From NCBI GenBank assembly GCA_030149205.1, contig JASBSB010000006.1, positions 540,001-572,000 on the forward strand: a DNA stretch of 32,000 nucleotides. The letters are read 5' to 3'. The position numbers were made by a program, and so were the translations under genes. Positions 1 through 32,000 of the stretch are shown here, piece after piece; the stretch's first letter is position 1, and every line of letters begins with the position of its first letter. The notes under the pieces are model-generated. The model was given only the letters and a program-made list of their open reading frames with translations. It ran no database searches and was not told the DNA's origin. The DNA comes from Candidatus Heimdallarchaeota archaeon. Lineage in GTDB: Archaea; Asgardarchaeota; Heimdallarchaeia; Heimdallarchaeales; Kariarchaeaceae.

Positions 1-1
1 G

Positions 2-649
2 GCTGGGTTAGAAATTGAGGTCACCCCACCAATTGTGCTTAAGTTTGAAATCCCAACAACTTCTGCGGAATTTATTGCTGCATTATGGGATTCTTTCTCT
101 GTCAAAGCAGGAAATTCAAATCAATGGAAAGACTCATCAAACGATGAGATACTCTATACAGACACTCACCAGAATCAGTTACTGTTGGGTACAACCTTTA
201 CAATCAATTCTGAAGCGATTTTAGGTATGGTACAGTCATTCAAACAATGTGTAAGGGCTTCTCCTATAACGAATGAGTATATAAAAAACTTAACTGTTCG
301 TATTGAAGAGCTAAACGATCAAAACCCCTTAAAAACATATGAAGAGGGGATGATATTGATGTTGGGAGTAGTGAGACAGGCATTAGAACAAACTCATGCC
401 AAGATTCATCTTCCTTATTATCATCTAACAATATCAGTCCCTGAGGATTATGTGGGTAACCTGATCCAAGAATTGCAAAAAAGGTCTGCACAGATTATTG
501 ACATTTCAGTTAAAGGAAAACTTCAAACTATTAGTTGTATAATGAAATTTGAGGAGGCATTAGATTCTGCTGATGCTTTCAGACATGCAACCGATGGAAA
601 CGCCTTTTGGAGCTTTAACAACATCGAGTTTCTTCCAGAATTCATATGA
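2..649 (+). CDS. Divergent elongation factor 2 (aEF-2)-like paralog, C-terminal domains IV-V; 5'-partial (frame is open to the window edge)
   Basis: The frame upstream of the called GTG (35) is open from base 2 and reads AGLEIEVTPPIVLKFE, matching the EF-2/EF-G domain III/IV junction (PxVxxxE). SPITNEYIKNLTVRI resembles aEF-2 GPLxxEPVRGVKV. LPYYHLTISVPEDYVGNLIQELQKRSAQI...ATDGNAFWS matches domain V with the archaeal EGRALWS-type ending. Confidence 0.8.
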   Translation, partial: AGLEIEVTPPIVLKFEIPTTSAEFIAALWDSFSVKAGNSNQWKDSSNDEILYTDTHQNQLLLGTTFTINSEAILGMVQSFKQCVRASPITNEYIKNLTVRIEELNDQNPLKTYEEGMILMLGVVRQALEQTHAKIHLPYYHLTISVPEDYVGNLIQELQKRSAQIIDISVKGKLQTISCIMKFEEALDSADAFRHATDGNAFWSFNNIEFLPEFI

Positions 650-658
650 GGTAATTGA

Positions 659-1591
659 ATGAATATTGTGAAATTAAACGAGCTATCCCGAAAATATAAC
701 ACTGATAAACATGTCGTCAAATCCATGTCTGAAGCGTTAGGTGTAGAAGAGACCGAAAACATTCTAAGGATGCAAAGTTATGAGATTAACAGGACAGCAA
801 GAGTGAATCTATTGAAAACTACTCGAGAGGAAGCATTAGACCAGTTAGCTGAAGAGGGAATTATAGGTCTTCCTCATAAAGATTTGGAAGAGGCCATAAC
901 AATCATAGAAAACAAGGAGAGCTTAGGTCATTCTATTTCATATCTTCAAGGATTAGTAACACCACAGGGCTTAGGTTCTATGTTAACTATACATTTACTT
1001 GATCCTAAACCAAATGAAATAATCTTTGACATGGCAGCTGCCCCAGGAGGAAAAACAACCTTCATAGCTGAAAGAATGAAAAACACAGGTCTCGTAATCG
1101 CAAATGATAGATCCTTTCCTAGGTTAAAAGCCCTAATTTCAAATTTAAATCGTCATGGAATCAAAAATACAATTGTCACAAATCAAGACGCGGTTGAAAG
1201 TTCCTACAAGAAAAAGTTCGACAGGGTGTTATTGGATGCTCCTTGTACTGGAGAAGGCTTAGTTGTTTCAAACCCAATGAGAAGAAAATCGAAAAAACCT
1301 GAAGACCCGTACATTCTACAAAGAGTTCAGCAACAATTGCTCAATGCGGCAATTAAAAGTCTGAAACCAGACGGGCAACTGGTCTATTCAACCTGCTCAT
1401 TAAATCAAATAGAAAATGAAGAGGTTTTGGAACCATACCTAAAAAAACTTGAGATAATTAATCTACGCAAGAGTATTAGACCTTATCCAATTGAATCAGA
1501 TGGGATAAAAGGGACAATTAGGCTCTTACCGAGTATTCATAGCTGTGATGGATTTTTCATTGCCTTATTGAAGAAATCTAAGAGATCTTAA
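659..1591 (+). CDS. RsmB/NOL1/NOP2-family RNA (cytosine-C5) methyltransferase
   Basis: SAM-binding DMAAAPGGKT, motif IV DRVLLDAPC and motif VI VYSTCSL with both catalytic cysteines, and a C-terminal CDGFFIA; starts 10 bp after the EF-2-like stop. Confidence 0.95.
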   Translation: MNIVKLNELSRKYNTDKHVVKSMSEALGVEETENILRMQSYEINRTARVNLLKTTREEALDQLAEEGIIGLPHKDLEEAITIIENKESLGHSISYLQGLVTPQGLGSMLTIHLLDPKPNEIIFDMAAAPGGKTTFIAERMKNTGLVIANDRSFPRLKALISNLNRHGIKNTIVTNQDAVESSYKKKFDRVLLDAPCTGEGLVVSNPMRRKSKKPEDPYILQRVQQQLLNAAIKSLKPDGQLVYSTCSLNQIENEEVLEPYLKKLEIINLRKSIRPYPIESDGIKGTIRLLPSIHSCDGFFIALLKKSKRS

Positions 1592-1645
1592 CTTTTTACC
1601 CATCGACAAAATAAGAGTTTATCAAATAATTAAATTAGTTAACCC

Positions 1646-1936
1646 ATGAATTCTCCTATATGTCAAACTTGTAATTCACCATTAGAAAAATTATTTTTGA
1701 AAGAAAATCCTTTGAAAAACTATGGCTACTGTACTAAGTGTAATGAGCCGAGTGAATATTCATCTTTTTACATGCGATTTGGATTTGAGGCAACACAAAA
1801 GCAAAATGGTAAAGATTCATTAAATTTAGACGGACATCAACTAATTTGGAAGGATATTGCAGGAGTGGAAAAATATTATTGTGCAACTTGTGATAGCGAA
1901 CTTTTACACAGTCATCATCATCATTACAACACTTAG
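1646..1936 (+). CDS. Small Cys/His-rich putative zinc-binding protein
   Basis: 96 aa with three CxxC pairs (CQTC, CTKC, CATC) and a C-terminal HSHHHH; its stop overlaps the convergent sufE stop by 4 bp. Confidence 0.6.
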   Translation: MNSPICQTCNSPLEKLFLKENPLKNYGYCTKCNEPSEYSSFYMRFGFEATQKQNGKDSLNLDGHQLIWKDIAGVEKYYCATCDSELLHSHHHHYNT

Positions 1937-2379
1937 TTCGATAGTATGCTCTTAGCCTGAGCCTTCATTAAAGCAATCATTGATGTTAAACCTGCACTTC
2001 GCCCCATCGAAAGCTCCTTTCCATAAAGATCAAAAACTATGTTCTCATCTACCCTTAATAATGATTCTAGGGGTTCACCAGTCAGAGTATCCTTTAAAAT
2101 GAACGCCATAGCTTTGGCAGATATCCCTTGTGGATTTTCAACAGCAAAATCTAGCAATGCTTTACCATTTTCATCACTTTGCACCCATACATAAGCTTGT
2201 GACTCACAGGCAGGAACCTTGTTTTGTTCCGGAAATGGTCTAGTTGCAACAGAGGGAGGTACCTCAGTAAAATCATCTGCAAGATATATCAACATCTGAT
2301 ACCTTTCACTTTTTTCTTTAATTTCAGCGAATTCATCTAACAAAGCTTGAAGTTTAATGGGAAGGTTAGTATATGTCAC
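1933..2379 (-). CDS. sufE: SufE-family sulfur acceptor protein
   Basis: ERYQMLIYLADDF, KVPACESQAYVW with the acceptor Cys, and the C-terminal LSMGRSAGL motif typical of SufE. Confidence 0.9.
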   Translation of the reverse strand: MTYTNLPIKLQALLDEFAEIKEKSERYQMLIYLADDFTEVPPSVATRPFPEQNKVPACESQAYVWVQSDENGKALLDFAVENPQGISAKAMAFILKDTLTGEPLESLLRVDENIVFDLYGKELSMGRSAGLTSMIALMKAQAKSILSN

Positions 2380-2466
2380 ATTTTAAATTGAATTCGGGGT
2401 TATATCAAAGTCACGTTAATGCTAATTATTGCTTTATAAGGTCTAAAATAATCCTAAGAATTTATT

Positions 2467-3339
2467 TTATTTTTCAATAGGAGCTCCAACCAAGTTCCCA
2501 TATTCTGTCCAAGAACCGTCATAATTTTTAACGTTCTCGAATCCTAACAGATATTTTAGGACAAACCAGGTGTGTGAGGAACGTTCTCCTATTCTACAAT
2601 AGGTGATGACTGGTTGCTTCTTCGAGAGATTATTCTCGTTCTCATAAATTTTTTTCAGATCCTTCAGGGGTTTAAAACTTCCATCCTCTTGTATACTGGA
2701 TGCCCAAGGAATTGAATGAGCTCCTGGGATGTGCCCTCCACGAAGTGCACCTTCATTTGGATATCCTGGAATATGTAACCTCTCACCTCTAAATTCTTCT
2801 GGACTTCGAACATCAACGAGTCCTATGTTTAGTTTGATTGCAGCCAGAACATCATCTCTGAAAACTCGAACAGTTTTGTCATTTCGAATTTTAGATTTGT
2901 AAATAGCCTTCGGTAGTTCTGGAATCTCTTTTACCAGTTTTCTGTTTTCTTTTTCCCATTTTATCCTACCACCATCCATTAGTTTAACTTTTTCATGGCC
3001 AAAGAGTTGAAATACCCACAACGCGTAGGCACTCCACCAATTATTCTTATCACCATAAAAAACAACCGTTGTATCTGTTGAAATACCTTTCTTCGAGCAA
3101 AGTTCTTCAAATTGCTTTTCATTGATATAATCTCTGGTTACAGGATCATTTAAGTCAGATGTCCAATCTATTTCAACCGCATTTGGAATATGCTTAGAAT
3201 GATACAAGAGTGGATCTTCATTGCTCTCAACTAATCTGTAATCTCCTTTTTGGTCAGCGAAATCTTTGATATGATCCTCTACCCATTGAGTGGTAACCAG
3301 AATTTCTGAATTGTTGTACTCTTTGAACTTTTCTTCCAT
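2467..3339 (-). CDS. sseA: Two-domain rhodanese / thiosulfate sulfurtransferase (SseA/CysA type)
   Basis: [28 protein letters not shown], active-site loop YCRIGERSS and YDGSWTEYG signature. The ATG at 3339 is preferred over the TTG at 3354. Confidence 0.93.
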
Positions 3340-3482
3340 AACAAAACTATGCAAGTGAGATTAATAATCCATCGGATAATAAAAAATGACCAATAATACA
3401 ATCACATAAGGTTTTGATATAGGTGAGACAATATTCTAAAGGCCACCCAATAAAGAAATATATACAGTTTCCAATTTCAATT

Positions 3483-3962
3483 ATGACTCAAGATAATTCA
3501 TCTTTGACTTTGAGGTTCTTAGCAGAGCCTACAGATGTAAATTTTGGTGGTAAGGTTCATGGTGGTGCTGTAATGAAATGGATCGATCAAACAGGATATG
3601 CATGTGCGACAGCTTGGGCAGGAAAATACTGTGTGACAGTCTATGTTGGAGGAATTCAATTTATTAGACCAATTCACATTGGAGATATAGTTGAAGTGAA
3701 TGCAGATGTGATTTGCACTGGGAAAACAAGCATTCACATAAATATTGAGGTAAGAGCTTCTTCTACCTTGAAACCTGAATATAAATTAACGACTAAGTGT
3801 ACAATAGTTTTTGTGGCATTAGATCAAGATGGTAAACCTACAGATGTCCCTAAATGGATTCCTCAATCAGAGGAGCAAAAAAAGCTTGAAACTTATGCTC
3901 TTGAGTCAACTGAAAAAAGAAAGCAATTAGAAGAAGAATTAGATAAAATATTGGAAGAATAA
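3483..3962 (+). CDS. Acyl-CoA thioesterase (hotdog fold, YciA/BFIT_BACH type)
   Basis: PTDVNFGGKVHGGAVMKWID, FIRPIHIGD and FVALDQDGKP motifs. The ATG at 3483 is preferred over the GTG at 3423. Confidence 0.92.
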   Translation: MTQDNSSLTLRFLAEPTDVNFGGKVHGGAVMKWIDQTGYACATAWAGKYCVTVYVGGIQFIRPIHIGDIVEVNADVICTGKTSIHINIEVRASSTLKPEYKLTTKCTIVFVALDQDGKPTDVPKWIPQSEEQKKLETYALESTEKRKQLEEELDKILEE

Positions 3963-3999
3963 TTAGACACTCTGAGAAATTTAATGAAAAGAATAAAAT

Positions 4000-5085
4000 T
4001 TAAATTATTTTCTGTTTTTTGCCTAGATATGCGATTATAGGCAAGGCTATAATGATAATCATTCCCTCAAGAGGTACTGGACTATTTGAGGATGCCTTTG
4101 CAGACGTGGGTGTTCCGGTTGATAAGGTAAAATTGAAACTTTTGGAAATAATTACATTATTTGAAATGACATGCGTCCTAAAAATGTTAAAAAGGCCTGT
4201 AAGTTTTGTCTGCAATTGTGAAGAGACAGTGGTTACATTAGAGACAATTGTCGTTTGATTTGATACTGATTTAGACTCCAAAAGGTCTATTCCGTCCCTG
4301 TATAATTTAGCCAACAGTGTGGTCGAAGTATTGATATTGGAAAGAAAGGAGCCTAAATTCCCTGAAGGTATAATCTCAGTGAAGTTTTGGTTGATTGATT
4401 CAGCTAATGTTAAGGTGGATGCTGAAGCATCGGTACTTTTACCTGCATTGAATATATGGTCTCGCATCCCGTATAGGTAGCTTGCAAAGCCCCAGTTGTC
4501 CGAAAATGTGGTGACCTTAGAATCTTGATTGTAATCCACGGTTTTCCCAAGTACAAGGTTTACAAGTCCCTCTCCAAAAGAAGAACCTTCTGAAACAGAA
4601 TTAACACTTGATGGGATAGCTTTGACTAAATTCTGAGAATCAATCATAGCACCTACACCTAACCCTCTACCATCTGGAGGTGGAGGTTGCCCAAAAGTCC
4701 AATTACTGTACACATGTCTTACATGAACCAAGACTCCTGTTGGTATTACATGAGAAATTAAGGTGAAGTTGGTTGTGCCGTCATCTAAAATAACAGAGTA
4801 TCCGTTGAATGCAGTAAATAGGTTTTGGGTAAATGTTAGGTTAATGTTAGTTGACAATGTTTTTATTACGGATGGGGAGAAAACCAGTTTTACTTTAACG
4901 TTGTTGGGGAGAGAAGGAAAGTTTTCTAACTTAACTGACAACGTATTGGAAATTGCCCCCTCTGTGTTAAATGAAAGATTTACACTTCCAGATGAAATTG
5001 TAATTGTTTCAGCATTTCCAAATGAGGTGCTTACCAGTAAAACAAATACAATGACTCCAGAATATTGAAGAAATAATCGTTTCAT
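4000..5085 (-). CDS. Secreted/surface protein with signal peptide and C-terminal membrane anchor (CTERM-like); function unknown
   Basis: N-terminal basic plus hydrophobic signal (MKRLFLQYSGVIVFVLLVSTSFG), many N-x-S/T sequons, a Ser/Thr linker, then PVPLEGMIIIIALPIIAYLGKKQKII (motif, TM helix, basic tail). Confidence 0.75.
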   Translation of the reverse strand: MKRLFLQYSGVIVFVLLVSTSFGNAETITISSGSVNLSFNTEGAISNTLSVKLENFPSLPNNVKVKLVFSPSVIKTLSTNINLTFTQNLFTAFNGYSVILDDGTTNFTLISHVIPTGVLVHVRHVYSNWTFGQPPPPDGRGLGVGAMIDSQNLVKAIPSSVNSVSEGSSFGEGLVNLVLGKTVDYNQDSKVTTFSDNWGFASYLYGMRDHIFNAGKSTDASASTLTLAESINQNFTEIIPSGNLGSFLSNINTSTTLLAKLYRDGIDLLESKSVSNQTTIVSNVTTVSSQLQTKLTGLFNIFRTHVISNNVIISKSFNFTLSTGTPTSAKASSNSPVPLEGMIIIIALPIIAYLGKKQKII

Positions 5086-5145
5086 AATTTGTCATTTTGT
5101 CAAATATATTAATACTTATTTGTTCAAAATCCTTGTTCAGGAAAC

Positions 5146-6570
5146 TTATTTCACCCATTTTTGAAAGGTACCTTCAATATATGAATCCATTAGATCAAAG
5201 TCTTTGTCCTTAAAAAACCCTAACTCAAATTCATCAGCAAGGCTTTTTGAGATCTTCTCTAGTAATTTCTCTGATAAACCTCTTAATTGAGGATCATCAG
5301 CAGTTGCCCATAAGAATATATTGATGCTATAATGTTCATTGATTTCCTTCCGTGAAATTATAATTTTGTACTCTCCAGCCTCAAAACTTTCAAGAGGATT
5401 CATTGTAATCTCCTGAATCAAAGCTTGAATTCCAGAGAATGCCCCACCAGCTAACACACTATCTGTAACAACCTCTTCTGTGAATTTGTAGGTATGACTC
5501 GCCCCTCCATTAGAATTCATTATCATAAGATATACAGGTTTACCCCTCTTAAAGTAACGTGAGTAAACAATGAAGCCTACACCAGCAAAGATGATTAAGA
5601 GGAGAACACCGATGATCCAAATTAACAAAGAATTATCTGCAACAGAATTAACCTTTGCAAAATCTATATTGTTATTGTAATACAAGGACACACCCCCAGA
5701 CTCCTGTCCTACTAACAGGTCCATAAATCCATTCCCATCAATATCCAATATAAAAGGGGTAATATAGGCATTAGTAGAAAATTTAAGATTACGAAAAGGG
5801 CTCCCTTGGTTTTGAAAGGGTATCAGATCAAATTTGGGTGAAGAGCCAGACGTATCGGTGTTTTTTAAATAGGAAAGACCAGATGACCTACTCCCTACAA
5901 TTATATCAAAGGATTTACCAACAGGAACGATTGTTGGGGAGAGAAATGTGCCCATCGGAAATTTTAATGCGTTTATTTGAAGTTCCCAAGTAGGTAATAA
6001 TACAGTTCCTTTGTTAAGATACACTGCTAAGGTCCCATTTTCCGACCCTACGATAATATCCATTAAACCATCAGAATTGTAGTCAACCATTGCTGGTGCT
6101 GAGTGACCATCCACCTTGATGGTAGAAACCAATGAATCGTTTGATTCAAAATTCTTTGTCTTAGAGTTTTGTATCAACAGATGTAATGACCCATCAGCAA
6201 CTCCAACGATTAGGTCAGTCAACCCGTCACCGTTATAATCACCTATACTTGGACTTGATCGAGAAAACACCTGACTGAATAGACCAGATTCAGGTGGATT
6301 AAATTTAAGGTCTGTTTTATTAGTACCGACGTTGATTTGATGTATAATTGGACCAACATCATGTCCTAAAAATAGGTCTAAGTTTGTGTTAGTAGTGAAA
6401 GGAAACAACACAGGTTTTGAAAACCTAATGGAGGAACTCACACCTTCAAGATTCCCCTGAACCCAAGCAGAGTTAGTGGATTGACCTTGAACAAACACAG
6501 GTGTAAATAATATTAGGACTAATATAAACGAAAGTTTTCTTATTCTCAATAAGTGGACTTTCACACTCAC
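5146..6570 (-). CDS. Single-pass receptor-like protein: signal peptide, FG-GAP/VCBS beta-propeller repeats, TM helix, cytoplasmic longin-like domain
   Basis: Repeats with Ca-binding loops: GDYNGDGLTDLIVG, VDYNSDGLMDIIVG, LDIDGNGFMDLLVG. TM helix LLIWIIGVLLLIIFAGVGFIVY. The C-terminal ~130 aa show longin-type order (YLMIMNSNGG; DSVLAGGAFSGIQALIQEI; LESFEAGEYKIII; INIFLWA; two helices). Confidence 0.8.
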   Translation of the reverse strand: MSVKVHLLRIRKLSFILVLILFTPVFVQGQSTNSAWVQGNLEGVSSSIRFSKPVLFPFTTNTNLDLFLGHDVGPIIHQINVGTNKTDLKFNPPESGLFSQVFSRSSPSIGDYNGDGLTDLIVGVADGSLHLLIQNSKTKNFESNDSLVSTIKVDGHSAPAMVDYNSDGLMDIIVGSENGTLAVYLNKGTVLLPTWELQINALKFPMGTFLSPTIVPVGKSFDIIVGSRSSGLSYLKNTDTSGSSPKFDLIPFQNQGSPFRNLKFSTNAYITPFILDIDGNGFMDLLVGQESGGVSLYYNNNIDFAKVNSVADNSLLIWIIGVLLLIIFAGVGFIVYSRYFKRGKPVYLMIMNSNGGASHTYKFTEEVVTDSVLAGGAFSGIQALIQEITMNPLESFEAGEYKIIISRKEINEHYSINIFLWATADDPQLRGLSEKLLEKISKSLADEFELGFFKDKDFDLMDSYIEGTFQKWVK

Positions 6571-6692
6571 TTTATAACACTTTATTCAATTTAAATCTTG
6601 AATTGTAATCAGAAGGTTGAAATTTATTACAGCCACAGATTTAATGCGCCCTCTCTGGAGAATTTTTATATTAAAGATATTGTCTAAAAAAT

Positions 6693-7646
6693 ATGGATGT
6701 AATGAGTCAAGAATATACAACCTTCCTTGACTTAAATAAGAAAAGATTCTACAGGTCATATAATGAGTTTGCAAAAAGTCGAACTTTCAAAAAGGACTTT
6801 AGAACCTTTATTATGATATTACATAATTTTTTTGATGAACAAATCTCAAGAAATTCAAACAGGTTAAGAATGAAAGAACTAAGTAACTTAGACATGTTTT
6901 TCTGGTTTTTAGAGGATAGAATTCCCTCTGTGTTCCCAGCTAGGTTTGTGATTGAGAATAAATCAATAATTTTGAGATCAAATAGATTAACCAACCGATT
7001 ATACTTTGAGCCATTGCTTCTATTGATGGATAAATCTGTTCTAGAGAAAAGAGAGTTTGTAGAAACAATGCTGTTTCTAAATATTTGCTCAAGCCACACA
7101 ATTTTACTTTTGAGCGAGGATATTGATAAGATCAATCCGGAAAAATTCCAGAATTACATTTGCGCCACAGTATTCATTCTCCTAAGTCATCAATCAAAGT
7201 TCAAAATAAACATTCGACCTTATATCATAGAATCATACCTAAGTTTGATCGCACCATTATATACACCTCTAGTTGCTAACAAATCACAGATTAAAAGGGT
7301 AGAAACTGTTTTGAACGGGAACTGGACAATTTTTGAGCTGCTTCTTGCTGCTGTAAACTCAGATCGTTCTCTCATAAGCCTTGATCAGCTAATTGAGATT
7401 TTACTAACAATAGAGGAAAAACTGATTAAATCCTCTCAGTTCAACTCAATAAGGAAAAAAATTATTAAGCTTTTTCCAGAGATAGATTCAGGTGAGGTTA
7501 ATCCATTTGAAAATGAAGAGAAGGTTGAGTTCACCATTTCCGAGGGCACCCTACACCCATTGGTTAAACTCTTTTCAAAAAAGATTAAAAATAGATATTA
7601 TATTCCAAAACCATTGTGTCCATTTATAGGAATAGATTGTTATTAA
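6693..7646 (+). CDS. Hypothetical protein, possibly an inactivated tyrosine-recombinase-fold protein
   Basis: 317-aa ORF. Weak by-eye similarity to Xer/integrase segments: SRTFKKDFRTF, LSNLDMFFWFL...P, KREFVETMLFLNICSSHTILLLSEDID, FNSIRK. The ORF is confident; the fold assignment is tentative. Confidence 0.4.
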   Translation: MDVMSQEYTTFLDLNKKRFYRSYNEFAKSRTFKKDFRTFIMILHNFFDEQISRNSNRLRMKELSNLDMFFWFLEDRIPSVFPARFVIENKSIILRSNRLTNRLYFEPLLLLMDKSVLEKREFVETMLFLNICSSHTILLLSEDIDKINPEKFQNYICATVFILLSHQSKFKINIRPYIIESYLSLIAPLYTPLVANKSQIKRVETVLNGNWTIFELLLAAVNSDRSLISLDQLIEILLTIEEKLIKSSQFNSIRKKIIKLFPEIDSGEVNPFENEEKVEFTISEGTLHPLVKLFSKKIKNRYYIPKPLCPFIGIDCY

Positions 7647-8704
7647 AATTGACCAGAATTATATTGAAATGGTCTATGAAAAGTAACAAAACTATTCTCA
7701 GAAGCATGATTAATGGAGGATATACTAAACAACTGAATATCAGTTTCTTGTGAAGAAACAACCGGACAACCATAAAATTTTGAAATATATTTCATCCCCT
7801 GTCCATTCTTCATTCTACTTTCAACAAATTGTAGATGAGAGCTGAGTCTGTTCTCACAGACTAGTTTCGAATCTGAAATGAGATTTTCGAATCGAGACAA
7901 AATTGTTGCTTCAAATGACTTATCGACTTCATAACCAATTGAGTTCCTTCTTAGTAATGCTGCTGCAATACTGGTTGTTCCAGTTCCTAAGAAAGGATCT
8001 AGTATTATGTCATCCATAATTGAATACATATTTATCAGTCTTAGAGCTAACTCAAGTGGGTAAGCAGCAGATCTCTCACGGTTAGCCTTAAGTGTTAATG
8101 ATTGAGATGCTCCCTTTAAATCAAACCATATATCTGAAAACCATTCATTTCGCTCTTCCCAAAATATGGCTGACTGTCTTCTCATATGCTTTTCTTCTTC
8201 TGAAAAAAACCTTTTTGCACCTTTTCTGAAAATTAATACGTACTCATGCTCTAATGTTACATAGGCACCTGCAGGTAACATTCCCGACCCCATGAATTTC
8301 GTTGGTTTATTACTCTGTTTTCTCCAAATTATTGGTGGTAGAACATCAAAACCTAATTCTCGAAAACACTCAATTATTTTTGCATGATTGGAATAAAGTT
8401 TGAAGTTCTCATCTATCTTGCGAGTTGCATCTCCAACATTGATACAAACAAATCCACCAGGTTTTACTACTCGAGAGAGTTCAGACCAAACCTTATTTAA
8501 GAATTCATGCATAAGATTAAAGGCAGAAGTGTCATTTCTATCACGGAGGGCTTTCTCAATCCTTAGGTCTATCTTCGAAAATAGCTCATCCCACATCTCA
8601 ATCATGGGATATGGAGGAGACGTTACAACCAAATCCACATGATCAGCCCGAATTTCCCTTAAATTCGATGAATCAGTTAAATAAACCTGATGTCTGGTCT
8701 CCAT
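7643..8704 (-). CDS. Beta-class N4-cytosine/N6-adenine DNA methyltransferase, resembling M.MthZI (CTAG, m4C); apparently orphan
   Basis: Motif IV DLVVTSPPY precedes motif I ILDPFLGTGTT (beta order). The block WRKQSNKPTKFMGSGMLPAGAYVTLEHEY and FWEERNEWFSDIW matches my recollection of the archaeal M.MthZI/Zim family. The specificity is inferred. Confidence 0.88.
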   Translation of the reverse strand: METRHQVYLTDSSNLREIRADHVDLVVTSPPYPMIEMWDELFSKIDLRIEKALRDRNDTSAFNLMHEFLNKVWSELSRVVKPGGFVCINVGDATRKIDENFKLYSNHAKIIECFRELGFDVLPPIIWRKQSNKPTKFMGSGMLPAGAYVTLEHEYVLIFRKGAKRFFSEEEKHMRRQSAIFWEERNEWFSDIWFDLKGASQSLTLKANRERSAAYPLELALRLINMYSIMDDIILDPFLGTGTTSIAAALLRRNSIGYEVDKSFEATILSRFENLISDSKLVCENRLSSHLQFVESRMKNGQGMKYISKFYGCPVVSSQETDIQLFSISSINHASENSFVTFHRPFQYNSGQF

Positions 8705-8866
8705 TAACAAACAATCATTATCTATAGTCTCTAAATGTATTATGAAAGCTTCATTTATTTACAATTAATTAATAGAAAATATTGACAGGGCTTTGTTCAA
8801 TAAAAGATCTTGTTATTTCTATCTCAGATATAAATTTCTATTAATGAGACCAACAGTTTTAAGACA

Positions 8867-8906
8867 ACAATTTTTGCGTATAGCAGAGATTAAACGCAAA
8901 TTTTGT
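8867..8906. repeat. Imperfect inverted repeat (possible terminator or operator)
   Basis: ACAATTTTTGCGT (8867-8879) pairs with ACGCAAATTTTGT (8894-8906) at 11/13 positions; lies between the membrane-protein stop and the methyltransferase start. Confidence 0.35.
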
Positions 8907-8933
8907 GAAATTTTCAAGGAGTTACAAAGCCTG

Positions 8934-10511
8934 TCATTCTAGAACCTCATAATCATCATAATTAGAAGGTTCCTCAAGAAGTTCATTTTTTGAGTTGGGT
9001 AATTCTGGAGTACCTTGAAAGATTGCATCTTCAGCACCGATTAAACCCATCAGAAATTGATATAGCTTTAATTGAAGATTGCTACGCAGTTCTATCCATT
9101 TTTGACCTATGAGGCTCAGCTTTTCTTGAATATCATCCAGGTTCTCAAATCCTGTATGTGAGATATCTATTGAGGAGTCAATTGGTGTTAATGTAGATTT
9201 CTCTTTCTCCCAATCGTTTTTATTAACGATCAAGGTCTTAAGGTTGAACGTTAGATCTCCAAATTTTATGAAACCCTTTCCCATAGAAAACTTCTTAGAG
9301 GTTTTTGAACCAGAAACACTGAAACGAGCGGAACCATAGAGATTGGGTTTCTGTAATCCAATCAAAAGAATCTCATCTTCTCTTCTATAATCAAATTTCC
9401 CAAGAGGTATCGGAAAGAGTAGTAAACCCTTCTTTGGGTTCCATTGCCCATGTTTGCTTCCCAATGTTAACTTGTCCTTAGTAACAATGTAACCCTCTTT
9501 AAAGTCATCTTTACTCAAATTTGCCAGTATGTGATTCAACGTGTAACGAGGTTTTTTAATTTCTTCTCTAACCTTTTTACCTAATTTAAACGCAAAGACA
9601 GAGTCTTTATTGTCATCTTTAGAAATTAATTTGTTCCCGCTTTTAACTAATTTTGAGGTAGGCTGAGAGGATAACGGTTGTCTAGTTAATGGTTGTCCAG
9701 TAGTGTCCACTTTATCTGTATGTTTGTCTACTGATTCTTCAACTGTTTTTTCAGTGGCTTCAGTGGTTTCAGGGGGGGAAAGAGACTGCCCAAATGTATA
9801 GATAAACCAAATAAAGATAACCAAAGAGATAATCAATAGGAATATGATCCAGATTCTTAATGTTAGATATTCAAACATGTAGGCAATTAAGATGAAGAGA
9901 GCAGACTTAATCAATGAAATCGGAACCGCAAACTTTTGAGTCAATTCTGTTTGAATAAATAAAGTGAGAGCTGGAGGAGCAGTTTTAAGAATTCGGTGTA
10001 ATATTATGGGTTCTAATACTATAGGAATAAGAATAGAAAATTCAAGATATGTGGGTAACCTAAAGAACTTTATGAGCAAAAGTATCAATAAACTTAACTT
10101 CCAGATACTATGAGCCACTTCCTCTAAACTTAGCTCCTGTAATCCAAAAAAGTTATCGCCCCGTATGGGAAGCAACCATATCAGGTAAACAGGAAAAATA
10201 ATTCCAAAGTCAAAATATCTTATTGGAAAAGTGACCGTGTAGAATGAAAAATCTCGTCCTGGTAATTGATAGGAGGTTATACCCAACCAAAAAGTCACAT
10301 ACACAAATGTTGTGCTTTCCAGCATGGTGTTCCCTCTAAGGCTCAAAACCTGACTGTAACTTGCAATTATTACCAATAATAACCCAGAAGAAACATAAAA
10401 TACTGAATTTGGATCTAAAGCAGGGAAGATACCGAAGATTGACCACGCAATTAGGAGTAAATAAAAGATCTTGAGAAATCTTGGAGGGCTGTACTCCTCT
10501 AAATCAACCAT
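8934..10511 (-). CDS. Hypothetical polytopic membrane protein with large C-terminal soluble domain
   Basis: 525-aa ORF with about 7-8 hydrophobic segments in the first ~240 aa, a Thr/Glu/Pro linker and a hydrophilic C-terminus; no family recognised. Confidence 0.75.
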   Translation of the reverse strand: MVDLEEYSPPRFLKIFYLLLIAWSIFGIFPALDPNSVFYVSSGLLLVIIASYSQVLSLRGNTMLESTTFVYVTFWLGITSYQLPGRDFSFYTVTFPIRYFDFGIIFPVYLIWLLPIRGDNFFGLQELSLEEVAHSIWKLSLLILLLIKFFRLPTYLEFSILIPIVLEPIILHRILKTAPPALTLFIQTELTQKFAVPISLIKSALFILIAYMFEYLTLRIWIIFLLIISLVIFIWFIYTFGQSLSPPETTEATEKTVEESVDKHTDKVDTTGQPLTRQPLSSQPTSKLVKSGNKLISKDDNKDSVFAFKLGKKVREEIKKPRYTLNHILANLSKDDFKEGYIVTKDKLTLGSKHGQWNPKKGLLLFPIPLGKFDYRREDEILLIGLQKPNLYGSARFSVSGSKTSKKFSMGKGFIKFGDLTFNLKTLIVNKNDWEKEKSTLTPIDSSIDISHTGFENLDDIQEKLSLIGQKWIELRSNLQLKLYQFLMGLIGAEDAIFQGTPELPNSKNELLEEPSNYDDYEVLE

Positions 10512-10621
10512 TGAATTTCTACAGATTTTAGGCTTAATAAGTTTCTTTTGCCAATATAACTAATTTATACAATAATTAAGTTTAACTTATAATGTCAAAT
10601 ATTCAATTTAAAGGCCCACTT

Positions 10622-13120
10622 CTAACTTCCCAACAGATCTGCTAACCTTAAAAGCTCTGAGAATACACCACTCGCTGTTACTTCTGCACCAGCCCCAGGC
10701 CCTTGAACAACAAGAGGGAACTTTTTATATCTTTTCGAGGTAATAACCACGATATTTTCCCCATCCTTTAGATTAGCAAAGGGATGAGTCGCTTTGAATT
10801 CTTGAAGTGCAAGTTTACATGACCCAGACAAAGAGACAGTACCAACATATCTTAAAACAGAATGGTTTTCTTTGGCAAGGATGACTTTATTCAATAAATC
10901 TTCATCTACGTTTGGTAATTCATTGAAAAAATCATCAATGGAGTTTAAGGAGAATAATTCTTCAGAAATTATAGGTTCGATTTCTACATCTTGAAGTTGC
11001 AGGGACAAACCAAGTTCTCTTCCAAGAATCACCATTTTTCTTGCAAAATCTAAGCCGGATAGATCATCACGTGGATCCGGCTCAGTGTAGCCAAAATTCT
11101 TTGCCTCCTTGACAATTGATGAAAATTTGTTGGATATTGATAAGTTATTAAAGATATAGGAAATAGTTCCTGAGAACACACCTTCTATTTTGAGGATCTC
11201 ATCTCCTGTTTTTAATAAATCTTGAATAACAGAAATAATGGGAAGACCAGCTCCAACAGTAGTTTCATAAAAATAGTGAGTCGTTTTAACAATAGGGTCT
11301 GTAGATGGACCGACTCGTATAAATTTCTCAAGTGATTTGTAGTAAGATATATCTCCAGAACTTCCCTTTTTATTTGCTGTTATTATATGAATCCCAGAGT
11401 TTAACCACTTTACATACATATCAGTAACAAGTTGTGAAGCAGTACAGTCAATTATGACTGAATGTGGGGTGGTTTGTGTGTTAATATGAGACACAAATTT
11501 TTGATAGTCTAACTCTTGCCCTTTGATTTTTAAATCTTGTTTCCAGGAGTTCAGGATTATGTCATCACCTACTAACATACTTTTAGAATTAGCAATTCCG
11601 GTAATTTTTAGGGAGATGTTAAGATTCTTTCTCAAATATTCTTTCTGTTCCTGAATTTGTTCAATCAACTCACTTCCGATCAAACCAACCCCTATGATCC
11701 CTACTGAAAGTGTTAGGTTGCTCAAATAAAAAGCTGATTGGACAGAACGTAATGCCTTTGTTAAGTCTTCGTTCTTCAAGATAACTGAAATGTTTCTCTC
11801 AGAACTTCCCTGTGAAATCATTCTCACGTTGATTCTTGAAGCTCCAAGTGCAGAAAACAAAATTGCTGCAATCCCAGGTTGATTTACCATGTTATCTCCA
11901 ACCACTGCCAAAACCCCACAATTTAGCTCAGATGAAACTGACTGTATATGCCCTTTTCTTATCTCTGATTCGAAAGCGTCTTCAAGTGCAATTCTACCCT
12001 TTTTTCCAACCTCTTGGTCAACTACCACACTGATTGAGTACTCTGAACTCGCCTGAGATATCATTATAACAGAGATTCCGACTTCTCTTAATGTTGAAAA
12101 CATTTTTTGTGCAATACCAGGAACTCCAATCATACCCGCCCCTTCGAGATTTAATATTGCCAGATCAGAAATTGTTGCAAAGCCTTTTACTAAGGACTTA
12201 TCTTGAGTTATTTTTGTGTGAGGGAGGTAAATTCTGGTTCCTGGTGAAGTTATATTGTAACTGTTTCTCACTATGATGGGGATATGATGATTCATCGCTG
12301 GTAGGATAGTTCCTGGATGTAAAACTTTTGCACCAAAATATGCTAGTTCTAATGCCTCAAGATAAGACATTTCCGTTAAAACTACTGCTTCAGGTACTCT
12401 CAATGGATCTGCACTAAAAACACCATCCACATCCTTCCAGATCGTTACTTCACTGGCTTTCAAAAGGACAGCAAATATAGAGGCAGAAAGGTCGCTTCCA
12501 TTTCTTTTAAGAGTAATAGGAATACCTTCAGAGTTAGAAGCAATAAACCCAGTAATAACCAGAAAGTTAGTTTTGGAACCTTGAAGAACTGCATTTAAAT
12601 GATCTTGAGACCCAGTCCAGTCAACTATAACTCCTGTCGGTGAGTTCTCAGCTATTAATATTTTTCTTGCATCAAGCCATAGAGGATCATACTCGTGGAG
12701 ATACAGATTCATAAGCTTGGTTGACCAAACTTCACCATAGCCAGAGATAAGCTCAGAGTATTCAACACTGACAGATTTACTCAACCATACAGCTCTTAGT
12801 AAATCCTCAAGGTCATTGAAATCATTCGAAATTGATTCAATATAGACAGATTGGAGCTTTGCATCTGAAATAAGTCCCTGCATGTTTTTAATATGTAATT
12901 CTCTAAGTAACTCTAATTCAGATTTATAACTCTCATCTCTTTTTTTTGCAAGCTCTAATATTCTAATTAAACGATCTGTTACACCATAAAAGGCTGAGAA
13001 TACGATTGCAATATGAAAATCTTGGATAGAACTTCTTAACTTCTCTACAATTAATTTAACCTGTTTTACGGATTCGATTGATTTTAAACTTGACCCACCA
13101 AATTTATGAACCTGCCACAT
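10622..13120 (-). CDS. thrA: Bifunctional aspartokinase / homoserine dehydrogenase I
   Basis: VHKFGGSS, TLKRNGSDLSA, WKDVDGVFSADP, two ACT domains, GVGLIGSEL NAD-binding motif, YETTVGAGLP, GYTEPDPRDDLSGLD and GPGAGAEVTA. Confidence 0.97.
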   Translation of the reverse strand: MWQVHKFGGSSLKSIESVKQVKLIVEKLRSSIQDFHIAIVFSAFYGVTDRLIRILELAKKRDESYKSELELLRELHIKNMQGLISDAKLQSVYIESISNDFNDLEDLLRAVWLSKSVSVEYSELISGYGEVWSTKLMNLYLHEYDPLWLDARKILIAENSPTGVIVDWTGSQDHLNAVLQGSKTNFLVITGFIASNSEGIPITLKRNGSDLSASIFAVLLKASEVTIWKDVDGVFSADPLRVPEAVVLTEMSYLEALELAYFGAKVLHPGTILPAMNHHIPIIVRNSYNITSPGTRIYLPHTKITQDKSLVKGFATISDLAILNLEGAGMIGVPGIAQKMFSTLREVGISVIMISQASSEYSISVVVDQEVGKKGRIALEDAFESEIRKGHIQSVSSELNCGVLAVVGDNMVNQPGIAAILFSALGASRINVRMISQGSSERNISVILKNEDLTKALRSVQSAFYLSNLTLSVGIIGVGLIGSELIEQIQEQKEYLRKNLNISLKITGIANSKSMLVGDDIILNSWKQDLKIKGQELDYQKFVSHINTQTTPHSVIIDCTASQLVTDMYVKWLNSGIHIITANKKGSSGDISYYKSLEKFIRVGPSTDPIVKTTHYFYETTVGAGLPIISVIQDLLKTGDEILKIEGVFSGTISYIFNNLSISNKFSSIVKEAKNFGYTEPDPRDDLSGLDFARKMVILGRELGLSLQLQDVEIEPIISEELFSLNSIDDFFNELPNVDEDLLNKVILAKENHSVLRYVGTVSLSGSCKLALQEFKATHPFANLKDGENIVVITSKRYKKFPLVVQGPGAGAEVTASGVFSELLRLADLLGS

Positions 13121-13199
13121 ATGTTGCTTTCAGATTCCCCTTTATATTGATTTTATTTTGTATGTTTCGTAAAGTTCGAGTGGGATGTGGTTTTTAATC

Positions 13200-14636
13200 T
13201 TAAATAATGGATTTAGCTATCTCAAGACATGAATCCACTAATAAGTCAAAATCACTTAATTTGGATCTATGGTTGACATTGGCAACTCTGATAGAAAATT
13301 TATCATCCAATATTGTGCTTGAAGGTGCGGCAATACCCCTTTCATGAAGTTGGTAGAGAATTTCCTGATTAAGTTTATTTAAATCCTTAACATTAGGGTC
13401 GATCACCCTGAAGTTTACAATATTTAGTGTGGTTGGTGCAAGTAATTCTAAGGATTTTTCTGCAGTTATTCGATCTGTCAGGTACTGTGCTTGAAAGATA
13501 TTTTGGGCGATTATTCGTCCATATTTGTTGATACCATGCTCCTTTAAACTAAACCATACTTTTAGTGCTTTAAATCGTCGGGAAAGGTCAAGCCCATAAT
13601 CTGAAAACCATAAATCGCCAGCACCAATCCCCCTGTTTTGGTGAGTAAGATAAGATGCGGTCAGGCTAAAGGCTTTATAATGATCAATTTTGTTTTTAAC
13701 TAAGATACAACCAACCTCGTAATTGACAAACATCCATTTGTGAAAATCAAAGGCGACTGAATCTGCCAGATTTAACCCCTTTACTACATTTTTTGTCTCT
13801 TTGCTCACAGCACAAACTGCTCCAATAGCTCCATCAACATGAAACCAAAGGTTATGTTCCTTAGCAATTATTGAGAGCTCTTCTAAGTTGTCTATTCCAC
13901 CAGTGTTTACAGTACCTGCATTTCCAATAACACAAACTGGATGGAATCCTTCCGATATATCTCGAGAAATTTGCTCTTTAAGTTTGTCTAATCGAATACT
14001 GTACTCAGAATCCACAGGAATTTTCCTTAAATTATCCAATCCAATTCCAAGAATCTGAATCGACTTATTTACTGATGAATGAGTTTCCTCGGAACAATAG
14101 TAAGTCAAATTTTGTGGAATCCCTTTTTGAATAATATCAGCTCCACCTCTGGTGTTTCTCGCTGCGGTTAATCCAATAAAGTTAGCCATAGACCCCCCAG
14201 TCACCAACAACCCAGATACATCAGAACCTAGTCCCAACATCTCACCTGACCATTGAATGATCTGTTTTTCAACATACTGGGAGACATGATCTCCTCCACC
14301 ACTGTTTGGATTCATGAATGAAGCCAGCATGTCTGCTAATGCCCCACCAGTAGTTCCACCACCGATCACCCAACCCCAAAACCTAGGGTGAATATTTCCC
14401 ATATTATAAGGAAGAATTTGTCCCTTAAACTGTTCATAGATCTCTTTTAAGGGGATTCCATTTTTAGGGAGTTCTGATTCAAAGAATCTTTTTTCTTCAT
14501 CTCCCATCTGTCGCCAAAGAGGTCTGTCACGGACAGTTTTTAGATATTCGATCATGTCTTCAATCATCTGTCTTCCCAGCTCTCTGTACTCATACCATCC
14601 TTCTGATGTTTCAGGGTCTAATGTCTCATCAGTCAC
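13200..14636 (-). CDS. Group II PLP-dependent amino-acid decarboxylase (aromatic-L-amino-acid decarboxylase-like)
   Basis: HPRFWGWV, LLVTGGSMAN, HSSVNKS, GTVNTGGID, WFHVDGAIG and DFHKW with the PLP lysine; the substrate cannot be determined from sequence. Confidence 0.92.
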   Translation of the reverse strand: MTDETLDPETSEGWYEYRELGRQMIEDMIEYLKTVRDRPLWRQMGDEEKRFFESELPKNGIPLKEIYEQFKGQILPYNMGNIHPRFWGWVIGGGTTGGALADMLASFMNPNSGGGDHVSQYVEKQIIQWSGEMLGLGSDVSGLLVTGGSMANFIGLTAARNTRGGADIIQKGIPQNLTYYCSEETHSSVNKSIQILGIGLDNLRKIPVDSEYSIRLDKLKEQISRDISEGFHPVCVIGNAGTVNTGGIDNLEELSIIAKEHNLWFHVDGAIGAVCAVSKETKNVVKGLNLADSVAFDFHKWMFVNYEVGCILVKNKIDHYKAFSLTASYLTHQNRGIGAGDLWFSDYGLDLSRRFKALKVWFSLKEHGINKYGRIIAQNIFQAQYLTDRITAEKSLELLAPTTLNIVNFRVIDPNVKDLNKLNQEILYQLHERGIAAPSSTILDDKFSIRVANVNHRSKLSDFDLLVDSCLEIAKSII

Positions 14637-14753
14637 TGTAATCCCAAAGAAAATGAATATAAAAATTCTAATCCTACAAAACTCTAAATAGTAAAATAAT
14701 TATGCTGATTACGATAAAACCTTTCAAAAAATGGAGAAAATTAGACTGAATAC

Positions 14754-15548
14754 CTAAATATTCTTTTTCATATTCAATGCATCAAGAAAGAAAGGTACAC
14801 TAATAGTTGAGGTAGAAATCACCTGATCTATTCCTAACTTGTCTTTAATCTCATTTCCAAATTCAATATCAAACATTCGAATTACAGTTAGAATCTTAGG
14901 GTTTAGTTTTTTAGCCAACAATGAGATCTTGATATTTAGTAGATCATTGTCGATTAAAATAAGAACTGCAGAGGCAGAATCAATATTTGCATCCATCAGA
15001 ATCTTTTCCCTTGTTGCGTCACCAAATACAACAGGAATTCGAAATTCAGCCTGAATATCATTGAATTCATCCTCACGTCCCGATTTATCCTCAAGGTCTA
15101 CTACAACAATTTTTTTATCACTTTCTATCAACTTGAGCAAGACCTTGAATCCCACATTCCCTATGCCTATAAGTATTATATGATCTTTTAACATTCGTAT
15201 CACTTCAAAATTCCATTCCCGAGAGTGTACATCACCCAGCCTTAATGCAGTACTCAACCCAGTTATACCATCAGCAATAATTATCAAACCAAAGAGGGGA
15301 TAAATAACCCAAAACACCTCGAGCAAGGGATTATTTGGTGGGAATGGAAGGGTTCCAGCAAAGAAAATCATTGCAATTGATTCAAAATAAGCCCGATAAA
15401 CACCCACACCAAGAGAAAGCATTAACACCATAGTTCCAAAGGAGGAATATAACACAAGGGCTATGAAGAAGAATTTGAATGATCTCAGTCGAATTATCAG
15501 CTCTCTCCAATAGACTAAGAATAACTTCTTCTTGGATTTGAAGGGCAT
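14754..15548 (-). CDS. Two-TM channel-like protein with TrkA-N/RCK domain; lacks the canonical GYG filter
   Basis: Two TM segments around a pore-like segment (YFESIAMIFFAGTLPFP), then DHIILIGIGNVG Rossmann motif, GDATREKIL and a TrkA-N core. Confidence 0.82.
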   Translation of the reverse strand: MPFKSKKKLFLVYWRELIIRLRSFKFFFIALVLYSSFGTMVLMLSLGVGVYRAYFESIAMIFFAGTLPFPPNNPLLEVFWVIYPLFGLIIIADGITGLSTALRLGDVHSREWNFEVIRMLKDHIILIGIGNVGFKVLLKLIESDKKIVVVDLEDKSGREDEFNDIQAEFRIPVVFGDATREKILMDANIDSASAVLILIDNDLLNIKISLLAKKLNPKILTVIRMFDIEFGNEIKDKLGIDQVISTSTISVPFFLDALNMKKNI

Positions 15549-15551
15549 CTA

Positions 15552-15556
15552 TCACC
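15552..15556 (-). promoter_or_regulatory. Archaeal-type Shine-Dalgarno (GGTGA)
   Basis: The minus strand reads GGTGATAGATG at the start of the TrkA-N gene (ATG at 15548). Confidence 0.55.
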
Positions 15557-15627
15557 AATTTTTCTGTTAATTAAAAAGTGTTAGGAAAAAAATCTAACTG
15601 GGTTGTTTATTATTCTGTTCTTCCTGA

Positions 15628-16899
15628 TTATTTTACTACTTCTAATCCTTCCTTTAATATCAAATAAAACTTGAAAACCTCTTCAAAGGAATTATACATT
15701 GGTGTAGGGGCGACTCGTATGACATCTGGCTCTCTCCAGTCACAGATTACACCTTCTGACATAAGATAATCGAATAATTTTTTCCCATGTTGCTTTATGT
15801 GGATGCTGATCTGAGCACCTCGCCATTCTGATGATTTTGGGGTCACAAAAATATTTTCATTATTTAGAGATTCAATTAAAAAATCTAAGTAGGAGGTTAG
15901 CTTAAGACTTTTTGAGCGTAGGGCTTCCATACTAGTTTGTTTAAATATTTTGAGAGCTGTGATCACAGGAACTAATGATAAAATGGGGGGATTAGACACA
16001 ACCCAATCCTCTGCGGAGCCATCACCTTCAAATGTATCTTTCATAAGAAATCTTGTTTCCATACGATTCCCCCACCAACCCTCAAATCTTGGTAGATCAT
16101 CATTTAAATGTTTTTCGTGAATAAAAATCCCACTTAAACCACCTGGACCGCTGTTACCATATTTGTAAGTGCACCAAGTAGCAAAATCTACACCCCAATC
16201 ATGAAGCTTCAAAGGGATGTTAGCAAAAGCATGTGCAAGGTCAAATCCAATTGTTATGCCTAATTCTTTGCATTTTTTGGTTAGAACAGCCATATCGAAT
16301 ACCTGACCAGTGTAATAATTCACTCCACCCAGAAAAACTAAAGCTAAACTTTCTTTATGTTCTTCTATCTTTAATAGAATGTCCTCAGTTCGTAGTTCAT
16401 TCTCACCCTCACGGGGATAAACTTGAATTAAATTTGAGTCTTCATCCAATCCATGATACCTTAATTGAGATTTTATAGCGTATTTATCACTAGGAAAAGC
16501 ATGTCCCTCAATTAAAACCTTGGTTCTCATTGAAGACGGTCTAAAAAATGAAATGAATAGAAAATGTATATTTACTGTCAATGTATTTAATATTGCAATC
16601 TCTCTTACATTTGCACCAACAATAGGCACCATAAGCTCTTTGGCTTCAATATGTTTCTCACTCCAAACGGTGTCTTGAAAATGACCTTCAACCGCATTTA
16701 GCTCCCATGATTGTAACTCTCTTTCAATATCGTTTCTAACAGATTTAGGTTGCAAGCCAAGGGAGTTCCCACAGAGGTATATTGTATCTCCCCCATCTTT
16801 TTGCTTTGGAAACAAATACAATTTTTTTAATTCTTTTAGTTCATCTTGAGAATCCATGCCTCTTGCAAATTCTAAGGTTGCTTGAAATTGATCATTCAT
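15628..16899 (-). CDS. kynU: Kynureninase
   Basis: YLCGNSLGLQP, NTLTVNIH, AFPSDKYA, GVNYYTGQ, FDLAHA, WCTYKYGNSGPG (PLP lysine), GWWG and DWREPDVIRVAP. Confidence 0.97.
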   Translation of the reverse strand: MNDQFQATLEFARGMDSQDELKELKKLYLFPKQKDGGDTIYLCGNSLGLQPKSVRNDIERELQSWELNAVEGHFQDTVWSEKHIEAKELMVPIVGANVREIAILNTLTVNIHFLFISFFRPSSMRTKVLIEGHAFPSDKYAIKSQLRYHGLDEDSNLIQVYPREGENELRTEDILLKIEEHKESLALVFLGGVNYYTGQVFDMAVLTKKCKELGITIGFDLAHAFANIPLKLHDWGVDFATWCTYKYGNSGPGGLSGIFIHEKHLNDDLPRFEGWWGNRMETRFLMKDTFEGDGSAEDWVVSNPPILSLVPVITALKIFKQTSMEALRSKSLKLTSYLDFLIESLNNENIFVTPKSSEWRGAQISIHIKQHGKKLFDYLMSEGVICDWREPDVIRVAPTPMYNSFEEVFKFYLILKEGLEVVK

Positions 16900-16916
16900 T
16901 TAGAGTAAGTTTTATT

Positions 16917-17405
16917 CTAAATATTTGAAACTTTAGTTCCACAGTACGAACAAAAAACATCGCCATCTGCAATCTTTCCACCACAAGCTTGACAGTACTG
17001 AGTCTTAGCTGGTTTTTTATACCCAGATTCATAAGATTGAGTAACTGGCTTCGCAGGTTTATTAGACAAATATTCTGGTTCTGCTTCAACCTCATAGGGG
17101 TTTTTATAGAGGTTCTGACGGTATCCAGTATTTTGAGATGAAGCCATCTGTTGAGCTTCATACGAATTTTGATACAAGGGTTGATTATAGGAGTTTTTAG
17201 GTGTCCTAGTTCCAAAAAACCTACTTATGGCGATTACCAAGATAACAACAACTCCAATGACAAGAAAAGAGGAGACTGAATTATAATATCCTAACATTAT
17301 TGCCAAAGCAATGATTATCCACAGAAACCTTCGAAGAAAAAAGGGACTAGTGTAATGACCACGATTATGAGATCTATATGTTGATCTTGGTCGACGATGT
17401 CTCAT
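16917..17405 (-). CDS. Two-TM membrane protein with C-terminal zinc ribbon
   Basis: Arg-rich N-terminus, two hydrophobic helices, a Tyr/Gln/Pro-rich linker and a terminal CQACG...FCSYCG zinc ribbon. Confidence 0.8.
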   Translation of the reverse strand: MRHRRPRSTYRSHNRGHYTSPFFLRRFLWIIIALAIMLGYYNSVSSFLVIGVVVILVIAISRFFGTRTPKNSYNQPLYQNSYEAQQMASSQNTGYRQNLYKNPYEVEAEPEYLSNKPAKPVTQSYESGYKKPAKTQYCQACGGKIADGDVFCSYCGTKVSNI

Positions 17406-17537
17406 AATTTATTATTTAGGTAATGAGATATATTAAGACTTTCAAATGATTAAAAATTTGTGGATATAAGATGAATAACTAGTGAATCTATAGATTTATC
17501 AAAATGTCTTTTAATCATATATTCTAAAAACAATTGA

Positions 17538-18902
17538 ATGAAACAAGACAACCGTGCTGTACGTGACCCAATTCATGGTTACATCAGATTAAATGAGGCT
17601 GAGAACGCCCTAATCGACTCTCCATTTATTCAAAGGCTAAGGTGGGTGTCTCAACTCAGTGGAGTAAAGCTGGTATTCCCAGGAGGAACACATAACAGAT
17701 TGGCACATATCATGGGCGTCATGCATCTAAGTGGTTCATATGCAGAAAGTGTTTACGATGATTTATCAACAGAGGAGCTGAAATACAACAGGCAATTAGC
17801 AAGGCTTGCAGGACTGTTACATGATGTAGCTCATGGTGCTTTCTCTCATGCCTATGATGATACTGTCTACAAATTGGTTTATCCAGGGAATCCACATGGT
17901 CATGATACACACAGATACAAGCTCATTCAATCAGAATATTTGAAACCATTAATTGAAGCGTGTGGTGTAGAGCCACAAGCAATTATTGATCTTTGGAAAG
18001 GGGAAGATCCAGTTGCACAAGCCACTGTTCAAGGTGCACTTGGGGCAGATAGAATGGACTTTATGCTAAGAGACTCTTATTTTGCAGGAACAAGTCATTT
18101 TGGGACAGTCGCCAGTTCTCGAATCATCAGTAATTCAATCATAGCAGAACACAATGGAAAGAGGTCTCTTCATTATAGAACCAAGGTCCTTGATGATATC
18201 TTTCAAGCTTTATTAGGAAGATTTTACATGTACCGAGGGGTATATTTCCATAAAGCTAGTTCAGCAGCTGATATACTAATTAAAAGGATGTTAAGTGCTG
18301 CCGCTGAACCACTGAATCTCGCTGAAAGAACGACGAATCTAGAGGAATTTCAGTTTATCAATGAATACACACTCATTGGTGAAATTATGAGCAGAAACGA
18401 CAAAGAGATCCATAAGGCAAAAGACTACTGTACCAGACTGCTACAAAGAGACTTACCCAAGCTCGTCTGGGAAACCATAGTTCCTGAAAAGGTTGTAAAA
18501 ACTATCAGCAGTGATTTAGAAAGAGGATCAAAACTCATCGCTCATGAACAGTTCATCGACAAAATTAAAGCGATATCCGAGAAAAACGGCCATGAAACCC
18601 CTGAGTTTTATATCTTCAATACCTACCCTATGAGCACAATTGACCACGATGAATTCAATGCAGGAAATATCTATATCTGGGATAAAAGAGAAAGACTAGT
18701 GCCTGGAAAGAGATCACTGACATTCAGTGAGGCTATCCAATCTACAAGCTATTTTAAATCATTTTTAAGTAATGTTGAGGATAGACAGAGATATGTGATG
18801 ATCCGTGTATATACTGATAGAAAAGATGCTGCTTGGATCAGAAAACATGAGTTTCAAAATCAGTCCAAAATTGAGCCAGATATTTCTCAAACCAGTTATT
18901 AA
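17538..18902 (+). CDS. HD-domain phosphohydrolase, SAMHD1/dNTP triphosphohydrolase-like
   Basis: RDPIHGYI, QRLRWVSQL, HNRLAH, LLHDVAHGAFSH, ADRMDFMLRD and VYFHK. Confidence 0.92.
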   Translation: MKQDNRAVRDPIHGYIRLNEAENALIDSPFIQRLRWVSQLSGVKLVFPGGTHNRLAHIMGVMHLSGSYAESVYDDLSTEELKYNRQLARLAGLLHDVAHGAFSHAYDDTVYKLVYPGNPHGHDTHRYKLIQSEYLKPLIEACGVEPQAIIDLWKGEDPVAQATVQGALGADRMDFMLRDSYFAGTSHFGTVASSRIISNSIIAEHNGKRSLHYRTKVLDDIFQALLGRFYMYRGVYFHKASSAADILIKRMLSAAAEPLNLAERTTNLEEFQFINEYTLIGEIMSRNDKEIHKAKDYCTRLLQRDLPKLVWETIVPEKVVKTISSDLERGSKLIAHEQFIDKIKAISEKNGHETPEFYIFNTYPMSTIDHDEFNAGNIYIWDKRERLVPGKRSLTFSEAIQSTSYFKSFLSNVEDRQRYVMIRVYTDRKDAAWIRKHEFQNQSKIEPDISQTSY

Positions 18903-18947
18903 GTAACATATGTCTAAATTGAGATAGAATAGTGTCGTAATTTACAT

Positions 18948-19811
18948 TTAATTTTTGTCGTCTTCTTCCTTCATTTCAATTATTTCTGGATAGACATTTA
19001 TCCATTCACTCCACGAACCTGCATAAAGACATCCCATTTTACCTGTGACATGCTTCTGAACCAACAAATTGAAACAAGCTGTGACACCAGATCCGCAATA
19101 AAAGACAGAATCCTCTTTAATTGTTCTAAATTCAATCTTAAGAATTTCGCTTTCTCTAAGTGTTCCTTCTGGGTTTAAATTAAACTTCCAATGTCTGTGT
19201 GAAGATCCAGGAATGGTTCCTGCAATGGGATCAGGTCCAGAATCAATCCCTCTGTATCTGTTTAAATCCCTTGAGTCTATTAAAGAGAGAGATCCTAAAT
19301 TAGTCTTAATTTCATCTGAGAAGATTAGCGGAAATTGACCACCTTTCCAGTTTGAGGGTAATTTGAGATTCAGAGATGTTAATGATGAATGAGAAACTGA
19401 GTTTTCACCTGAATCAATCAAATATCCCTTTTTCTTCCATGCGTCTATACCACCCTCTAATACAGCAACATGAGGATATCCCAGAGTATTCAACATCCAC
19501 CATAATCTTGCTGCGTAACCTCCACCTGCATTATCATAAATTACAATCTGCTTATTAGGAGAAACACCTCTAAGCTTCAATAATTCTATAAATTTATGCA
19601 TATCAGGTAAGGGGTGTCTACCAGTTCTTTCTGTTATTTCACCTGTCAACTCTTTTTCTAAGTCCCAAAATACAGCATTAGGAATATGCGACTCCCTATA
19701 AAGTCTTAAGCCACCCTTTGGATCTCCGAGAATAAACTGTAGGTCTATTACATAGACTTTTGATTTATCTAAACTCCTTAAATTTTCAACGCTAATAAAA
19801 GTGTCAGTCAT
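18948..19811 (-). CDS. Two-domain rhodanese, 3-mercaptopyruvate sulfurtransferase type
   Basis: HIPNAVFWD, GRHPLPD, AARLWWML, LEGGIDAW, active-site loop YCGSGVTAC and LYAGSWSEW. Confidence 0.93.
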   Translation of the reverse strand: MTDTFISVENLRSLDKSKVYVIDLQFILGDPKGGLRLYRESHIPNAVFWDLEKELTGEITERTGRHPLPDMHKFIELLKLRGVSPNKQIVIYDNAGGGYAARLWWMLNTLGYPHVAVLEGGIDAWKKKGYLIDSGENSVSHSSLTSLNLKLPSNWKGGQFPLIFSDEIKTNLGSLSLIDSRDLNRYRGIDSGPDPIAGTIPGSSHRHWKFNLNPEGTLRESEILKIEFRTIKEDSVFYCGSGVTACFNLLVQKHVTGKMGCLYAGSWSEWINVYPEIIEMKEEDDKN

Positions 19812-19892
19812 TAACTACTAATTTCGAAGTGAGCATTAGAATATTAGAGTTTCTAATAAGAATTATATTTATGAAACTGATGAGTAATAACT

Positions 19893-20741
19893 TCAAAACT
19901 CATTTTCAACATAATCAATGAATTCATTTAGTTTGGAGTTATAATTTATATTCCTACCCATCTTAGAATGAGGGGACCCAGAAACCACCCAATTGAAATC
20001 AGTTGGTTTGATGAGTTCCAGGTTCCTTTTAAAGTGAGTTTCGATTGGGAACATAGAGTCATTTTCACCATGTATTAAAAAAATTGGAACTTTAATCTTA
20101 GGGAGATTATTCGCTGGTTCTACTTTTTGCCATGGAAATCCAGAGTGAAATAAAAGAAATATCTCCCAGCTGTAGAGCCAAGTGGGTATATGTAAAACTC
20201 TTAAAAATCCATAGAATGTTCCTTTAATATTGTTTGGAAGAGCTTCTGCTACAAGTGCTCTACTTCCCCAATGTGCAGAAAATATTGTTGATGCAATAGA
20301 TCCAAAAGACAATCCATGTAAGATTGGATTCTGAATTCCTTCATTTACACAGATTTTGTGGGCATGTTCTGCAAACCAAAGGGCCGTTGAGGTGTAATAG
20401 TATCGAGTTTGTCCATGGGAATATGCGTCTACGAATAAAATCGAGTATCCTCTATTCCAATAGACCTCACCTCTACTAACCATTCTGGCAGAATTCCTGC
20501 CCCATGAATGTAGAAGCACAACCCATTTTTCATCTGATGAATGAGGGTTAACACATTTCCAGTACCTCACTTTTTCAGGTAATAGCATTCCTTTGGTTTG
20601 AGTATGAGTTTCTTGGCCAAAGGGTATAACATACTCCCTTGATCTAAAAATGAATATATTATTCGTAAGAACCCAGAAAATAAAAACTGCGGAAATGAGG
20701 TAAATAAGGATTATATAAAATATAAATTCAAAAATATTCAC
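19893..20741 (-). CDS. Membrane-anchored alpha/beta hydrolase
   Basis: N-terminal TM helix, LLHSWG oxyanion region, HGLSFG nucleophile elbow, IHGENDSMFP acid and a C-terminal His. Confidence 0.88.
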   Translation of the reverse strand: MNIFEFIFYIILIYLISAVFIFWVLTNNIFIFRSREYVIPFGQETHTQTKGMLLPEKVRYWKCVNPHSSDEKWVVLLHSWGRNSARMVSRGEVYWNRGYSILFVDAYSHGQTRYYYTSTALWFAEHAHKICVNEGIQNPILHGLSFGSIASTIFSAHWGSRALVAEALPNNIKGTFYGFLRVLHIPTWLYSWEIFLLFHSGFPWQKVEPANNLPKIKVPIFLIHGENDSMFPIETHFKRNLELIKPTDFNWVVSGSPHSKMGRNINYNSKLNEFIDYVENEF

Positions 20742-20869
20742 AGATAGGTAAAAAATTAAGCTATAATAATCTTCTCGGACAAGGAAATCTCATTTTGTCA
20801 AATCTAGGTCTAAATAGAGAGATTTTCCGATTCCAGAGATGACAATATTTTTCAAAATTTGCAATAGAT

Positions 20870-21496
20870 TTGACTATGGATCAAACAATTAAGCTAAGCT
20901 CTACAGCTGCAAAACTAAGAGAGAAAGACATTAATCAGGTTCTCTGGATAATCTCTTTTATTTTTGTCTCACTGTTGGTCCTAACTGGATTTGCAATTAG
21001 ATCAAACATTCATAACGAAAATATTGTCCTTTTAGCCATTTTTGGTTTAGTTGTTGTCTCAATTGCCACCTTTGTGGGGTACTATGTTGGAAAAATAGAG
21101 AAAGATAAAATTGACAACACCATGATTTTAAGGTCAGATAGACTAGAACTAAAAATTGGGAAGAAAAACATAATTTTAGGATATTCTGAAATTGATAAAA
21201 TTGAAATACAGTTCATATATTTAGATCCAAAAGCCTCCACTGATTGGGTTGATGCATTAGTTAACACAGCAAGCTTTGTCTTGGAAGGTTTCAAGGACTT
21301 TGACCCAAATAAAGATGTCTTGTTAGAGATCCATCTTCAAACAGTTTCAGATAAGATAAATTTTTTTATTGATGGAGTAAGTTACAATAACTTAGACAAA
21401 TTCGTAAATTTTCTAACTTCTAAGCTTGTAAAAGCAGAAATAACAAAGAAAAGAAACGGGAAAAATTTGAAGGTTCAAATTAACAATCCTCATTAA
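20870..21496 (+). CDS. Hypothetical two-TM membrane protein with soluble C-terminal (PH-like?) domain; paralog of 22994..23665
   Basis: Two TM helices, then DPNKDVLLEIHL...FFIDGVSYNNLDKFV shared with the downstream paralog. Confidence 0.75.
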   Translation: MTMDQTIKLSSTAAKLREKDINQVLWIISFIFVSLLVLTGFAIRSNIHNENIVLLAIFGLVVVSIATFVGYYVGKIEKDKIDNTMILRSDRLELKIGKKNIILGYSEIDKIEIQFIYLDPKASTDWVDALVNTASFVLEGFKDFDPNKDVLLEIHLQTVSDKINFFIDGVSYNNLDKFVNFLTSKLVKAEITKKRNGKNLKVQINNPH

Positions 21497-21598
21497 AAAG
21501 TAATCATTTTTTTATAATTAACAATAAAATAATTCATAATTGATAATTAGCCTATTTTACAGGGTTAAAGTCATAACGTATGCGTCGAATGGTTGATA

Positions 21599-22876
21599 AT
21601 GAAATGGAAAAATTGGAGTGGTAATGTTAAATTCCAATTTCCAAACCTTGTGATAGTAAGAGAAGAGGCAGATATTATAAAAGCTATTAATTCCTCTTTA
21701 AAAGTACGCGTGGCTGGCTCTGGACATTCCTTTACGAATGTTGTAAAAACAGAAGAAACCTTGCTCAACATGGATGAATATAACAAGGTGGTGCAGATTG
21801 ATAAAGAATCGATGAAAGTCACTGTCCAGGCGGGAATAAAGTTGTATCAATTAAATGACATCCTCAACCGAGAAGGGCTGGCATTAGAAAATTTAGGAGA
21901 TATTGATAAACAATCACTTGCTGGAGCATTATTGACTGGAACACATGGAACAGGAAAAGGTTTTGGGATACTTTCTACAATGGTAACTAATCTAAGAATA
22001 GTCAATGGATCAGGAGAGGTGGAAGAATTAGAAGGAAATTCAGATGATTCTAAATTCAAAGCAGCGTTAGTGTCCCTTGGAAGTCTAGGTATTGTATCTG
22101 AAATAACATTAAAGGTGGTTGAAAAGTTCACTCTACATTATAGATCCAGGGTCACTACCCTTGAAAAGGTTAAAAACGAGCTTGAAAGCCTTATTACAGA
22201 GAATACACATTTTGAGATGTATTGGTTTCCTTTTACAGATAATGTTCAGCTTAAAATCTCTAATCATTCAGATGAATCCCCAGACTCTTCACGCATAAAG
22301 GATTTTATCAATGATATTATTCTAGAAAATTACCTCTTTGGAGGTTTGTGTTTTATAACATGGTTGTTACCCTTCACTAACAACCTAATTGCAAAGATTG
22401 TTGGGAATAGTATTTCAGAATTAAAAAAGACAGATAATAGCCCCCGGATATTTACAACTCCAAGAAATGTTCGGTTTAACGAGATGGAATTTAGTCTTCC
22501 TGTATCAAATGGGTATAACACCTTGATCAAAATCAAAGAGATGATTGTAAAAAAGAAGCATAAGGTTTTGTTTCCAGTAGAATTTCGATATGTTAAAGGA
22601 GATAAATTCCTACTTAGTCCAGCTTATGGTGAAGATAGGATTTACATAGCCGTTCATAAGTATCATAGAAGAAATTATGAGAAGTATTTTCATGACTGTC
22701 AAGAAATATTTTTCGAAATGGGAGGCAGACCACATTGGGGTAAGATGCATTATTTGCATGCTGAAAACCTTAAACAGCTATACCCAGAATGGGATAGGTT
22801 TTGTCAAATTAGGAAAGAAATGGACCCTCATGATAAATTCTTAAGTGAATACCTGAGAAAATTATTTCTTTCCTAA
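21599..22876 (+). CDS. FAD-dependent aldonolactone oxidoreductase (D-arabinono-1,4-lactone / L-gulonolactone oxidase family)
   Basis: WKNWSG, RVAGSGHSF (FAD-linking His), TGTHGTG, VSLGSLGIV, EMEF, PVEFR and the C-terminal GGRPHWGK. ATG at 21599. Confidence 0.93.
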   Translation: MKWKNWSGNVKFQFPNLVIVREEADIIKAINSSLKVRVAGSGHSFTNVVKTEETLLNMDEYNKVVQIDKESMKVTVQAGIKLYQLNDILNREGLALENLGDIDKQSLAGALLTGTHGTGKGFGILSTMVTNLRIVNGSGEVEELEGNSDDSKFKAALVSLGSLGIVSEITLKVVEKFTLHYRSRVTTLEKVKNELESLITENTHFEMYWFPFTDNVQLKISNHSDESPDSSRIKDFINDIILENYLFGGLCFITWLLPFTNNLIAKIVGNSISELKKTDNSPRIFTTPRNVRFNEMEFSLPVSNGYNTLIKIKEMIVKKKHKVLFPVEFRYVKGDKFLLSPAYGEDRIYIAVHKYHRRNYEKYFHDCQEIFFEMGGRPHWGKMHYLHAENLKQLYPEWDRFCQIRKEMDPHDKFLSEYLRKLFLS

Positions 22877-22993
22877 TCTGTAAACATCCTACAATCCATT
22901 TATTCAAATTTTTGAGTACATTTTAACCAAAAAATTATCGGTTGCAAACTGATTAAAGAAAAATATGTATAAATAACAACTTGAGTAGTAGGT

Positions 22994-23665
22994 GTGCAAC
23001 AATATTTCAAATTAACCTATTCTCCAGAAAATCTGCGAAAACGTAAGTTAAGACCTAGAAATTATACTATAGCGGCATTAATAGTCACTGGATTTTCTTA
23101 TTATATATTAATTCTGACTCCAGCAATAGACTACACACCTACAACTCTGAGCATTTCAATAGGTGCAATTATAATGTTCCCTTTGGCTATAGTTAGTGGT
23201 TACTTTCTTGGAAAAGCCCTCGTTGGAAAAGTAGACAACTCAATCGAATTAACTGCTGAGAGGATGCAATTTTCTATTGATGGAGAAGTCCACTGGATGA
23301 ATTATTCAGAGTTAAAATATTTGAAAATGTACATATATTATGTGAGGGAGATGAAAGGCTCTGGTGATTCGAGTGGTATTCTTCTCCCATTGATCTTTTA
23401 CTTAAGGCAAAAATACTATCATGTAAATCCAGAAAAAAAGGTCTTACTAGAAATTGATTTGAAAGGTTTTGACGATAATTTTAAGTTTTATATCGATGGG
23501 GTTAGTTACAACGAGGTCGAAAAATTTGTTCAAATAATTAAGACTAAGTTGAATAACCCACACGTTAATAGGACGAAAAATGGGGTAAACATGGAAGTGG
23601 ACATATATCAGATGATTAATTCCCTTAAGCTACCTACAAGCCTTGATGAGAATGGTGTAGACTAG
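22994..23665 (+). CDS. Hypothetical two-TM membrane protein; paralog of 20870..21496
   Basis: Two TM helices, then NPEKKVLLEIDL...FYIDGVSYNEVEKFV...KNGVNMEV aligning with the upstream paralog. Confidence 0.75.
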   Translation: MQQYFKLTYSPENLRKRKLRPRNYTIAALIVTGFSYYILILTPAIDYTPTTLSISIGAIIMFPLAIVSGYFLGKALVGKVDNSIELTAERMQFSIDGEVHWMNYSELKYLKMYIYYVREMKGSGDSSGILLPLIFYLRQKYYHVNPEKKVLLEIDLKGFDDNFKFYIDGVSYNEVEKFVQIIKTKLNNPHVNRTKNGVNMEVDIYQMINSLKLPTSLDENGVD

Positions 23666-23733
23666 CAATTTTAAAACTCAAATACAGTTCCGTTAGACAA
23701 AAAAGTTCTATATTATCAATACAATTCAATTTT

Positions 23734-24921
23734 ATGGGCAGTTATGAGTATTATTCAAAAATTCTAAAAAATGAGACATTACCTCTTGTTGCACTGGATC
23801 TAGACCTTCTAACTAATAACATAGCAGAAATTAAAAAAAGATTAAAATCAAACAAAAAAACTATTCGTGTTGCCTCAAAATCAATAAGAAGTATTGATGT
23901 ATTGAGATATATATTGAACTCAGACCCAATTTTTGATGGGATAATGGCGTATTCTCCCAGAGAAGTAAAACTTCTGTTGGAAAACGATTTCTCAAACATC
24001 CTTCTGGCATATCCAAGTATGGAAAAAGAACTCTTGTTAAATTTATACTCAAATCCCTCTAACTCTGAAAAACTTACATTGATGATAGATTCAATCGAAC
24101 ATGTGGATCTTTTAGAGGAGGTGGGTAAGAAATCCGGATGTAAGATTAGGGTCTGTGTTGATATTGATATGAGTGTGAATTACCCTGGGATTTATTTTGG
24201 GGTCTTTAGATCTAAAATTCGAGATGTACAGAGTTTGGAAGTTTTAATTTCCTATATTTTGAAGCTTCAAAATTTAAAAGTCGTGGGGTTAATGGGGTAT
24301 GAAGCTCAAATCGCTGGTGTTCCAGATTATTCTCCAGCAAGATCTCAGGTATTAAACTGGATAATCAGAAGATTAAAACATAATTCAATTAGAAAAATCA
24401 GAGAAAGAAGGTTAGAATGTGTCCAATTAGTTAACCGGATGGGAATAGAGCTTGAATTTGTAAATGGTGGGGGAACTGGGTCTGTCGAGAGTACACAAGA
24501 AGAATTAGAAGTCACTGAGGTTACCGTAGGATCAGGATTCTACAGCCCTTCCCTCTTTGACTATTATGAAAATTTCAAACATAGTCCAGCTCATTTCTTT
24601 GTCTTAAGAGTTACCAGAAACCCCACTGAAAATATTTTCACGTGTGCGGGTGGAGGTTACATTGCATCAGGGAGCATTGGTATCGATAAACAACCTGTTC
24701 CGGTGTATCCTGAAGGAGTTCGACTGATAGAGAACGAAGGAATGGGTGAGGTTCAAACACCAATTAGATATGGTGGCAGATTGAAAATTGGAGATCTGGT
24801 TTTTTTTCGACATGCAAAAGCTGGAGAACTCAATGAACATTTCGATGAAATAATCATTATATCTCAAGGAAAGATTATCAATCAATATAAAACCTATAGA
24901 GGACTCGGTACAAATTTTTGA
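23734..24921 (+). CDS. Fold-type III PLP enzyme (alanine-racemase N-terminal domain; amino-acid deaminase/aldolase-like)
   Basis: IRVASKSIRS (PLP lysine), GLMGYEAQIAG, VNGGGTGS, EVTVGSG, GEVQTP and FFRHAKAGEL. Confidence 0.9.
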   Translation: MGSYEYYSKILKNETLPLVALDLDLLTNNIAEIKKRLKSNKKTIRVASKSIRSIDVLRYILNSDPIFDGIMAYSPREVKLLLENDFSNILLAYPSMEKELLLNLYSNPSNSEKLTLMIDSIEHVDLLEEVGKKSGCKIRVCVDIDMSVNYPGIYFGVFRSKIRDVQSLEVLISYILKLQNLKVVGLMGYEAQIAGVPDYSPARSQVLNWIIRRLKHNSIRKIRERRLECVQLVNRMGIELEFVNGGGTGSVESTQEELEVTEVTVGSGFYSPSLFDYYENFKHSPAHFFVLRVTRNPTENIFTCAGGGYIASGSIGIDKQPVPVYPEGVRLIENEGMGEVQTPIRYGGRLKIGDLVFFRHAKAGELNEHFDEIIIISQGKIINQYKTYRGLGTNF

Positions 24922-25006
24922 ATATATTTAATATCCAGATGTTTTCAATTTGAACTACAGATTTTAGAGATTTAAATTTTCGCGTGAATTCCTATCGATT
25001 AAATGA

Positions 25007-25051
25007 ATACATTGTATAACATATCAGTGATCTTATAAATACTCAATGTAT
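25007..25051 (+). promoter_or_regulatory. Putative leaderless archaeal promoter (TATA) bracketed by an inverted repeat; candidate operator
   Basis: ATACATTG (25007-25014) and CAATGTAT (25044-25051) are perfect inverse complements flanking TTATAAAT (25033-25040), which lies 23-30 nt upstream of the ATG at 25063. Confidence 0.5.
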
Positions 25052-25062
25052 AGTATCATTAC

Positions 25063-25572
25063 ATGAGTATCCAGAATCCCGCAAGAAAAGGCCCGAAACG
25101 CGTATGGAAAGGATACAGAAACCTTAGGGTGCCTCTTGAGCTTTTCGAGGATGTAAAAAGATATCTTGAAGAGATCAAAATGGCATACCTTGGAGAGGAT
25201 GAAGAAAGGGTAATGGAATTTCGGAAAAGAGTCTCAACCACCCTATCACCAGAGGATAAAGAGCTGCTTAATCAGATCCCTGCTCTGCGACAGGAAATTA
25301 ACAGGCTAAAAGAAGAACTACAAACTCCAAATGTTTTATCAAATCCACTCTCTAACTATTCTCGATTGACTTCTAAAGAGAAAATCAAACAATTTCTATT
25401 TGAGCATTCAAACCAAAGATTTACAACGATTGAGATAGCACAACAGCTGTCTATGCCAGATGCCACCTGTAGACAAGCTTCCAGAGAGCTTTCTCAGGAA
25501 GACAATACAATTGTTCAAATTTCGGGTAGACCAAATCGATATTTTCATAGCAATATTAATGAAGAAAATTGA
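25063..25572 (+). CDS. Putative DNA-binding regulator: RHH-like N-terminus, coiled coil, winged helix-turn-helix
   Basis: YRNLRVPLELFEDVKRY (strand-helix, RHH-like), heptad segment LRQEINRLKEEL, and a C-terminal KIKQFL...FTTIEIAQQLSMPDATCRQASREL...GRPNRYF winged HTH. Confidence 0.7.
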   Translation: MSIQNPARKGPKRVWKGYRNLRVPLELFEDVKRYLEEIKMAYLGEDEERVMEFRKRVSTTLSPEDKELLNQIPALRQEINRLKEELQTPNVLSNPLSNYSRLTSKEKIKQFLFEHSNQRFTTIEIAQQLSMPDATCRQASRELSQEDNTIVQISGRPNRYFHSNINEEN

Positions 25573-25653
25573 GGGATTTCAAAATTATTCTATACAAAAT
25601 ATGGGTCAGCTAGGGGAAAATAAATTTAATTTATAAGAAATTGACAAACTGTA

Positions 25654-26649
25654 ATGGACACAAGACAACTCTTGACGCGAGGAGCAACTATAGTAATTGA
25701 TCCCCAACAGATAAGAATGACACCAGATGAATACCTGGCAGCCTATGGTTCGTATATGGACACAGTCTGTTTAGTCGCAAAATCTCAGGCGGGAACAACT
25801 TACTACCCAAGTAACTCTGCACCAAGAGATGAGGATTATGGTCAATTCTTTTCATCTTTTGCACAAATTGCCACAGACATAGGAATTAAGGTCTACGCAA
25901 TGTTTCATTCAACACATGACAAATATTTTTCCAAAAATCCAAATTTCCAGCTTGTGAATAACGGAGGAGAACCTGTCCCTGGATGGGTATGCCCTTCACG
26001 GGAGAATTATTGGTTGTATTTGGCGGAATTGTGTGCAGAAGTTGCTGAGTTTCCTATTGAAGGTATTATCCTGACAGACCTGGCTTATCCAAGAGAAACC
26101 ACCTGCTTTTGTGAAAGTTGTAGAAGGGTTTTTTCACAACGAAATAACATGGATAGAGACTTCTCACTAGAAAGATTACAGAGAAATGATACTTTGTTTC
26201 ACAAATGGTTAACCTTCCGAACCAATTCCGTAAATAAGTTAATTTCAACAGTTGTCAACAGGGTACATCAGATCAAAAAAATTGATGTACTCCCTGAACT
26301 CCTATTAGATCTACAGACCGGGCTTTTAGAAGGTTCATTACGCCATTTCGGACAGGATTACAACAGTATCAGACAGGTCACTTCACACATACTCATTCAT
26401 TTATTCCCTTGGTCTCCATTCCCAAGTACGGAAGAAGAAATAAATATGCTCTCTGAAACTTTGGGTGAATTTGCTGAACATACGGAAACTACAAAAACTT
26501 CATTATACATCTGGGATATCACGGATACAAAATTCAACTTTGCACAAAGCATCAAAACCAACCTGAACTCAAAAGAAATTTTTGTGCTTGAGGAAGAACC
26601 TATAGACTTTCTTGATAGAAGATCATTATATCTTGGTCTTGGTGTTTAG
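25654..26649 (+). CDS. Glycoside-hydrolase-like TIM-barrel protein (GHL10/GH42-like) with CxCxxC cluster
   Basis: WVCPSRENYWLYLAELCAEVAEFPIEGIILTDLAYP followed by CFCESCRRVF, then WLTFRTNSV; no signal peptide. Confidence 0.65.
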   Translation: MDTRQLLTRGATIVIDPQQIRMTPDEYLAAYGSYMDTVCLVAKSQAGTTYYPSNSAPRDEDYGQFFSSFAQIATDIGIKVYAMFHSTHDKYFSKNPNFQLVNNGGEPVPGWVCPSRENYWLYLAELCAEVAEFPIEGIILTDLAYPRETTCFCESCRRVFSQRNNMDRDFSLERLQRNDTLFHKWLTFRTNSVNKLISTVVNRVHQIKKIDVLPELLLDLQTGLLEGSLRHFGQDYNSIRQVTSHILIHLFPWSPFPSTEEEINMLSETLGEFAEHTETTKTSLYIWDITDTKFNFAQSIKTNLNSKEIFVLEEEPIDFLDRRSLYLGLGV

Positions 26650-26769
26650 AGTCAACTGATCTTCCCAAATCTGAACAATTAAGGTTATGATTTCCATGTT
26701 AAACAGTGGAACCTCACTAGCTCTGTTGATCCTCAAAATGACTCATCTATTAAATATAAAACTACAATT

Positions 26770-26876
26770 CTACAGTAATTCGCAGCTCTTCTTCATATGT
26801 ATGATTCCCATACCTAAGCCTACCTCAGGAACCCATCTTAGAAAAGATTTATATGAAGTATCCAAATTTATTTAGC
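26770..26876 (-). pseudogene. Decayed duplicate of the 3' end of the NAD-dependent epimerase gene
   Basis: The minus strand reads *INLDTSYKSFLRWVPEVGLGMGI, versus YMNLDITKLSSLGWVPEVSLAEGI in 27815..28069 (12/22 identical from NLD to GI). There is an in-frame stop at the Tyr position and no start codon. Confidence 0.75.
26814..26837. repeat. 24-bp direct repeat, copy 1 (copy 2 at 27883..27906)
   Basis: CTAAGCCTACCTCAGGAACCCATC vs CTAAGCTTACCTCGGGAACCCATC, 22/24 identical, offset 1069 bp. Confidence 0.85.
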
Positions 26877-26937
26877 AGAATACTTTGGTACAAATTGATG
26901 AGGTAGTTAGACGTCTTTCAAAAATTTCAAAAGTTAA

Positions 26938-27672
26938 GTGTGCTTCTATAATTATATGCAAACAGCTAATATGAACTTAAAGAAATCAAAACGAGGAGGA
27001 AATGATAATAAAAAAATTTTAAATTATGTACTTATATTTAATATTTTTATGTCCTTTATGATATCTGCCTTTGCAGGATCCAATTTCTTTTTGTATATCT
27101 TATTAGCTTCAAGCTTCGTTCCGCTGTTTGCAATATTCTATTATGCTTTATCAGTTAATATTTTTCACAATGGCGATGAAGAAAATCATTTTTCCAAGAA
27201 GAAAATAAATTTTACTCTTAACAAACTCATACAATCCATGATTATCTTTCTTATTGTATTTTTATTAGTAACACGACTACCTTTTATAAATTCAAATATA
27301 GTTTTCACTCCTTTGGGGTCTCCATTTGAATTGGGATTGCTTTTAATGCTCACATTATTAAATATATTATCTAGCATTCCCACTATTGTAATCATGTTCT
27401 CATGTTGGATAATAGTGAAAAACTTTGATTACAAAACACAACGTGTTAATGTGGACGATAAGAAAGCATTGAAAGGGTTGATTATATTTGGTAGTTTTTA
27501 TTTTTTGAAATTTATATTTGAAACCATTTATGCAAATGATGTATTAGAAAAGGATTTACAAGGGATCGAATTTCTTAAAGGTAATGCTTACATTCTCTTG
27601 ATCCTTGATTTAACATTAACCATAATTTACTTTATTTTCTTTATTCCCTTGTTTAAGAAGAAGCAATTTTAA
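26938..27672 (+). CDS. Hypothetical polytopic membrane protein (about 6 TM), very AT-rich; start uncertain
   Basis: 244-codon ORF dominated by Phe/Ile/Leu segments. The GTG start is uncertain and downstream ATGs are available. Confidence 0.65.
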   Translation: MCFYNYMQTANMNLKKSKRGGNDNKKILNYVLIFNIFMSFMISAFAGSNFFLYILLASSFVPLFAIFYYALSVNIFHNGDEENHFSKKKINFTLNKLIQSMIIFLIVFLLVTRLPFINSNIVFTPLGSPFELGLLLMLTLLNILSSIPTIVIMFSCWIIVKNFDYKTQRVNVDDKKALKGLIIFGSFYFLKFIFETIYANDVLEKDLQGIEFLKGNAYILLILDLTLTIIYFIFFIPLFKKKQF

Positions 27673-27814
27673 AGGGATTAGGTCGACTGCTTTGTAATTT
27701 CCTCTGAACTCTTCAACACCTTAAGATGAGTAAGGTAGTATAGAATTATGAACCCGTTCATGTGTGAATTACATTAGATTTGTTATCGCCCTTGATTATT
27801 TCTCATAAGAATAA

Positions 27815-28566
27815 CTAATGAATATTGACCTTCAATTCTTTCGAAATCCGTATCCATTCCACGTATCGTTTAATCCCCTCAGCTAAGCTTACCTCGGGAA
27901 CCCATCCAAGCGAGGAGAGTTTTGTTATATCTAGATTCATATAACGCACATCCCCCTTCCAACCTCTTTCCCCACCTGTGTATATACGCTTCACTTTATC
28001 CTCACCAAACAATTCAACGATGAGCAGATTTGCAATATCATCCACTGTGTAAGTCTTTGGAAAAGCCATATTGAATGCTTCAAACTTTGACGAATTTCGC
28101 GAACCTGCGGTTAGGAATCCCTTAACACAATCATCAATATAAAGATAGGATTAATTTCTGGTTCCCCATATACGGTTCCTCCAGAGGCTGCAAATATAAC
28201 ATCTGAAATGTCTTGAGACCTTGCAAACTCAAGCATTTTCATTGAACCAACCACATTCTGCATAAAGTCAAAGTATGGTTTATTTACAGATATTTTAACA
28301 TCTGGTTGAGCTGCAAGGTGAACAAGGACATCATATTTGAATTCACTTACCTCCTTTCCCATATCTCCAGTGATATCAAGGTTATAATATTTTATCACAT
28401 CTTGCTCCAGATGATCTTTAATGTATCGGGTATCAGTATGTGCACTTTGATTGTCAACAATTACTAAATTTGAGACCCCTAAATCTAGTAGTTTGTCGAT
28501 CATATGGGAACCGATAAACCCTAATCCCCCAGATAAGAACACAGACTTGTTCTTAAAATAATTCAT
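27815..28566 (-). pseudogene. NAD-dependent epimerase/dehydratase (extended SDR, GalE-like), disrupted by an internal deletion with frameshift
   Basis: The 5' part from ATG 28566 has SGGLGFIGSH, HLAAQPDV and ASGGTVYGEPEINP, then runs out of frame. The 3' part, in another frame from 28150, reads SYLYIDDCVKG...AFNM...GWKGDVRYMNLDITKL..LGWVPEVSL. The intervening YxxxK catalytic segment is absent. Confidence 0.9.
27883..27906. repeat. 24-bp direct repeat, copy 2 (inside the epimerase 3' end)
   Basis: See 26814..26837. Confidence 0.85.
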
Positions 28567-28721
28567 ATGTTTATATGTAAAAAATTTTTTCGAAAAAAGT
28601 ATTAGTATTATCAAACATAGTTTTTATAAAAAGAACATTTATATATTGAATTTTTATTCATTTGGTTAACAAAAATTTCACACAAAAAAAATAAATTAAA
28701 TTGTTTTTAGAGATTTATAAG

Positions 28722-29591
28722 ATGGTGATTTTTTTTCAATGGTATTTATTAATATCCCTACTCCTTTTCCCATTATTCACAATTGCCTGGTATTTCAAAG
28801 TTAAATGGAGATCGTTTTCTGCCACTCCATTTAGTATAAAATTAAATATTTCTGAAATTAAGCTTAATGTCCCAATATATGGTCGTTTTTGGAAGTTTTT
28901 CGGAGATTTATCTTTTCGTATTTTTCGGAATTTGTCTATGTATCTGTTGATTTTTTTTGTTGTATGTGTTGGATTGTTAGATCTATTGAATAAATCCAAT
29001 GTTAACAATATAATTATGCAAGTTGTTCCATTGAATTTGGTCTTTTGGATAGTAATTTTGATAATTTTCATCCTATCACTCTTAATTCATGAAATCTCTC
29101 ATGTTTTGGTTGGATCAGTAAACGGCATTAAACCTACACACATCCATTTTATTTTCACACCACTTATACCAATATTTGGTTTGGCAATTGAATTTAAAGA
29201 CCCAGTCAAAGAGTTAGTAATAAAACATTATGATCTGTTAGAAGATTCGGATTTCAAAAACCTAACATATGATGAATTTTCTGTTTTGAAAAATTACCCA
29301 ACGAAACTAAACCAACTTGGTGCAATTTCAAGTGTAGGAGTTTTCTCAAATTTGATAATTTTTTTAATAGGCTGGATGTTTGCTACCACACATTTCGTAT
29401 TTCTGTTCATTGCGTTAATAAATGGGATAATTACCTTACTTAACTTATTACCCATCTATATTGTTGATGGATCTTCAATACTCAGATACTCAACATCTTT
29501 AAAAGGAGATGAAAATTTAATGAATCGATTAGAATGGTTAATCTATTTTATGACTATGTTAATCATAATTTTTTATCTTATGCCAAAGTAA
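28722..29591 (+). CDS. M50-family (site-2 protease) intramembrane zinc metalloprotease, catalytic motifs intact, no PDZ domain
   Basis: HEISH (29088-29102), ISSVGVFSN and NLLPIYIVDG (from 29442). The N-terminal PFSIKL...RFWKFFGD resembles archaeal/eukaryotic S2P. The ATG at 28722 is preferred. Confidence 0.88.
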   Translation: MVIFFQWYLLISLLLFPLFTIAWYFKVKWRSFSATPFSIKLNISEIKLNVPIYGRFWKFFGDLSFRIFRNLSMYLLIFFVVCVGLLDLLNKSNVNNIIMQVVPLNLVFWIVILIIFILSLLIHEISHVLVGSVNGIKPTHIHFIFTPLIPIFGLAIEFKDPVKELVIKHYDLLEDSDFKNLTYDEFSVLKNYPTKLNQLGAISSVGVFSNLIIFLIGWMFATTHFVFLFIALINGIITLLNLLPIYIVDGSSILRYSTSLKGDENLMNRLEWLIYFMTMLIIIFYLMPK

Positions 29592-29611
29592 CTCACATAA
29601 CACTAATAGCA

Positions 29612-30817
29612 TCATCTTACACGTAAAGTTATTGCTTTAGAATTATCTCCTAATCTCCACACCATAAATTGTTTATTCCTTTCACTCATTGTTTCAAATT
29701 CAATTGGTAGCTGGAAAACAACACTAAAAATCCATTGAAACTTAATTTCCAGCTGATTTTGAGACTGATAGAAAAATGAGGTGCCGAAAAGGTATGTGAG
29801 CCGAGATAATATAATTTCTTTGAATGCTTTGATTGCCATTATAAAAATATACAAAAATAGTGCAAGGAAGATAAGTGCAGTGATATAAGTAAGGAAATGA
29901 TTCGCCTTTATAAACATAGAATAAATAATCAGTGACAATAGAATCATTATTATGCTTACGAACCCAAATCTCAATATCAATTCAATAATTATGTAACTTG
30001 TTATTCTAATCTTTGGAATTACAACTCTTGAAATGATTTTGTCAGATTTGTTAAAACTTTCTACCTTTAAGACTTGGAAAGGCTCATAGATTCTTCCATT
30101 TTTAAAAAGTGTTGTACTTTCAAAAATAACCTGTTTCATCGGAAATATTTGTGATAGGAGGTTATATGTTCTTATCCCTTTAAACCATATTGGGATTAAA
30201 ATTAAATCAGTTTTTATTCCTTCTTCAACAAAAAATAAATTGTGAAATTTTTGTTCGTATACCCAAATAATGTTGAATGAAACTATATTCCTAGAAACAT
30301 ATATTTTTGACCCTTTTTTTAATTCATACCTTACCTTAAACTCACGTCTCCAAAGAAATTTATGTGTGGCATTTATTTGCAAACTATCTTCCTTATCTTT
30401 GATTGACAATAAACTTTCATAAGGTTCTTGAGCAATTATAAGTACAAGAAAACTAAAATAAGATCCACTAATACTAAAAGTAATGAATGAGAAGGACAGA
30501 TACAATGACCTGTTGACCAACAAGATGCCAATCACAATAATAGTCCCCAATAGCCCTCCATAACCCACCGCAAACTTATGTGAATAAAAACCCAAACCTG
30601 TTAAAGTATTAGGAAGAAAAAATAATATTAATAAGAACAGTAGTAAATTAAGAATAATCATTGAAATTTGCCAGTTTAGGTCTGTTAGGTTTAAAAATTG
30701 ATCTAATGCATATAATCCAGCACTTAAAGCTCCTAAATAAACTATAATTATAAACGACAGTAAAGAAACATGAAATGAATACCCTCTAAATAACTGAATT
30801 TTTTTTATTGTATCCAT
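29612..30817 (-). CDS. Hypothetical polytopic membrane protein (4 TM, soluble domain, 2 TM, soluble tail)
   Basis: 401-aa ORF; hydrophobicity pattern read by eye; no family recognised. Confidence 0.75.
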   Translation of the reverse strand: MDTIKKIQLFRGYSFHVSLLSFIIIVYLGALSAGLYALDQFLNLTDLNWQISMIILNLLLFLLILFFLPNTLTGLGFYSHKFAVGYGGLLGTIIVIGILLVNRSLYLSFSFITFSISGSYFSFLVLIIAQEPYESLLSIKDKEDSLQINATHKFLWRREFKVRYELKKGSKIYVSRNIVSFNIIWVYEQKFHNLFFVEEGIKTDLILIPIWFKGIRTYNLLSQIFPMKQVIFESTTLFKNGRIYEPFQVLKVESFNKSDKIISRVVIPKIRITSYIIIELILRFGFVSIIMILLSLIIYSMFIKANHFLTYITALIFLALFLYIFIMAIKAFKEIILSRLTYLFGTSFFYQSQNQLEIKFQWIFSVVFQLPIEFETMSERNKQFMVWRLGDNSKAITLRVR

Positions 30818-30857
30818 TTTTCCTATCTTTGAAATTTTATAGAACTTCTAATAAAAT

Positions 30858-30874
30858 TATTGTTTTAGGGGTGA
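30858..30874. repeat. Direct repeat TATTGnnTTAGGGG(G)TGA, copy 1
   Basis: TATTGTTTTAGGGGTGA here and TATTGAATTAGGGGGTGA at 31327..31344; G-rich in otherwise very AT-rich intergenic DNA. Confidence 0.6.
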
Positions 30875-31075
30875 ATAGTAGGAGGTTATCTCTCATTTAA
30901 GTGAATCAACATCTTTTTGTAGCCTATACCAAGGAGAAATGTAAGGGTGGAACAAATTTTGAATTTATAAAAAATTGCTTAATCAAATTTTGAAATTTTA
31001 GATTCTCTGATTTTTAGTTTTTAAATTCTGATATATTCTGATAAATTTTGAAACTTTTTTAATCTTAACAAATAT

Positions 31076-31228
31076 ATGTCATTATGGGAGATACTAGGTT
31101 GGGGTGCTTTAATAGTTGCTCTTGGTGCATTGGTGATAGCTTCAGCCCCTGTACAAGTAAATCCAGCAGTAAGTCTTATTTTTTGGATACTCTGGACGTA
31201 TGGTTTAGGTCAAGACCTATCTGATTGA
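31076..31228 (+). CDS. Unannotated 50-aa hydrophobic peptide (below the ORF-track cutoff)
   Basis: ATG 31076 to TGA 31228 gives MSLWEILGWGALIVALGALVIASAPVQVNPAVSLIFWILWTYGLGQDLSD. It is visibly more GC-rich than both flanks, fills the gap between two genes, and has two hydrophobic helices separated by a PVQVNP turn. Confidence 0.7.
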   Translation: MSLWEILGWGALIVALGALVIASAPVQVNPAVSLIFWILWTYGLGQDLSD

Positions 31229-31326
31229 CCCTAATCATTTTTATTACAATCGCAAATATAATTTTAGTTTAGCATACTATAACTAATTAATGAAAAAAAG
31301 GATTTTTGACATAAACTTAATTCGGA

Positions 31327-31344
31327 TATTGAATTAGGGGGTGA
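31327..31344. repeat. Direct repeat TATTGnnTTAGGGG(G)TGA, copy 2
   Basis: See 30858..30874; offset 469 bp. Confidence 0.6.
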
Positions 31345-31365
31345 GGACTAAAAGAATTTAGATTT

Positions 31366-31998
31366 TCATCCATTCTCAGTTTCTTTTAAAATTCTAGCAT
31401 ATTTCATAATATCAGCAGCGGCATTTCCCCACTCTTGTGTGTCCGCTGTTCCCTGATAAAATAAAACGATAGAATTTGCAAATGCGAATAAACCGGCTAG
31501 AGACCAGATGAAGGTAAGACTAAAAGCAATTAAAGTCAAAATCAAGCTGAATAATAGTCCTGAGCTAGAAACAGCACCTAATTGAAAAACCACGGATGGA
31601 TAATTCACAAGAAGGGATGACTCATCTTTTATTGGGTTTTTACTTTGATAATTTTCAGATAGACCATAGTGTTTTATCATCAAAGGTCTGACAATTTCCT
31701 TAAAAGATATGGTTGTCAAGAAGATTGGAAAAATTGGAACAATAAGGATCTTTAGTTCCTTGGTTTGTATGCCATTGGATAGGGCAAACAATAATTTACC
31801 AAGATCATGGCAGAATGAAGAGAAAAACAGAAAAAAAATAAAATAGATAAGGAAGGGTGATCCAAGGGGGTTAAGAAATTCCTGTAATTTGTCTGCGAAC
31901 CTTAAAATGAAGACTATGATAGCTCCTGATACAGCAAATAGTACAAGAGTAACTGACAACACATTATGTTTTAAAATTTTAAAGGACAGATTTCCAAT
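31366..31998 (-). CDS. Degenerate M50-like paralog (pseudo-protease); 5'-partial (frame is open to the window edge)
   Basis: Aligns with 28722..29591 (IGNLSFKI vs FGDLSFRI; KHYGLSE...KN...DE.S.L.NYP....QLGAVSS.G). HExxH is replaced by HDLGK (31795-31809) and NxxPxxxxDG is absent. Confidence 0.8.
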   Translation of the reverse strand: MGNLSFKILKHNVLSVTLVLFAVSGAIIVFILRFADKLQEFLNPLGSPFLIYFIFFLFFSSFCHDLGKLLFALSNGIQTKELKILIVPIFPIFLTTISFKEIVRPLMIKHYGLSENYQSKNPIKDESSLLVNYPSVVFQLGAVSSSGLLFSLILTLIAFSLTFIWSLAGLFAFANSIVLFYQGTADTQEWGNAAADIMKYARILKETENG

Positions 31999-32000
31999 TG

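Follow-up and report, generated by a model that had tools for sequence, protein, structure and literature searches.

The window analysed here, namely the whole stretch of 32,000 nucleotides, ends in a group of four genes encoding a site-2 (M50) protease, hereafter abbreviated as M50a, an orphan membrane protein (mem401), a short hydrophobic peptide (pep50) and a second M50 homologue (M50b). The initial annotation had recognized these four ORFs, the strands of which alternate (+ - + -), and their coordinates were verified in our analysis. Together with the elements surrounding them, they are arranged as follows.

26650..32000, no strand, continuing to about 32846, just short of RadA: low-GC insert, recognized by a synteny break
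26938..27672, plus strand: ORF244, an AT-rich orphan polytopic membrane protein
27815..28614, minus strand: broken NAD-dependent epimerase/dehydratase gene (identified by Pfam), divergent neighbour of M50a
28722-29591, plus strand: M50a, 289 aa from ATG (an alternative TTG start at 28701 gives 296 aa)
29612-30817, minus strand: mem401, 401 aa, an orphan six-helix membrane protein, convergent with M50a at 20 bp
30954..31057, plus strand: three copies of the repeat AAATTTTGAA(A/T)YTT, located in the spacer that separates the divergent mem401 and pep50
31076-31228, plus strand: pep50, a 50-aa ORF with two hydrophobic helices
31366-32199 (within the window, 31366..32000), minus strand: M50b, 277 aa, with its start beyond the window end

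The four genes, plus the broken epimerase, are carried by a low-GC insert (window 26650-32846), whose GC content of 0.304 falls in the lowest 1.7% among the 6.2-kb windows of the genome. The insert is flanked by a glycosidase-like gene (25654-26649) and RadA (32847-34145), the orthologs of which lie next to each other in divergent orientation, with about 240-280 bp between them, in three genomes of the same genus; since the flanking genes are direct neighbours there, the segment 26650-32846 constitutes a species-specific insert. Reading past position 32000, as had been advised, revealed the remainder of M50b, a spacer of 647 bp and then RadA. The insert sits within a 669-kb contig with native genes on either side, in a metagenome-type assembly that is 93.5% complete with 2.8% contamination. 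No second copy of its DNA was found anywhere in its own genome, searches for att-like or terminal repeats around it returned only AT-rich chance matches, no integrase or transposase was seen at it, and Rfam and tRNA scans of the region gave no matches. Of the epimerase, 167 aa remain at the N-terminus and 84 aa at the C-terminus, the middle being absent (the Pfam models Epimerase and GDP_Man_Dehyd cover profile positions 2-139 only); it has no ortholog within the genus, and its best match within the family is 47% identical. ORF244 is enclosed by the 3' end of this gene and a second, decayed copy of the same 3' end (26755-26890, aligning with 27824-27960), in which about 25 of the 27 core bases are identical. 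M50a, mem401, pep50 and M50b alternate in strand and form four transcription units, not an operon.

To judge from its sequence, M50a is an intramembrane zinc protease of the site-2 (M50) type, minimal and very divergent. Its active site motifs are complete, as the initial annotation had noted, and it is most likely active. Its HEISH motif (residues 130-134; window 29088-29102) lies within the hydrophobic segment 101-140, while NLLPIYIVDG (residues 248-257; 29442-29471) corresponds to the third zinc ligand motif, NxxPxxxxDG; the protein scores 38.6 bits against Pfam PF02163 (curated cut-off 27.2) and shows approximately six helices in its hydropathy profile. The two motifs align with HELGH and NLIPAFPMDG of the Methanocaldococcus jannaschii S2P in PDB 3b4r, a weak match (E 0.11) to the structure of MJ0392, a minimal archaeal site-2 protease (MEROPS M50B, Pfam PF02163). 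A profile search of the PDB with the two-sequence alignment of M50a and M50b was empty, and the AF2 model of M50a (pLDDT 48) was too poor to use, its Foldseek matches being meaningless. M50a resembles the minimal archaeal S2Ps in that a beta-hairpin region follows the transmembrane helix with HExxH, a later helix carries NxxPxxxxDG, and PDZ and CBS domains are both lacking. It differs from them in its extreme divergence, for its profile with M50b retrieved only the pair itself in an HMM search of 1.84 billion representative proteins, in an extra N-terminal helix with a conserved TPFSIKL loop, and in a soluble insert, about 45 aa long (IKHYxLxE...NYP), which is otherwise present in M50b only.

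M50b aligns with M50a over its full length (32% identity over 270 residues, E 7e-32), and the two proteins have in common the elements TPFSIKL, NGI, PxxPIF, IKHYxLxE, NYP and QLGAxSSxG. HEISH is replaced by HDLGK in M50b (residues 131-135; 31795-31809) and NLLPIYIVDG by NSIVLFYQGT, the final helix is absent and, of four positions with catalytic or ligand function, three are gone, which bears out its earlier description as an inactive paralog. It scores 10-14.7 bits against PF02163, under the cut-off, with HExxH and NxxPxxxxDG both missing. When neutral drift was simulated for an M50-sized frame, stop-free runs amounted to 0.3% at 80% identity and none remained at 57%; a frame of 277 codons is too long to stay open under neutral drift, and M50b has therefore been kept by selection. 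It may thus be regarded as a candidate pseudoprotease and not a gene wreck, the motifs having gone while purifying selection keeps the scaffold, even if its role could be unrelated to that of M50a.

The protein encoded between M50a and pep50, mem401, is polytopic, as had been announced, and an orphan. Its hydropathy profile shows four helices, then roughly 145 aa of soluble sequence, two further helices and a final tail of some 60 aa, a layout that can be described as four transmembrane helices, a beta-rich loop domain, two transmembrane helices and a beta-rich tail. It has no Pfam match even at E 10 and belongs to no NCBIfam, PHROGs or PADLOC family; its in-frame codon log-odds are +0.19. The AF2 model (pLDDT 47) was too poor to use and its Foldseek matches were meaningless. 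The sole paralog of mem401, 24-27% identical, is found in the same genome (G000 contig C1, 65370-66575), where it adjoins an MFS transporter and both an M50 gene and a hydrophobic peptide are absent.

Base composition and codon usage suggest that pep50, as the initial annotation had assumed, is probably a genuine gene, encoding a two-helix membrane peptide. Its GC content is 0.41 compared with 0.23-0.25 in the flanks, the rise coinciding with the ORF (GC1/2/3 = 0.55/0.45/0.24). The codon log-odds reach +0.32 per codon in the reading frame of pep50 and fall below zero in all five others; real in-frame pieces of 50 codons average 0.244 +/- 0.10. The peptide contains three acidic and no basic residues as well as a PVQVNP turn, and its stop codon is followed 3' by an oligo-T run. 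When pep50 was co-folded with M50a and zinc, the outcome was "no answer" (score 0.24, mark 0.32), a result that counts neither way on binding. The motif AAATTTTGAA(A/T)YTT has eight matches in the window compared with 2.9 expected by chance, five of these in the insert, and a repeated motif is common to the spacers of pep50, mem401 and ORF244. The repeats are possibly an operator or promoter element, the evidence being weak because the region is AT-rich.

The four-gene set is known from one archaeal genome only, so that co-occurrence of its members cannot be shown. Self-matches aside, M50a, mem401 and pep50 had no homolog in a word-indexed search of 5.8 billion protein clusters, a collection from which pep50 is absent even as itself; nor did pep50 and the mem401 alignment have a homolog among genome, viral and metagenome contigs. 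A sole hit, in Ignavibacteriota (L047, residues 28-97), covered only a hydrophobic helix region and was treated as due to chance. The PHROGs, PADLOC and NCBIfam libraries yielded nothing usable for the locus. Co-occurrence in related genomes, the check that had been suggested for the proposed four-gene system, did not emerge: six-frame searches of 60 such genomes with M50a, mem401 and the C1 paralog were empty apart from self-matches. The nearest M50 relatives, G001:C57 (25% identity) and G000 C4:750369-751538, have no dead partner and no mem401-like or pep50-like gene alongside. M50 homologs standing without the peptide or partner genes had been named in advance as evidence against a system, and the nearest M50s and the mem401 paralog provide such evidence in part. 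The true counterpart of the G001:C57 M50 in the source genome is C4:750369-751538, not M50a. Remote synteny with G001:C57, in which the M50 gene is divergent to an epimerase-like gene, was rejected for this reason and because the two epimerases are unrelated. A recurring theme of M50 plus a large polytopic partner was likewise rejected, none of the remaining M50 loci in the genome showing it.

The reading we prefer, with a probability of roughly 45%, is that of a private 6.2-kb insert containing a duplicated M50 pair, M50a being active and M50b a selected pseudoprotease, whereas mem401 and pep50 would be separate. Under this reading, the species-private insert, located at the synteny break that separates RadA from the glycosidase-like gene, would have gathered AT-rich orphan membrane-protein genes. 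Within it, a minimal and highly divergent protease of the site-2 (M50) type would have been duplicated locally, in inverted orientation, to give M50a and M50b. M50a would have kept the full zinc site, while M50b would have lost three of the four positions together with the last helix and been selected as a membrane protein. We infer that such a pseudoprotease may still bind what M50a binds, its partner being a transmembrane client or, through heterodimer formation, M50a itself, and may in this way tune or block cleavage, as iRhoms and plant EGY3 do in their families. The structure models were not good enough to reveal whether M50b retains a binding groove. Both mem401 and pep50 are at most candidate clients of the proteases, pep50 being the better one because it is small and has the helix-breaking PVQVNP turn. 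The close spacing of the genes and the spacer motif leave room for co-regulation of more of them than we assume. A bolder version, in which M50b captures or presents pep50, or gates M50a as a heterodimer, and in which the product set free by M50a is a peptide signal or toxin derived from the membrane, seems improbable to us.

The insert might instead be a dump of single-gene cassettes, independently acquired or fast-evolving and with no mutual dependence, M50b having a role unrelated to M50a. Each gene has its own orientation and spacer, ORF244 lies inside the duplicated epimerase 3' end as if it came from a separate insertion event, the epimerase of the insert is broken and the paralog of mem401 occurs in another context. 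However, the M50 paralogs are found nowhere else and lie 1.8 kb apart, so that local duplication is the simplest account of them, and live/dead paralog pairs retained side by side often interact; an assembly of unrelated neighbours is thus a serious alternative which we consider somewhat unlikely. It is even less easy to regard the region as a product of decay or artefact, with M50b recently dead, pep50 a chance ORF and the sequence misassembled or contaminant. The metagenome-type assembly with its incompleteness and contamination, the clearly broken epimerase next door and the absence of pep50 from the protein collection could be taken in this sense, but the position of the insert in a long contig flanked by native genes, the many changes at both motifs of M50b in a frame that has nevertheless remained open for 277 codons, and the in-frame codon statistics of pep50 render it very improbable.

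The initial annotation had proposed a self-contained peptide-processing module, in which M50a would have pep50, a signal, toxin or bacteriocin-like product, as its dedicated substrate, while M50b would be a scaffold, receptor or immunity decoy and mem401 would handle export or immunity. This proposal draws on the gene-like character of pep50 and its location between the two M50 genes, on the divergent spacer with a thrice-repeated motif that pep50 has in common with mem401, on the presence of all four genes on one acquired insert, and on the capacity of M50 enzymes to mature peptides, for instance in daptide systems; the daptide protease model NF041824 matches M50a faintly (21.6 bits, cut-off 300). 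The likeness to daptide MpaP/DapP, to YydH of the Bacillus subtilis epipeptide locus yydFGHIJ and to Enterococcus Eep consists of a small peptide gene near an M50 gene, whereas the locus differs from these systems in that an RRE/PqqD domain, radical-SAM or further tailoring enzymes, an ABC exporter, an operon structure and a recognizable leader are all missing. The initial annotation had itself seen no ABC ATPase or modifying enzyme in the window, and there is none within 12 kb past its end; a leader-recognition domain is missing from both. Moreover, unlike typical membrane-active bacteriocins, pep50 lacks basic residues, and the hallmarks of a RiPP- or bacteriocin-type cluster, namely a leader-bearing precursor co-transcribed with a tailoring enzyme and/or a dedicated exporter, and a gene set conserved across genomes, are not seen. 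With a set conserved in no other genome, four transcription units and a mem401 paralog that stands alone, away from any M50, a self-contained module is rather doubtful, and the label of a new system is premature.

Returning to the duplicated pair, M50a belongs to the same protease family as RseP, which acts in regulated intramembrane proteolysis of anti-sigma factors; the insert differs from loci of that type in containing no PDZ domain, site-1 protease, membrane-tethered regulator or sigma/transcription-factor gene. Closer parallels to M50b, in which a family scaffold under selection has lost its catalytic residues, are offered by EGY3, a plant S2P pseudoprotease without HExxH (PMC9355673), and by iRhoms, which are inactive rhomboids (PMC3149277). 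Whereas EGY3 and iRhoms are conserved in large clades and their partners are known, M50b is a singleton beside an active paralog, its role being deduced only. The S2P-family pseudoproteases that we found described in the literature are plant ones (EGY3). For dimers of S2Ps there is a precedent (Schacherl 2017, cited in PMC9263693); according to PMC9263693, what archaeal S2Ps cleave in nature is still unknown.

Being a singleton set in one uncultured genome, the locus allows no general conclusion and its value is limited in this respect. An active protease, a selected zinc-less copy and a small membrane peptide between them nevertheless form a compact set that is testable by expression. A live/dead pair handling pep50 would, if true, be a prokaryotic counterpart of iRhom-type control, and M50a with pep50 would be the first substrate pair to be defined for an archaeal S2P.

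The four-gene arrangement proposed in the initial annotation, namely two M50 (site-2 protease) paralogs, a membrane protein and a hydrophobic peptide, is all present, and the sequence past position 32000 adds the rest of the second paralog, a spacer and RadA; no tailoring enzyme or exporter was found nearby. The window covers 540001-572000 of contig C2 in the source genome. The genes, from the list of open reading frames (ORFs) and, for M50b, also the sequence past the window end, are as follows.

28701/28722-29591, + strand: M50a, site-2 protease with HEISH
29612-30817, - strand: mem401, orphan membrane protein of 401 aa
31076-31228, + strand: pep50, hydrophobic peptide of 50 aa
31366-32199, - strand: M50b, paralog of M50a without zinc site, 277 aa, reaching 199 bases beyond the window
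32847-34145, + strand: RadA, after a 647-bp spacer beyond M50b

Because the gaps are convergent between M50a and mem401 (20 bp), divergent between mem401 and pep50 (258 bp) and convergent between pep50 and M50b (137 bp), the four genes are predicted to form four transcription units and no operon.

M50a matches Pfam family PF02163 (38.6 bits, cut-off 27.2) and carries HEISH within a hydrophobic helix (residues 130-134) together with NLLPIYIVDG (residues 248-257); its sole PDB sequence match, the S2P of M. jannaschii (3b4r), is weak (E 0.11) and aligns precisely both motifs. M50b aligns with M50a over its full length as a paralog (32% identity across 270 residues, E 7e-32); in it, HEISH is replaced by HDLGK, the NxxPxxxxDG position reads NSIVLFYQGT followed by a 10-residue insertion, the final helix is absent and the score falls below the Pfam cut-off. 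At the level of sequence, M50a thus has all the requirements of an S2P and M50b is without them, as anticipated initially for an active and a dead paralog. The two proteins have in common TPFSIKL, NGI, PxxPIF, IKHYxLxE, NYP and QLGAxSSxG, which were not found elsewhere, and their profile, run against 1.84 billion representatives, matched nothing except M50a and M50b themselves. When neutral AT-biased drift was simulated with M50a as starting frame, stop-free frames amounted to 0.3% at 80% identity and 0 at 57%; since such drift almost never leaves the frame open, M50b has been retained as a protein, under selection, during almost all its divergence, and it is a candidate pseudoprotease rather than a decayed gene.

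The peptide gene stands out as a GC bump (0.41 vs 0.23-0.25 in its flanks; 0.55/0.45/0.24 per codon position). With codon log-odds derived from 1200 long ORFs of the source genome, it scores +0.32 per codon, against a mean of 0.244 +/- 0.10 for true in-frame stretches of 50 codons; the remaining five frames, including an overlapping 46-aa ORF, score negative, and an oligo-T run lies 3' of the stop. Hence pep50 is probably a real coding gene for a two-helix membrane peptide without basic residues. It has no paralog in the source genome, no homolog among the genome, viral or metagenome contigs scanned and no entry in the protein collection searched.

By hydropathy mem401 has four helices, a soluble segment of ~145 residues, two helices and a tail of ~60 residues, and no family library searched recognised it. 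Its only relative found is a 402-aa paralog (24-27% identical) on contig C1 of the source genome (65370-66575; L005 7370-8578), which shares motifs in the tail and in the loop domain (THxF..RxFKVxY and KFH..F.VE.G..L.L.P.WF.G) and is likewise private to this genome. The family has two members. The sole outside match to the mem401 alignment (L047, CP053447.1, an Ignavibacteriota MAG; 38% identity, residues 28-97) covers a purely hydrophobic stretch and is probably due to chance.

These genes lie on a segment (26650-32846) with GC of 0.304, among the lowest 1.7% of the genome's 6.2-kb windows, and without a second copy anywhere in the source genome. In three congeners (L020, L021, L022) the glycosidase-like and RadA orthologs are immediate divergent neighbours with a gap of ~240-280 bp; in the source genome the glycosidase-like gene (25654-26649) is inverted relative to RadA, the two being co-oriented and 6.2 kb apart. 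The segment also holds a broken gene without ortholog in the genus and a remnant copy of its 3' end:

27815-28614, - strand: epimerase/dehydratase gene, N-terminal 167 aa and C-terminal 84 aa left, middle missing
26755-26890: decayed second copy of the epimerase 3' end, 1.07 kb upstream, core ~25/27 bases

Because ORF244, the gene of a further orphan membrane protein, sits alone between the two 3'-end copies, which bracket it like an insertion scar, repeated insertion events are suggested. The segment showed no integrase, att-like repeat, tRNA or known RNA. It appears to be an insert private to the source genome, acquired and partly decayed. Beyond it, the RadA gene (L002 6847-8145) encodes 432 aa, including a long N-terminal extension, and congeners keep this length (open frames of 430-439 aa). 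Contig C8 carries a second RadA, of ~393 matched residues. Further on (L002 11097-12320), a ubiquitin-like gene of 81 aa, with GG-LEY at its end, directly adjoins a 325-aa E1-like gene, after which two of the congeners (G001 and G003) place a homolog of gene 25063-25572. The pair and its neighbours, which we take by eye to be the archaeal informational genes aRF1, S27e, PCNA and a GINS-like gene, are consistent with an Asgard-type archaeon.

Do the four genes form one system? It had been proposed that pep50 is processed by M50a, with M50b as scaffold, receptor or immunity factor and mem401 serving export or immunity. In favour of this are the closeness of the genes on a single insert and a repeated spacer motif, their remaining ties: AAATTTTGAA occurs three times between mem401 and pep50, weak evidence of a link in such AT-rich DNA. 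Written as AAATTTTGAAAYTTT, this motif is found three times within 105 bp upstream of pep50 (30954-31057), once directly upstream of ORF244 (26921-26935) and once inside mem401 (30237-30251), with 8 matches in the whole window vs 2.9 expected by chance; it may serve the insert as a common regulatory site. Against it, the set occurs in one genome only, outside any operon and with no tailoring enzyme or exporter at hand. M50a, mem401 and the C1 paralog were not found in 60 relatives drawn from the genus, the family, the order and the class (completeness of the three congeners, 82-89%) and, the M50 profile matching only the pair itself, the co-occurrence sought in related genomes is not demonstrable. 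Moreover, the nearest relatives of two components, M50a and mem401, stand without the others: the C1 paralog has an MFS transporter on one side and an F420-type oxidoreductase on the other, and neither an M50 nor a small hydrophobic ORF in its vicinity, and the nearest M50a match among relatives (contig C57 of the congener G001; 25% identity, 207 residues) and its counterpart in the source genome (C4:750369-751538), which has three further M50 genes, all conserved, are both without a dead M50 partner or a mem401-like or pep50-like gene. (At the congener locus, L044 443-4464, the M50 has 330 aa with HELLH and NLFPMAFFD; after it, in the same orientation, comes the gene of a polytopic orphan membrane protein of 659 aa, and before it a divergent epimerase-like gene, the N-terminal part of which is apparently in another frame.) On the terms set by the initial annotation, these loci go part of the way towards refuting the module. 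We therefore consider the complete peptide-processing scheme unlikely.

The locus is a singleton on an apparently acquired, partly decayed insert rather than an established new system. It is real and slightly unusual, an ultra-divergent live/dead M50 pair enclosing a hidden membrane peptide. The pair would have originated by local inverted duplication and may act as protease and pseudoprotease, via a heterodimer or competition for a transmembrane client, for which there is precedent in S2P dimers (cited in PMC9263693), EGY3 (PMC9355673) and iRhoms (PMC3149277). The most plausible local client of such a pair would be pep50.

Follow-up and report, generated by a model that had tools for sequence, protein, structure and literature searches.

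pep50, a 50-codon open reading frame (ORF) at positions 31076–31228 on the forward strand (ATG start, TGA stop included), is probably a real small membrane-protein gene, one that automated gene calling probably missed and that is new to annotation. It lies near the end of the window, the 32,000-nucleotide stretch that we analysed (C2:540001–572000), in a genome of 3.3 Mb on 12 contigs with 35% GC and an estimated completeness of 93.5%. The genome is archaeal: the nearest named relatives of its RadA-like gene are Candidatus Heimdallarchaeota metagenome-assembled genomes. Judged from their sequences, ORFs just downstream of the window are presumably aRF1-like, PCNA-like and RadA-like. The reading we favour is that pep50 is a lineage-restricted, missed gene whose product forms a membrane hairpin and serves a larger membrane protein as an accessory subunit or modulator. 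We put the probability of this statement as a whole at roughly 55%. Expression, topology, partner and role are what we infer for pep50 from the evidence below.

Small membrane proteins are routinely missed in archaeal annotation, and pep50 is a probable one recovered from sequence statistics alone, namely its codon periodicity, the sharp changes of GC at its ends and a promoter-like element at the distance typical of leaderless genes in this genome. At present pep50 is of value as an annotation with good support and as a lead open to experiment, drawn from one orphan gene in one metagenome-assembled genome.

Coding evidence for pep50

pep50 is alone in a 548-nt spacer, with an in-frame TGA eight codons 5' of its ATG and no alternative start. 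Since 13% of dinucleotide shuffles of this spacer contain an ATG-initiated ORF of at least 50 codons, the length of pep50 is by itself compatible with chance. Over the same stretch, frames +2, −1 and −2 carry one stop each. Both observations speak for a non-functional frame in a rearranging locus, which would be either a chance ORF of the spacer or what remains, still open, of a decayed membrane-protein gene. So does the fact that gene callers skipped pep50. We find this explanation rather doubtful in view of the codon usage, base composition and upstream sequence of pep50.

With a codon score trained on 1,381 long ORFs, pep50 reaches 0.238, which is the median for 50-codon windows taken in the true frame. 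Of the off-frame and antisense windows, 98–99.7% score lower. On the opposite strand, the frame aligned with the codons scores equally high, yet it has seven stops. GC contents at the three codon positions of pep50 are 0.55, 0.45 and 0.24, a difference between first and third positions of 0.32. Random ORFs matched in composition show 0.02±0.10 (P(≥0.32) ~0.0007). A GC3 of 0.24 is the level of the neighbouring genes, and hence the extra GC of pep50 is found at the first two codon positions, where it reflects the choice of amino acids. Overall GC is 0.41 within pep50 and 0.23 and 0.25 in its flanks, stepping up at 31070–31080 and down at ~31220. These steps coincide with the start and stop codons.

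The encoded composition is also unusual. Among random open frames with the base composition of pep50, a lack of Lys, Arg and His has a probability of 0.0016, four or more Trp one of 0.03 and a mean hydropathy of at least 1.16 one of 0.054. None of 200,000 random frames combined the hydropathy, the lack of basic residues and the codon periodicity of pep50. These composition statistics are partly correlated and were picked post hoc, and so amount to roughly one strong line of evidence. When 325 ATG-initiated ORFs of 45–90 aa outside long ORFs are ranked, the codon score of pep50 falls at the 82nd percentile, its GC contrast at the 98.5th and its hydropathy at the 97th, and pep50 alone exceeds all three thresholds together. 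Where pep50 is rich in Gly, Ala and Trp, the small hydrophobic ORFs elsewhere in the genome are rich in Phe, Ile, Leu and Cys.

Two other uses of the same DNA were considered and rejected. An overlapping 46-aa Cys-rich ORF (31084–31224) has a codon score of −0.14 to −0.15, and a structured RNA is not indicated on either strand (z of +0.3 and +0.5; no Rfam match). Neither a tRNA nor an antisense signal was detected at the locus.

Upstream of pep50 is a BRE/TATA-like element at 31039–31054 on the forward strand (−37 to −22 from the ATG) with the core ATAAATTTTGAAA (31041–31053). A start-codon-anchored profile of 850 genes with free upstream DNA shows A at −35 to −31, T at −29 to −27 and A at −26 to −23, a BRE/TATA-like signal at the spacing that widespread leaderless transcription would give. 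With a promoter matrix rebuilt from 800 genes with free upstream DNA, a matrix of low information content, the pep50 site scores 2.42 bits. This is higher than 91.5% of those 800 genes, and just 0.67% of 10,363 intergenic ATGs reach that score. The promoter is a line of evidence independent of the composition of pep50. Only 14% of the long ORFs in the genome have a Shine–Dalgarno core, so its absence at pep50 is normal here. Together with the genome's upstream profile, this suggests that leaderless mRNAs are common in this Heimdall-type archaeon. The position of the putative promoter in turn implies that the pep50 mRNA would be leaderless or nearly so.

Ten nucleotides past the stop codon, the sequence reads as a run of five T residues (31238–31242, forward strand), a possible archaeal oligo-T terminator, although such a run carries little information in AT-rich DNA. 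No hairpin-type terminator follows pep50 in a scan for bacterial-type promoters and terminators, which is uninformative for an archaeon. Most likely, pep50 would be transcribed alone from the BRE/TATA-like element ~26 nt 5' of its ATG, and its transcript may end at the T run.

The joint composition, the sharp GC boundaries and the well-placed promoter-like site make a chance ORF difficult to accept. For a remnant, the periodicity is less telling, because a recently decayed fragment would retain it; a remnant nevertheless requires that an ATG and a stop fall precisely at the ends of the coding-like stretch.

Predicted hairpin and search for relatives

The pep50 product contains nine Leu, six Ala, five each of Ile, Gly and Val, four each of Ser and Trp, two each of Pro, Gln and Asp, and one each of Met, Glu, Asn, Phe, Thr and Tyr. 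Gly and Ala together thus number 11 and Trp makes up 8% of the residues. There is no Lys, Arg or His, and the three acidic residues (Glu5, Asp47 and Asp50) give a net charge of about −3. An earlier, sequence-only reading had described a 50-aa peptide with four Trp, three acidic residues, no basic residue and a PVQVNP turn, and a count of the composition agrees with it in every respect. The turn runs from Pro25 through VQVN to Pro30. The N terminus, MSLWE, leads straight into helix 1 and the C terminus is DLSD.

AlphaFold2, run on the single sequence, predicts helices at residues 3–23, 30–41 and 44–49, with a loop at 24–29 (mean pLDDT 81.4). This model is consistent with the two helices and intervening turn proposed from the sequence, although helix 2, at ~12–15 residues, is short for a full membrane span. 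A Foldseek comparison of the model with the PDB returned no match. Small residues recur along helix 1 (Gly8, Gly10, Ala11, Ala15, Gly17, Ala18, Ala22 and Ala24) and are followed by Pro25 and Asn29–Pro30. Read from the sequence, Gly8, Ala11, Ala15, Ala18 and Ala22 share one face of the helix. In the absence of basic residues the positive-inside rule yields no topology.

Nothing in pep50 resembles a hydrophilic leader, a double-glycine motif or a recognisable cleavage, recognition or export motif. Helix 1 ends in Ala-Ser-Ala followed by Pro, and the N-terminal region is acidic rather than basic. A Pro in the +1 position is unfavourable for type I signal peptidase.

The pep50 region is not an assembly artefact, since an independent Logan assembly of the source run, at 76x depth, is identical over positions 30500–31700. 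Of the public runs, just one contains the locus, a sediment DNA metagenome that is probably the source. Contigs of three sequencing runs, searched at 80% likeness, contained no second strain.

We found no second copy of pep50 in its own genome. Six-frame searches of 60 relatives and of 400 genomes of the phylum gave matches at chance level only, the best in the phylum being an off-frame of an AAA ATPase gene. A word-index search of 5.8 billion proteins returned nothing, not even pep50 itself. phmmer searches of 1.84 billion protein representatives gave two marginal matches, to an fn3-repeat protein and to a 2,011-aa protein, both due to chance. Exact eight-residue pattern scans of metagenome, species-genome and viral contigs were blank, and the ESM Atlas was likewise negative (best score 0.78). 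Protein collections are blind to small ORFs that were not called, so that the searches that count are the six-frame ones over ~400 phylum genomes and the exact eight-residue patterns elsewhere. The sequence-only reading had looked to homologues with a preserved frame as a check on the gene. None came to light in the genome itself, the ~400 phylum genomes, the 1.84 billion representatives or the contig pattern scans. On these searches pep50 appears to be a lineage-restricted orphan.

The lack of a homologue in the databases and genomes searched is what a non-functional frame would also show. On the other hand, no longer relative containing the pep50 segment was found of the kind a remnant implies, the phmmer search giving only chance fn3-repeat matches, and pep50 is dissimilar to its neighbours and to the rest of the genome. 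The idea that pep50 derives from a transmembrane segment of a neighbour, by fragmentation or duplication, or belongs to a repeat element was rejected: local alignments show nothing significant, and the spacer has no second copy in the genome.

The description of pep50 as an uncalled, Trp-rich, acidic, two-helix membrane peptide is thus backed by its composition, codon periodicity, promoter-like element and predicted fold. That it was unannotated is backed indirectly: neighbours on the same contig (P0003 and P0004) are present in the protein collection and pep50 is absent, which indicates that gene callers did not call it.

Neighbouring genes and possible roles

Three genes lie around pep50. 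M50a (28701–29591, forward strand) encodes a divergent 296-aa intramembrane metalloprotease of the M50, or site-2, type that matches Pfam PF02163 (E 9.3e-10) and has intact HEISH and NLLPIYIVDG motifs. It has no RRE or PDZ domain and is absent from 60 relatives. Next comes mem401 (29612–30817, reverse strand), which encodes a 401-aa polytopic membrane protein and diverges from pep50 across a 258-nt spacer. mem401 belongs to no Pfam, NCBIfam, PADLOC or PHROG family, was not found in five close relatives, and its AlphaFold2 model is unusable (pLDDT 41.6). In the word-index search of the 5.8-billion-protein collection, mem401 and M50a each return only themselves, and neither has a match in viral or metagenome contigs.

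On the other side, M50b converges on pep50 across a 137-nt spacer. It lies on the reverse strand from 31366 to the window end at 32000 and beyond, the whole gene being C2:571366–572199, and encodes a 277-aa paralogue of M50a (32% identity, tblastn E 7e-27). In M50b, HDLGK replaces HExxH and the NxxPxxxxDG motif is lost; its Pfam match reaches just 14.7 bits. M50b is nevertheless full-length, and both proteins keep an N-terminal TPFSIKL motif and an IKHY...NYP...QLGA insert, so that M50b is likely a pseudo-protease. An alignment of the two searched against 400 phylum genomes finds only canonical PDZ-type S2P genes (E ~1e-4). Three further M50 (PF02163) genes lie elsewhere in the genome (C4:661555–662391, C4:750711–751460 and C2:317127–317513), and hence the M50a/M50b pair represents extra copies. 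M50a, M50b, mem401 and pep50 occur only in this genome among those searched.

With strands that alternate (+ − + −), these genes are separate transcription units and not an operon. The locus that contains them is rearranged. A GHL-like gene (25654–26649), which is inverted here, and the RadA-like gene (C2:572847–574145) are co-oriented and 6.2 kb apart, whereas in three genomes of the same genus (82–89% complete) they are divergent neighbours separated by a few hundred bases. The different order in these congeners points to an inversion together with gain of the segment bearing mem244, a broken epimerase, M50a, mem401, pep50 and M50b. The rearranged locus and the broken epimerase are both in keeping with a frame that is non-functional. 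Foreign origin of the segment, considered on account of low GC, was rejected because the low GC of the neighbours lies in codon positions 1 and 2, reflecting amino-acid content, and not in GC3.

The epimerase gene itself, an NAD-dependent epimerase/dehydratase on the reverse strand (27815–28614), is split into a 167-aa N-terminal ORF (28111–28614) and an 84-aa C-terminal ORF (27815–28069). Its Pfam match covers only profile positions 1 to ~139 of ~330, and the gene seems to be a pseudogene carrying either an internal deletion or a frameshift.

In the accessory-subunit reading that we favour, the product of pep50 would be a 50-residue helical hairpin in the membrane. The small-residue stripe of helix 1 (residues 3–24) would suit tight helix packing, the PVQVNP turn would follow, and helix 2 would be short and aromatic-rich. 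Such an arrangement would place both acidic ends and both Trp clusters on the same membrane face. Rather than serving as an exported precursor, pep50 would assist a larger membrane protein as a small subunit or modulate its activity. The likeliest partners are mem401, with which it has a common promoter region, the M50a protease or the M50b pseudo-protease. This role is favoured by the small-residue packing face, by the lack of a leader and of a cleavage or export signal, and by the lack of export or maturation genes. No transporter, modifying enzyme or immunity gene of known type is present in the 6.2-kb segment (C2:566650–572846). The link between pep50 and its neighbours is one of position only, across alternating strands. 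Co-folding of M50a (alignment A1) with pep50 gave a score of 0.01 (mark 0.32), which speaks neither for binding nor against it.

Precedent exists for a very small regulatory subunit of an S2P-type enzyme. BofA of Bacillus subtilis, which is 87 aa long, is likewise small, has two hydrophobic segments and works with an M50-family intramembrane protease. A transmembrane segment of BofA occupies and blocks the active-site cleft of the M50 protease SpoIVFB (PMC9042235). The systems differ in that BofA acts with SpoIVFA in sporulating Firmicutes whereas pep50 comes from an Asgard archaeon, and pep50 is no member of the BofA family, having no Pfam match at E ≤ 0.1. Small membrane proteins such as hairpin proteolipids, KdpF, AcrZ and CydX provide a broader parallel. 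They are shorter than 60 aa, are missed by gene callers, have one or two transmembrane helices with small-residue packing faces and act by binding larger membrane proteins. None is homologous to pep50, whose complete lack of basic residues and 8% Trp are unusual even in this company. If pep50 truly works with the active and dead M50 pair, it would offer a first handle on the regulation or the targets of intramembrane proteases in Asgard archaea.

The sequence-only reading had preferred a precursor peptide or protease substrate. In that case the adjacent active M50a would cut pep50 in the membrane, either at the PVQVNP turn or in or next to helix 1, which is rich in Gly and Ala. The cut would free a short, hydrophobic, anionic peptide that serves as a signal or an archaeocin, with M50b as a catalytically dead regulator or immunity partner. 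S2P substrates carry helix-destabilising features such as Asn-Pro. A small-residue helix followed by Asn-Pro is of this type, so that helix 1 of pep50 does have the trait predicted for a substrate, a transmembrane helix with helix-destabilising or small residues, by a permissive criterion that many transmembrane helices pass. The gene content points the same way: M50a, with its motifs intact, is 1.5 kb from pep50 and the degenerate M50b 137 nt away, the pair is extra to three other M50 genes, and all four genes are confined to this genome among those searched. There is also a precedent in the daptides, where an S2P-type leader peptidase is encoded beside small hydrophobic peptides (10.1101/2023.03.08.531785).

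Several features nevertheless make a precursor or substrate unlikely. The genes alternate in strand, pep50 has neither a hydrophilic leader nor a recognisable cleavage or recognition motif, M50a has no RRE or PDZ domain, and genes for a known type of transporter, modifying enzyme or immunity function do not accompany them. Moreover, there is a single peptide gene where daptide clusters have a mean of 2.3, and the other M50 genes of the genome have no comparable small ORF beside them. A small regulatory membrane subunit is, in our analysis, at least as likely as a precursor or substrate. Equally improbable to our minds is a private intramembrane-proteolysis module of this Asgard archaeon with pep50 as its dedicated substrate or released product. 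It would comprise an active M50 protease, a dead M50 paralogue and mem401, all found in one genome among those searched. If true, it would be a peptide-processing system of a kind not yet described in archaea, and its product would be an anionic, Trp-rich peptide that acts on membranes or as a signal.

Membership of the daptides themselves was rejected. Daptide precursors (MpaA) are short, aliphatic-rich, helical peptides encoded beside the RRE-fused site-2 protease MpaP that processes them, and the class is defined by an invariant C-terminal Thr, an ELExMEAP leader, an RRE-fused S2P, a decarboxylase, an aminotransferase and a methyltransferase (10.1101/2023.03.08.531785). pep50 is likewise short, aliphatic-rich, helical and next to an M50/S2P gene, and the sole NCBIfam match of M50a is the daptide protease model NF041824. 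This match reaches only 21.6 bits against a cut-off of 300, however, and M50a lacks an RRE. pep50 ends in Asp instead of the invariant Thr and has no ELExMEAP leader, there is one peptide gene, and C2:566650–572846 contains no decarboxylase, aminotransferase, methyltransferase or ABC transporter.

Known bacteriocins fit no better. Subgroup II circular bacteriocins of the gassericin A type, to which pep50 had been likened, are similarly hydrophobic, helical and not cationic, and measure ~58–70 aa after leader removal. They are accompanied by a DUF95/SpoIIM-type membrane protein and an ATPase, neither of which is among the neighbours of pep50. The likeness does not extend to family membership, as pep50 has no Pfam or NCBIfam family at E ≤ 0.1 and none of M50a, mem401, M50b, mem244 and the broken epimerase matches a DUF95 or ABC family. 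Leaderless, Trp-rich bacteriocins such as lacticin Q and aureocin A53 share with pep50 a length of ~50 aa, several Trp and a helical structure. They are strongly cationic and Lys-rich, and pep50 was rejected as a member of this class for its want of Lys, Arg and His, its three acidic residues and its lack of a Pfam match.

This likeness in size, leaderless sequence and Trp content, together with the monocistronic setting, is what commends the idea that pep50 is a self-standing membrane-active peptide, resembling a type I toxin or a leaderless bacteriocin and unrelated to its neighbours. We consider it highly unlikely. A net charge of about −3 with no basic residue contrasts with the cationic leaderless bacteriocins and most type I toxins, Pfam bacteriocin or toxin families and PADLOC gave no match, no structured RNA or antisense signal was detected, and no transporter or immunity gene is nearby.

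Further motifs and gene copies

Two more GC bumps (0.37–0.43) occur in the same spacers, at 30860–30940 and 31320–31345. Each holds a GGGGTGA-like motif resembling a Shine–Dalgarno sequence (TAGGGGTGAATAGTAGGAGG and TAGGGGGTGAGG), and neither is followed by a convincing ORF.

A weak paralogue of mem401 (402 aa, 24% identity) lies on another contig at C1:65370–66578 (L037:2371–3576), flanked by an apparent transporter gene and a 337-aa ORF. No M50 gene or similar small hydrophobic ORF is found beside it.

The spacer that pep50 has in common with the divergent mem401 contains two further copies of CAAATTTTGAA(A/T)TTTA on the forward strand (30953–31000), which belong to direct-repeat families D4 and D17. 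The 11-mer AAATTTTGAAA occurs four times in the window against 0.47 expected, and several copies of TTTGAA(A/T)NTTT or AAATTTTGAAA lie at 30829–31057, within this 258-nt divergent spacer. These repeated motifs may be tandem or extra promoters, or operator sites.
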